Positions 1-64,000 of a DNA stretch of 64,000 nt are shown piece after piece. Origin of the DNA: Algoriphagus sp. (GTDB lineage Bacteria > Bacteroidota > Bacteroidia > Cytophagales > Cyclobacteriaceae); NCBI RefSeq assembly GCF_030694375.1, contig NZ_JAUXYL010000013.1, forward strand, positions 62,366 to 126,365. Direction: 5' to 3'. How positions within the stretch are numbered: position 1 is the first letter of the stretch; each line of letters starts with the position of its first letter. The notes beneath the pieces were generated by a model. It was not told the origin of the DNA and did no database searches. It worked only from the letters and a program-made list of their open reading frames with translations. A program made the position numbers and the translations under genes.

Positions 1-1133
1 GATGTAATAGGAGTATCCGCGCTAAACAATTTTTCGATCTCGTCTGGGGACATCCCTACGCCATTGTCCTTTACACAGATGGTCAATGAATCGGCCGACG
101 CTTTGGTATACACGGCAATTTCACCTCCCGGCATGGCAAACTTAAGCGCATTGGAAACCAAATTCCTGATGACAGTGGCAATCATATTTCTGTCAGCCGA
201 AATTATAATTTCCTCAGAAATGTCCATGTTAATCTTAATGTGCTTTTGCACGGCGATTTGATCAAACAAGGCGAAGACTTCTGACACTACGGCTTTCATA
301 CAAAACTTTGTCGGATTGAAGCTATGCCTGCCTGTCTGAGATTTTGCCCATTCCATCAAATTAAAGAGCAAGTCCATTGCCCGCTTGGAAGAATTAAGGA
401 TAACCCCTGCAATTTCCTCCACAGCCTCATAGTCTTTGCTTTGCACTTCCATCATCAACAACTCGCTGTGTCCGATAATAGACGTAAATGGATTCTTCAA
501 ATCATGGGCAATGATCGAAAAAAACATGTCCTTCTGTGAATTCAAAAGATTCAACTGCTTGACCACTTCCTCCAATTCGGACTCGGCCTTTTTGCGTTCG
601 GTGATATCCAATATCGTCAGAAGGCAGTGGTCATCATGCTCCTCTTCAACAATAGCTGTCAATTGGGCACAGATGGATTTATCATTACAGCCCAAGACCA
701 GCATTTCGCTCATTTCTTTGGTTTTGCTTTTAAAAGTCTTTTTAAGAAAAAGATTGAAAGTGGAAAGGCCTTTTTCGGGAATAAACCGACCAAAGGATTT
801 CCCCTTAAGAACAGCTCGCTCTTTTCCCAGCATTTTGGAACCGATGAGATTGAGATCGAGTATTATACCCTCCTCAGAAAGTGTGAAATAGCCGATCGGT
901 GCAAAATCGTAAAGGGAGGTGTATTTTTGAGCGATATATTCAGCTCTCTCACGCGCCAATTTCAGCTCTTCATTCTGAAGCTCCAATTCGATCTGAAAGA
1001 CTTCAAGCTCATGGACCGCTCTCAAAAGTTCGGCTTCAGTCAGGGCTGAATTAGACTTTTGGGTTTTATTCTTTAAGATTGCTTCGGCTTTTTTACGAAG
1101 TAAACCAAACTCGGATTTAGTAGCGTAGTCCAT
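1..1133 (-). CDS. PAS-domain sensor histidine kinase (partial; 3' end runs off the left edge)
   Basis: Absent from the ORF track. Translated by hand from ATG at 1133: MDYATKSEFGLLRKKAEAILK...HELEVFQIELELQNEELK...LYDFAPIGYFTL (PAS)...FFSIIAHDLKNPF (HisKA H-box)...IRNLVSNALKF (N-box)...VKDNGVGM (G1). No stop before position 1. Confidence 0.92.
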   Translation of the reverse strand, partial: MDYATKSEFGLLRKKAEAILKNKTQKSNSALTEAELLRAVHELEVFQIELELQNEELKLARERAEYIAQKYTSLYDFAPIGYFTLSEEGIILDLNLIGSKMLGKERAVLKGKSFGRFIPEKGLSTFNLFLKKTFKSKTKEMSEMLVLGCNDKSICAQLTAIVEEEHDDHCLLTILDITERKKAESELEEVVKQLNLLNSQKDMFFSIIAHDLKNPFTSIIGHSELLMMEVQSKDYEAVEEIAGVILNSSKRAMDLLFNLMEWAKSQTGRHSFNPTKFCMKAVVSEVFALFDQIAVQKHIKINMDISEEIIISADRNMIATVIRNLVSNALKFAMPGGEIAVYTKASADSLTICVKDNGVGMSPDEIEKLFSADTPIT

Positions 1134-1243
1134 AATATCGTCTGTTTAAAGCACGGGCAAAAAGAAGCACTTAGGAGAAGAGGATTATCGTTAAGGTAGA
1201 AATTGTTTTGGCTAAAACAACAACTTGTCACTATTAATCCCTC

Positions 1244-3865
1244 TTACTTTTTCCCCTTATTGTCTTTTTGGAGCTTGTCATTCAATTCCTTTAGCTTGAT
1301 TTCCAAACTTTTGGCAACAGTGATATCGGTGAATGTGATCACTACACCATCGATTTTATCCTCGAGTGTACGATAAGGCATAATCCGTATACTGAACCAT
1401 CGCTCATCTTTGGCCGAAATGCAACTTTCTATAGTTTTCAATGATTTCAATACTTCTTTGACGTGTTGACCAAATTCGGGGTAGTCCAACTCAGTCACCA
1501 AGTCTGTAAAGGGCCGACCGATGTCACTTTTTCGGATTTTCACGATGCTTTGGGCATTGTCCGTGAAGCGACGGATATTGAACTCTTTGTCCAGAAAGAG
1601 TGTGGCGATCTCCGTACTGTTGAGTAGATTTTTCATATCATCATTGGCACGGACAAAGTCATTTACTTTACTCTGCAATTCTATATTTACCGTTTGAAGT
1701 TCCTCATTCATACTTTGCATTTCTTCTTTGGAAGTGGTCAGTTCTTCGTTTGTCGATTGCAATTCTTCATTGGTTGACTGGAGTTCCTCATTGGTTGATT
1801 TCAATTCCTCTTGAGAAGTCTGCATTTCTTCCCGGGTACTTTGGAGGTCCTCATGGCTTCTTCTCAGTTGCTCATCCAACTCCTTAAGTTTAAGTGAGGA
1901 TCGACTTTTACCTACACGACCTTTACCTACAGCCTTTTCTACAGGGCTTTTCACCTCAGAAAACACAATGATCGTCAATCCTTTGACCGCTTCCGGGGCA
2001 TCGAGTCGCTGCACCGTTACGTCCACATAATTGTCGATACCGTTACTTTGGACTTTAGCATTTTTGATAAATACCGGAGATAAGTCTCTATTGGCTTTTC
2101 GCAGTGCATCGGAAATTTCCTGATTCAATCCTTCCCGTACCATGGCATGGATGTTCATGTTTGCTTTACCGGCTGCCGGTTCGAGGTACTTTCCGGTGCG
2201 ACCGGTGATGAATAGGATATCTCCCCTATCGTTGACCAATACACTCGATGGAGCAAATCGCTGCAGTAAGAGTTGTTCGGTTACCGTCTGAATGCTATCG
2301 AGTGATTTTTGGGGAAGCTTTTTCTCTGATGTGAAACGTCTATTGCGAAAGAAAGCACTTGGAAAATCTGCCAACTCAGCAGGAGAAAGTGCAGAAGTGC
2401 GCTTATATATTTTTAATTTATTTTCAATTTCTCTAAAGCCTTCCGTAGAACTCCCAAGAGTTTCTGCCGTACCGAGAACCAAAATCCCGTCCTGATTTAG
2501 GCTGTAATTAAACAGTGAGATGAGTTTTTTCTGTAAGTCGGGCTCCATATAGATCAGCATATTCCTGCAAGTCAGGATATCCAACTTGGTAAAAGGAGGA
2601 TCCTTGATGATATTTTGCGGAGCAAAAACAACCATCTCCCGAATTGAATTACTTATCCTATAACCACTTGACTCTACAGTAAAAAAACGGGTGAGTCGTT
2701 CAGGGGACACTTCTGCAGCGATGTTTTCCGGATAAACCCCCGACCGTGCCTTTTCAATGGCATCTTTATCCAAGTCTGTAGCAAATATCTGAAGTGATAG
2801 CCCTCTTCCATTTTGGGATTTTTCCAGCACTTCCTTAAAAATCATCGCGAGAGAATAGGCTTCTTCCCCTGTAGAACAAGCCGTCACCCAAGCCCTAAAG
2901 ACATGCCGATTAGGTGCTTCTTTGATCATCTCCGGCAGCGTGCTGTCCTTCAGCTTTTCCCAAACCTCGGGATCTCTGAAGAAACTGGTCACACCAATGA
3001 GCAATTCTTTAAAGAGAATTTCTACTTCTGCCGGATTCTCTTGAAGAAATCTGACGTATGAGTTTATTTTGTCAATCTGATGTACACCTTTTCTACGCTC
3101 AATTCGACGCAGCAAGGTGTTTTTTTTATAATTCGAAAAATCATGGCCTGATTGTTCCCGTAGTAAAATGATGATTTTGTCAAGATGACTTTTACTTTTT
3201 TCATCAATCGATTTGTCGGGTCCCACTTCCGGAATTTGCTTGAGGATGGCCAACAGCCTGGCCGGTAATTCAGTTGCCGGAGCAATGACATCAGCAATTA
3301 CCGCTTCCCTAGCGCTGATTGGCATCCCATCGAATTTGGCGGATATAGGGTCCTGAACCAATACCAATCCATTCTTTTCTTTGATTGCTTTTATCCCTTG
3401 CGTACCATCGCTTCCCATGCCGGACAGGATTACGCCAACACTATTTTGAAGACGGTCAATTGCCAGTGATTTCATAAAGAAATCAATGGGCAGACGGAGA
3501 CCTCGGGATTCGACAGGGACCAGCAGATGAAGATGTCCATTCAGGACCGATAAGCTTTTATTGGGAGGAATGACATAAACGCAGTCAGGCTTCACCAAGA
3601 GCCCATCGGTAGCCTGCTGTACCTTCATTTGCGTAACCCGCTGCAGCAGCTCCGGTAAAATCCCCACGTGAGTGGGGTCAAGGTGCTGAATAACTACAAA
3701 AGCCAAACCTGTATCTGAAGGCATATTGCTGAAAAACTGTTCCAAAGCTTCCAATCCTCCGGCAGAAGCACCTATCGCGACAATTGAAAATTGAGCTTCG
3801 GGTAAGATTTTATTATCTGATGATACGGGATCTTCATTTGTTTTCAGTGCATTTTTCTTTTCCAT
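1244..3865 (-). CDS. cheR: CheB methylesterase-CheR methyltransferase fusion with coiled coil and C-terminal PAS domain
   Basis: CheB triad motifs IGASAGG, QHLDP and ILSGMGSDG. CheR motifs TSFFRD, ACSTGEEAYS, FATDLD and CRNMLIY. EELQSTNEEL heptad repeats. PAS-like C-terminus (LFLDKEFNIRRFT). Confidence 0.93.
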   Translation of the reverse strand: MEKKNALKTNEDPVSSDNKILPEAQFSIVAIGASAGGLEALEQFFSNMPSDTGLAFVVIQHLDPTHVGILPELLQRVTQMKVQQATDGLLVKPDCVYVIPPNKSLSVLNGHLHLLVPVESRGLRLPIDFFMKSLAIDRLQNSVGVILSGMGSDGTQGIKAIKEKNGLVLVQDPISAKFDGMPISAREAVIADVIAPATELPARLLAILKQIPEVGPDKSIDEKSKSHLDKIIILLREQSGHDFSNYKKNTLLRRIERRKGVHQIDKINSYVRFLQENPAEVEILFKELLIGVTSFFRDPEVWEKLKDSTLPEMIKEAPNRHVFRAWVTACSTGEEAYSLAMIFKEVLEKSQNGRGLSLQIFATDLDKDAIEKARSGVYPENIAAEVSPERLTRFFTVESSGYRISNSIREMVVFAPQNIIKDPPFTKLDILTCRNMLIYMEPDLQKKLISLFNYSLNQDGILVLGTAETLGSSTEGFREIENKLKIYKRTSALSPAELADFPSAFFRNRRFTSEKKLPQKSLDSIQTVTEQLLLQRFAPSSVLVNDRGDILFITGRTGKYLEPAAGKANMNIHAMVREGLNQEISDALRKANRDLSPVFIKNAKVQSNGIDNYVDVTVQRLDAPEAVKGLTIIVFSEVKSPVEKAVGKGRVGKSRSSLKLKELDEQLRRSHEDLQSTREEMQTSQEELKSTNEELQSTNEELQSTNEELTTSKEEMQSMNEELQTVNIELQSKVNDFVRANDDMKNLLNSTEIATLFLDKEFNIRRFTDNAQSIVKIRKSDIGRPFTDLVTELDYPEFGQHVKEVLKSLKTIESCISAKDERWFSIRIMPYRTLEDKIDGVVITFTDITVAKSLEIKLKELNDKLQKDNKGKK

Positions 3866-4100
3866 GATCTCGTACTTTTATAATAAATCTCAACTACTTC
3901 ATGAAGGTAGCTTTATTATCTCCAAATGGCTATTTCCAATAAAAGCTAAGAATAAAAACCTTGGAATGAAGATTCCCCATAACTTCCAAACAGGCAACAA
4001 ACTTTCCAATAGTCTAAACTAGTGTAAGTTGGTCTGAGGATAGTTTTGAATTGGAACCTAAATCCCAAACTAGTTTTAAGATTGTGTTAAGCTCAGGCAT

Positions 4101-4119
4101 CATGTTAATTTTTAACATT
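4101..4119 (+). promoter_or_regulatory. Palindromic operator ATGTTAA-N3-TTAACAT upstream of phoD
   Basis: CATGTTAATTTTTAACATT is 18/19 identical to the site at 18075-18093 read on its gene's sense strand. It lies 19 nt upstream of a TAnnTTTG element. Confidence 0.65.
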
Positions 4120-4138
4120 AGCAGGTGATGGGAACGAG

Positions 4139-4146
4139 TAAATTTG
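4139..4146 (+). promoter_or_regulatory. Bacteroidota primary-sigma -7 element (TAAATTTG) for phoD
   Basis: Exact TAnnTTTG match 38 nt before the ATG at 4185. Confidence 0.55.
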
Positions 4147-4184
4147 AATTCACACAAAAATCCGCAAACCCCATCCCTACAAAG

Positions 4185-5231
4185 ATGAAAAACCTATCAA
4201 TTTTAAGCAGATCACCTTTGCTTTTTTTGCTTGCTGTAACGCTTGGCTGTAGCCCCACTATAACCAAACAAAACTCATTTGAGGGAAATGGAATTCACCT
4301 TGAGACCATTGCTTTCGGCTCCTGCAATCATGAATATGGCGAACAGCCCCTCTGGGATCCTATCGTCTCACACCGTCCGGACCTTTGGATTTGGCTTGGC
4401 GACAATATATATGGCGATACTGATTCCATGCCTTTGCTGAAAACCAAATACGAATTACAAAACACCAATTTGGGTTATAAAAAACTCAAGGCTAAAACTC
4501 CTATCATCGGAATATGGGATGACCATGATTACGGAAAAAATGACGCCGGCAAAGAATATCCCTATAGAGAAGAAAGCCGCAACTTGATGTATGATTTTTT
4601 GGAAATACCTCAAAATAGTCCGTTGAGACAAAAAGAAGGTGCTTACGGGGCCTATAATTATGGAAGTGGTGACAGAAAAGTGAAAGTTATTTTACTCGAT
4701 GCACGGTATTTTCGTGACAACTTGGAAAAGAAGGACAAGGAATATGTTTTAAATGAAACCGGTACGATCCTCGGGGAAGAGCAGTGGAAATGGTTAGAAC
4801 AAGAACTAAAAAACAACACTGCGAAAATTACCATAATAGGCTCCGGAATTCAGATTTTATCCAAAGAGCATCCTTTTGAGAAATGGGCAAATTTCCCGAA
4901 AGAACGCGCACGGCTGCTGCAACTTTTGGAAACCTATCAAGTCAACGGCGCAATAATGCTAAGTGGCGATCGACACATTGCCGAAATCAGTAAAACAGAA
5001 ATCCCGGGCATCACTCATCCTGTCTTTGACGTAACTTCCAGCGGTTTGACACACACCTGGAAAACTTATACTGATGAGCCCAATTCCTATCGGGTTGGAG
5101 AGTTGATCGCAAAACTAAACTTCGGGTTGATTGAGTTAGAATGGCAGCAAGATGGGGTAAAAGTAGATTTGGAAATTCGAGGAAAAGCCGATTCCCTCTT
5201 TTTGAAAGAGTCTTTTCTCAGGAAATATTAA
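4185..5231 (+). CDS. phoD: Alkaline phosphatase D family lipoprotein (short PhoD type)
   Basis: AFGSCN, WLGDNIYGD, WDDHDYG, LLDARYFR, LGEEQWKWL and LSGDRH motifs. Lipobox LAVTLGC when started at ATG 4185; the ORF-track start at 4125 lies upstream of the promoter element. Confidence 0.9.
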   Translation: MKNLSILSRSPLLFLLAVTLGCSPTITKQNSFEGNGIHLETIAFGSCNHEYGEQPLWDPIVSHRPDLWIWLGDNIYGDTDSMPLLKTKYELQNTNLGYKKLKAKTPIIGIWDDHDYGKNDAGKEYPYREESRNLMYDFLEIPQNSPLRQKEGAYGAYNYGSGDRKVKVILLDARYFRDNLEKKDKEYVLNETGTILGEEQWKWLEQELKNNTAKITIIGSGIQILSKEHPFEKWANFPKERARLLQLLETYQVNGAIMLSGDRHIAEISKTEIPGITHPVFDVTSSGLTHTWKTYTDEPNSYRVGELIAKLNFGLIELEWQQDGVKVDLEIRGKADSLFLKESFLRKY

Positions 5232-5489
5232 AGAAACATGACTAAAACTATTGGTTAATCAAGTCAAAATTCTCTCAAAATTATTTTCCTGTTAAGCTTT
5301 GAAACCAAGGCGATATTTTTTGTGCTTTTCGCTGAACTTGTAGAAAAAAGCTATGAAATCGGACCTGGCAACCGAAGGTTAGGTCTATGTGTGGCAGAAA
5401 CCGAGTTCATAAATCTCACATGTCGGAATACCATTAAGAAATTCTTCACGTGGAGGGTATGCCCCGATAGCTCGGGGATTTAGGCATTC

Positions 5490-5508
5490 TCCCGATGAAA
5501 GATCGGGA
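5490..5508. repeat. REP-like hairpin TCCCGAT-GAAAG-ATCGGGA followed by CAGGCTA
   Basis: Same element recurs at 5739-5757, 40447-40464, 40714-40731 and 40745-40762. A variant CCCCGATAGCTCGGGG sits at 5462-5477. Confidence 0.7.
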
Positions 5509-5544
5509 CAGGCTATCTGACCAATAAAATCAAATTATGAACAC

Positions 5545-5930
5545 ATGAAATCGAGCATACCCACTGAGGTGACACACAGAGAGATGATTAAAATCCATGC
5601 GAAGATTCCATGTGGCAATTAAAAAACAAAATATAAACACATGAAATCGAGCTTGTCTGCCACAAGCAGGCCTGCCTGAGGCAGACAGGCATGACTAAAA
5701 AGTCACACACTGGGATGATTATCGACGATGCGAGATTCTCCCGATGAAAAATCGGGACAGGCTATGTGGCGATTAAAAAACAAAATATAAACACATGAAA
5801 TCGAGCTTGTCTGTCACAAGCAGGCCTGCCTGAGGCAGACAGGCATGACTAAAAAGTCACACACTGGGATGATTATCGACCATGCGAGATTCCATGTGGC
5901 GATTAAAAAACAAAATATACACACATGAAA
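5545..5930 (+). repeat. Three-unit imperfect tandem repeat (96, 154 and 130 bp) upstream of the Crp/Fnr gene, carrying inserted palindromes
   Basis: Units start at 5545, 5641 and 5795, each ATGAAATCGAGC...ATGTGGC(A/G)ATTAAAAAACAAAATATA(A/C)ACAC. The next ATGAAA (5925) is the Crp start. Units 2 and 3 are nearly identical apart from a 24-bp hairpin-containing insert in unit 2. Confidence 0.9.
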
Positions 5931-6518
5931 CACGGACCTTTTACTTACTTGCTTGAAGAGGTACTAGAAGGAAGCGGGAAAATGATGGAATCATATCACC
6001 TTGAAAAAGGTCATTTGATTTACCAACCTCCACAACGCATCACTCCGATTTTTGAAATCATATCCGGTGCGGTGAGGATTGGATCTTATTCGCCTGCAGG
6101 GGAAGAAGTTTGCTATGATATTCTAAAACCCGGGGACTTTTTCGGTAATCTAAATTGTCTAGGGGGGCAATTTTCAGAGTTTGCAAAAAGCCTTACCCCA
6201 GTAGAATTACGAGCTTACGATGCAGATTTTTTCAAAGAAACAATTTATAATAACCCAAAACTTGCGGCCTGGTTTTTCAAAGAACTTGTGAGAAGATGGT
6301 GTCGTGCAGAAGACCGTCTATACGCTGTAAGAAGTTTGGATGCAGCCGAAAAAATTAAAAGAATCCTCCCCTATTTTCAGGATCAGATTACCGATTCCAG
6401 CGGAAAAACAAACCCACTTCTGAAACTGATCACTTTTCAGGATTTGGCAGATTTGACAGGACTTACACGGCAGACCGTATCCAAAGTAATGCGAGTCGAC
6501 GTTTTGCGACTGAGTTAA
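5925..6518 (+). CDS. Crp/Fnr family transcriptional regulator
   Basis: cNMP-binding-like barrel (LEKGHLIYQP, IISGAVRI, LKPGDFFG) and C-terminal HTH ITFQDLADLTGLTRQTVSKVM. Confidence 0.88.
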   Translation: MKHGPFTYLLEEVLEGSGKMMESYHLEKGHLIYQPPQRITPIFEIISGAVRIGSYSPAGEEVCYDILKPGDFFGNLNCLGGQFSEFAKSLTPVELRAYDADFFKETIYNNPKLAAWFFKELVRRWCRAEDRLYAVRSLDAAEKIKRILPYFQDQITDSSGKTNPLLKLITFQDLADLTGLTRQTVSKVMRVDVLRLS

Positions 6519-7097
6519 TCCTCCAAAAAATCCTTGTGTTAATTATTTTTCCGATCGGAGCAATGTTCAATTTATTGCCCTCAATGACCTTAATGGTTTG
6601 AAAAAACCGCTAGTAGAGCTCCCTCAACTTTCATCAGAAAAATTATCGCGCATTAAAAATTCCTTAAGAATTTAAGATTCTGGATTCAAGCCTTATTACA
6701 TTTTTTTTGTAGTCTTTATTAATTCAATTTGGCAATGGAATTACACAATTTTTATAAAAAATTTGAATTCAAAAACGCTTTCTATAATTGAATTTTCGAG
6801 CCTGAATTACGCTACTTATTGACAGCAGGGAAATCAGTGAATTATGTAAGTCTTTTATTTTTTTATATAACTTTTTCGGCTAAAAATGTCCTGAACTTTA
6901 CTCCACGTGAGTCTAAAAAACTGCGCTGATTAGTATTTTACCCACTTTTATTATCAGCTACATATTTTATATTATAAAATTCATTTTTAGCTAGTCAAGC
7001 AGTTCAGTCCACTTATTTAGTTTCCCGTCAGGAGATGTATTTATTCTATTAATATGATTACCCAGCTATATAATTGAAAATTTAAATTCAACTAATT

Positions 7098-10000
7098 ATG
7101 AAAATACCCAGTACAAAAAAACGGTTTTGGCAGACCATTTTGGTTGCCTTATCGATTACGACAATCTTCGGAAGTTGTCAGGATACATTTGACGAAATGC
7201 TCGGAATCTGTCCTGAGGTGGAATCCACCTCTCCTGCCGACAAAGCCACGGGAGTGCAATTGAATAAAATTATCGCTGTGACATTCAATGAAGCCATGAA
7301 TCCAGCCAGCATCAAAGCAGAGGCATTCAGCTTACGGGTAATGAATTCAACAGGAGGAATCGATGTCGATATACCAGGCAAGCTGACTTACGATGCCACA
7401 AACAACACCATGAGTTTTGCTCCAAATGCTCCTCTTGCCCCTAACACAACTTATACAGGAAGGGTAGAACCCATTGTGAGTGATGTTTTGGGTAATGTAC
7501 TGCAAGCACCCTATGTATGGACTTTTACTACAGGTTCAGCTCCGACAGTGATTGCTACCAATCCGGCGAATATGTCAACCGGAAATGCACTAAATAAGCC
7601 CATTACAGCCAAATTCAGTGCAAAGATGAACCCGGAGACAATCAAGGCCTCCTCTTTTATAATCAAATCCGGGACTACAGCTATCGCCGGTGTGGTGACT
7701 TACATGGATAGCACTGCAACGTTCACTCCCTCGGCCGACCTATTGCCAGGCACCACTTATACAGGTACTATCACTGTGGAAGCTGCGAATACCGACGGAA
7801 TTCCACTTGCCAGCGAATATACCTGGACTTTTAATACGGGTGCAGCACCATCGGTAATCTCTGTAGATCCGAAAGATCAAGAAAAAGGTGTAGCTGTAAA
7901 TAAGTCCATCAGCGCGGTTTTCAGTGAAATGATGGATGGAGGAACGATCAATACGGCTTCTTTCACCTTGAAAACCGGAATGACACCAGTGCCGGGTACA
8001 GTCACTTACGCTGAATTGACAGCGGTCTTCAAACCGTTTATTCCTTTGATCCCAAACACTACCTACACTGCAACCATTTCCAAGACAGTGAAAAACCCAC
8101 AGGGTATAGCGATCACCGGTGACTTTGTCTGGAGTTTCACCACAGCTGCGCCTGACGCTATTGTCGCACCATTGGTAATTTCAACAGATCCGACCAGCAA
8201 TGCCGTGAATGTAGCTTTCGACAAAGTAATCAAAGCCAATTTCAGTCAAACCATGGATCTCGCCACCATCAATGGGGCAACCTTCCTGTTGAAACAAGGA
8301 AATACTGTAATACCTGGAACTGTGACCTATTCAGGCACCACTGCATCCTTCACACCGAGCAGTCCGCTTTCTTCGGGTCTTGTGTACACAGCTACCATTA
8401 CTACAGGTGTTAAAAGTTCAGCTGGTGCAGCTCTGGAAAATAATTATGTTTGGAATTTCACTACGGTAGTATCTGAAACTGCGGCAGCACCAACGGTAAC
8501 TTCTACCGATCCAACAAACAATGCTGTAAATATAGCTTTCAACAAGGTGATCAAAGCCACCTTCAGCCAAGCAATGGATCCGGCTTCTATCACAGCAACC
8601 ACCTTCACGCTGAAACAAGGCAACACGGTCGTGGCAGGAACAGTGACTTACTCCGGTACCACTGCATCCTTCACACCGAACAGTCCGCTTTCCTCGGGTG
8701 GAGTTTACACGGCTACCATTACCACAGGAGCCAAGAATACCACGGGAATAGCCTTAGCAGCTAATTATGTATGGAACTTCACAACTGTCGTATCACAAAC
8801 TGCTACAGCACCAACTGTAACCTCTACCGATCCTGCAAACAATGATACCGGTGTTTCATTGAACAAAGTGATCAAAGCCAATTTCAGCCAAGTAATGGAT
8901 CCTGCTTCGATCACTGGTGCAACGTTCACACTGAAACAGGGAAATACGACCGTGACAGGAACCGTAACCTATTCAGGGTCCACGGCATCTTTTACACCGA
9001 ACAGTCCGCTTTCAGCCAGTCTCGAATACACTGCTACTATTACCACAGGTGCAAAAAATACCTCTGGCACAGCACTGGCGAGTAATTATGAATGGACATT
9101 CACTACAGGTATTCCAGTTGCCCCGACGGTGACTTCTACCGATCCGGCTAACAATGCGACAAACGTTCCCCTTAACAAGGTGATCAAAGCCACTTTCAGC
9201 GAGGCAATGGATCCTGCCACAATCACAGGAACTACCTTCACACTGAAACAGGGAAATACAACCGTGACAGGAACTGTGACCTATTCAGGTACCACGGCAT
9301 CTTTTACACCGAACAGTCCACTTTCTGCAAGTCTTGTTTACACGGCTACTATCACAACCGGAGCCAAGAATACGGCAGGTACTGCCCTAGCAAACGATTA
9401 TGTCTGGACATTCACTACGGCTGCCGCAGTGGCTCCGACGGTAACTTCTACCGATCCGACTAACAATGCGACAAACGTTCCTCTTAACAAAGTGATCAAA
9501 GCCACTTTCAGTGAGCCAATGAATCCTGCCACAATCACAGGCACTACATTCACACTGAAACAAGGAAATACGACCGTAACAGGAACCGTAACCTATTCAG
9601 GTACCACGGCATCCTTTACGCCGAATAATCCGCTTTCGCCAAATGTCACTTACACCGCAACCATCACTACAGGTGCGCAGAATTTGGCAGGTACAGGTTT
9701 GGCAAACGATTATGTTTGGACTTTCCAAACGCTTTCCCAGCAATCTGCCAATTTCGTAGATCTTAAAACTGCCGGAAGATTTGGGATTTTTGCAGCAACA
9801 GGAATCAGTAATAATGCAGGATTCAGCCAGATCCGAAACCTAGACGTAGGGATCACACCCGGTGCACGTTCATCTGTAACCGGATTTCCACCGGCAACTA
9901 TCATAAACGGAGCAATCTATGCTTCTGATGATGCCTCCCCTGCCGGAGTAGCTGCAATGCTGATCCAAGCGAAAAAAGACCTGACTGAGGCTTATTTGTT

Positions 10001-10412
10001 TGCCGAAGGAGCAACTTCCCCGGCACCTGTTACGGTAGCGGGTGATCAGGGTGGTAAAACGCTCGCTCCGGGAATCTATAAATCCAATTCTACACTCCTG
10101 ATTCAGGCAGGTGATCTGACCTTGGATGCTCAGGGTGATCCCAACGCGGTATGGATCTTCCAGATAGCCTCAGGCTTTACCACTGTTGGCGGAGCCGGCG
10201 GAAGTATCATCCTAAGTGGCGGAGCTCAAGCTTCAAACATTTTCTGGCAAGTCGGAAGTTCTGCCACCATTGGTGACAACACCAAATTCAAAGGGAATGT
10301 ATTGGCCTTAACCTCGATCACCATGAATTCCAATGCCACAGTCGTGGGCAGAATGCTGGTAATCAACGGAGCAGTGGTCATGACCAATACAAACATCATC
10401 GAGAAACCTTAA
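7098..10412 (+). CDS. Lipoprotein with 8 Ig-like (Big_5/SbsA-type) domains and a C-terminal DUF3494 ice-binding-protein domain
   Basis: Lipobox IFGSC. Eight P-x-V-x-S-T-x-P...F(S/N)..M...Y.W.F.T modules. C-terminal VDLKTAGRFGIFAATGISN, LAPGIYK, LTLDAQGDPNAVWIFQI, AQASNIFWQVGSSATIG and FKGNVLALTSITM, typical of DUF3494. Confidence 0.9.
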   Translation: MKIPSTKKRFWQTILVALSITTIFGSCQDTFDEMLGICPEVESTSPADKATGVQLNKIIAVTFNEAMNPASIKAEAFSLRVMNSTGGIDVDIPGKLTYDATNNTMSFAPNAPLAPNTTYTGRVEPIVSDVLGNVLQAPYVWTFTTGSAPTVIATNPANMSTGNALNKPITAKFSAKMNPETIKASSFIIKSGTTAIAGVVTYMDSTATFTPSADLLPGTTYTGTITVEAANTDGIPLASEYTWTFNTGAAPSVISVDPKDQEKGVAVNKSISAVFSEMMDGGTINTASFTLKTGMTPVPGTVTYAELTAVFKPFIPLIPNTTYTATISKTVKNPQGIAITGDFVWSFTTAAPDAIVAPLVISTDPTSNAVNVAFDKVIKANFSQTMDLATINGATFLLKQGNTVIPGTVTYSGTTASFTPSSPLSSGLVYTATITTGVKSSAGAALENNYVWNFTTVVSETAAAPTVTSTDPTNNAVNIAFNKVIKATFSQAMDPASITATTFTLKQGNTVVAGTVTYSGTTASFTPNSPLSSGGVYTATITTGAKNTTGIALAANYVWNFTTVVSQTATAPTVTSTDPANNDTGVSLNKVIKANFSQVMDPASITGATFTLKQGNTTVTGTVTYSGSTASFTPNSPLSASLEYTATITTGAKNTSGTALASNYEWTFTTGIPVAPTVTSTDPANNATNVPLNKVIKATFSEAMDPATITGTTFTLKQGNTTVTGTVTYSGTTASFTPNSPLSASLVYTATITTGAKNTAGTALANDYVWTFTTAAAVAPTVTSTDPTNNATNVPLNKVIKATFSEPMNPATITGTTFTLKQGNTTVTGTVTYSGTTASFTPNNPLSPNVTYTATITTGAQNLAGTGLANDYVWTFQTLSQQSANFVDLKTAGRFGIFAATGISNNAGFSQIRNLDVGITPGARSSVTGFPPATIINGAIYASDDASPAGVAAMLIQAKKDLTEAYLFAEGATSPAPVTVAGDQGGKTLAPGIYKSNSTLLIQAGDLTLDAQGDPNAVWIFQIASGFTTVGGAGGSIILSGGAQASNIFWQVGSSATIGDNTKFKGNVLALTSITMNSNATVVGRMLVINGAVVMTNTNIIEKP
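8175..9732 (+). repeat. Intragenic ~300-320-bp repeats encoding Ig domains 4-8
   Basis: Near-identical DNA segments recur, e.g. ACTTCTACCGATCC, AACAAGGTGATCAAAGCCAC, CTGAAACAGGGAAATAC and ACCTATTCAGG. Confidence 0.85.
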
Positions 10413-10422
10413 TTCAAAAAAA

Positions 10423-12432
10423 ATGCAATCAACAACATATCTAACCAAGGGATCACGCACTTCGTGGTCCCCTGATTTTCTCCCGGTCAAAGCCCTGATT
10501 TTAGGGGCATTGTTAATGGGAGGAAGCACGCTACAGGCCCAACAGTATACCAGGCCGGCATGGAAGTTTGGTGCAGCGGCAGGTGCAAACTTTAATTTTA
10601 ATCAAGGACTAACACAGCAGCTAAATTCAAACCTTACAGTCTCAGCGGGATTCAATCACGGTAACGGTGTGGGATTGTTTCTGGGTCCTGTCATCGAATA
10701 TCACCGCCCTGAGTCTAGTTTTGGAATGATGCTCCAGGCGGGATACGACAGTCGAAAAAGCACATTTGACCAGATCACCACTCCCTGTAATTGCCCAGCC
10801 GATTTGTCAACGGATTTAAGTTATCTGACAATTGAGCCAAGCCTACGCTTTGCTCCTTTTAAGAATAACTTTTACCTCTATGCTGGTCCACGCTTTGCAT
10901 TTAACAGAACCAAGGCATTTACCTACCAGTTGGGGATCAACCCGGATTTCCCGGATCAAGCACCTACCCCAGCGGTGAACGGCGAATTCAGCGATATCCG
11001 TGAAAACCTGATTTCGATGCAGATCGGTGCAGGGCATGATATTCATCTTTCATCCCAAAACAGCAAAATACAAACTGTACTTTCCCCCTTCGTAGCTATT
11101 CAGCCTTATTTCGGTCAGAATCCTAGATCTACTGAAACATGGACGTTGACTACACTTCGGGTAGGTGCAGCATTGAAATTCGGAAAAGGACGCAAAATAC
11201 CTGTTGCTGTGCTACCTCCGGCTGCCCCGATTGTGGAACCTGTCTTTGGGTTTGCAGTAAACTCCCCTAAAAACAATCCGGAAACAACCAGTATCATCGA
11301 GACTTTTCCGATCCGAAACTATGTGTACTTCGATGCAGGTTCAACTGCCATCCCAAGTCGTTATGTGACACTTGGGAAAAGTCAGGTGAAAGATTTCAAA
11401 GCAGATCAATTGGATGTATTTGCACCAAGCGAGCTATCCGGCCGGGCTAACCGACAGCTGATGGTGTATTACAATGTGCTGAATATCCTTGGAGATCGAA
11501 TGGTAAAGAATCCTTCGGCGAATATCAAATTGGTAGGCTCTTCGGAGAAAGGCGCTCAGGAAGGTAAAAAAATGTCCGAATCAGTCAAATCCTACCTGGT
11601 AAATACTTGGGGAATAGATGCTTCAAGAATCGCCACGGAAGGGTTGACCAAGCCTAGGATTCCGTCCAGAAGTATAGGCGGAACCCGCGAACTTGATCTG
11701 TTGCTCGATGGTGACCGACGTGTTTCCATTGAAAGCAGCTCTCCTGAATTGCTGATGGAATTCAAAGGTGGATTGGACGCTCCACTGAAGCCCGTATCTC
11801 TGGTAGCACCGGAGGAAAGTTATGTCACTTTCGAGGTCGATGGTGCGAAAGAGGCCTTTAGCTCTTGGACTTTGGAAGTCAAAGATGCACAGGGGAAAAT
11901 CCAAAATTTCGGTCCTTACACTGAGGATAAAGTAAGTATTGCAGGCGAATCAATCTTGGGAAAGAAAGCCGAAGGCGATTATACCGTAACCATGGTGGGT
12001 AGGACTAAAGATGGTCAAACAATCAGAAAAGAAACCCCGGTAAAAATGGTGCTTTGGACTCCTCCTACCAGTGTGGAAGGAAACAGATATAGTGTCATCT
12101 ATGAATTCAACGATGCCAAGGCTATCGCTTCTTATGAGAAATACCTAACCGAATTGGTCGCTCCAAAAATTCCGGCCGGTGGTACAGTGACCATCAACGG
12201 TCATACTGACAGCATCGGAGAAGAAGCACACAACCTCGGGCTTTCCCTTGCCCGGGCAAATGATGTAAAAGGCATTCTGGAAAGAAGCCTGTTGAAGTCA
12301 GGAAGAACTGATGTGAAATTTGTGGTGAACGGATTTGGAGAAGATGAAAAAGTCTCTCCGTTCAAAAACAAGTTTCCTGAGGAACGTGCGTATAACCGAA
12401 CCGTCATCATCGATGTGACCCCGGCCAAATAA
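10423..12432 (+). CDS. Outer-membrane beta-barrel plus OmpA-like peptidoglycan-binding domain protein
   Basis: Signal-like N-terminus and amphipathic strands (WKFGAAAGANFN, LTIEPSLRF, TLRVGAALKFG). C-terminal VTINGHTDSIGEEAHNLGLSLARANDVK...NRTVII. Starts 10 nt after the ice-binding gene. Confidence 0.88.
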   Translation: MQSTTYLTKGSRTSWSPDFLPVKALILGALLMGGSTLQAQQYTRPAWKFGAAAGANFNFNQGLTQQLNSNLTVSAGFNHGNGVGLFLGPVIEYHRPESSFGMMLQAGYDSRKSTFDQITTPCNCPADLSTDLSYLTIEPSLRFAPFKNNFYLYAGPRFAFNRTKAFTYQLGINPDFPDQAPTPAVNGEFSDIRENLISMQIGAGHDIHLSSQNSKIQTVLSPFVAIQPYFGQNPRSTETWTLTTLRVGAALKFGKGRKIPVAVLPPAAPIVEPVFGFAVNSPKNNPETTSIIETFPIRNYVYFDAGSTAIPSRYVTLGKSQVKDFKADQLDVFAPSELSGRANRQLMVYYNVLNILGDRMVKNPSANIKLVGSSEKGAQEGKKMSESVKSYLVNTWGIDASRIATEGLTKPRIPSRSIGGTRELDLLLDGDRRVSIESSSPELLMEFKGGLDAPLKPVSLVAPEESYVTFEVDGAKEAFSSWTLEVKDAQGKIQNFGPYTEDKVSIAGESILGKKAEGDYTVTMVGRTKDGQTIRKETPVKMVLWTPPTSVEGNRYSVIYEFNDAKAIASYEKYLTELVAPKIPAGGTVTINGHTDSIGEEAHNLGLSLARANDVKGILERSLLKSGRTDVKFVVNGFGEDEKVSPFKNKFPEERAYNRTVIIDVTPAK

Positions 12433-12476
12433 GGATTGCCGATCAGTTGGGATCAACCCAACCTAAGCAATAACAT

Positions 12477-12510
12477 GAGACAGTTCCGGGTAGCCGGGAT
12501 TGTCTCTTTT
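12477..12510 (+). terminator. Intrinsic terminator after the IBP-OmpA operon
   Basis: GAGACAGTTCCGG-GTAG-CCGGGATTGTCTC stem (with G-U pairs) followed by a T tract. Confidence 0.65.
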
Positions 12511-12579
12511 ATTTAGGGAGTATTTGCCTGTGGCAGCCAAGCTTTATTCCTCTCAATGCAATGGGCTTGGTGGAGCTTG

Positions 12580-13113
12580 TTATTTTTTTGACTGGTAAAA
12601 AGAGGAGGGACTCAGTCCTGTTACTTTTTTAAACTGATTGGAAAGGTGGGAGACACTGCTGTAATTCATTCTGTCAGAAATCTCCGTAAGAGACAATTCA
12701 TCATACAGTAGAAATTCCTTCACCCGTTCGATTTTGAGAGCGATGATGTACTGTTGAATCGTGATACCTTCCACCTCAGAAAAAATATTGGATAGGTAGG
12801 TATAATCGTAATCAAGCTTTTCACTGATGAAATCAGAATAATTAACCCTTGTGGCATCCTCCCCGGATTGGATCAATTCATTGATGGCGAGCTTGATTTT
12901 ATCAATCAGGATATTTTTTTTATCCTCAAGAATTTCCAAACCTACACGTTTTAGGCTTTCCTTTAGCTCCTCCATCTGATTGCAGGGAATACTGCTTTCC
13001 GTTTCTACGGAGCCAAGGTTGACAGACAAATAAGGGATCCCTATTCTATCCAACTCCTGCTGCACAATCATTTTGCAACGAAGGCTAACCATAAATTTTA
13101 TGTGGATTTTCAA
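12580..13113 (-). CDS. AraC family regulator with N-terminal HMA-like domain
   Basis: N-terminal IKFMVSLRCKMIV..EL..IG (HMA-like). C-terminal YLSNIFSEVEGITI...ELSLTEISDRMNYSSVSHLSNQFKKVTGLSPS. TTG start. Confidence 0.88.
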   Translation of the reverse strand: MKIHIKFMVSLRCKMIVQQELDRIGIPYLSVNLGSVETESSIPCNQMEELKESLKRVGLEILEDKKNILIDKIKLAINELIQSGEDATRVNYSDFISEKLDYDYTYLSNIFSEVEGITIQQYIIALKIERVKEFLLYDELSLTEISDRMNYSSVSHLSNQFKKVTGLSPSSFYQSKK

Positions 13114-13407
13114 GCTGTCATTTTGATTTAATCGGGAATTCCAATCAATGGATTACCGAAAGTCTGCAAGGTACCTGCCAGCCTGCCGGAACGGACCTTT
13201 TGGGCTTAGAATAGATTCTTTTCTGTTAAATCAAATTTTTTTTGGGATGATAATCCGAGGAAGGCACGCTTAATTCCCCACTATGCGATTTTGGAATGGT
13301 TCTCCTGCCAAAAAAATTCACGTTAAACAGAAGCAAATTAAACAACAAAAAGCCCAATGGAATCAGTACTTGATCCATTGGACTTTTGAAATTCAGCAAA
13401 CCAATAC

Positions 13408-14778
13408 TTACTTCTTCATTCCCGGGTAAAGTGTGCTTTCCGGCAAATCCATTTTCAGATTCAGAAGGTAGTCTACCACTGCGGCCACATCTACCAAACT
13501 CATTTCCTGAATCTCCACATTTTCCCTGATTCCGGCACCCCAAGCGATAAATCCGGTTTCGATCTCATCAAAATCAGGAAAAAAACCATGGGTTCCACCT
13601 TTGGCAGGCTTCAAAACGGAACCTTGACTGGACGGAGAAAAAGAAATCCCCTGAATCGAAGCTAAAGCTAAGGCGGCATTGGGATCTGCCCCTACCCGCA
13701 TTAATTCTTCCTGATCTACCACACGGAAAAGCTTCTTTTGATTTTCCGGTAAATTTTCCAAGATTGACTTTACCTTGTTTAATGTTACAAAATCATTTTT
13801 ATCCTTTAAATGCAAGAATGCAGACGCACCACTAGTGTGGAAGGTCGCTTTCCAGTTACCGCGGTCTGGCTGATTTTCCATCAAACCTGCCTCAACAAGC
13901 CAGACGTTTGGACTGATGGAACTGTGAATATTCACAAATCCATGATCTCCGGTGACGATAAAGGTGGTTTGCTCCAAAATTCCGGCACGGTCGGCTGCTT
14001 CAATGATTTTGCCGATGGCACGGTCGGTAGCTGCAAGTGACTTGCGAACCATGGGTCCGTCTCTGCCTTCCATATGCTGGAAATGGTCAGTGGCGATCAG
14101 GTGAAGCGTAATCAGATTCGGCTTATAGGTTTCGAGGATATATCCTGCCATTTCTCCTATTCGATCCTCCCGGTTTAGATAATCTCCATTAAAGGTTCGC
14201 TCATTGAGTTTGCCTAACACATTGAGCTCCATTTCGGCCAAAAGCCCCTTTGGAGTCTCTTTTTCCCGCATGGGTTCGATTCTGCCAAAACCTTCCTCCA
14301 AACTCCAAAATTCGGGTAAATTGTAGTCTATCGGCGCATGGACAGATACGGGCCAGATAAAACTGGCACTTTTAAGCCCCGCAGCCTTGACCGCGTCCCA
14401 AAGCGTAGGCACCTTGATCAATTCGCTTTCCCAAAACCATCTTCCGGTTTGGCCGGTGGGTTCAAAGGGGGCATTGTAATAAATCCCATGGTGCAGGGGA
14501 GTTCGTCCCGTGATGATCGTGGTGTGAGAGGGATAGGTAACCGAAGGAAATACGCCAGTCACACCCAATGATCTTGCTCCTGCTTTTGCCATTTCCTGAA
14601 GATTTGGGGCAGGCCATTTTTCTTCCAGGTAAAAGTCGGGACGAAAGCCGTCAATGGAGATTAAGACCACATGTTGCGTAGGTCTTGATTCTTGAGCATT
14701 CAAAAAGGATGGAGTGGAAAATCCCATTACCATTACCAGTAACAGCGTAAAGAACTTTTTATTTGAGTGATTTCTCAT
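13408..14778 (-). CDS. Alkaline phosphatase superfamily nucleotide pyrophosphatase/phosphodiesterase (NPP type), secreted
   Basis: LISIDGFRPD, VFPSVTYPSH (Thr nucleophile), TDHFQH, VTGDHGF and GTHGF motifs; signal peptide. Confidence 0.9.
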   Translation of the reverse strand: MRNHSNKKFFTLLLVMVMGFSTPSFLNAQESRPTQHVVLISIDGFRPDFYLEEKWPAPNLQEMAKAGARSLGVTGVFPSVTYPSHTTIITGRTPLHHGIYYNAPFEPTGQTGRWFWESELIKVPTLWDAVKAAGLKSASFIWPVSVHAPIDYNLPEFWSLEEGFGRIEPMREKETPKGLLAEMELNVLGKLNERTFNGDYLNREDRIGEMAGYILETYKPNLITLHLIATDHFQHMEGRDGPMVRKSLAATDRAIGKIIEAADRAGILEQTTFIVTGDHGFVNIHSSISPNVWLVEAGLMENQPDRGNWKATFHTSGASAFLHLKDKNDFVTLNKVKSILENLPENQKKLFRVVDQEELMRVGADPNAALALASIQGISFSPSSQGSVLKPAKGGTHGFFPDFDEIETGFIAWGAGIRENVEIQEMSLVDVAAVVDYLLNLKMDLPESTLYPGMKK

Positions 14779-14805
14779 TAATCTGATTGATTTGTAGCAA
14801 TGAAG

Positions 14806-14835
14806 AAGTCCAGCAACTCAAGGGCTGCTGGACTT
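14806..14835. terminator. Intergenic hairpin between the TonB-dependent receptor and the NPP gene
   Basis: AAGTCCAGCA-N10-TGCTGGACTT perfect 10-bp stem. Weak U tract on the minus strand, so possibly a stabilising or processing hairpin. Confidence 0.45.
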
Positions 14836-14850
14836 TTAGATTTGAAATAA

Positions 14851-17800
14851 TTAGAAGAAGAATCTTCCTGAGATTTGAATTTGAAAAGGAGTTCCGCCCG
14901 GATTTGCAACACCTACATTGGGGTTGATTTGATATACATATTGCTGGTTTTGCCGATCAAAGTTTCTTAGCGTCATGAGGTTCTGATTACCCAGATTTTT
15001 TGAAGTTCCCCATTCCTTATTGAACATGTTTGCTACATTGAAAATATCCGCACCAAGTTCAAAACCGGTTCTCTTGACATTGGTAAAGAAAAATTTCTTA
15101 GCCATTCTCACGTCCCAAAATCCAAAGTAGCCATTCTCTCCGCCGTTTCTCTCCGCCACTTTACCCAGGCTGTTTTGAATATAACTCAAAGCCAAATTAT
15201 TTGGGTTAGCAAGCACTTCACGCATAGCATTTGCCACTGATTCTGACAATCCCGGTGCATTCGGATCGAAAACAAAGGCAAGATCATTGCTATTCACGAA
15301 GTCACCGTTCACGTTTCCGTTAACCATCAAAGAATAGCGAGTACCGCCGATTCCGGAGTAGCGGACACCCACAGTGATGCCTTTAAAAGTTGGTAATGTT
15401 CCATAAAGTACCACTTTGTTTCTGAATTGACCGTTTGAATAGCTCATTCTTGAGAGGTCCCTTGGATCATCAACTACAGCTTGGAATAAGGTGGCACTGT
15501 TTGCCACGTTTCCGTTGAAGGAAGTGTTATCCTTTGAGTCATTCCAAGTGTAACTGGCTGTAATCTGGCCATCCTTAAAGTAGCGGTAAGTACCGTCTAC
15601 GACCGCAGTGTAGGTATTATTTCTGCCCTCACTGACCAATTCAAGCACACGGCCGATTTCAGTAGTCTTTCTTCCCCGAGTCCAATCGGCATTGCCATTG
15701 GTAATACTGATGGTTTCGAGCGGAACAAAAACTCCCCTGTTTCCTTCATTCGCCAATCTGAAAAACGGCTCATCCACCATGTTCCGATCCAGATACATGT
15801 AATTGTTTCTGGCAAGCGAGGCTATAAAGTTGACACCGATGCGAAGTCGGTTGTTGATGATTTTATTATACATCGCATTTCCCTTGTATACTGTTGGAAC
15901 CTTTAGGTTTTCACTGTTCATATTGATCGTGGCCACAGGAGAAACACCCGGTAAATTCAATAAATCAACACCCGGAGCAGTGGAGGGATTGTCTCTATAG
16001 GAAATAAAGTTTGGAGTAGGCACGTTTGCACCTGTGATATCCACAGCAACGATTTTAGTCCCGTCAAACTGAAGGTTGTTGACGTCAGTATAGTTGTTTA
16101 GCGCAGATCCAAATACCCCGGCTCCGACACGAATTACATCGGTCTGACGCTCGTTGATGTCCCAAGTGAATTGAAATCTAGGTTGAATCTGAAATGCGTT
16201 GGTCTTCACATCGGTTTTTAATCCTAGCTCATCAAAAACCGTTTGGTTGAAATTTGGAGCATTTTTATATGCGGTGTAATCCCCCCGCAATCCCAAATTC
16301 AAACTCATTCCACGACCTAAGTCCGAATTGGACTGTGCGTAAATTCCTCCTCCAAAGATGCTCTGCTCTACCGTAGGATCGGTCAAGGCAACTTCTCTTG
16401 CGTATCGGAAAGGCCGGAGGTTGTCAAAATTATCCAAGCCCGTAAAGAAGAATCGACCATTGAATTCACTTGTAGCTAATGAAGAAAGATTGTTCAGCAT
16501 CAAGTCCATTCCAAAGGTAAAATTGGTTCTTCCCATATTATAGTAGAGGTTATTTACTAACTGATACACATGGGATTCAAATCGCTCTGGCAGGTAGCGT
16601 TGTCCTCCCAATTGGATGTTGGTATTGACAACCCTGTCGTTCACCTGTGATTGTACGTTTTGTACAATAGCTCTTGGGATATTTTCACTCGGCAGTTGAG
16701 CACTCGGTCTACCATCATCCAAAGTGTACAGGTATTGGAGTTTCAGTTCGTTGGTGAGCTTTGGAGAAAGCACAGTACGAAGCGATGCCATCAAACTATT
16801 TGCTTTGGAGAGATGGTCTCCATACACTTCGTATAGGTTGATTGAAGTGTTGTCATTTACTCCTTGGCTGTTAAGATCCCAGGAAAAGTTATTTCTGACC
16901 GTCAATAGATTCTTGGAATTGATCTGATAGTCCAATCGGGCAAAAGCTGTGTGGGAATACCTGAGTTTGTCAAAGCTTCCTGTCTGAGGTGACTCTGCCA
17001 CGCCATATTTGGTTCGTGCTATCTGTAGGTACCGATCCAAAGACTGTCGGGAAACATTGAATCGTGCTTCATCCTCCGGAGTCTGGAGGTCTGCAATAAA
17101 CAAAGGCTGCGCATCCCGCTGCCCATCATAAGCAATGAAATAATGTAGCTTATCCTTGATGATAGGACCACCTAGGGTTACTCCATATTGTTGAATTGCA
17201 AATTCATTTTGTCTAAGGTTTCCACGGATATCATATTTGCTGGCCAACCAGTCCGCCCTGTTGAAAAGGAAAGCTGAACCTTCCATTCGATTTGTTCCGG
17301 TTTTGGTTACCGCACTGATGATCCCTCCTCCATTTCTACCATTCGCAACATCGTAGTCGTTGGTTAAAATTTCAAATTCACGAATAGCTTCCATAGAAAT
17401 TGAAAAAGGCCCTCTGTTTGTCGATCCACTGGAAAGGGGACTACGGTTGGTCATTCCGTCGATGGTATAGTTGGTCGATGAAAACAACTGACCCAACAGG
17501 CTATTTCCGTTGGAAACCGGAGAAAGACCGACCAAGGAATTAAAATTTCTGCCGTTAACAGGTAGCGTGGACATGTCCTTAGCTGAAATAGCTGTCGAAC
17601 TTCCCAAGCGGTCAATGCTATTGGCGATGGAATTTGCGACGACACTGACCTCATTAAGTTCTTGGGCTTCTTCGCTTAATACAAAGTCCAGCTTGATGAT
17701 TTCCCCCTGATTCAGGGAAATTCCAGTCAAGGTTTTTGATCCATATCCCATGTAGGTTGCGGAAACCGAGTAGTTGGTTCCGAGTGGGATTTGGGAGATA

Positions 17801-18021
17801 ATGTAGTTGCCCGTTACTCCTGTCACAGTGGAAGTTGTAAATCCTGTCAGTTCATTTTTGACGAGGATTTGGGCTCCAATCAGGATTTCACCTTTTGAAT
17901 CAGTTAATTTTCCCGATATCGTCGCATTGACTGCCTGAGCAAGTACTTTTTGCGGCAGCAAAATGCTGAAGAAAAGCATCAGCATTACAGATAACATGTG
18001 TGTAAAAGTTTTGAATCCCAT
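14851..18021 (-). CDS. TonB-dependent receptor (Oar-like, with carboxypeptidase-regulatory-like N-terminal domain)
   Basis: ISGKLTDSKGEILIGA, LPVNGRNF, SMEAIREFEI, GGIISAVTKTGTN and TLGGPIIKDKL motifs; terminal aromatic residue (GRFFF). Confidence 0.9.
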   Translation of the reverse strand: MGFKTFTHMLSVMLMLFFSILLPQKVLAQAVNATISGKLTDSKGEILIGAQILVKNELTGFTTSTVTGVTGNYIISQIPLGTNYSVSATYMGYGSKTLTGISLNQGEIIKLDFVLSEEAQELNEVSVVANSIANSIDRLGSSTAISAKDMSTLPVNGRNFNSLVGLSPVSNGNSLLGQLFSSTNYTIDGMTNRSPLSSGSTNRGPFSISMEAIREFEILTNDYDVANGRNGGGIISAVTKTGTNRMEGSAFLFNRADWLASKYDIRGNLRQNEFAIQQYGVTLGGPIIKDKLHYFIAYDGQRDAQPLFIADLQTPEDEARFNVSRQSLDRYLQIARTKYGVAESPQTGSFDKLRYSHTAFARLDYQINSKNLLTVRNNFSWDLNSQGVNDNTSINLYEVYGDHLSKANSLMASLRTVLSPKLTNELKLQYLYTLDDGRPSAQLPSENIPRAIVQNVQSQVNDRVVNTNIQLGGQRYLPERFESHVYQLVNNLYYNMGRTNFTFGMDLMLNNLSSLATSEFNGRFFFTGLDNFDNLRPFRYAREVALTDPTVEQSIFGGGIYAQSNSDLGRGMSLNLGLRGDYTAYKNAPNFNQTVFDELGLKTDVKTNAFQIQPRFQFTWDINERQTDVIRVGAGVFGSALNNYTDVNNLQFDGTKIVAVDITGANVPTPNFISYRDNPSTAPGVDLLNLPGVSPVATINMNSENLKVPTVYKGNAMYNKIINNRLRIGVNFIASLARNNYMYLDRNMVDEPFFRLANEGNRGVFVPLETISITNGNADWTRGRKTTEIGRVLELVSEGRNNTYTAVVDGTYRYFKDGQITASYTWNDSKDNTSFNGNVANSATLFQAVVDDPRDLSRMSYSNGQFRNKVVLYGTLPTFKGITVGVRYSGIGGTRYSLMVNGNVNGDFVNSNDLAFVFDPNAPGLSESVANAMREVLANPNNLALSYIQNSLGKVAERNGGENGYFGFWDVRMAKKFFFTNVKRTGFELGADIFNVANMFNKEWGTSKNLGNQNLMTLRNFDRQNQQYVYQINPNVGVANPGGTPFQIQISGRFFF

Positions 18022-18046
18022 AGATTTTAGCAGGTTAATTAATGCT

Positions 18047-18054
18047 CAAAACTA
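18047..18054 (-). promoter_or_regulatory. -7 element (TAGTTTTG) for the TonB-dependent receptor-NPP operon
   Basis: Exact TAnnTTTG on the minus strand, 25 nt before ATG 18021. Confidence 0.55.
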
Positions 18055-18074
18055 GAGGCTCATTCAGCCTACGG

Positions 18075-18093
18075 CATGTTAAAAATTAACATG
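18075..18093 (-). promoter_or_regulatory. Palindromic operator CATGTTAA-N3-TTAACATG upstream of the TonB-dependent receptor
   Basis: Perfect 8-3-8 inverted repeat 20 nt upstream of the -7 element; matches the phoD site. Confidence 0.65.
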
Positions 18094-18297
18094 GTAGCCA
18101 ATCTTCACGAAAGCTTAAAAGAGGAAACAATTTGGTAAACGTATAGACAGGAAATTTTAATCGACCATTAAGAGATAGAGCATAAACTAAACACTTGTTC
18201 AACTCCAAAAAAATATAAAGCACTCACTTTTGCCAATAATCCAAAGTAAATATTCTTTTCATTAACCCTGTATATTTGAAATACAAACTCATCAAAA

Positions 18298-18729
18298 ATG
18301 GAAAAAGCCAAGAAAACCAAAATCACCGTGCGGGCAGCAATCGATGCCTCTTTGGAAAAAGTATGGAAATTCTGGACCGATCCTGAGCATATCACACAAT
18401 GGAATCATGCTTCCGACGACTGGCATACGACACATGCAAGTAACGACCTCAAAGTGGGTGGAAAATTCCTTTCACACATGGCTGCCAAAGACGGGAGTAT
18501 GGGTTTCGATTTTGAAGGAAGTTACACCAAAATTGAACTTCATGAATCGATTGAATACGCCATGGCAGATGGACGTGAAGTGAAAATATCATTTTCTAAA
18601 AAGGGCAATGAAACTGTAGTGGATGAAACTTTTGATGCAGAAAACACCCATTCAATTGAAATGCAACAAGCCGGTTGGCAAGCCATACTGGACAACTTCA
18701 AAAAGTATGTAGAATCAAAAGAAGGCTAA
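18298..18729 (+). CDS. SRPBCC/AHSA1 (START-like) family protein
   Basis: IDASLEKVWKFWTDPEHITQWN, NDLKVGGKF, MAAKDGSMGFDFEG and EMQQAGWQAILDNFKKYVE. Confidence 0.9.
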   Translation: MEKAKKTKITVRAAIDASLEKVWKFWTDPEHITQWNHASDDWHTTHASNDLKVGGKFLSHMAAKDGSMGFDFEGSYTKIELHESIEYAMADGREVKISFSKKGNETVVDETFDAENTHSIEMQQAGWQAILDNFKKYVESKEG

Positions 18730-18877
18730 GAGAAATTGACTTTCGAAAAGGAATTCAAGCTCCTGTCGACAGGGTCTAGGTAAAGATATTGGACCAGAAT
18801 CAATATAAAGACTGGACTTGTCCTTGCTCCTATTTCAAGGACCCAATCAAAAACTATAGCACGGCTGGGGAAATTCT

Positions 18878-20008
18878 TTAAAAAGCTTCCCCGATAAACA
18901 GGTAAAACCCTGATCCTTCCCGGGTAAATGCCACATCAAATCGGGTGTAGATGTCCTTTTTGGGGAAAAGTAGAAATCGTAAACCTCCTCCTGCCGACCA
19001 GACCATTTTATTGATTGATTCCAGCGATAATTCAGGAAACACGGTTCCGGATCCTGCAAATACAGCAGCTCCGATTCTTTTGGAAAATCCCAATGGCAGT
19101 GGCAGCATCCTGAATTCCAGCTGCGTGGCCAATTGGTTTCGATCTCTGAATCGCCCAAGATAATACCCCCGCATCATGCTGTCTCCACCCAAGAGAGATA
19201 AATGATTAAAGGGAACATTGCCTGAGTAAAACTGACCGATGGCCTGCCAGGCCAATACTCCATTTTTACCGACAGGTCTGAAAATCCGTGTATCCATCAA
19301 TACAGCTTTGAATCCATAGGAACTCAGCGCAGAGGAATAGTTGAGAAAGGCCAGTTCTGCAAAGTGCCCGTTTCGCACATTCAGGACGTTGTGCCGATCA
19401 TCATAGACCATCCCTACCCCCAGGCCAAAATTAGTCGACCCCTCAGATCCTACAGGCAATGGAAAATCGAAAGCTTCACTGGATGGGATAAAATCAACGT
19501 TGGCCATCCGCTGAAAATCCGCCTCTACACCGAAATAAAGATTGGGGCGAAGTTCCCGAAGCACCCGCTCTTTGATCAGGATCTGATTGGCTTCTACCAA
19601 GGCCAGGTAATCCCTAGGCGAATCAATCCCGATCCCGTGATACTTCAATGGAAAACTTTGAAATCGCAGCCTCCCCAAAAAAAACCATTTATCTTGGTCA
19701 GAATAGATCGCATGGTCAAACCAAAAACCATATTGGCTTTGCAGCGTGAAAAAGGTAAATCCACTGATTTCACTGAGCCTATTGGTTGTGTCACGCTTGG
19801 CATAATACACCAAAAGCGAAGACAACCCTAATTCCCAGCTCGTCTCCGGTGCATAAGCCACTGTAGGGTACACCAAAAATTGCGGCTTGCTGATATCGGT
19901 GGTATCATTGATAAGATTGTCAAAATACCTTCTGAATAAACTTTGAGAAATCGCCAGACCTGATTGAAGCCCAAAAATCAGGATGAATATTAATTTCTTA
20001 GACGACAT
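18878..20008 (-). CDS. BamA/TamA (Omp85)-family outer-membrane beta-barrel protein without POTRA domains
   Basis: YPTVAYAPETSW, VYDDRHNVLN, LLGGDSMMRGYYLGRFRD (VRGY-like loop) and terminal LFIGEAF. ATG 20008 (MSSKKLIFILIFG) gives a signal peptide. Confidence 0.82.
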   Translation of the reverse strand: MSSKKLIFILIFGLQSGLAISQSLFRRYFDNLINDTTDISKPQFLVYPTVAYAPETSWELGLSSLLVYYAKRDTTNRLSEISGFTFFTLQSQYGFWFDHAIYSDQDKWFFLGRLRFQSFPLKYHGIGIDSPRDYLALVEANQILIKERVLRELRPNLYFGVEADFQRMANVDFIPSSEAFDFPLPVGSEGSTNFGLGVGMVYDDRHNVLNVRNGHFAELAFLNYSSALSSYGFKAVLMDTRIFRPVGKNGVLAWQAIGQFYSGNVPFNHLSLLGGDSMMRGYYLGRFRDRNQLATQLEFRMLPLPLGFSKRIGAAVFAGSGTVFPELSLESINKMVWSAGGGLRFLLFPKKDIYTRFDVAFTREGSGFYLFIGEAF

Positions 20009-20598
20009 GTTATTTTTTAAACGAATAAATTGTAGATAGTTTGACAAATCTCGACTTTTCTGCAAAATATCTAACACAACCTTTTACTGCTTTTAAGAAG
20101 TGGTTGTGACAAATAGTATGGATTGTTCGGATTTGCCTGATGAAATTCACACCGAAATGGTTTGGAATTGCCCCCCCTTCATTTGAATATTTTGTGGAGT
20201 TTTCTTGCTCTTTTGATCTTTAATTGTCAAATCATAAATTCCGAAAAATACACTGAATTCTAATTGACCAATGGCTATTCAAAAAGCAATGCCAATGGGG
20301 CGATTGAATTTAATCCAAACATGGGAGCTTGACTTTTTCAAGTTAAATCAATGCCTATGATTTTCTTTTTGTTTTACAATACGAAAAAAAAATTGTGCCC
20401 GGTTAAAACAAACGGGGATGGATAAAAAGAAAGTTTTGGACAAGACACAGACTTTTGTCAGATGATTTAAGCCACAGATTCCAGCACATAAAGGTAGCCT
20501 CAAACTAGCTTAGGCATGTGAAGTGTCCAAAAAATGAAGATTTATTCAAATATTAACCAAAATCAATTTTCAGATCTGATTAACACACTGTCAAATCA

Positions 20599-20880
20599 CT
20601 AATCATTTGACAGTGTTATTGTTATTTCTGAGCTTATTATGAGCCTCTTGTTCTTTGCTTCGGCCTCGCTTAGTATCTTTTCTAACTTAACAAGCTCTTT
20701 TTTTAAGGCAGGAATCCTTTTTTTTGCCGTTGGATCTTCTTTTCCAAATCGCTCTTTGTAACTAAAATTATTTCTTTGATGAAAATTAATCTTAGTGTAA
20801 AATACGTTGAATAAAATTTCTTTGGCTTCCCGGAATGGAAATTCACCTTCAATCAGTTTAAGTTTCTTTGCTTTACTCAT
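20599..20880 (-). CDS. Small hypothetical protein downstream of icd
   Basis: 93-aa ORF with ATG in an A-rich context, co-oriented with icd; no recognisable motif. Confidence 0.6.
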   Translation of the reverse strand: MSKAKKLKLIEGEFPFREAKEILFNVFYTKINFHQRNNFSYKERFGKEDPTAKKRIPALKKELVKLEKILSEAEAKNKRLIISSEITITLSND

Positions 20881-21033
20881 AGTTTGGTACTTTTAAAATA
20901 ATGAAAATTTGAAAGTTGGAGATCGTGTTTTAGTTGTTGAAACAGCCTATTCGGTAAGTTTCTGTATATCCGCTTTTTTTACCATCGATTCGCCCGCTTT
21001 ATCAGGTTTAGGATTCATGAGTTTCAGCATTAC

Positions 21034-22470
21034 TTATTGACCTTGCCCCAATGAGTATCCTGGCTTTCCATCAAAAGAATAAAGATTCTCAGTTTTAATG
21101 GTATCTATATTATGTTTAAGTCCATTTACCAAGAGGTCAATAATATTTTGCTTTTCGATTTTATTTCCTGATTCATGTTGGAATCTGCAGCGCCAATGAT
21201 CAGTGCAAAAAGTTTCATTGAAGCCATCGGGCCAAACTTTTATCCCCCGGTTGGTGATCATGGCTAGTTTGATTCCATCGCTTTCCACAAGTTGAAGTCG
21301 CTTTGCCAGTTCATTGGCATCAGTCCCATTCCAATGCACAAAAATATCCACTCCAACCAACTCCTTTAAAGCTGCTGGTTTCCTTTTATATTTTGGTAAT
21401 TGTAGTGCTGAGGTGTTATTCTGATTGGCAGGTTTTAGTAGTGTCGGCCTTTTTCCCAAATTTCCAATTACTGCTTTTGCAAATTCTTTGGTACTAACCT
21501 TTTGCTTGCTGGTTTCATTATTAAAAATATCAAATGTATGAATACCCTCTTCCATGGTTTTCAGCCATGCATTCTGCACTTTTGCAGCTACCTCGGTTTC
21601 CCCGATATGATTCAGCATCATGATGGCACCATTCAACAACCCGGAGGGATTGGCAATATTTTGCCCCGCAATCAAAGGAGCTGAACCATGAATTGCTTCA
21701 AACATTGCACATACCTCCCCGATATTTGCTGATCCTGCCAATCCTACCGAACCTGTAATTTGAGCTGCCACATCAGACAAAACATCCCCATAGAGATTGG
21801 GCATTACGATCACATCAAAGAGTTCAGGAGTGTCTGCCATTTTAGCAGCACCAATATCTATAATCCAATGTTCGTTTTCGATTTCAGGATACTCTTTGGC
21901 GATTTCGTCAAACACCTTATGAAACAAGCCATCTGTTTGTTTCATAATATTATCCTTGGTAAAACAGGTTACTTTTTTTCTTCCTTGTTGCCTCGCAAAC
22001 TCAAAAGCATACCGCACAATTTTTTCACTTCCCGGCCGGCTGATTAATTTCAAACACTGCACTACCTCGTCTGTCTGCTGGTGTTCGATACCTGCATATA
22101 AATCTTCTTCATTCTCTCGAACGATCACCAAGTCCATGATAGGGTGCTTGGTTTTGACAAAGGGATGCAAACTCATGCAGGGTCGAACATTGGAATAAAG
22201 CCCTAAAAATTTTCGAATACTGACATTTAGACTTTTGTAGCCTCCACCCTGAGGAGTGGTGATGGGAGCCTTTAGAAAAATTTTATTCTTACGGATAATG
22301 TCCCAAGACTCCTTGGCGATACCTGATGGATTTCCGGCTAGGTAAACTTTTTCTCCTACCTCTATTTCCTCAATCGCTATGTTGGCCCCTGCAGCCAAAA
22401 TAATCTCTAGCGTTGCATCCATGATTTCAGGACCAATTCCATCTCCCTTTGCTATGGTGATTTTCTTCAT
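21034..22470 (-). CDS. icd: NADP-dependent isocitrate dehydrogenase (IDH/IPMDH family with C-terminal extension)
   Basis: KITIAKGDGIGPEIM, LKAPITTPQGGGYKSLN, VRENEEDLY, KDNIMK, PNLYGDVLSD and FEAIHGSAP. Start placed at ATG 22470. Confidence 0.93.
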   Translation of the reverse strand: MKKITIAKGDGIGPEIMDATLEIILAAGANIAIEEIEVGEKVYLAGNPSGIAKESWDIIRKNKIFLKAPITTPQGGGYKSLNVSIRKFLGLYSNVRPCMSLHPFVKTKHPIMDLVIVRENEEDLYAGIEHQQTDEVVQCLKLISRPGSEKIVRYAFEFARQQGRKKVTCFTKDNIMKQTDGLFHKVFDEIAKEYPEIENEHWIIDIGAAKMADTPELFDVIVMPNLYGDVLSDVAAQITGSVGLAGSANIGEVCAMFEAIHGSAPLIAGQNIANPSGLLNGAIMMLNHIGETEVAAKVQNAWLKTMEEGIHTFDIFNNETSKQKVSTKEFAKAVIGNLGKRPTLLKPANQNNTSALQLPKYKRKPAALKELVGVDIFVHWNGTDANELAKRLQLVESDGIKLAMITNRGIKVWPDGFNETFCTDHWRCRFQHESGNKIEKQNIIDLLVNGLKHNIDTIKTENLYSFDGKPGYSLGQGQ

Positions 22471-22548
22471 TCTTGCCTTGTTGATTAACAATGGCACAAA
22501 AGTGGTTTTCGGAAGTCATAAATTTTCATTTATATTTACAATATTTCA

Positions 22549-22565
22549 CATAAATCAATTTTATG
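22549..22565. promoter_or_regulatory. Putative LysR (T-N11-A) binding site between icd and the divergent LysR gene
   Basis: CATAAA-TCAAT-TTTATG palindrome containing T-N11-A and overlapping the LysR start codon. Confidence 0.45.
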
Positions 22566-23486
22566 AATTACACTATAAATCAACTGCGCATTTTTCTGAA
22601 AATCACACAGACACAAAGTGTAACCAAGGCCTCTGAGGAATTACACCTCACTCAACCTGCGGTATCCATTCAATTGAAAAATTTTCAGGATCAGTTTGAG
22701 ATTCCATTAACTGAAATAATCGGAAGGAAAATTTTCATCACAGATTTCGGAAGAGAAATAGCTGTGACCGCGGAAAATATTTTAAATCAGATCTACGAAA
22801 TAAATTATAAAACGCTAGCGCATAAAGGCTTGCTGACTGGACGACTCAAAATATCAGTCGTATCAACCGGAAAATATGTTATGCCTTATTTTTTATCAGA
22901 TTTTTTAAGAGAACATGATGGAATTGAATTGGTAATGGATGTGACCAATAAATCAAAGGTGATTCGGAGTTTGGAAAAAAATGAGGTTGATTTTTCTTTG
23001 GTTTCAGTGTTGCCGGAAAACCTTCAAATAGAGAAAACTGAATTGATGCAGAACAAATTGTACGTGATCGGCAATACCAATCAACAATTCAATGATAAGA
23101 TCTATGACAAAAGCATCTTGGAAGAGCTACCCTTAATCTACCGCGAGCCGGGATCCGGAACCCGGCAGACTATGGAAAAATTTATTCGCGAAAATAAGCT
23201 GCCTGTCAAAAAGAAGATGGAACTCACCTCCAATGAGGCTGTAAAACAATCGGTGATTGCGGGTTTGGGATGCTCGATTATGCCTTTGATCGGAATAAAA
23301 AACGAATTACAAAATGGTCAACTGCAGATCATCCCTGTGAAAGAATTCCCAATCAAATCTGTTTGGAATCTGATCTGGCTAAAAGGAAAAAACCACTCCC
23401 CCGTTGCCTTAGCTTTTCTGGATTACTTGAAAAATGAAAAGGAAAACATCATCAAAGCCAAATTTGATTGGTTTGAGCGTTATTGA
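22563..23486 (+). CDS. LysR family regulator (CbbR/CmpR-like)
   Basis: YTINQLRIF...SVTKASEELHLTQPAVSIQLKNF HTH. GRLKISVVSTGKY, REPGSGTR and SNEAVKQSVIAGLG are typical of the CbbR group. Confidence 0.92.
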   Translation: MNYTINQLRIFLKITQTQSVTKASEELHLTQPAVSIQLKNFQDQFEIPLTEIIGRKIFITDFGREIAVTAENILNQIYEINYKTLAHKGLLTGRLKISVVSTGKYVMPYFLSDFLREHDGIELVMDVTNKSKVIRSLEKNEVDFSLVSVLPENLQIEKTELMQNKLYVIGNTNQQFNDKIYDKSILEELPLIYREPGSGTRQTMEKFIRENKLPVKKKMELTSNEAVKQSVIAGLGCSIMPLIGIKNELQNGQLQIIPVKEFPIKSVWNLIWLKGKNHSPVALAFLDYLKNEKENIIKAKFDWFERY

Positions 23487-23598
23487 GAATTATAATTGAT
23501 CGTTTCCAAGAGAGTACATAGACTTAAACACAGAGCCTAAGTATTCTATGATTTTTACTTAGAAAAATCAATATAAATTTGATTTTAGATTTTTTAAA

Positions 23599-23614
23599 TA
23601 CGTATATTTACTTA
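23599..23614. promoter_or_regulatory. Nitrate-cluster palindrome TACGTA-N4-TACTTA upstream of nirB
   Basis: Same 6-4-6 motif at 29973, 36537 and 40235. It overlaps a TACTTTTG -7 element (23613-23620). Confidence 0.7.
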
Positions 23615-23637
23615 CTTTTGAATTAAAATACGTAGCA

Positions 23638-26148
23638 ATGGAACGGATAATCTTAGTCGGAAATGGAATGGTGGGATACAAGTTTTGCGAAAAACTCATC
23701 GCCCACCCCAACAGAAATCAGTTTGACATTCTTGTCTTTGGAGAAGAAGTCAGACCCGCTTATGACCGCGTACACCTAAGTGAATATTTCTCGCTGGAAT
23801 CTCCAGATGACTTGCTTTTGGCACCGCTCAACTGGTATCAGGAGAATAACATCACGCTAAGAACTTCTGAGCTTATCTCTTGGATAGATACCGAAAACAA
23901 GAAAGTCTTCAGCCACAAAGACGAATCCTTTGACTACGATTACCTGGTTTTATCGACCGGGTCTTCCCCTTTCATCCCCCCTATCAAAGGAGTTGAAAAA
24001 GAAGGCATTTTCATCTACCGCACTATCGAGGATTTGGAAGCCATTCAGAATTATGCAGATAAACTCAAGTCAAAAGGCCGATTTCAGTCTGCCGTTTTGG
24101 GAGGAGGACTTTTGGGATTAGAGGCTGCTAATGCCAGTAAGGAATTGGGAATGACTACGCATGTGATCGAGTTTGCACCCAAGTTAATGCCAAGACAATT
24201 GGATCAGACGGCTTCAGACTTGCTCCAGTCCAAGATTGAAAGTCTGGGAATGAAAATTCATTTGGGCAAAAACTCAAAAGAAATAATCGGTGAAAGTGAA
24301 ATTGAGGCCATCGCGTTCACTGACGGCAGCTCGCTGCCGATCGACATGATTATCATTTCTGCAGGCATCAGGCCACGGGATGAAGTCGCCAAAAGCTCGG
24401 GGATTGCAGTCGGTCCAAGGGGAGGAATCCTGGTCAATAATAAAATGGAAACTTCTGTTCCAGGCATATATGCCATTGGCGAAGTGGCTCTTTACAATCA
24501 AAACATCTACGGCCTAGTCGCTCCGGGATATGAAATGGCTGGGGTTGCATTGGATCAAATCATGGGCGGAACCAAACTCATGAGTCCTTCGATCGATATG
24601 TCCACCCAACTGAAACTGGTGGGTACGGAAGTGGCATCTTTCGGTGATCCATTCTTGGAAAACGATGACACAGTAGTCATCCGCTATGAAAACAAACAGC
24701 GGGGAGTCTATAAAAGAATCAATATCAGCAAGGATGGCATCAGGCTATTGGGAGGCATACTTGTGGGTGATTCCTCGGATTACAATACGCTTTTTCAGCT
24801 TTATCTCAACGAAATGAAGCTTCCCGAAAACGCGGAAGATCTTATCCTCGGACAGCGGGGTACCGAATCCAAAAGTCTTTTGGGATCTGTACTCGATCTG
24901 CCGGCTACTGCCCAAATCTGCTCCTGTGAATCCGTGTCAAAAGGTGCCATCTGTGATGCCATCCAAAACGGAACATGTCAAGACCTTAAAGGAGTGATCA
25001 AGCAAACCAAAGCTTCCACCTGTTGCGGCGGTTGTAAACCGATGGTTGCGGACCTTGTCAAAGAAACCTTAAAATCATTAGGGAAAGAAGTCAAAGAAAC
25101 CATTTGCGAGCACTTCCACTACACAAGGCAGGAGCTTTATGATTTGGTCAAAATAAACCGCATCGCAGGTTATGATGATGCGCTCGATCAATTGGGCAAA
25201 GGCCATGGTTGCGAAGTCTGTAAGCCGGTAATGGCCTCGATTTTCGCCAGCATATTTATGGAAACTGCCAACAAGCAAATCGCAATTCAGGATTCCAACG
25301 ATAGATTTCTCGCCAACATCCAGCGAAACGGCACCTATTCCGTAGTTCCAAGAGTGCCTGGAGGAGAAATCACGCCAGAAAAACTGGTCGTTCTGGGTGA
25401 GGTTGCTAAAAAATATGACCTCTACACCAAGATCACCGGAGGACAACGAATAGACCTTTTCGGCGCGCAATTGAATGAATTACCCATGATATGGAAAGAA
25501 CTCATCGATGCCGGATTTGAGAGCGGACATGCCTATGGCAAGTCATTAAGAACTGTCAAAAGCTGCGTGGGATCGACCTGGTGCCGCTTTGGAATGCATG
25601 ACAGCGTAAGCTTTGCGATCCGAATCGAGGAGCGCTACAAAGGCCTCCGCTCACCACACAAACTGAAAGGCGGAGTCTCAGGCTGCATTCGAGAGTGCGC
25701 AGAAGCACGAGGCAAGGACTTCGGTGTGATTGCAGTTGAAGGAGGCTGGAACCTCTATGTCTGCGGAAACGGCGGAGCTAATCCGAAGCACGCCATTCTC
25801 CTAGCCTCCCAACTGGACGATGACACCTGCATTAAATTCCTGGACCGCTTTCTCATCTATTACATCCGAACTGCAGGGCCACTGATCAGAACCTCCACCT
25901 GGCTTGAAAAACTGGAAGGTGGAATCGAATACCTCAAAAAAGTAGTCGTAGATGACTGTCTCGGAATGGCGGAAGAATTTGAAAGAGAAATGGATGGACT
26001 GGTTGAAAAATATACCTGCGAATGGAAAGAGGCAATCGAAAACCCTGAAACCCTAAAAAGATTCAAGCCATTTGTCAACACCGAGGAGTCGGATGACCAA
26101 TTGGTCTTTGTGCCGCTTCGTGAACAAAAAATGCCCAGACCCTGGTAA
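23638..26148 (+). CDS. nirB: NADH-dependent nitrite reductase large subunit
   Basis: FAD fold ([23 protein letters not shown]), BFD-like clusters (CSCESV, CCGGC, CEHF, CEVCK), siroheme/[4Fe-4S] motifs KSCVGSTWCRFG and SGCIRECAE. Confidence 0.96.
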   Translation: MERIILVGNGMVGYKFCEKLIAHPNRNQFDILVFGEEVRPAYDRVHLSEYFSLESPDDLLLAPLNWYQENNITLRTSELISWIDTENKKVFSHKDESFDYDYLVLSTGSSPFIPPIKGVEKEGIFIYRTIEDLEAIQNYADKLKSKGRFQSAVLGGGLLGLEAANASKELGMTTHVIEFAPKLMPRQLDQTASDLLQSKIESLGMKIHLGKNSKEIIGESEIEAIAFTDGSSLPIDMIIISAGIRPRDEVAKSSGIAVGPRGGILVNNKMETSVPGIYAIGEVALYNQNIYGLVAPGYEMAGVALDQIMGGTKLMSPSIDMSTQLKLVGTEVASFGDPFLENDDTVVIRYENKQRGVYKRINISKDGIRLLGGILVGDSSDYNTLFQLYLNEMKLPENAEDLILGQRGTESKSLLGSVLDLPATAQICSCESVSKGAICDAIQNGTCQDLKGVIKQTKASTCCGGCKPMVADLVKETLKSLGKEVKETICEHFHYTRQELYDLVKINRIAGYDDALDQLGKGHGCEVCKPVMASIFASIFMETANKQIAIQDSNDRFLANIQRNGTYSVVPRVPGGEITPEKLVVLGEVAKKYDLYTKITGGQRIDLFGAQLNELPMIWKELIDAGFESGHAYGKSLRTVKSCVGSTWCRFGMHDSVSFAIRIEERYKGLRSPHKLKGGVSGCIRECAEARGKDFGVIAVEGGWNLYVCGNGGANPKHAILLASQLDDDTCIKFLDRFLIYYIRTAGPLIRTSTWLEKLEGGIEYLKKVVVDDCLGMAEEFEREMDGLVEKYTCEWKEAIENPETLKRFKPFVNTEESDDQLVFVPLREQKMPRPW

Positions 26149-26166
26149 TCCTTAACGCTTGAAACC

Positions 26167-26544
26167 ATGGAAGAGATCGTAAGTTTATATCAAACCGTTA
26201 AGCCAGCCGAGGTAAATTCCTGGGTAAAAGTGGGACTTATACATGACTTTCCCGAAAATGCCGGAGCCTGTATCAAGTATAAGTCCAGGCAGATTGCAGT
26301 ATATCATTTTACCCGAACCCAAAAATGGTATGCCTGCCAAAATCTTTGCCCGCATAAAATGGAAATGGTCTTGTCAAGAGGTCTGATTGGAGATGCAGAA
26401 GGCATCCCAAAACTGGCCTGTCCCATGCATAAAAAAACCTTTTCGCTCGAAGATGGCTCAAATCTGAACGGTGAGGAATACAGCATAGCCACCTATCCGG
26501 TCAAAATTGAGGAGGGAAATGTCTATATTGGATTTGTCGAATAA
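26167..26544 (+). CDS. nirD: Nitrite reductase small subunit (Rieske-like)
   Basis: NLCPHKMEMVLSRGLIG...ACPMHKKTFSL; directly downstream of nirB. Confidence 0.94.
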   Translation: MEEIVSLYQTVKPAEVNSWVKVGLIHDFPENAGACIKYKSRQIAVYHFTRTQKWYACQNLCPHKMEMVLSRGLIGDAEGIPKLACPMHKKTFSLEDGSNLNGEEYSIATYPVKIEEGNVYIGFVE

Positions 26545-26553
26545 TCACTTTCA

Positions 26554-27144
26554 ATGACCCGTTTTGAAAAGGCCATCCAGTTGATCGATCAAATCAACGC
26601 CGAAGATCCAACTCTTGAAACATGGAAAGGCAAAGGCTTTCCCAAAGAATTGCTCTATTCCCATCGAATGACTAAGAAACTGGGAGAATTCGCTCCAGAC
26701 GCGGCTGAGCACCTGAAAATTGCCGCCCGTGCCCAACATATTGCCAGGTGGAAAATCCAGCGGTCAGCCTATCCCATGGATCGCACCGGCTATCTGACTT
26801 GGCGTGAAGAACTAAAAAAATTCCATGCTGAACTTGCAAGCGAAATCCTGTCACAGGTAGGATATGAGGAAGAGATTATCTCCAAAGTCAAATTCCTCAT
26901 TCGTAAAAAGCAACTCAAAACCGATTTCGAAACGCAGATCTTGGAAGATGTGGTTTGCCTAGTCTTTTTGGAATATTACTTTGAGGAATTTGCCGAGAAG
27001 CACGAATCCGAAAAGATCAAGGATATCCTTAAAAAAACCTGGAACAAAATGTCCGACAATGGCCATAAAGCTGCCTTACAACTCAATTTTTCACCCCAAA
27101 GTCTTCGCCTGATTCAGGAAGCACTTTTCGAATCCAATGACTGA
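26554..27144 (+). CDS. DUF4202 domain protein
   Basis: NAEDP, ELLYSHRM, AARAQHIARW, LEDVVCLVFLE and KTWNKMS motifs; usual neighbour of nirBD. Confidence 0.85.
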   Translation: MTRFEKAIQLIDQINAEDPTLETWKGKGFPKELLYSHRMTKKLGEFAPDAAEHLKIAARAQHIARWKIQRSAYPMDRTGYLTWREELKKFHAELASEILSQVGYEEEIISKVKFLIRKKQLKTDFETQILEDVVCLVFLEYYFEEFAEKHESEKIKDILKKTWNKMSDNGHKAALQLNFSPQSLRLIQEALFESND

Positions 27145-28942
27145 GAAGACCAATTCACTCGATCAGGACACTTTCACTCGGCTCAAGCGACTCTATCTCA
27201 TCGCGCTTGGAGCGATTGCCATTTCCCTGATCACCAGCCAAATTTTGATCCGGCAGTACTTAGCCGATCAGGAAGACGACAGCCGCTTAGTCAATGTTGC
27301 AGGCCGTCAGCGGATGCTTAGCCAAAAACTCAGCAAAGAAGCCTTAATTCTATCCCTTAGCCCAGCTGACTTTGAGCGAAAGGCAATGGAAGACACACTT
27401 TTGGCAACAAAAACAGCTTGGGAAACAGCTCATCTGGCACTTCAGTTTGGAGATAAAAAGCTGGGACTTAACCCGGGAAACAGCCCGGAAATCATGAAAA
27501 TGTTTGAAGGAATTCAAGCTTCGTTCGATACAATCGTCATCAACACCAATTCCCTGATTCAGCTTTCGAGAGCCAATTCTGACTCGCTGCATCTCAATCT
27601 TCCAGTGGCCAAAATCTTAGACAGTTCGAAGAAATTTCTTTCCAAAATGGAAGAAATCGTAAATCGCTATGACTTTGAGGCCAAGGAAAAAGTCGAAAGT
27701 CTTAAGCGCCTCGAGCTCATCATTACCCTATTTACCCTGCTGATCTTAGTAGCAGAGTTTTTTATCATCTTTTGGCCCTCGGCAAAAGCAATGCGAGCCA
27801 GCATCCATGAACTGATGGAGACGGAGAAAAAAGCAATAAAAATGGCCCAAGACGCAGATTTCCTAAGCCAGGCCAAGGAAAAATCAGTACGCGAACTCCG
27901 GGCATTGAGCCAGGCAATGGATCAAATTCTGCTTTTTGCCAGAATCTCTCCGGACGGCCACATTACCCATATCGGCGACCGTTTTGCCAAATTGCTCAAG
28001 TTTCAGAAGTTCAACCAAAATGCAAAGTTTTCCGAGGTGCTGACTGTACAGGAAAATGAGCAACTGACCATTGACCGTATTATCTCCGAAAACAAGAAAT
28101 CAGGTTGGCAGGGTGAACTGAAGGCAACCACACCCGGAGGGCAAGACCTCTGGCTCGACTTTTCCATGATTCCCTTTTTCTCGGGAGAAAAATCCGAACT
28201 GATCATTATCTGTCTGGATATCACCAAGCGAAAAGAAGCTCAATTGGAAGTGGCCCAACTGACCAAGGAGAGTTTTGAAGAAAAAATGCTACAACAAAAT
28301 GCGATCAGTCGTCAAATCATTGAAAATCAGGAAAACGAACAAAATCGAATCGCCAAAGACATTCACGATGGGATAGGTCAGATGCTGACCGGATTGAAGT
28401 ATTTGCTTGAAAGTGTGGATCTCAGCGAAGGCGAGAAGGCGCAGCTCAAACTCGAAAAACTCAAAGAACTGACCACAAACATCATCAAGGGAGTTCGAAC
28501 AGCCACCTTTAACCTCACCCCTCCCGAGCTCAAGGATTACGGAATCGTGCCGGCTTTGACTGAACTGACGCAGGAACTGAGCAAACTCACCGGCAAAGAC
28601 ATCATCCTGATGAACAAGTCCGACTTCAACCGAAGATTGGATTCTCTGGTAGAAATCAACCTCTACCGAATCACCCAAGAAGCCATCAACAATGCCATCA
28701 AATACGCAGAATCTACCCTGATTCTGGTGACCATTTCTCACAGTGAAAAAATCCTGAGCATCACCATCGATGACAATGGAAAGGGTTTTGACAAAAAATT
28801 GCTCAAACCAAAACCTGACAAAAACGGTGGAATGGGGCTCACATTTATGCAGGAACGAATCAAATACATCAACGGTCGACTATTCATCAATTCCTCCCCT
28901 CAAAAAGGAACCAAGGTCACGCTGAATATTCCTTTACAATAA
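27137..28942 (+). CDS. NarX-like nitrate-sensing histidine kinase (PilJ/NarX sensor domain, PAS, HisKA_3, HATPase)
   Basis: Two TM helices around VNVAGRQRMLSQ (P-box-like). ENEQNRIAKDIHDGIGQMLT (HisKA_3), LYRITQEAINNAIKY and DDNGKGF. Confidence 0.9.
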   Translation: MTEKTNSLDQDTFTRLKRLYLIALGAIAISLITSQILIRQYLADQEDDSRLVNVAGRQRMLSQKLSKEALILSLSPADFERKAMEDTLLATKTAWETAHLALQFGDKKLGLNPGNSPEIMKMFEGIQASFDTIVINTNSLIQLSRANSDSLHLNLPVAKILDSSKKFLSKMEEIVNRYDFEAKEKVESLKRLELIITLFTLLILVAEFFIIFWPSAKAMRASIHELMETEKKAIKMAQDADFLSQAKEKSVRELRALSQAMDQILLFARISPDGHITHIGDRFAKLLKFQKFNQNAKFSEVLTVQENEQLTIDRIISENKKSGWQGELKATTPGGQDLWLDFSMIPFFSGEKSELIIICLDITKRKEAQLEVAQLTKESFEEKMLQQNAISRQIIENQENEQNRIAKDIHDGIGQMLTGLKYLLESVDLSEGEKAQLKLEKLKELTTNIIKGVRTATFNLTPPELKDYGIVPALTELTQELSKLTGKDIILMNKSDFNRRLDSLVEINLYRITQEAINNAIKYAESTLILVTISHSEKILSITIDDNGKGFDKKLLKPKPDKNGGMGLTFMQERIKYINGRLFINSSPQKGTKVTLNIPLQ

Positions 28943-29208
28943 TTACAACTTCTAGGATTTTTCACCACAGAGAATGAGGCTTTTTTACAGTGATATTTCA
29001 AAAACTTCATTCCGGATTACTAGGACTGAGTTCTTATCAGTACACAGAAAAGCTGAAGCTTTTGTTGCCACTTACCGCTTACTTTTCACCACTTACCTAT
29101 TGGCTCCCTCACTTCACAAAACAACCATTCGAAGGAAGGAAAATGTAAATTTTCCAGATGGGATTACGTAAAAACCCTTTACTTTACTACGTAATAACTT
29201 TAGAAACA

Positions 29209-29871
29209 ATGAACCCGACCCGAATTGTGCTTGCCGATGATCACGAACTCGTACGTGACGGAATCAAATCCCTTTTAGAAAATGAAGAAGATTTCAAAGT
29301 CGTAGCAGAAGCTTCTGACGGAAAAGAAGCCCTAAAAATAATCGCTCAAGAACAACCAGATATCCTGATTGTCGATATTCGAATGCCATTAATGAATGGG
29401 ATCGAAGTAGTCAAGTGTGTGACAAGGGATTTTCCAAAAGTCAAAAAGCTGGTCTTGTCCATGCACGACTCCGAGGAATATGTGGTGGAATCCATTGAAT
29501 CAGGAGCAGACGGTTACTTACTCAAGGGAAGCAACAAGGCAGAATTCCTCAAGGCTCTCCATACTATTGCGGCTGGGGGCAAGTATTTTTCAGGTGACAT
29601 CTCAGAGATTATTATAGACAACTTTGTCAATGGAAAATCCAAAACTTCCAAGAAGCCACTAAGTACACCTGAGGAAATCTCCTTTCTCACCAATCGGGAA
29701 AAGCAAATCCTCGAATTGATCCTCGACGGAAAAGGGAATAGCGAAATCGCTGAAGCTCTAAAAATAAGCAAGCGGACTGCCGAAGTACATCGCTTTAATC
29801 TGATGAAAAAACTGAATGTCAAAAATCTAATCGAACTGACTCAAAAATCCAAAGAATTGAACTTGATCTAA
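29209..29871 (+). CDS. NarL/LuxR family response regulator
   Basis: IVLADDHELVRDG, IVDIRMP and GYLLK receiver motifs; LTNREKQILELI...IAEALKISKRTAEVHRFNLMKKL HTH. Start placed at ATG 29209. Confidence 0.93.
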   Translation: MNPTRIVLADDHELVRDGIKSLLENEEDFKVVAEASDGKEALKIIAQEQPDILIVDIRMPLMNGIEVVKCVTRDFPKVKKLVLSMHDSEEYVVESIESGADGYLLKGSNKAEFLKALHTIAAGGKYFSGDISEIIIDNFVNGKSKTSKKPLSTPEEISFLTNREKQILELILDGKGNSEIAEALKISKRTAEVHRFNLMKKLNVKNLIELTQKSKELNLI

Positions 29872-29972
29872 GAATCATCTAAGTATTATATTTTTAAAAA
29901 CCCATTTTTTATGGCTTAGAATAAATTTTTCAATTTTAATCACTTATTTTTTTACGTATTAATTGTTTGATA

Positions 29973-29988
29973 TAAGTATTTTTACTTA
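29973..29988. promoter_or_regulatory. Nitrate-cluster palindrome TAAGTA-N4-TACTTA upstream of narK
   Basis: Perfect 6-4-6 inverted repeat, with extra half-sites at 29953 and 30008. Confidence 0.72.
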
Positions 29989-30015
29989 CTTTTATTTTAA
30001 ATAAAAGTAAGTACT

Positions 30016-31440
30016 ATGAAGAATCAAGCTACACTTAAAGCCACACGCTTAAATCTGGGAGATTTTAACAGTGTGCCGATCCGGACATTCTGGATCACCT
30101 CCTTCGCGTTTTTCATTTGTTTCTTTGCCTGGTTTGGCATAATCCCCTTCATGCCTGATGTGGTCAAAGATCTCGGTCTTACTCCCGAGCAAAAGTGGAA
30201 TTCAGTTGTATTGGCTGTTGCGGGGACTATTTTTTCCCGCTTACTTATCGGGAAACTGTGCGACAAATATGGCCCAAGGCTATGCTACACCTGGCTGTTG
30301 ATTTTGGGCTCCATTCCGGTGGTTATGAGCGGATTGGTCACGTCTCCGATGCAGTTTTACATCTGCCGGCTTCTTACAGGTTTTATAGGAGCTTCTTTTG
30401 TGATCACACAGGTTCATACTTCGCTGATGTTTGCTCCAAATGTGGTCGGCACAGCCAATGCAACCTCTGCCGGCTGGGGGAATCTGGGCGGAGGTGCCAA
30501 TAGATTGGGCATGCCACTGCTGGCTGCGCTGGTAATTGCATTTGGAATTGCCGAGGCTGATGCCTGGAGGTATTCGATGGTAATTATCGGGATCGTTTGC
30601 TTTTTGACAGGTCTCCTTTATTATTTTTTCACCAAAGACACGCCTTCAGGAAATTACTCTGATTTAATCGCAAGAGGTGAAAAGATTCCAAAAGGAAAAA
30701 AAGACAGTGTAGGTTTTTTTGAGGCTGCCAAAGATTACCGTGTTTGGGTTTTGTTTATGGTATATGCGGCCTGTTTCGGCATCGAACTGACCGTCTACGG
30801 CACCATGGATGATTACCTTCAAAACACCTTTGGCTTAAATCGAATCTCAGCAGGTAACCTTGTATTGTCTTTTGCCCTGATGAATATTTTTGCCAGAACA
30901 TTGGGAGGATGGTTTGGTGATAGATTCGGTAAGACCAACGGACTCAAAGGAAGAGTATGGTTTCTTGCTGCCATCATCGTGGCGGAGGGGCTGATGCTGG
31001 GATTATTTTCAATGGCTACAAGTTTGATTTTGGGAATTGCGCTATTGATTGGGTTCAGCCTAACCGTGCAAATGGCAGAAGGCGCTACGTTTTCCGTGGT
31101 TCCTTTTATTAACAAAAAGGCCATTGGATCCATCTCGGGCATTGTCGGAGCTGGAGGGAATTTCGGGGCATTTTTGACCGCTCTTTTTCTTAGATACCGA
31201 TCCGCCGAAGCGGAGAAGCTGGCTCTCCAGGCAAATGAACTCTTGGGTGAGGAAGCCGCAAAAGTAGCTCAGGCAGCAGCAGCAGCTTCAGCAGTTTCTG
31301 GAGGCTACCTGCTGATCGGTGCGATGATAGTTGTTTCCGGAATAATTACCTTAATCATACGATTCAGCCTGGAGGATGAAAAAGTCGCCAAAACAGAATT
31401 GGAACAACTTACTCCTGAATTAATCCGGATTGAGGATTAA
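30016..31440 (+). CDS. narK: NarK/NrtP family nitrate/nitrite MFS transporter
   Basis: FFICFFAWFG, SRLLIGKLCDKYGPR, GTANATSAGWGNLGGG (nitrate signature) and ARTLGGWFGD. Confidence 0.93.
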   Translation: MKNQATLKATRLNLGDFNSVPIRTFWITSFAFFICFFAWFGIIPFMPDVVKDLGLTPEQKWNSVVLAVAGTIFSRLLIGKLCDKYGPRLCYTWLLILGSIPVVMSGLVTSPMQFYICRLLTGFIGASFVITQVHTSLMFAPNVVGTANATSAGWGNLGGGANRLGMPLLAALVIAFGIAEADAWRYSMVIIGIVCFLTGLLYYFFTKDTPSGNYSDLIARGEKIPKGKKDSVGFFEAAKDYRVWVLFMVYAACFGIELTVYGTMDDYLQNTFGLNRISAGNLVLSFALMNIFARTLGGWFGDRFGKTNGLKGRVWFLAAIIVAEGLMLGLFSMATSLILGIALLIGFSLTVQMAEGATFSVVPFINKKAIGSISGIVGAGGNFGAFLTALFLRYRSAEAEKLALQANELLGEEAAKVAQAAAAASAVSGGYLLIGAMIVVSGIITLIIRFSLEDEKVAKTELEQLTPELIRIED

Positions 31441-31535
31441 ATTGTGTCATTGAATAATACAATACCACTTTCTCTGGAAGCATATCTGCTGGAGGAAGTG
31501 GCTTGAATTTCCTCATCCGGTCAACATTCTTTGCT

Positions 31536-34500
31536 GTGAATTCCCAAAAAAAAATAAAAACTACTTGCTCTTACTGTGGGGTGGGCTGCGGAATCATCGC
31601 CGGAGTAAACTCGCAGGACAAGGTTACAGTGGAAGGCGACCCGGATCATCCGGTCAATTCCGGAATGCTCTGCTCCAAAGGGATGAATCTCCACTACGTG
31701 GCCAACGATATTTCGGATCGGATTCTGTATCCTGAAATGCGCTGGGGTCGTTCTCATCCACGGGAACGAGTCACCTGGGATGAAGCCCTTGACAGGGCTG
31801 CGGCAGTGTTTAAATCCCTCATCCGAAAATACGGGCCCAACAGCGTCGGTTTTTACATTTCCGGCCAATGCTTGACTGAGGAATATTACATCGCCAACAA
31901 GCTGACCAAGGGCTTTTTGGGAACGAATAACATCGACACTAATTCCCGGCTATGCATGAGCTCGGCGGTAGTAGCATACAAAAAGACTTTTGGAGAAGAT
32001 TCTGTTCCGATTTCGTATGAGGACATTGAGCTGGCTGATGTGTTTTTGATTGCTGGGGCTAATCCTGCCTGGAATCACCCTATCCTATTCCGAAGGTTAG
32101 AAAAACACAAGGAAAAGAATCCCAATGTCAAAGTCATTGTAGTCGATCCCAGAAAAACGGACTCAGCCAATTTTGCAGATATCCACCTTCAGCTCATCCC
32201 CGGCACGGATATCATTCTCTACAATGCCATCGGACGAAGACTGATCGAGACGGGATTGATTGATGCTGATTTTGTAAAAAATCACACCGAAAACTTCCAA
32301 AATTACCGCAAGCAGGTAATGGAAACCTCCCTGAAAGAGTCTGCCAAACTCTGCGGAATAAGTGTGGAAGAAATCAAAGAAGTGGCTGACTTGATTGGTA
32401 CATCCAATGGATTTATCAGTATGTGGGCCATGGGACTGAATCAAAGTTCAATAGGAACGGACAAGAACTTCTCCCTGCTCAACCTTTCACTTGTGACAGG
32501 AAGGGTCGGTAAACCCGGTAATGGACCTTTCTCTCTTACCGGTCAACCCAATGCCATGGGCGGTAGGGAGGTTGGTGGCATGGCCAATCTTCTTGCAGTC
32601 CACAAAGACCTCCAAAACCCGCAAGATCGACAGGATGTGGCGGACTTTTGGGGAGTTGATCAGATCTCCCCTACTCCTGGGTATACGGCAACTGAAATGT
32701 TTGATGCCTTGGCAAGCGGGGAAATGAAAGCAGTTTGGATCATATGTACCAATCCCATGGTTAGCCTTCCCAACCTGAATAGTGTGGAGAAAGCGCTGGC
32801 CAACGCCAAATTTGTGGTGGTTCAGGACATCTCGCACCGATCGGATACAGTTGCTTATGCAGATTTGGTTTTGCCTGCTGCCACTTGGTTGGAAAAAGAA
32901 GGCACCATGACCAATTCTGAGCGACGGATCTCCTACCTGCCAAAGGGAATCAATCCTCCCGGTGAAGCCCGACCTGATGTAGAGATCCTTTGCGATTTTG
33001 CCAAGCGGATGGGCTTCAGAGGATTTAACTTCACCAATGCCGAAGAAATCTACGAGGAGTATTGTGCCATGACTAAAGGGACAAATATTGATATTTCTTT
33101 CCTCAATTATGACCGCTTAAAATCCGAGGGTAGCCTTCAGTGGCCTGTTCCTGAATACCGTCATCCGGGCACAACCAGACTTTTTGCAGACAAAAAATTC
33201 TATACCCCAAGCCAAAAGGCCATTTTCAACATTCCGGCTCAGATCGAAAATAGTTCTGAGAAAATCAGCCAAGAATTCCCTTTCATTTTGACCACAGGGA
33301 GAATTAGGGATCAGTGGCATACCATGACCAAAACAGGCAAGGTGGCCCGACTCCGGACTCACTATTCCCATCCTGTGTTGGAAATCAGTTCGCTGGATGG
33401 CTACATCTACAAGGTCAAGGACGGGGATGTGGTGGAGGTGAAAAGTAAAAACGGGGTAGTCAGAGTTCGGGCGAAACTTTCCAAATCCATCCGGAATGGT
33501 GTGGTCTTTCTGCCCATGCACTGGGGAAAACAACTGGAAAACGACCTCAATCGGGCGAATAACCTGACCTATACCCGGGTGGATCCGCAATCCAAAGAAC
33601 CTGATTTCAAATACACCACCGTTTCGGTCACCAAATACCAGAAGCCAAAAGAAAAAATCATTGTTATTGGAGCCGGAGCAGCATCCTTCCGGTTTATCCA
33701 AAATTTCAGGGAACACAACGAATCCGACTCCATCCATGTCTTCTCCAAGGAACCGCATCCTTTTTACAACCGAGTATTGCTTCCTGAGTATGTGACTGAA
33801 GAACTCACTTGGGAGCAGCTTCAAAAAATCAAAGAGACAGGGCTTGCAAAACTTAAAATCAACCTGCAAACCGGCCTTTCAATAGAAAAAATAGACCCTG
33901 AACGTCAGATGGTATGGGATTCTCAAGGGAATGCCCATGCCTATGACAAATTGATTTTGGCGACAGGGAGCCGGGCTTTTATCCCAAAAGATGCCCAACT
34001 GGACCTCCCAGGACGCTTCACCATGCGCAGCCGCGAAGACGCAGACAAATTCAAAAACTATCTGGATTCCACAAAATTACCCGCTGAGGATCAGCACGTA
34101 GTCATTGTTGGTGGTGGGCTTTTGGGACTCGAATTGGCAGCGGCCCTTCAGCATACGAATGTAAAAGTCACCATTGTCCAACGAGCATCCCGCCTGATGG
34201 AACGTCAATTGGATTTGGTTTCAAGTAAACTGCTTTCCCTGGATGTTCAAGAACGAGGCATTCATATTTATTTCGACAATGAGGTCAGTACAGTTTTTGA
34301 CGATGAAAATTCAAAAATCCTGAACATTACCCTAAAAAGTGGTAAAACCATTCAAGCCAATGCCATTGTCTATGCCATCGGCACACAGCCCAACATCAAA
34401 ATTGCCAGAGAAAACGGCATCAATTGCGGACGGGGAATCAAGGTAAACAAGCATCTACAGACTAATTTTCCCAACATTTTCGCCATCGGCGAGATTGCGG

Positions 34501-35060
34501 AGTTTGAAAACCAACTGTTTGGAATCACCTCAGCTGCCGAGGAGCAGGCAGCCATTCTTTCCAATTTCATCCTTGGCGACATCAGCAGTACTTACAGCGG
34601 ATCTGTACTGATGAATATTCTGAAATTTAAAGATTTGGAGCTATGCAGTATCGGTGAAATCATCATCCCTGAAAACGAGGAAGGCTATGAGGAGATAGTA
34701 TTTACCGATCTGAGCAGGAGGTATTACAAGAAATGCATCGTCAAAGATGATTTGTTGATCGGGGCGGTTTTGATGGGAGACAAAAGTGAATTTGCCGAAT
34801 TCAAGAGCCTGATTGAGAATAAAATCGAGCTTTCTGAAAAGCGAAAATCACTACTGATGGGATCATCGGAAACCCGATCTATACTGGGAAAACTGGTTTG
34901 CAGTTGCAGCCGGGTGGGTGAAGGGAATATCTTGGAAGCGATTGCTGGTGGATGCACGGATTTCTCAACCCTCTGCACCCAAACTGGCGCGGGTCTCGGT
35001 TGTGGAAGTTGCAAAACTGAAGTGCGAGAAATATTAAACCAATCAAAGGTTAAGGCATGA
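31536..35060 (+). CDS. nasA: Assimilatory nitrate reductase (Mo-bisPGD) fused to an FAD/NADH oxidoreductase domain and a BFD-like [2Fe-2S] domain
   Basis: [11 protein letters not shown]...[39 protein letters not shown]. Then [20 protein letters not shown] and terminal CSCSRV...GLGCGSC. Start uncertain (GTG 31536 or TTG 31503). Confidence 0.93.
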
Positions 35061-36499
35061 AGAGTACATTCACCCGGGTAGTCGTCAAAGGCGGAGTACT
35101 TTCTCCAGCTGAACTCAAGCAAATTCTGGAAATCGCAGAAAGTGCCGGACTGGACACGATATCGTTTGGATCTCGGCAAGACATCTTGTTTATAAAAGAA
35201 GAAGGTGATTTTTCCATTGAGCCCCATGGTAAATTTCAGATCATTTCCCCAGAGGTAGAAGGCGCAGAAAATATTGTTTCATCTTATGTTTCCTCGGACA
35301 TTTTCCCTAATACCCCTTGGCTGACCAGTGATCGCTACCTGTACATCTTGGAGCAATTCCGAATTCTGCCTATCCTTAAAATCAACATCACAGACCCCAA
35401 ACAACGCCTTGTTCCTCTATTCACCGGACACCTGAATTTCATCGCCTCCGAGCATGAAGATTATTGGTACTTATTTGTCAGACTTCCTGAATGGGAAAGC
35501 AATCGGATGTACCCGGCACTGATTTACAGTTGGGATTTGGCAAAAGTTGCAGCAGCAATCGAGGACATTTTGCAGGAAGAGCCGGAGACGGTGGACTTCC
35601 TTTTTGAGCTGGTCAATGATGCGCTAGACCTCAACAGTCGCACAGTGGACAAGCTACTGGAGGTCCCCTTCTACCCTTTCCCTTACTATGAAGGGATCAA
35701 TCGAGTGGGTTCAGACAGCTATTGGCTGGGATTATATTGGAGAAATAATAGATACTACATCGAATTTCTAAAGGCACTCTGTGACCTGTGTTCAGAATGT
35801 CGGATTGGAAAAATCTCTATCACCCCCTGGAAATCCCTTATCATCAAAGGAATTGCCGAGCAATACAAGTTGGAATGGGAAAAGCTACTGGGAAAATACG
35901 GAATCAATGTCCGCCACTCTATGCTGGAGTTAAACTGGCACTTACCTGTCAGTAACAAGTCGGCATTAAAACTGAAAAAATACCTCGTTTCCTACTTCGA
36001 CAAGCATGACATCAGTACCTATGGATTGACTTTTGGAATTACGGATTACACCAGAAAAGCCTATTATTTCACTTCGATAATTATTGAAAAAAACGAACCT
36101 CCAATTCAGTTGGAAAGTGTGAAAATCCGAAGTACCTACAATCTCTTGTTTGCCAAAAACTTCGACCCCAATACGCAGGAATATTTGGTTTACGTGCAAG
36201 AAGTGGATAAAACGGATCTGCCGGAATTACTCATTGAATTGAGTAAAATTTATTTTGAACAGTTGGGACAGGAAAATAAGAAGCCTGAAAAACCCAACAA
36301 CCCAAAAGACCCTACCAGTCGGGAGGTGTATCAATGTCAGGAATGCCTGACGGTCTATGATTCTGAGTTTGGAGATTTGAGCCAGGGAATTATTCCGGAG
36401 ACTCCTTTCAGAAACCTTTCGGAAACCTACCACTGCCCGCTTTGCGAAGCACCAAAAAGCAGCTTTTTGAAAAAGAAATTTCTCAGACGGGAGGAATAA
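35057..36499 (+). CDS. Rubredoxin-domain protein with nitrite/sulfite-reductase ferredoxin-like N-terminus
   Basis: N-terminal [14 protein letters not shown]...ISFGSRQDI; C-terminal rubredoxin [11 protein letters not shown]...[14 protein letters not shown] overlap with the nasA stop. Confidence 0.82.
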
Positions 36500-36536
36500 T
36501 ATTATACGTATTTTTTTAAGTATTTTTTAAAATATA

Positions 36537-36552
36537 TAAGTATTTTTACTTA
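36537..36552. promoter_or_regulatory. Nitrate-cluster palindrome TAAGTA-N4-TACTTA upstream of the porin gene
   Basis: Perfect repeat, with extra half-sites at 36505 and 36517. Confidence 0.72.
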
Positions 36553-36578
36553 TTTTTATTCAACCTATTTTACCTTTT

Positions 36579-37856
36579 ATGAAAAAACTATTCTACACCC
36601 TAGCACTTGGGATCATTCTGATTTCCAATTCCCAAGCACAATCAGTTTCCTTAGACGCTGATATGCGCCCCAGATTTGAATACCGTCATGGTTTTGGTAG
36701 CCTCCTACCTGAAGGAGGTAAACCAGCAGCTTTTGTCACGCAGCGATCCCGGCTCAATTTCTCCTTCCAAGACAGTAAACTGAAAGTATATTTCAGTGTA
36801 CAGGATGTAAGCACATGGGGTGACACCCGTCAACTTGCCATCAGCGATGAAAATAATTCTTTAGGACTTTTCCAGGCTTGGTTGAGCTATGCTTTTACAG
36901 AAAATTGGTCCATGAAACTCGGCAGACAGACGTTATCGTACGACGATCAGCGAATATTGGGGGAAGTGGATTGGGTGATGCAGGGTAGATTTCATGATGC
37001 TGCGATGTTTACTTTTTCCAAAAATGGCTTCAAAACTGATTTAGCTTTAGCATTCAATCAGGAAAACCAGAAAAACCAGGGATCTGCTTACACCATTAAT
37101 GGATTCTATTCCTATAAAGTAATGCAGCTACTCCATGCCAATAAGTCATGGAATAAAGCATCGGTAAGTTTTCTTTTTATGAACAATGGTTTTCAAAGGT
37201 TCACACAAGAGGAAACATCACTTCCTGATGGTGTTTATTATCGGCAAACTACCGGAACCTATTTCACTTTCCCCTTGGCAGCAATCACCCTGACCGGTTC
37301 GGCTTACTTTCAAACAGGGAAATCCACACCAAACACAGATTTATTCGCTTACCAATACATGCTTGAAGCCAAATACAAGCCTGGAAAAGTGGCCTTAGGA
37401 TTAGGCTACGAGGCACTTAGCGGCTCAGACCAGATCTTGGAATCCAAGTCCAACTCCTTCTTTCCGTTGTATGGCACAAACCATAAATTCAATGGCTTAA
37501 TGGATCTTTTCTATGTAGGAAATCATGCGAATAGTGTTGGGCTGAATGACTTTTATGCCAATATCCTGATCCCAAGCGGGGAGAATTCAACTATTGCAGC
37601 TCATCTGCACTTTTTCACCTCAAATGCTCAATTAAAGGACAATCAAAATGGATATCTAGGTTCTGAACTGGATTTGGTTTACTCCAGAACTTTAGCAAAA
37701 AACATCAAACTAAACGCTGGCTACTCCCAATTTTTTGAGACTGAAAGCATGGCAAGTGTCAAAGGTGGAATTCAGCCTGCAAAAACTCAAAACTGGGCTT
37801 GGATTCAGCTGATTGTGACTCCAAATCTGTTCAAGCACATCTGGAAAGAGGAATAA
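36579..37856 (+). CDS. Alginate-export-family outer-membrane porin (putative nitrate/nitrite channel)
   Basis: Signal peptide, RPRFEYRHG, KLGRQTLSYDDQRILG, FHDA and YGTNHKFNGLMD motifs. Confidence 0.85.
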   Translation: MKKLFYTLALGIILISNSQAQSVSLDADMRPRFEYRHGFGSLLPEGGKPAAFVTQRSRLNFSFQDSKLKVYFSVQDVSTWGDTRQLAISDENNSLGLFQAWLSYAFTENWSMKLGRQTLSYDDQRILGEVDWVMQGRFHDAAMFTFSKNGFKTDLALAFNQENQKNQGSAYTINGFYSYKVMQLLHANKSWNKASVSFLFMNNGFQRFTQEETSLPDGVYYRQTTGTYFTFPLAAITLTGSAYFQTGKSTPNTDLFAYQYMLEAKYKPGKVALGLGYEALSGSDQILESKSNSFFPLYGTNHKFNGLMDLFYVGNHANSVGLNDFYANILIPSGENSTIAAHLHFFTSNAQLKDNQNGYLGSELDLVYSRTLAKNIKLNAGYSQFFETESMASVKGGIQPAKTQNWAWIQLIVTPNLFKHIWKEE

Positions 37857-37888
37857 AACCTCTTTCCTTCCAAAAATCACTTGAGGTA

Positions 37889-38788
37889 TTATTCATTGGG
37901 AACTTTCATGCTTTTGATTACATGAAGTATGGCAGGGAAAATAGCCTCTACTGATTCCTTGGCTCCCCTTGTCGATCCTGGTAAAGCCATTACAAGGCAA
38001 TCTCCGATCATACCAGCTAAACTTCTTGAAAACATGGCATATGGCGTCCTGATTTGCCCATAGCTACGCATCGCTTCTTCAATTCCAGGAATTCTCCTTT
38101 CGAGCAATGACTCCAAAGCCTCGGGAGTGATATCAGTTTTTGAAAGTCCGCTTCCACCGCAGAATATCACCAGCTGATTTAGGGCGGATAGACTTTTTGC
38201 TTTTTCCCGGATCTGCTGCAAATCATCCGGGATAATCTCGTAGGAGTTTGGATGAATGTTTTGAGCCTTCAGAATTGATAAAATTTCCTGCCCGGCCGAA
38301 TCCGGTTTGAAGCCATTATAAATCGCATTAGAGCATACTACAAGAGCTGTAGTGATTGCTTTTTGATTTCCGACATTCGAAATCTTTTGAGTCCTTTCTT
38401 CGGATTGAATTTTCAGGATGCTGATCCCTTTATCGATCGGTTTAAGCATATCATATATGGTCAAAGCCACTATTGTGGCTCCATGGAGAGCTTCCATTTC
38501 AAGATCTGACTTGCATACGGATTTTACTTTGACCAGGATATGAATTTCCAAATCTTGAATCTGATACTCAATTCCGGTGAATTCGATGGGTTTGGGATGC
38601 GAATTAGGAAGAATTTGAGCTGTGCTTTTTACTGCAAAAAGTCCGGCTACTTTGGCCATTTCGAAGACGTTTCCTTTTGGAACTCGATTTTCAACCACCG
38701 CTGAAATCGTCTCGGGATTGCTGACTTGAACGATCGCTTTTGCTGATGCCTCCTTAAGAGAGAAAAGGTTTGGAGTGATATCTACCAT
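37889..38788 (-). CDS. moaC: Bifunctional molybdenum cofactor biosynthesis protein MoaC-MoaB/MogA
   Basis: MVDIT, HP.PIE, EMEAL and YDMLKPID (MoaC); IIPDD, GGSG...DITPEA, SRSLAG and ALPGS (MoaB/MogA). Confidence 0.88.
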   Translation of the reverse strand: MVDITPNLFSLKEASAKAIVQVSNPETISAVVENRVPKGNVFEMAKVAGLFAVKSTAQILPNSHPKPIEFTGIEYQIQDLEIHILVKVKSVCKSDLEMEALHGATIVALTIYDMLKPIDKGISILKIQSEERTQKISNVGNQKAITTALVVCSNAIYNGFKPDSAGQEILSILKAQNIHPNSYEIIPDDLQQIREKAKSLSALNQLVIFCGGSGLSKTDITPEALESLLERRIPGIEEAMRSYGQIRTPYAMFSRSLAGMIGDCLVMALPGSTRGAKESVEAIFPAILHVIKSMKVPNE

Positions 38789-38814
38789 TGAACAAAAATT
38801 GTCTTTATACTCTT

Positions 38815-39621
38815 TTAAAATGGAAAAGCTCCAAGATTCTGGAAAATAAATTCATCCTCGCAAGCAAAAATCTCCTCCGTTATTTTTTTTACCCCGGCAA
38901 AATTCACCACCTCTCCGATTACCAAAACGGACGGACCTTTGATTGCTTCTTCTTCAGAAAGTTTAACGATCGACTTAATCGTGCCAATCACTTCTCGCTG
39001 ATCGTTTCGGGTACCATTCTGAATGATTGCTATGGGTAAATCTGATCTCCCTAAGTCCTTATAAATCTTGGTGATTTCCTCAATTTTCGACAATCCCATC
39101 AAGATTATTACTGTAGCTGAAGACTGAGCTGCCAGAGCTATATCGCCCGACAATTCATGCGAGCTGTTGGTGCCTGTTATCACCCAAAAGCTTTCGGAAA
39201 TCCCCCTAAAAGTAACCGGGATCCCAATCGAGGCAGGCACGGCAACACAGGATGAAATCCCTGGAATTACCGTTGTTTCAACTCCATGCTTTCCGGCAAA
39301 TACTTCCTCCTCTTTTCCCCTGCCAAACACAAAAGGGTCTCCCCCTTTTAGCCGAACTACAGAACCAAATTCATAGGCATAGGTGACGATCAATTGGTTG
39401 ATTTCGTCTTGAGTGAAAGAATGGGATCCTTTTCGCTTTCCAACCGAAACTTTGACCGCATTTTCGGCCAAGTCAAGTATATCCTCATTGACCAAGGCAT
39501 CGTAAAGCACTACTTCAGCTTGCTGCAAGGCTTTGACTGCCTTTAGCGTGAGCAATTCGGGATCCCCCGGCCCTGCTCCGATCAGCGTGAGATGAGGAGT
39601 TTTTTTTGGTGAGATTTTCAT
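38815..39621 (-). CDS. cobA: Uroporphyrinogen-III C-methyltransferase (siroheme synthesis)
   Basis: LIGAGPGDPELLTLKA, VLYDALV, VRLKGGDPFVFGRG and IPGISS. Confidence 0.94.
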   Translation of the reverse strand: MKISPKKTPHLTLIGAGPGDPELLTLKAVKALQQAEVVLYDALVNEDILDLAENAVKVSVGKRKGSHSFTQDEINQLIVTYAYEFGSVVRLKGGDPFVFGRGKEEEVFAGKHGVETTVIPGISSCVAVPASIGIPVTFRGISESFWVITGTNSSHELSGDIALAAQSSATVIILMGLSKIEEITKIYKDLGRSDLPIAIIQNGTRNDQREVIGTIKSIVKLSEEEAIKGPSVLVIGEVVNFAGVKKITEEIFACEDEFIFQNLGAFPF

Positions 39622-39632
39622 AGTAATCAGGT

Positions 39633-40199
39633 TTAAGATAGGCTGAGTAACTGGTCTTTGGTATTAATATTCTGAACCGATTGAATATGACTGGGGCTCA
39701 GCAAAATCCGCTGATGAGCTTGGCTTTCCACAAACTGTCGAAGTCTCAATTCATTTCTTAAAACTGAATTTTCGACAGCTTTTAAACATTTTTTGGGATA
39801 AACTCCAATCAATGGATAATCATTCGCTCCATCTGAGAGAAAGGTGATTTTGTCAGGATTTCTAGTGGAATATCGAAGCAAAAAGGCAAGAACATCGGTG
39901 CTGATTTTCGGGATATCACAACTTAGAATAAGTACTAAATCGGTGGAGGAATGTGTCAACGCTGAATAAATTCCTCCCAAGGGCCCCTTGCCTTCGATCC
40001 TATCAGAAATCATATCCAATTGGAATGATTCATAAGCTGGATTTTTGGTAACCAAAACAGGGCATAGAACCAAGGGATAAAGCGCTTCAAGAATCCATTG
40101 AACAAAGCTTTTTTCCTGAAATTGGACAAGTCCTTTTTCAGTTTTCATTCGGGAGCTTTTTCCTCCACAAAGAATATAGGCCGACAGATTTGGGTCCAT
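39633..40199 (-). CDS. mobA: Molybdenum cofactor guanylyltransferase
   Basis: ILCGGKSSRMKTEKG, GPLGGIYSAL, LSCDIP and NINT motifs. Confidence 0.9.
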   Translation of the reverse strand: MDPNLSAYILCGGKSSRMKTEKGLVQFQEKSFVQWILEALYPLVLCPVLVTKNPAYESFQLDMISDRIEGKGPLGGIYSALTHSSTDLVLILSCDIPKISTDVLAFLLRYSTRNPDKITFLSDGANDYPLIGVYPKKCLKAVENSVLRNELRLRQFVESQAHQRILLSPSHIQSVQNINTKDQLLSLS

Positions 40200-40234
40200 A
40201 GATTACTTAAATTGAGAATAAATATAAATATTAA

Positions 40235-40250
40235 TACGTATTTATACTTA
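40235..40250. promoter_or_regulatory. Nitrate-cluster palindrome TACGTA-N4-TACTTA upstream of mobA-cobA-moaC
   Basis: 6-4-6 motif with extra half-sites at 40204 and 40256. Confidence 0.7.
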
Positions 40251-40365
40251 TATTCTACGTATTTTTTCAAAAAATGAGAAAAAAAGCCATCTGACCAAAA
40301 TCGTCGGGTTTTGAAAAAAAAACATCTTTTTTCAAACCTCTGCTTTGAGCAAAGATTTTAATCCG

Positions 40366-48830: not shown

Positions 48831-51800
48831 GTGAAAAACCTCCACGATATACCACTGACTGAAGATATCCCAGGATATGTCGTGGAGGAAATTATCAAAG
48901 AATCCTTTCCCCATATTTTGTACCTCGCCTCCAGAAAAAAAGACGGCGTTCAGGTAGTCTTAAAAACTTTACTTGACCAATATCCCAAAAAAGAACACTT
49001 ATCCAGTCTTCGTAGAGAATATCAAATCATCACCAAACTGCAGGGAGAAGGGATCATTGCGGTAAACGCTTTGGTCAATTTCGGAAATGGCAAATCGGCC
49101 ATTGAAATGGAACGGTTTGGAATCTCTCTCGAAGAACATAGTGCAGCCTTTCCAGGTCAAATTTTACCCCTTGACCAATTTTTTACACTTGCTATTCCTC
49201 TGGTTAAGTCTCTGGGCAATATGCACGAAAAAGGGATTGTTCATAAAGATCTCGTCCCGCGAAATATTCTGATCGATCCCCACTCCGCCGATTTTCGGCT
49301 GATTGATTTCAGTGCTTCATCTGAGCTTTCCAGAGAGCATCAGGATGTTGCTTTTCTAAACAATATCGAAGGCTCACTTCCCTACATGGCACCGGAACAA
49401 ACCGGAAGAATGAACCGCGACATTGATTACCGGACAGATTACTATACGCTCGGCATTTCTTTCTTTCAACTTCTCACAGGCAAGCTTCCATTCAATGCCA
49501 AAGATGCCTTGGAGTGGGTTCACTGCCACATCAGCAAGCAAGCTCCCGCGCCTGTAAGCATTGATGGCACCATTCCAAAAATGGTATCAGCCATCATCGA
49601 AAAACTGATGGCAAAAAATGCCGAAGACCGTTACCAAAGCAGTTTTGGACTGGTATTGGACTTGGAAAAAGCGCGTGAAAACTTCCAAAACGGGGTAAAT
49701 CCGGATGCTTTTTCGCTGGGCCTTTCGGATGTTTCCCAGCTTTTTCAAATTCCTCAACGCCTCTATGGAAGAGCTCAAGAGCTTCAAAAGCTGGAGACTT
49801 TCTTTGAAAATACCAGCTCAGGTTCAGTGGAATTCTGTTTGGTGTCAGGCTACTCAGGCGTCGGAAAATCTGTATTGGTCCAAGAATTAGGTCGGTCCAT
49901 TGCCAAAAAAAGAGGATACCTCATTCACGGAAAGTTTGATCAGTTTCGACAAAATGCCGCTTATATCGCGATAGCAAGTGCATTTCGGGATTTGATCCGG
50001 CAATTGTTGGGCGAACCCAAAGAACGACTGGACGAATGGAACACAAAAATATCCTCCGCACTCGATACCAACGGACAACTGATAGTGGATTTGATTCCCG
50101 AATTGGAACTGATCATCGGAAAACAGGCCCAGGTACAGGAACTTTCTCCGGCAGAAACCCAAAACCGGTTTTTGATACTCTTTCTGAACTTCGTTAAAGT
50201 TTTTGCTACAGCAGATCACCCCTTGGTTATTTTTCTTGATGACCTGCAGTGGAGTGACATCCCTACTCTCAACCTGATCAACAGATTGGTCACCGCCCAA
50301 GAACAAAGTCACTTGTTGTTGATCGGTGCCTATCGCGACAACGCCGTAGATGCCACCCATCCCTTGATTTTGACTTTGGAAGAAATCAAGAAAAAGCGAA
50401 ACGTGGGAATGCTTCCACTTCAGCCGCTAACGCAAGAGGCCGTAGATCAGATCATCATGGACACCTTACTTTGCGACCATTCAAGATCTGAATCCCTCAG
50501 TGCTGTATTGTATGAAAAGACTGGTGGAAATCCATTTTTCACTATCGAATTGTTGAAGGACTTGCATGAACGGGGAGTCATCGTTTTCAATCTGAATAAA
50601 GGAGCATGGGATTGGGATCTGAATGCCGTAAAAAATGTTGAAAACAGTGATAGCGTGATTGATTTTTTGGTTTCGGGTCAGCACAGATTGAATGAATCAA
50701 CGCAACATGTCTTACAATTGGCAGCTTGTATCGGTGCTACATTCGACCTCAAAACCCTTTCTATAATCCGTGAAGGAAGTATGGAAACTACCGCGGCAGA
50801 ACTGTATGAGGCCATCAAATCCAACATGGTCATTCCGCTGAATGAAAACTATAAATATGTAGGGGTTGCATTTGCCACGAAAAACGAAGAAATACAAGAC
50901 TTTAGCGAAACTGGCTCTGATCTTCTCAATCCGATCTACAAATTTCAACATGACCGCGTGCAACAGGCTGCCTATTCTACGATTCCAAAGGAAAAGCGGC
51001 AGGCCTTACACCTTTCTATAGGAAGGTTGATACTTGCCCACACGACTGCAAAAGAACTCGACGAGGTCTTGGTAGATGTGGTCGGTCACTTAAATGAGGG
51101 TAGGACTTTAATTCATGATCCCAAAGAACGCAGGGAATTTTCCCGCCTGAATCTGGAAGCTGGAATCAAAGCCCGTCATTCTTCTGCCTATGACGCCGCA
51201 CTGGGTTATCTAAAGATCAGCTTTGAAATGCTGGATGAAAATTCCTGGGAAAATGACTACGCGCTCATGTGGAGACTCAGTGAAGAATTGCAAAGCTGCT
51301 ATTACCTGACCGGAGATTGGAAAAATGCGGATGACTGGACCGAAGTCATGCTCAAAAATGCAAGAACACCTGTTGAAAAAGGGCTGGTCTTGGCAGTAAG
51401 AACTCGGCAGTACGCCACTATCGGTAAACTTCCCGAATCTATAAAAGCCGCCTATCAGGGACTTGCCATTCTGGGGTTCAATTTTATCCAAGTTCCCGAC
51501 TCCAAAAATGTCGCCGAGGAAGTCCAGCTTGTCACTGAAAACCTCAAGGGAAAAGAAGTCGCTGACCTCATCAACAATCCTGAAATCACTGACGAAAAAG
51601 CGAAAATTGCCAGTCAACTTCTGATGGAAATTTTTCCGGCAGCTTTCCTTTCAGGGACCGGCAGAATGTTTCCCTACCTGGTGCTGAAATCTGTCAATAT
51701 CGCATTAAAATACGGCAACAGTCCTGAGACGGCCTTTGCCTATGCAGGCTATGCCATGCTCCTATCGGGGTATTTTGAAGATCCCGCTGAAGGCTATAAA

Positions 51801-54251
51801 TACGGTAAACTGGCTGTGAATCTGATTGAAAAGTTCGACGACATTTCCCTAAGGTCTAGAATCATCTATGTCTACACCATGTTTGTCCATCACTGGAGCA
51901 ATCACTGGTCCAGTATGACGACTTGGTTTCAACGAGGCATCAAAGCCGGCTACCAATCCGGTGACTTATTGTATTTGGCATACAGTGCGCAGGATTGTAT
52001 CATCTGGGATCCGACCCTTGATTTGGAAACTGCCTCCCGGGAACAGCGAAAACTACTCGTCATTGTAAAAGAATGTGAGTACCAGGACTCCTATGATTCC
52101 GGCACACTCTTTCTGCAAATGCAGCAAAACTTCCAGGGACTGACCAAAAGTCAATTCACATTGACTGATGAGAATTTTGACGAAATGGAGTGTGTGAGCG
52201 GGATGTTGGAGCGGCATTTCATGACCGGAATCGCTAATTACCACATCTATAAAGCAGAAATTCACCTATTTTACAATGATCCTGCAGGGGCAATGCCTCA
52301 TATTAAAGAACAGGAAAAATTGATGGCATCCGTGATGTCATTACCCCAATCCGTGAGATTTCAGATCGTCGCATTTTTAGTCAGATCGATGCTGCTTTCC
52401 AATCTGGAATTGGAAGAACAAGAGTCGGTAATTTTAATCTTGCACCAAGAGCTGGAGAAAATGGCCAAATGGGCCAAAACTTGCCCTGAAAACTTCGAAC
52501 ACCTGCGATTACTAATGGAGGCCGAACTTAGCGGCCATTCAGGCAGAATCAGCGAGGCCTTGCATCTGTATGAACAATCCATCCAACATGCCAATAAAAA
52601 TGGATTTATAAGAGACGAAGCTATGGCAAACGAACTGACTGCCCAGTTTCTGATCCGAAACGCTTTGCCGAAAGCTTCCGAAGGGTACCTGCTTGCCTCC
52701 CATTACCTCTACTATCGATGGGGAGCTTACAGAAAAACCCAGGAGATGGAGAAAAAATATCAGGTTTTCAGGACTTCTTCACAATACAACAGCTCCTCTT
52801 TGTCCCGGCAAAATTTAAGCGCGCCAGGAACCATGGGTTCTGATTCGCTCAATGCAGATTTCTTGGATATGAGCTCCGTTTTTCGAGCTTCTCAGATAAT
52901 TTCCGGGGAGTTGGTGTTGGGAAAGCTACTGAAAGCAACTTTGCAAATCCTAATTGAAAATGCTGGGGCCAAAAAAGGATTCTTGGTCGAACAGAAGGAT
53001 GGAACTTTGGTGGTACTGGCACAAAACGATGCGGATCATCCAGAAGAAGTTATTCCTGTCCAAGTCGCTGGAAAAGCAGATCCATCCTTAATTCCCACTT
53101 CCCTGATCAACACGGCATTGCGAACCAATAAGCCGATTGTGATCGGGAATGCCCGTGAGCAGAACTCCTTTTCCTCAGATCCCTACATCATTCATCAGAA
53201 GCCACTTTCAATGATGTGCGTGCCACTTTCCACACATAATCAGGGAAATGTAGCAGTCTATCTGGAAAATAACCTGACGCACAGTGCTTTTACAGAGGAT
53301 CGGGTCAAAGTAATCAAATTGCTGGCTGCCCAAGCGGCCATTTCCATCGAAAATGCCCGAATCTACGAACAGCAAGAAAAACTCCTGAAAGCACAGCAGC
53401 ATTTTGTTCCTATTCAATTTCTGAAGCACTTGGGACATAATGACATTGCCAAAGTTAAACTGGGAGAATCGGTCTCCATGGATATGTCAGTCCTCTTCTC
53501 TGACATTCGGAATTTCACTCCTTTGGTAGAGTTACTCACGCCGCAATCTGTGATTGAGCTACTTAATGAATACTTCAACCACCTCGGGAAACACATTTCG
53601 GAGTCTGGTGGATTTATTGACTCTTATTCAGGAGATGAGTTTTTGGCACTTTTTGCTGTTCCTGCACAGCAAGCTGTAGAGGCCGGAGTCAACATGGCTG
53701 CAGCACTTCGGAAATTCAACCTGGAATCCGAGTTCAAGGGCCGTCCAATCCTGAAAATGGGTATCGGAGTCAATACAGGCCCTTTGGTCTTGGGGACGAT
53801 GGGGGCATACGACCGAATGCAATGTTCTGTGTTGGGTGATACCGTCAACCTGGCCTCCAGGATCGAGCAACTCACCAAAGTCTATGGTGCCCAATTTCTG
53901 ATCGGGGAAAATACCTTTCAATCTTTGGGAGATCCTGATCAGTTTTCCATCCGAATGGTAGACCGAGTAGCTGTAAAAGGAAAAGCACAGGCGGTAAGCC
54001 TCTACGAGGTAATCGACGCAGAAAGCCCGGAGCGGAAAGAAATCAAAGAAGCGACAAAAAGCCTACTCCAAGCCGGCATGAATGCCTATTTCGGCAGGGA
54101 CTTTGCCTTAGCCTTTGAAATTTTTTCAAAAGGAACGCTCCAAGATGCAGAGGATCCGGTGTTTGAAATTTTCATCAATCGGTCTCAACGATATCTCGAA
54201 AACCCTCCACCGGAAGATTGGAAGGGGTATGAGAGCCTCTTTTCCAAATAG
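48831..54251 (+). CDS. Multidomain Ser/Thr-kinase-like, AAA ATPase, helical, GAF and class III nucleotidyl cyclase protein
   Basis: VVLK, HKDLVPRNIL, DFS and YMAPEQTGRMNR (kinase). SGYSGVGKS and IFLDDLQW (Walker A/B). GAF: ENAGAKKG...LLAAQAAISIENA. Cyclase: VLFSDIRNFT, GDEFLALF, GIGVNTG and GDTVNLASRIE. Confidence 0.9.
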   Translation: MKNLHDIPLTEDIPGYVVEEIIKESFPHILYLASRKKDGVQVVLKTLLDQYPKKEHLSSLRREYQIITKLQGEGIIAVNALVNFGNGKSAIEMERFGISLEEHSAAFPGQILPLDQFFTLAIPLVKSLGNMHEKGIVHKDLVPRNILIDPHSADFRLIDFSASSELSREHQDVAFLNNIEGSLPYMAPEQTGRMNRDIDYRTDYYTLGISFFQLLTGKLPFNAKDALEWVHCHISKQAPAPVSIDGTIPKMVSAIIEKLMAKNAEDRYQSSFGLVLDLEKARENFQNGVNPDAFSLGLSDVSQLFQIPQRLYGRAQELQKLETFFENTSSGSVEFCLVSGYSGVGKSVLVQELGRSIAKKRGYLIHGKFDQFRQNAAYIAIASAFRDLIRQLLGEPKERLDEWNTKISSALDTNGQLIVDLIPELELIIGKQAQVQELSPAETQNRFLILFLNFVKVFATADHPLVIFLDDLQWSDIPTLNLINRLVTAQEQSHLLLIGAYRDNAVDATHPLILTLEEIKKKRNVGMLPLQPLTQEAVDQIIMDTLLCDHSRSESLSAVLYEKTGGNPFFTIELLKDLHERGVIVFNLNKGAWDWDLNAVKNVENSDSVIDFLVSGQHRLNESTQHVLQLAACIGATFDLKTLSIIREGSMETTAAELYEAIKSNMVIPLNENYKYVGVAFATKNEEIQDFSETGSDLLNPIYKFQHDRVQQAAYSTIPKEKRQALHLSIGRLILAHTTAKELDEVLVDVVGHLNEGRTLIHDPKERREFSRLNLEAGIKARHSSAYDAALGYLKISFEMLDENSWENDYALMWRLSEELQSCYYLTGDWKNADDWTEVMLKNARTPVEKGLVLAVRTRQYATIGKLPESIKAAYQGLAILGFNFIQVPDSKNVAEEVQLVTENLKGKEVADLINNPEITDEKAKIASQLLMEIFPAAFLSGTGRMFPYLVLKSVNIALKYGNSPETAFAYAGYAMLLSGYFEDPAEGYKYGKLAVNLIEKFDDISLRSRIIYVYTMFVHHWSNHWSSMTTWFQRGIKAGYQSGDLLYLAYSAQDCIIWDPTLDLETASREQRKLLVIVKECEYQDSYDSGTLFLQMQQNFQGLTKSQFTLTDENFDEMECVSGMLERHFMTGIANYHIYKAEIHLFYNDPAGAMPHIKEQEKLMASVMSLPQSVRFQIVAFLVRSMLLSNLELEEQESVILILHQELEKMAKWAKTCPENFEHLRLLMEAELSGHSGRISEALHLYEQSIQHANKNGFIRDEAMANELTAQFLIRNALPKASEGYLLASHYLYYRWGAYRKTQEMEKKYQVFRTSSQYNSSSLSRQNLSAPGTMGSDSLNADFLDMSSVFRASQIISGELVLGKLLKATLQILIENAGAKKGFLVEQKDGTLVVLAQNDADHPEEVIPVQVAGKADPSLIPTSLINTALRTNKPIVIGNAREQNSFSSDPYIIHQKPLSMMCVPLSTHNQGNVAVYLENNLTHSAFTEDRVKVIKLLAAQAAISIENARIYEQQEKLLKAQQHFVPIQFLKHLGHNDIAKVKLGESVSMDMSVLFSDIRNFTPLVELLTPQSVIELLNEYFNHLGKHISESGGFIDSYSGDEFLALFAVPAQQAVEAGVNMAAALRKFNLESEFKGRPILKMGIGVNTGPLVLGTMGAYDRMQCSVLGDTVNLASRIEQLTKVYGAQFLIGENTFQSLGDPDQFSIRMVDRVAVKGKAQAVSLYEVIDAESPERKEIKEATKSLLQAGMNAYFGRDFALAFEIFSKGTLQDAEDPVFEIFINRSQRYLENPPPEDWKGYESLFSK

Positions 54252-54380
54252 TCTCACAGTGACCTATTTTTCTTACCTTAAAAGAAAATAGATACGGGTA
54301 CAGGCATAGCTTTTAAAACCACTCAATAAAGGACCACGATAAATGGATTTTTTTTCTCGCAACAAAATGGAAACAATTTC

Positions 54381-55352
54381 ATGAAGGCTTTTCGACTAGG
54401 CGTAGTAATGGATCCCATCGAATCCATCAATCCAAAAAAAGACACTTCACTTGCACTCATGATCGAAGCACAGTCAAGAGGCTGGGACTTGGTTTATCTT
54501 GAGATGAAAGACCTATTTCTAAGAAGCGGTCGTGCAGAAGCAAGAATGCGTCAGGTCAAAGTCTTTGATGACCCGCATCATTGGTATGAAATCGGAGTTG
54601 AAACCTACGGCAGTCTTTCAGAATTGGATGCCATCATGATGCGAAAGGATCCTCCTTTTGACATAGAATACATCATGGCAACTTATATTCTCGAACGTGC
54701 CGAATCCGAAGGCGTGTTGGTCCTCAATCGGGCCCAGTCACTCCGCGATGTCAATGAGAAGGTTTTCACGGCTTGGTTTCCTCAGTGCTGCCCTGCCAGC
54801 CTATTGACACGTTCTAAATCGGCCATTAAAGATTTTCTCCAAACTCATCACAAAATCGTCGTAAAACCCACCGCTAAAATGGGGGGACAGTCAATTTTTG
54901 TGATTGCAGAAGGAGACCCGAATACCAATGTCATCATCGAAGAATTGACCCAACGGGAAACCTGCTACATACAGGCACAAGCCTATATTCCTGAAATCTC
55001 GACTAAAGGCGACAAGCGAATCATATTAATCGACGGAGAGGCCGTGGAATATGGCATTGCACGAATCCCGGGAGCAGGTGATCATCGCGGAAATCTAGCC
55101 GTCGGAGCTACCGCAGAGGGATTTGAATTGACTGAACGGGATAAATGGATATGCGCTCAAATTGGCCCGGAACTAAAACAGCGGGGCTTGTTTTTCGTCG
55201 GAATCGATGTAATCGGAGATTACCTGACTGAAATCAATGTGACCAGCCCTACCGGCATCAAAGAAATCGGCAAAATTTTCCACATCAACATTGGCGCAAA
55301 ATTTTTTGAGGCACTTGAAAACAAGCTTTCCACCCAGAAAAATAAACCATGA
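54381..55352 (+). CDS. gshB: Glutathione synthetase (prokaryotic ATP-grasp type)
   Basis: VVMDPIESINPKKDTS, MRKDPPFD.EYI..T, NEK, KP...MGG, GDKRI, RGNLAVG and TEINVTSPTG. Confidence 0.94.
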   Translation: MKAFRLGVVMDPIESINPKKDTSLALMIEAQSRGWDLVYLEMKDLFLRSGRAEARMRQVKVFDDPHHWYEIGVETYGSLSELDAIMMRKDPPFDIEYIMATYILERAESEGVLVLNRAQSLRDVNEKVFTAWFPQCCPASLLTRSKSAIKDFLQTHHKIVVKPTAKMGGQSIFVIAEGDPNTNVIIEELTQRETCYIQAQAYIPEISTKGDKRIILIDGEAVEYGIARIPGAGDHRGNLAVGATAEGFELTERDKWICAQIGPELKQRGLFFVGIDVIGDYLTEINVTSPTGIKEIGKIFHINIGAKFFEALENKLSTQKNKP

Positions 55353-56419
55353 TTTCGCCCTTAAGCAACCAAACAGCTCAGGTCGTAGATTGGTGGTTTA
55401 TTTACAAATTACCCATCAAAATCGGACCCCATAAGAACAGCACCGGTTTTGAATTTTTGTACTCAGATTCGCTTCCCGAAAACGGATTGAAGCTTTCGCC
55501 TATTTCACTGGATCATCCCGAGTCAGCCTTGGGTTTGACTTTGGAGCAAATTTTTTCCCCAGATTCAGGCTACGGATATATACTCTGGAACGACGAAATC
55601 CCCCCAACTCCGGGAAATCCTAAGCCCAAAAACAAAGGATCCATGGGACATACCAAAGGAATTTTAGCCTTTTCCAAAAAATCCAACAGTGGATTTTATT
55701 TGCTTCATTCTACGCCAAGATTCCCTATTCCGGGTGCTACCGTTCTTCCCGATTACGAACGGAAATTTGGACAAACCTATCTTTGTGTAAGCTTAAAGGA
55801 TTATGACACTGCAAATCAGATTGCTGGAATTTTGCATTCCCAGCATGAGGCACAAGTCTATGCGAGCCACCTACCGGAGACCGATCCTGATGAAAATCTC
55901 TCCAAATTCGCAAAAAGTGAAACTGTAGATAAACCCATTCAACCTATTCATTTTCAATTTAATACTCACAATGGAATCGAGTTTAACTTGATAGCCAAAA
56001 ACAGGAGATGGAGCAAAGCTCCAAAGGGAAGTAAAGTCGGAAGGGACTTCTGGAAGGATCTGATTGGCCCTACGCTTAAGTGTGACATAGATGTGGAATC
56101 CTGGCGGAGAGGCATCGTATTCGGTGATTTGGATTCCGAAGTACAGGATATTACAGAGGACATTGTGGATGTGGATCTCAGCAAAATCGGATTGGCAGGA
56201 TTTTCTTGGGCATTCGAAAAAGACCATGCGAAATGGGGAATTACTCCGAGTATCGAACCGGGATACATTATCGTATCCGACATCAACCGACAACTCAGCC
56301 AAGCCAACCGTGGCGGAGGCGGTTTGGCTTTTCGGGATACCGACCTTTGGAATTTCCTTGATCAAATCCAGATTGTTGAAAAAAATATTGAATCCGATCC
56401 TCACAAAGACCTATCCTAA
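55349..56419 (+). CDS. Deoxyribonuclease II family nuclease (PLD fold), no evident signal peptide
   Basis: VDWWFIYKLP, GHTKG, LHSTPRFP, GQTYLCVS, KDHAKW and DINRQLSQANRGGG correspond in order to the DNase II motifs. ATGA overlap with gshB. Confidence 0.88.
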   Translation: MISPLSNQTAQVVDWWFIYKLPIKIGPHKNSTGFEFLYSDSLPENGLKLSPISLDHPESALGLTLEQIFSPDSGYGYILWNDEIPPTPGNPKPKNKGSMGHTKGILAFSKKSNSGFYLLHSTPRFPIPGATVLPDYERKFGQTYLCVSLKDYDTANQIAGILHSQHEAQVYASHLPETDPDENLSKFAKSETVDKPIQPIHFQFNTHNGIEFNLIAKNRRWSKAPKGSKVGRDFWKDLIGPTLKCDIDVESWRRGIVFGDLDSEVQDITEDIVDVDLSKIGLAGFSWAFEKDHAKWGITPSIEPGYIIVSDINRQLSQANRGGGGLAFRDTDLWNFLDQIQIVEKNIESDPHKDLS

Positions 56420-56446
56420 CTGAATACTTTTTTGTCATCTGAACCA

Positions 56447-57811
56447 ATGAAAATTGAAAAACTTACGCTCGATGGATGTCGAAATTTTCTCGCGCAAACT
56501 CTTTTTGAACCTAAGACTGATTCGGGTGCGTCTCAAAAAAATTCGGATAAAATAGGCGTTGAACTGGAAGCTTTCCCTGTTCGGTTTACAGACTATGAAA
56601 AAACTAAAGCTATTCCAATCCCGCTGAAAGGTGAGAAATTATCCTTGCATCAAGAACTGGAAAAAGCCTCCGTCTTGATGGATGGAAAAGTTGATTTTAG
56701 CAACAATGGAAGTCTCGCTCCAATCAGATTCCCGAACGGAAGTTTGTTTCAATATGAGCCGGGAGGACAACTGGAAATTGCCACCTCTCCCTGTAAAACC
56801 CTGCCGGAGTTGATCGCTCAGCTCAGACTTCAACAGGATATTTTAGACCGTATTACAAGCGAACATCAGATATACTTTTCCCAATTGGGCACAAATCCAT
56901 GGTTTGATCTCACACAAATCGGACTTCAATTAGACAAGCCCCGGTACCGGGCATTGCAAGAATACTTTTCCCGATTGGGTCCATATGGTGTTCAAATGAT
57001 GCGGCAGACTTGTTCGCTTCATGTCAATCTAGACCTGGGATTGGCTGAATCAACCCAAGTTAAACGGATTGTGGCGGCAAATCTTTTGGCACCGTTTGCC
57101 ACGGCAATTTTCGCCAATTCAGGGATTTTGGAAGGGAAAATTACCACTCGGAAATCACATCGAAGCTATCTGTGGCAACAACTTGATTCCTCAAGAACAG
57201 GGATAAGAGGACTTGAACCCTTTGATGGACTACCCGAAAAAAGTCAGCTAATAGAAACGTATCTGGATTTTGCCATGAAGGCTCCAATCCTTCATATCAA
57301 GGCCTTGGGAGATCGTGTTTTCCCGGTTGATTTCACTTTTGACTCTTGGTTAAAAAATCCTATCGCGGGACTTTCTCCATCATGGGACGACTTGGAAAAT
57401 CATCTATCCTTACTTTATCCTGAAGTAAGAATTAAAGGATTTTTGGAAATCAGAACGGCAGATGCATTACCCCGGGAATGGCAATTGGTACCTGCATTTT
57501 TTTATACAGGTCTTCTCTATTCCAATGATTCCTTGGAAAAAGTGTTGGAATTGCTTTTGCCATTTCAGAAAGAAATCAACGCACTTTGGGAGAAATCATC
57601 CTTTGGATTTGAATCCAATGAGATCTTTGGAATATCCGGTAAATTGATGAAGCTGGCTTTGGACGGGATGGCTGGCTTCGAAGAGGAATTTGCCTGCAAG
57701 GATTCGAAATTAAATTTGGAAAATTATTACAACACCTTCACCTCACAACGAAAATCTGTTGCTGAAGCGACGGTTGCAAGATTTTTAGAAGGTAAATCAT
57801 TGATTTATTGA
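56447..57811 (+). CDS. gshA: Glutamate-cysteine ligase (GCS2/EgtA/plant-type)
   Basis: IGVELE, YEPGGQLE, MMRQTCSLHVNLD, IFANS, RSYLW..LD..RTG and HLS.LYPEVR.KGFLEIRTAD. Start placed at ATG 56447. Confidence 0.88.
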   Translation: MKIEKLTLDGCRNFLAQTLFEPKTDSGASQKNSDKIGVELEAFPVRFTDYEKTKAIPIPLKGEKLSLHQELEKASVLMDGKVDFSNNGSLAPIRFPNGSLFQYEPGGQLEIATSPCKTLPELIAQLRLQQDILDRITSEHQIYFSQLGTNPWFDLTQIGLQLDKPRYRALQEYFSRLGPYGVQMMRQTCSLHVNLDLGLAESTQVKRIVAANLLAPFATAIFANSGILEGKITTRKSHRSYLWQQLDSSRTGIRGLEPFDGLPEKSQLIETYLDFAMKAPILHIKALGDRVFPVDFTFDSWLKNPIAGLSPSWDDLENHLSLLYPEVRIKGFLEIRTADALPREWQLVPAFFYTGLLYSNDSLEKVLELLLPFQKEINALWEKSSFGFESNEIFGISGKLMKLALDGMAGFEEEFACKDSKLNLENYYNTFTSQRKSVAEATVARFLEGKSLIY

Positions 57812-57870
57812 TTCATTATTCTAACTTCTGGATTATTCTATTCACATATTTTTAACCCAACAAATCTTAC

Positions 57871-58644
57871 ATGACCGATTTTTCCCCACTTCAAAAAGTC
57901 ATTCCTGCCATCAAATCAGAAAACCTGCTGCCGATTGTGGTTTTTGACTTGGACGACACACTGTTCTCAACTGCCCGCAGAAACTTGACCATTATTCAGA
58001 ATTTTGCCGCGGACCAGGGAGATCAATTTCCTGATTTTGCAAAAGTAGCTGCCAAGCTGAGCCTCTCCGACATGAATTGGAGTGTGAAGTTTGCACTTAC
58101 CCAAGCCGGATTAGATGCTAATTCTGCCTCAATCGCCCCTTTCATTACCTATTGGGGCAATACTTTTTTCACCGATGACTATGCTTCACTTGATTTGCCA
58201 AATCCCGGCGCTGTCGACTTTGCAAATGCCTGCCATGATGCCGGAGCGATGATATTCTACCTCACCGGTCGACATATCGGAGATCCCGGGCTGAAAAACG
58301 GAATGGGACTGGGAACTGCTCTGGATTTTACCAATAGAGGATTCCCATTTTGGAAAGGCCGTTGCGAATTGAAATTGAAAAAAGAGAAAACCCAAACCGA
58401 TGTGGACTACAAATCTGAAGCTTTGGCTGAGATCAACTCCTTAAAGGGTACTGTTGTGGCGACCTTTGACAATGAGCCTGGAAACTCAGTTTTATTCAAC
58501 CAACATTATCCAAATGCATTGAACTTTTGGGTGAAAACCACCTGGAATCCCAATGATAAAGTCAGTACTGAGGGACTGAATGTGATTTCTGACTTTTCAA
58601 ATTGGCAGACTCCTGCAAGCAACTATTCATCCCAAAAACCATGA
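57871..58644 (+). CDS. HAD-superfamily phosphatase (minimal cap; class IIIB / Pnkp-phosphatase-like)
   Basis: Motif I FDLDDTL, motif II YLTGR, Lys in DYK, motif IV FDNEP. Confidence 0.85.
   Translation: MTDFSPLQKVIPAIKSENLLPIVVFDLDDTLFSTARRNLTIIQNFAADQGDQFPDFAKVAAKLSLSDMNWSVKFALTQAGLDANSASIAPFITYWGNTFFTDDYASLDLPNPGAVDFANACHDAGAMIFYLTGRHIGDPGLKNGMGLGTALDFTNRGFPFWKGRCELKLKKEKTQTDVDYKSEALAEINSLKGTVVATFDNEPGNSVLFNQHYPNALNFWVKTTWNPNDKVSTEGLNVISDFSNWQTPASNYSSQKP

Positions 58645-64000: not shown

What the first reader, a model, noticed from the sequence alone, without database searches (positions are those of the whole stretch)
55349..56419. Eukaryote-type DNase II without signal peptide wedged between gshB and gshA
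Seen: both catalytic HxK motifs (GHTKG near 55649, DHAKW near 56225) and the other DNase II blocks are present. The protein starts 11 residues before VDWW with no hydrophobic leader and is translationally coupled to gshB. Established: DNase II is mainly a lysosomal acid nuclease leaving 3'-phosphate ends, and bacterial homologs are sporadic. Inference: a cytoplasmic nuclease that must be regulated (by pH, thiol or cNMP), consistent with an abortive-infection or DNA-recycling effector.
Basis: partly seen in the sequence, partly recalled or inferred. Interest (0 to 1): 0.75.

Follow-up and report, generated by a model that had tools for sequence, protein, structure and literature searches.

The report
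Leaderless bacterial DNase II in signalling island
This is a real, intact bacterial version of the "lysosomal" DNA-cutting enzyme DNase II that stays inside the cell; it sits in a 16-kb gene island and recurs across bacterial phyla beside a phospholipase-C-like phosphoesterase and a large sensor protein, which gives a first testable clue to what bacterial DNase II does.

Summary
Observation confirmed. ORF 55349-56419(+) is a 356-aa DNase II (Pfam E=3e-64; E=1.5e-61 to the crystallised B. thailandensis enzyme). Both HxK motifs sit where stated. It has no possible N-terminal extension and an ATGA overlap with gshB.

Being leaderless is not new. It is published for Burkholderia and is the rule in bacterial homologs.

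The gsh linkage is not unique. gshB-DNaseII-gshA is conserved in 18 Bacteroidota loci. In a 121-genome genus sample, the 13 DNase II genomes are a strict subset of the 15 with this gshB type.

The deeper partners are different:
- A leaderless PF04185 (plant NPC4-like) phosphoesterase is adjacent in at least 30 of 80 loci across several phyla, and is fused to DNase II in one 851-aa protein.
- A GGACT/MBL-fold/kinase-STAND-GAF-cyclase operon is shared with about 20 Gammaproteobacteria, where the sensor ends in GGDEF instead.

DNase II is optional: two independent deletions and one nonsense allele occur in otherwise intact islands, but elsewhere dN/dS is 0.05-0.13.

Best reading (about 0.45): a latent cytoplasmic acid-type endonuclease that works with the phosphoesterase as an output arm of this signalling module. 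Defence is not supported (no PADLOC or phage hits).

The parts
55349..56419 (+). DNase II (356 aa), leaderless. HxK motif 1 is at 55649-55657 (H101-T-K103) and HxK motif 2 at 56225-56233 (H293-A-K295).
   Evidence: Pfam PF03265 E=3.2e-64. PDB 5i3e E=1.5e-61. Catalytic residues invariant. dN/dS 0.13 and 0.045.
54381..55352 (+). gshB, glutathione synthase. Its stop codon overlaps the DNase II start (ATGA).
   Evidence: PF02955/PF02951. NF003573 E=1.7e-127 above cut-off. Overlap seen. It is the only high-scoring gshB match in this genome.
56432..57811 (+). gshA, GCS2-type (plant/EgtA-like) glutamate-cysteine ligase.
   Evidence: PF04107 E=9e-36. Below-cut-off hits to EgtA and plant GCL models. 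No PF04262-type GshA in the genome.
43862..46006 (-). PF04185 phosphoesterase (714 aa) with a roughly 290-aa N-terminal domain and no leader. It is the most widespread partner of bacterial DNase II.
   Evidence: PF04185 E=3.6e-55. Best PDB match is plant non-specific phospholipase C4, 8hav, E=1.5e-38. The family lies next to DNase II in 30 loci and is part of the island in 4 of 4 complete Bacteroidota genomes tested. It is fused to DNase II in P0123.
46228..47253 (+). UDG-fold protein A (341 aa), a paralog of the last gene of the island.
   Evidence: No Pfam hit. AF2 model pLDDT 87; Foldseek finds UdgX and family-4 UDG at E about 2e-4, TM(target) 0.50-0.57. Homologs lie beside DNase II in Nitrosomonas, Piscirickettsiaceae and Phycisphaera loci.
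47256..48050 (+). GGACT/AIG2-like gamma-glutamyl cyclotransferase (264 aa) with a C-terminal extension.
   Evidence: PF06094/PF13772. Weak match to human GGCT 2pn7. 49-53% identical orthologs head the divergent operon next to DNase II in about 20 gammaproteobacterial loci.
48111..48827 (+). MBL-fold protein (238 aa) with a degenerate HxHxDH motif. I used it as the marker of the trio operon.
   Evidence: No Pfam or PDB sequence hit. AF2 pLDDT 92.7; Foldseek 2p97 E=1.5e-10 plus VIM/GIM metallo-beta-lactamases. 51-55% identical in Gammaproteobacteria.
48831..54251 (+). Sensor protein (1806 aa): Ser/Thr kinase, AAA_16 (STAND-like), TPR, GAF and a class III nucleotide cyclase.
   Evidence: Pfam domains. 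Orthologs (45-49% identity) lie beside DNase II in about 20 gammaproteobacterial loci; the one ortholog examined there ends in GGDEF instead.
57871..58644 (+). HAD-superfamily phosphatase-like protein (257 aa).
   Evidence: PF03767 (class B acid phosphatase) E=2e-6 and PF00702. Conserved in all Bacteroidota islands.
58602..59984 (+). UDG-fold protein B (460 aa), the last gene of the island.
   Evidence: Paralog of 46228-47253 (tblastn 22-26%; alignment A3). Genes downstream of it differ between species.

Best explanation
The gene encodes a catalytically intact, cytoplasmic PLD-fold endonuclease of the bacterial leaderless DNase II subfamily.

By homology with the B. thailandensis enzyme it should cut double-stranded DNA without metal ions through a covalent His intermediate, leaving 3'-phosphate and 5'-OH ends. 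It should be essentially silent at neutral cytoplasmic pH.

It is not a free-standing gene. Together with a leaderless PLC/AcpA-family (PF04185) phosphoesterase it forms an optional hydrolytic output arm of a conserved signalling module. That module is a GGACT-type gamma-glutamyl cyclotransferase, an MBL-fold protein and a kinase-STAND-GAF-cyclase sensor.

I infer that DNase II fragments DNA, and that the phosphoesterases (PF04185, HAD) and UDG-fold proteins process the 3'-phosphorylated products. This would be a controlled intracellular DNA dismantling or recycling route, switched on by a stress or nutrient signal.

gshB and gshA flank the nuclease in Bacteroidota because the module needs a gamma-glutamyl or glutathione substrate that these hosts do not otherwise make. 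The wedged position reflects operon packing and co-expression, not thiol control of the nuclease.

Shown: family membership, catalytic residues, absence of a leader, the conserved contexts, the fusion protein, purifying selection and optional loss. Inferred: the substrate, the coupling to the phosphoesterase, the trigger and the physiological purpose.
For: Family and catalytic residues.

Leaderless state: and PMC5449587. In vitro activity only at pH 4-5, with overexpression in E. coli.

Phosphoesterase partner:
- The PF04185 cluster is adjacent in 30 of 80 loci, in operonic or convergent-overlapping layouts. These span Gamma-, Beta- and Alphaproteobacteria, Chlamydiota, a Candidatus Moanabacter MAG, Planctomycetota and Flavobacteriaceae.
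- It is in the island in Algoriphagus and Gillisia.
- P0123 is a single 851-aa protein with PF04185 at 17-417 and DNase_II at 515-845.

Trio partner:
- GGACT-MBL-sensor lies next to DNase II in about 20 gammaproteobacterial loci at 45-55% identity to the window proteins.
- In a 121-genome gammaproteobacterial family sample, DNase II occurs in 7 genomes, all within the 17 that carry the MBL marker. This holds even where the two lie on different contigs.

Glutathione genes:
- In 121 genus genomes, the 13 with DNase II are a strict subset of the 15 with the island-type gshB, and the two genes are always adjacent.
- Five gammaproteobacterial hosts have a canonical gshB elsewhere.
- The island gshB gives the only high-scoring (canonical-tier) gshB match in this genome.

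A second, unrelated module repeats the same theme of nuclease, large NTPase and phosphoesterase. It is DNase II with a PNP-domain GTPase, a metallophosphoesterase and a ferritin-like protein, seen in Burkholderia; most of these genes recur beside DNase II in a Flavobacteriales MAG.

Purifying selection: dN/dS 0.13 and 0.045.
Against:
- A nuclease that is inert at pH 6-9 has no obvious way to act in a healthy cytoplasm.
- DNase II is dispensable for the rest of the island. There are two independent clean deletions and one W252-to-TAG allele.
- 10 of 17 trio-bearing genomes in the gammaproteobacterial family sample lack DNase II.
- Many DNase II lineages have neither the trio nor the PF04185 neighbour, for example Schlesneria, Chloroflexia and Kordiimonas.
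- The PF04185 partner resembles lipid-directed phospholipases C, so a DNA-end phosphatase role is only a guess.
I did not test this.
Confidence: 0.45

Rival explanations
1. Abortive-infection or anti-phage effector. The STAND-like kinase/cyclase sensor detects infection and releases DNase II, the PLC-like enzyme and the glutathione-degrading GGACT to destroy phage DNA or the infected cell.
For: The sensor has an AAA_16/STAND-like NTPase, and its kinase and cyclase domains resemble those of defence proteins (PD-T4-6, Mad6, PycC). The distribution is patchy: 13-15 of 121 genus genomes. Gillisia and Christiangramia sequences nest among Algoriphagus, which indicates transfer between orders. Effector loss and pseudogenisation occur. 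The nuclease is swapped between modules.
Against: No island protein matches a PADLOC system model beyond generic domains. No homolog exists in 50,697 phage records, and only two Burkholderia megaplasmids match among 72,556 plasmids. The trio is 68-78% identical across gammaproteobacterial genera and, in the one locus whose flanks were annotated, sits between pyruvate kinase/GAPDH and a histidine kinase, not in a defence island. The sensor's output domain matches the host's general second-messenger system: GGDEF in Gammaproteobacteria, and a cNMP cyclase in a genome with 0 GGDEF and 11 cNMP-binding proteins. No effector carries a messenger-binding domain.
Confidence: 0.15
2. The DNase II homolog works on a phosphodiester other than DNA. 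It could turn over the sensor's cyclic nucleotide product, giving 3'-NMP that the phosphatases finish. Alternatively it could act with the PLC-like enzyme on phospholipids or another phosphodiester polymer, for example lipid remodelling under phosphate limitation.
For: The PLD superfamily spans lipid, nucleotide and DNA substrates (PMC5449587). The tightest partner is most similar to plant NPC4, a phosphate-starvation phospholipase C. The homolog is inactive on DNA at physiological pH. A cyclase or GGDEF domain lies in the same module.
Against: The B. thailandensis homolog (E=1.5e-61) degrades plasmid DNA and forms a clamp sized for duplex DNA. The cavity residues equivalent to K20 and K123 are kept as K20 and R124. 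UDG-fold and PNP-domain neighbours point to nucleic acid or nucleoside chemistry. DNase II also occurs with sensors that have no cyclase.
Confidence: 0.15
3. Passenger gene. DNase II merely lodged between gshB and gshA and has no functional tie to its neighbours.
For: It can be deleted cleanly with the rest of the island left intact. The trio exists without it in 10 of 17 genomes of the gammaproteobacterial family sample.
Against: The position is identical in all 18 Bacteroidota loci across two orders. Purifying selection is strong. The same partners recur in another phylum in a different gene order. A phosphoesterase-DNase II fusion protein exists. Genome-level nesting holds in two independent samples.
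Confidence: 0.08
4. An exported scavenging nuclease that leaves the cell by a non-classical route to digest environmental DNA at acidic microsites.
For: The discussion in PMC5449587 raises nutritional and extracellular roles for bacterial DNases in general. The acid pH optimum fits an extracytoplasmic site.
Against: There is no Sec, Tat or lipoprotein signal on DNase II or any partner. No secretion genes were seen in the island. The gene is translationally coupled to cytoplasmic glutathione synthase.
Confidence: 0.05

Closest known systems
Burkholderia thailandensis DNase II (PDB 5I3E/5UNB; Varela-Ramirez et al. 2017, PMC5449587)
   Same: Same family and length class: 356 aa here against 350 aa. 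The phmmer alignment runs end to end at E=1.5e-61. Both HxK motifs are present and neither protein has a signal peptide. By homology I expect metal-independent acid DNase activity leaving 3'-phosphate ends.
   Different: The window protein belongs to a separate, well-supported Bacteroidota clade. That clade has a 9-residue basic insert after W221 and a conserved C-terminal tail. Gene context differs. In two other Burkholderia species the gene heads an operon with a PNP-domain GTPase, a metallophosphoesterase and a ferritin-like protein. Here it lies between gshB and gshA in the island with the sensor and the PF04185 phosphoesterase. No biological role is known for either enzyme.
Eukaryotic lysosomal DNase II alpha/beta
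   Same: Same Pfam family and the same two HxK catalytic motifs. The chemistry is presumed to be the same.
   Different: The eukaryotic enzymes need a leader peptide, disulfides and N-glycans and act in acidic organelles (PMC5449587). The window protein has no leader and only two cysteines, and is encoded inside a cytoplasmic operon. Among the top 150 family representatives, leader-bearing and leaderless forms cluster separately on a tree.
Cyclase-plus-effector defence systems (Pycsar; CBASS in the wider sense)
   Same: A nucleotide cyclase domain with weak PycC similarity (E=1.9e-16) is encoded in the same operon as a potentially lethal nuclease.
   Different: The nuclease has no cyclic-nucleotide-binding domain. 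The cyclase is the tail of an 1806-aa kinase-STAND-GAF protein. Its ortholog in Gammaproteobacteria carries GGDEF instead. There is no PADLOC system match and no phage or plasmid association.
PF04185 phosphoesterases: plant NPC4, bacterial PlcH/PlcN-type phospholipases C and the AcpA acid phosphatase (the partner gene, not DNase II itself)
   Same: The partner at 43862-46006 and its 510-730-aa relatives match PF04185 at E=1e-55 to 1e-72 and plant NPC4 at E=1.5e-38.
   Different: From my own knowledge, the known bacterial members are exported. All DNase II-linked members here lack Sec and Tat signals. Many carry an extra N-terminal domain of about 300 aa. To my searches, pairing or fusion with DNase II has not been described.

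Membership tests
DNase II (Pfam PF03265) | Whole-domain match above the curated cut-off | tested here: met
   217.6 bits against a cut-off of 23, covering residues 7-340 and profile positions 4-319 of 326.
DNase II (Pfam PF03265) | Two HxK catalytic motifs (H100/K102 and H279/K281 in the B. thailandensis enzyme) | tested here: met
   H101/K103 and H293/K295 align to them and are invariant in 20 homologs.
DNase II (Pfam PF03265) | Metal-independent DNA cleavage at acid pH giving 3'-phosphate ends | not testable with these tools
   Shown only for the B. thailandensis homolog: active at pH 4-5 with EDTA, with no activity at pH 6-9 (PMC5449587).
DNase II (Pfam PF03265) | U-shaped homodimer that clamps duplex DNA | not tested
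The cavity residues K20 and K123 of the B. thailandensis enzyme correspond to K20 and R124 here.
Eukaryotic (lysosomal) type of DNase II | N-terminal signal peptide, disulfides and N-glycosylation | tested here: not met
   No upstream start is possible and the first 12 residues are polar. The protein has only two cysteines. This makes it the bacterial leaderless type, not the eukaryotic type.
Known anti-phage defence systems (PADLOC-DB 2.0) | Match of the component proteins to a system's models | tested here: not met
   DNase II, gshB, gshA, HAD, GGACT, the MBL-fold protein and both UDG-like proteins have no hit. The sensor hits only generic kinase (PD-T4-6, Mad6) and PycC domain models.
Pycsar-type cyclase/effector pair | Effector carries a cyclic-nucleotide-binding domain, and the cyclase is dedicated to it | tested here: not met
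   No cNMP-binding domain was found in any island protein. The sensor ortholog in Gammaproteobacteria uses GGDEF.
Conserved GGACT / MBL-fold / kinase-STAND-GAF-cyclase module with PF04185 and DNase II (undescribed; defined here) | Co-location or genome-level co-occurrence of DNase II with the trio and the PF04185 phosphoesterase | tested here: met
   All parts are present in the window at 43862-59984. The same set is found in about 20 gammaproteobacterial loci. Nesting is 7 within 17 of 121 genomes and 13 within 15 of 121 genomes.

The most novel reading that the evidence does not exclude
DNase II, the NPC-like phosphoesterase and the GGACT enzyme are the executioner arm of a bacterial self-dismantling programme run by the kinase-STAND sensor, and the glutathione genes are its trigger chemistry. 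GshA would make gamma-glutamylcysteine and the GGACT enzyme would convert it (or glutathione) to 5-oxoproline. This ATP-burning futile cycle would lower cytoplasmic pH enough to switch on an acid-only DNase. That would explain why a nuclease inert at pH 6-9 is kept in the cytoplasm, and why a phylum that otherwise lacks glutathione carries gshA and gshB inside the island.
Probability: 0.06. Interest if true: 0.9.

Novelty: new member of a known kind. Interest (0 to 1): 0.55.

Why it matters
Bacterial DNase II has a crystal structure but no known biological role, and the literature still describes it as a curiosity of 'a few genera' acquired from eukaryotes.

This locus shows three things:
- The leaderless form is a broad bacterial subfamily. 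At least 236 loci were found in species-representative genomes from 10 or more phyla, and the family has 3,286 cluster representatives.
- It is nearly always embedded in multi-gene modules that pair it with a phosphoesterase and a large NTPase or sensor protein.
- One such module crosses from Gammaproteobacteria to Bacteroidota, changing its second-messenger output and picking up glutathione synthesis on the way.

This turns 'what is a cytoplasmic acid DNase for?' into concrete experiments: DNase II with the PF04185 enzyme, pH gating, and dependence on the sensor. If the coupling holds, it would define a new regulated DNA-breakdown route in bacteria.

Tried and rejected
- PADLOC scan of nine island proteins: only generic kinase and PycC domain hits.
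- NCBIfam: no model for DNase II, GGACT, the MBL-fold protein, HAD or the UDG-like proteins.
- tblastn against phages found nothing. Against plasmids it found only two Burkholderia megaplasmids.
- Sequence searches of the PDB with the MBL-fold and UDG-like proteins found nothing useful, so fold prediction was needed.
- Literature searches for DNase II with gene neighbourhoods, glutathione genes, GGCT or defence found no description of this linkage.
- The sigma-70 promoter and terminator scan was uninformative for a Bacteroidota operon. It shows only hairpins just after 59984.
- The idea that the gsh linkage is the core association is rejected. It is confined to one Bacteroidota clade.
- The idea that the trio is a universal partner is rejected. 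The MBL marker is absent from 9 of 10 other DNase II genomes tested.
- One shared deletion in G064 and G069 is rejected. G069 is closer to a DNase II-bearing species (81-84% nt) than to G064 (72-77%).
- A leader/leaderless tree of family representatives could not settle the direction of bacterium-eukaryote transfer, because the library carries no taxon names.
Full report

The frame 55349-56419(+) runs from the first possible start codon to the stop and gives 356 residues.
- It matches Pfam DNase_II over residues 7-340 at E=3.2e-64.
- It matches the crystallised Burkholderia thailandensis DNase II (5i3e/5unb) at E=1.5e-61 over nearly its whole length.
- The two catalytic HxK motifs are H101/K103 and H293/K295. 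They are invariant in an alignment of 20 homologs down to 42% identity.
- The start ATG overlaps the TGA of the upstream gene (ATGA). That gene is a canonical glutathione synthase (NF003573, E=1.7e-127).
- A GCS2-type glutamate-cysteine ligase starts 12-28 nt after the DNase II stop.
- No longer N-terminus is possible, and the twelve residues before VDWW are polar.
- Base composition is the same as in the flanks.

BEING LEADERLESS IS ALREADY KNOWN

All 20 aligned bacterial homologs begin 10-15 residues before the DWW motif. Varela-Ramirez et al. (PMC5449587) state that Burkholderia DNase II has no secretion signal and is retained in the cell. They also show that it degrades plasmid DNA only at pH 4-5 with EDTA, shows no activity at pH 6-9, and can be overexpressed in E. 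coli.

What is out of date is the view that bacterial DNase II is confined to 'a few genera':
- A pattern-limited scan of one genome per species found 236 loci. The best 80 come from at least 10 phyla.
- A profile search of 1.84 billion cluster representatives found 3,286 family members, 745 of them at E<=1e-30.
- Among the full-length sequences of the best 150, about 35 are leaderless and about 67 have a hydrophobic N-terminal leader. The two labels cluster on a tree, needing 8 changes against 33 expected by shuffling.

THE GSH LINKAGE IS REAL AND CONSERVED, BUT LINEAGE-SPECIFIC

The window is 98% identical at protein level to Algoriphagus alkaliphilus.

tblastn of the window's neighbours against the 80 loci shows gshB-DNaseII-gshA in 18 loci. 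These are Algoriphagus species, Gillisia, Christiangramia, Antarcticibacterium, a Bacteroidia MAG and two contigs binned as 'Limnohabitans'. In every locus long enough, the same larger island is present: sensor, gshB, DNase II, gshA, HAD and the UDG-like protein.

In one 121-genome sample of the genus:
- A gshB of this type (E about 1e-65 to 1e-70) occurs in 15 genomes.
- DNase II occurs in 13 genomes.
- The 13 are a strict subset of the 15, and DNase II always lies directly beside gshB.

On a maximum-likelihood tree, the gsh-linked sequences form one clade (support 98/97), with Flavobacteriaceae nested among Cyclobacteriaceae. This indicates transfer of the island between orders.

THE DEEPER PARTNERS ARE NOT THE GSH GENES

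Clustering all ORFs of the 80 loci shows two recurrent partners.

1. A PF04185 phosphoesterase.
- It is adjacent to DNase II in 30 loci.
- In Gammaproteobacteria the two genes converge, and in at least one locus (L029) their 3' ends overlap by 4 bp.
- In a Chlamydiales MAG, a Rhodobacter MAG, a Candidatus Moanabacter MAG and an Aquimarina genome they are operonic with gaps of 18-27 nt.
- The window has the same family at 43862-46006(-). The gene is in the island in all four complete Bacteroidota genomes tested.
- Its best solved relative is plant non-specific phospholipase C4 (E=1.5e-38).
- None of about 30 members has a Sec or Tat signal.
- One metagenomic protein, P0123 (851 aa), is a fusion of PF04185 (17-417) and DNase_II (515-845). 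This is independent evidence that the two enzymes work together.

2. A three-gene operon: a GGACT/AIG2-like gamma-glutamyl cyclotransferase, a 238-aa protein, and the large sensor.
- The 238-aa protein has no Pfam hit. I modelled it (pLDDT 92.7) and it has a metallo-beta-lactamase fold.
- The operon lies divergently next to DNase II in about 20 gammaproteobacterial loci. These include Thiohalomonadaceae, Sedimenticola, Thiodiazotropha, Motiliproteus, Marinobacterium, Neptuniibacter and Hahella. Identity to the window's proteins is 45-55%.

The two unannotated paralogs that bracket the Bacteroidota island model as UDG-superfamily folds (pLDDT 87; UdgX and family-4 UDG at E about 2e-4). They also sit beside DNase II in Nitrosomonas, Piscirickettsiaceae and Phycisphaera loci.

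GENOME-LEVEL TESTS

In 121 genomes of the gammaproteobacterial family around Marinobacterium:
- The MBL-fold marker is present in 17 genomes and DNase II in 7. All 7 are among the 17.
- In Amphritea, DNase II with the phosphoesterase and the trio lie on different contigs.
- Four genomes carry the trio alone. One carries the trio with the phosphoesterase but no DNase II.

So the trio is the core, and DNase II is an optional add-on that, in these lineages, is not found without it.

The rule is not universal. The MBL marker is missing from the genomes of nine other DNase II loci: Schlesneria, Rhodothermales, Chlamydiales, Rhodobacter, Aquimarina, Phycisphaera, Chloroflexia, Kordiimonas and Moanabacter. 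It is present only in Nitrosomonas.

A second module carries DNase II in two Burkholderia megaplasmids: a PNP-domain GTPase, two hypothetical proteins, a metallophosphoesterase and a ferritin-like protein. The ferritin-like protein, the GTPase and the two hypotheticals recur at 40-53% identity beside DNase II in a Flavobacteriales MAG. The recurring theme is a nuclease with a large NTPase and a phosphoesterase, often with a fold that cleaves N-glycosidic bonds.

WHY GSHA AND GSHB ARE HERE

- Five gammaproteobacterial hosts of the module have a canonical gshB elsewhere in the genome.
- In the window's genome (100% complete), the island gene gives the only high-scoring gshB match. There is no PF04262 GshA, and the only other GCS2 hit is a 386-aa ORF on another contig.

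The simplest reading is that the module, whose first gene is a gamma-glutamyl cyclotransferase, needs a gamma-glutamyl or glutathione substrate. The Bacteroidota island therefore brings its own supply. This is inference.

THE SENSOR PLUGS INTO THE HOST'S GENERAL SIGNALLING

- The window's 1806-aa protein is a kinase, AAA_16, TPR, GAF and class III cyclase.
- Its ortholog in Gammaproteobacteria has the same body but ends in GGDEF.
- The window's genome has no GGDEF domain at all and has 11 cNMP-binding proteins.
- No island protein has a messenger-binding domain.
- In the one gammaproteobacterial trio locus whose flanks I annotated (a locus without DNase II), the flanking genes are pyruvate kinase, GAPDH and a histidine kinase.
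- No PADLOC system model matches, and there are no phage homologs.

This argues against a self-contained cyclase-effector defence system. It also argues against direct cNMP control of the nuclease.

DNASE II IS CONSTRAINED BUT DISPENSABLE

- dN/dS is 0.13 between the window and A. alkaliphilus, and 0.045 between two more distant copies.
- Two genus genomes (G064, G069) have the whole island but no DNase II.
- Their 120-150-nt gap between gshB and gshA still begins with the ATGA overlap and the first DNase II codons.
- In G069 the gap is an in-frame 33-codon relic (P0271). It joins the first six or so codons to the last 26 or so.
- G069's island is 81-84% identical in DNA to that of Algoriphagus sp. 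A40, which keeps DNase II, but only 72-77% identical to G064's. The two deletions are therefore independent.
- A. boritolerans carries W252-to-TAG.

MECHANISM AND VERDICT

The best-supported explanation (confidence about 0.45) has three parts:
- The protein is a latent cytoplasmic acid-type endonuclease that cuts DNA to 3'-phosphate ends.
- It is functionally coupled to the PF04185 phosphoesterase.
- The pair serves as an optional output arm of the GGACT / MBL-fold / sensor module for controlled DNA breakdown or recycling.

The gsh flanks supply substrate to the module rather than regulating the nuclease.

Rivals:
- Abortive-infection effector (0.15).
- A non-DNA phosphodiester substrate (0.15).
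- A passenger gene (0.08).
- Non-classical export (0.05).

The protein itself is a new member of a known family. What appears undescribed is its conserved wiring.

The scan has no note of this system on other DNA.

Noticed in passing
P0123 (metagenomic protein; not in the window): A single 851-aa protein fuses a PF04185 phosphoesterase (17-417) to a complete DNase II domain (515-845). Other family members carry TPR, DUF2278 or long unknown N-terminal extensions.
   Followed up: partly
window 48831-54251 compared with L088:10584-15710: Orthologous kinase-AAA_16-TPR-GAF sensors end in a class III cyclase in Algoriphagus but in GGDEF in Gammaproteobacteria. The Algoriphagus genome has no GGDEF domain and 11 cNMP-binding proteins, so the output domain tracks the host's messenger system.
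   Followed up: partly
L086:8971-18415 and L087:7322-16769 (Burkholderia megaplasmids); L040: A second conserved DNase II module: DNase II, a 980-aa GTPase with a PNP_UDP domain, two hypothetical proteins, a metallophosphoesterase, another hypothetical protein and a ferritin-like protein (PF12902). Four of these genes recur at 40-53% identity beside DNase II in a Flavobacteriales MAG.
   Followed up: partly
L027:2296-8572, L035:754-7017, L050: In a Chlamydiales MAG, a Rhodobacter MAG and a Candidatus Moanabacter MAG, DNase II and a short (about 510 aa) PF04185 enzyme follow a 1,210-1,226-aa fusion of a DyP-type peroxidase and a pyruvate-formate-lyase-like domain.
   Followed up: no
L036:3944-5698 and relatives (L041, L043, L053, L058; also L092:15629-17341): A 584-596-aa protein with no Pfam hit sits divergently next to DNase II where the trio is not adjacent (Amphritea, Pseudomaricurvus, Nitrosomonas). 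In one genome it lies just downstream of the trio without DNase II. It may be a further module component.
   Followed up: no
L005 and L006 (contigs of a MAG labelled uncultured Limnohabitans): Two contigs of one betaproteobacterial-labelled MAG each carry an Algoriphagus-type island, with proteins 66-89% identical to the window's. They are probably mis-binned Algoriphagus contigs from two strains.
   Followed up: no
L008:6001-7071 (Algoriphagus boritolerans DSM 17298): The DNase II has a single in-frame TAG at the invariant Trp252 (TGG in the window), while the rest of the gene is conserved. It is annotated in public records as a 251-aa protein.
   Followed up: yes
genus-wide: About 19 other Algoriphagus genomes have a second, different gshB-like gene (PF02955 E about 1e-50) and no DNase II. 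Glutathione synthesis seems to have entered this genus at least twice.
   Followed up: no
window 56012-56038 (residues 222-230) and 56378-56416 (C-terminal tail): The Bacteroidota/Schlesneria clade of DNase II has a 9-residue basic insert after W221 and a conserved acidic-His C-terminal tail. Both are absent from the gammaproteobacterial clade and from the B. thailandensis enzyme. They could be partner-binding or regulatory elements.
   Followed up: no
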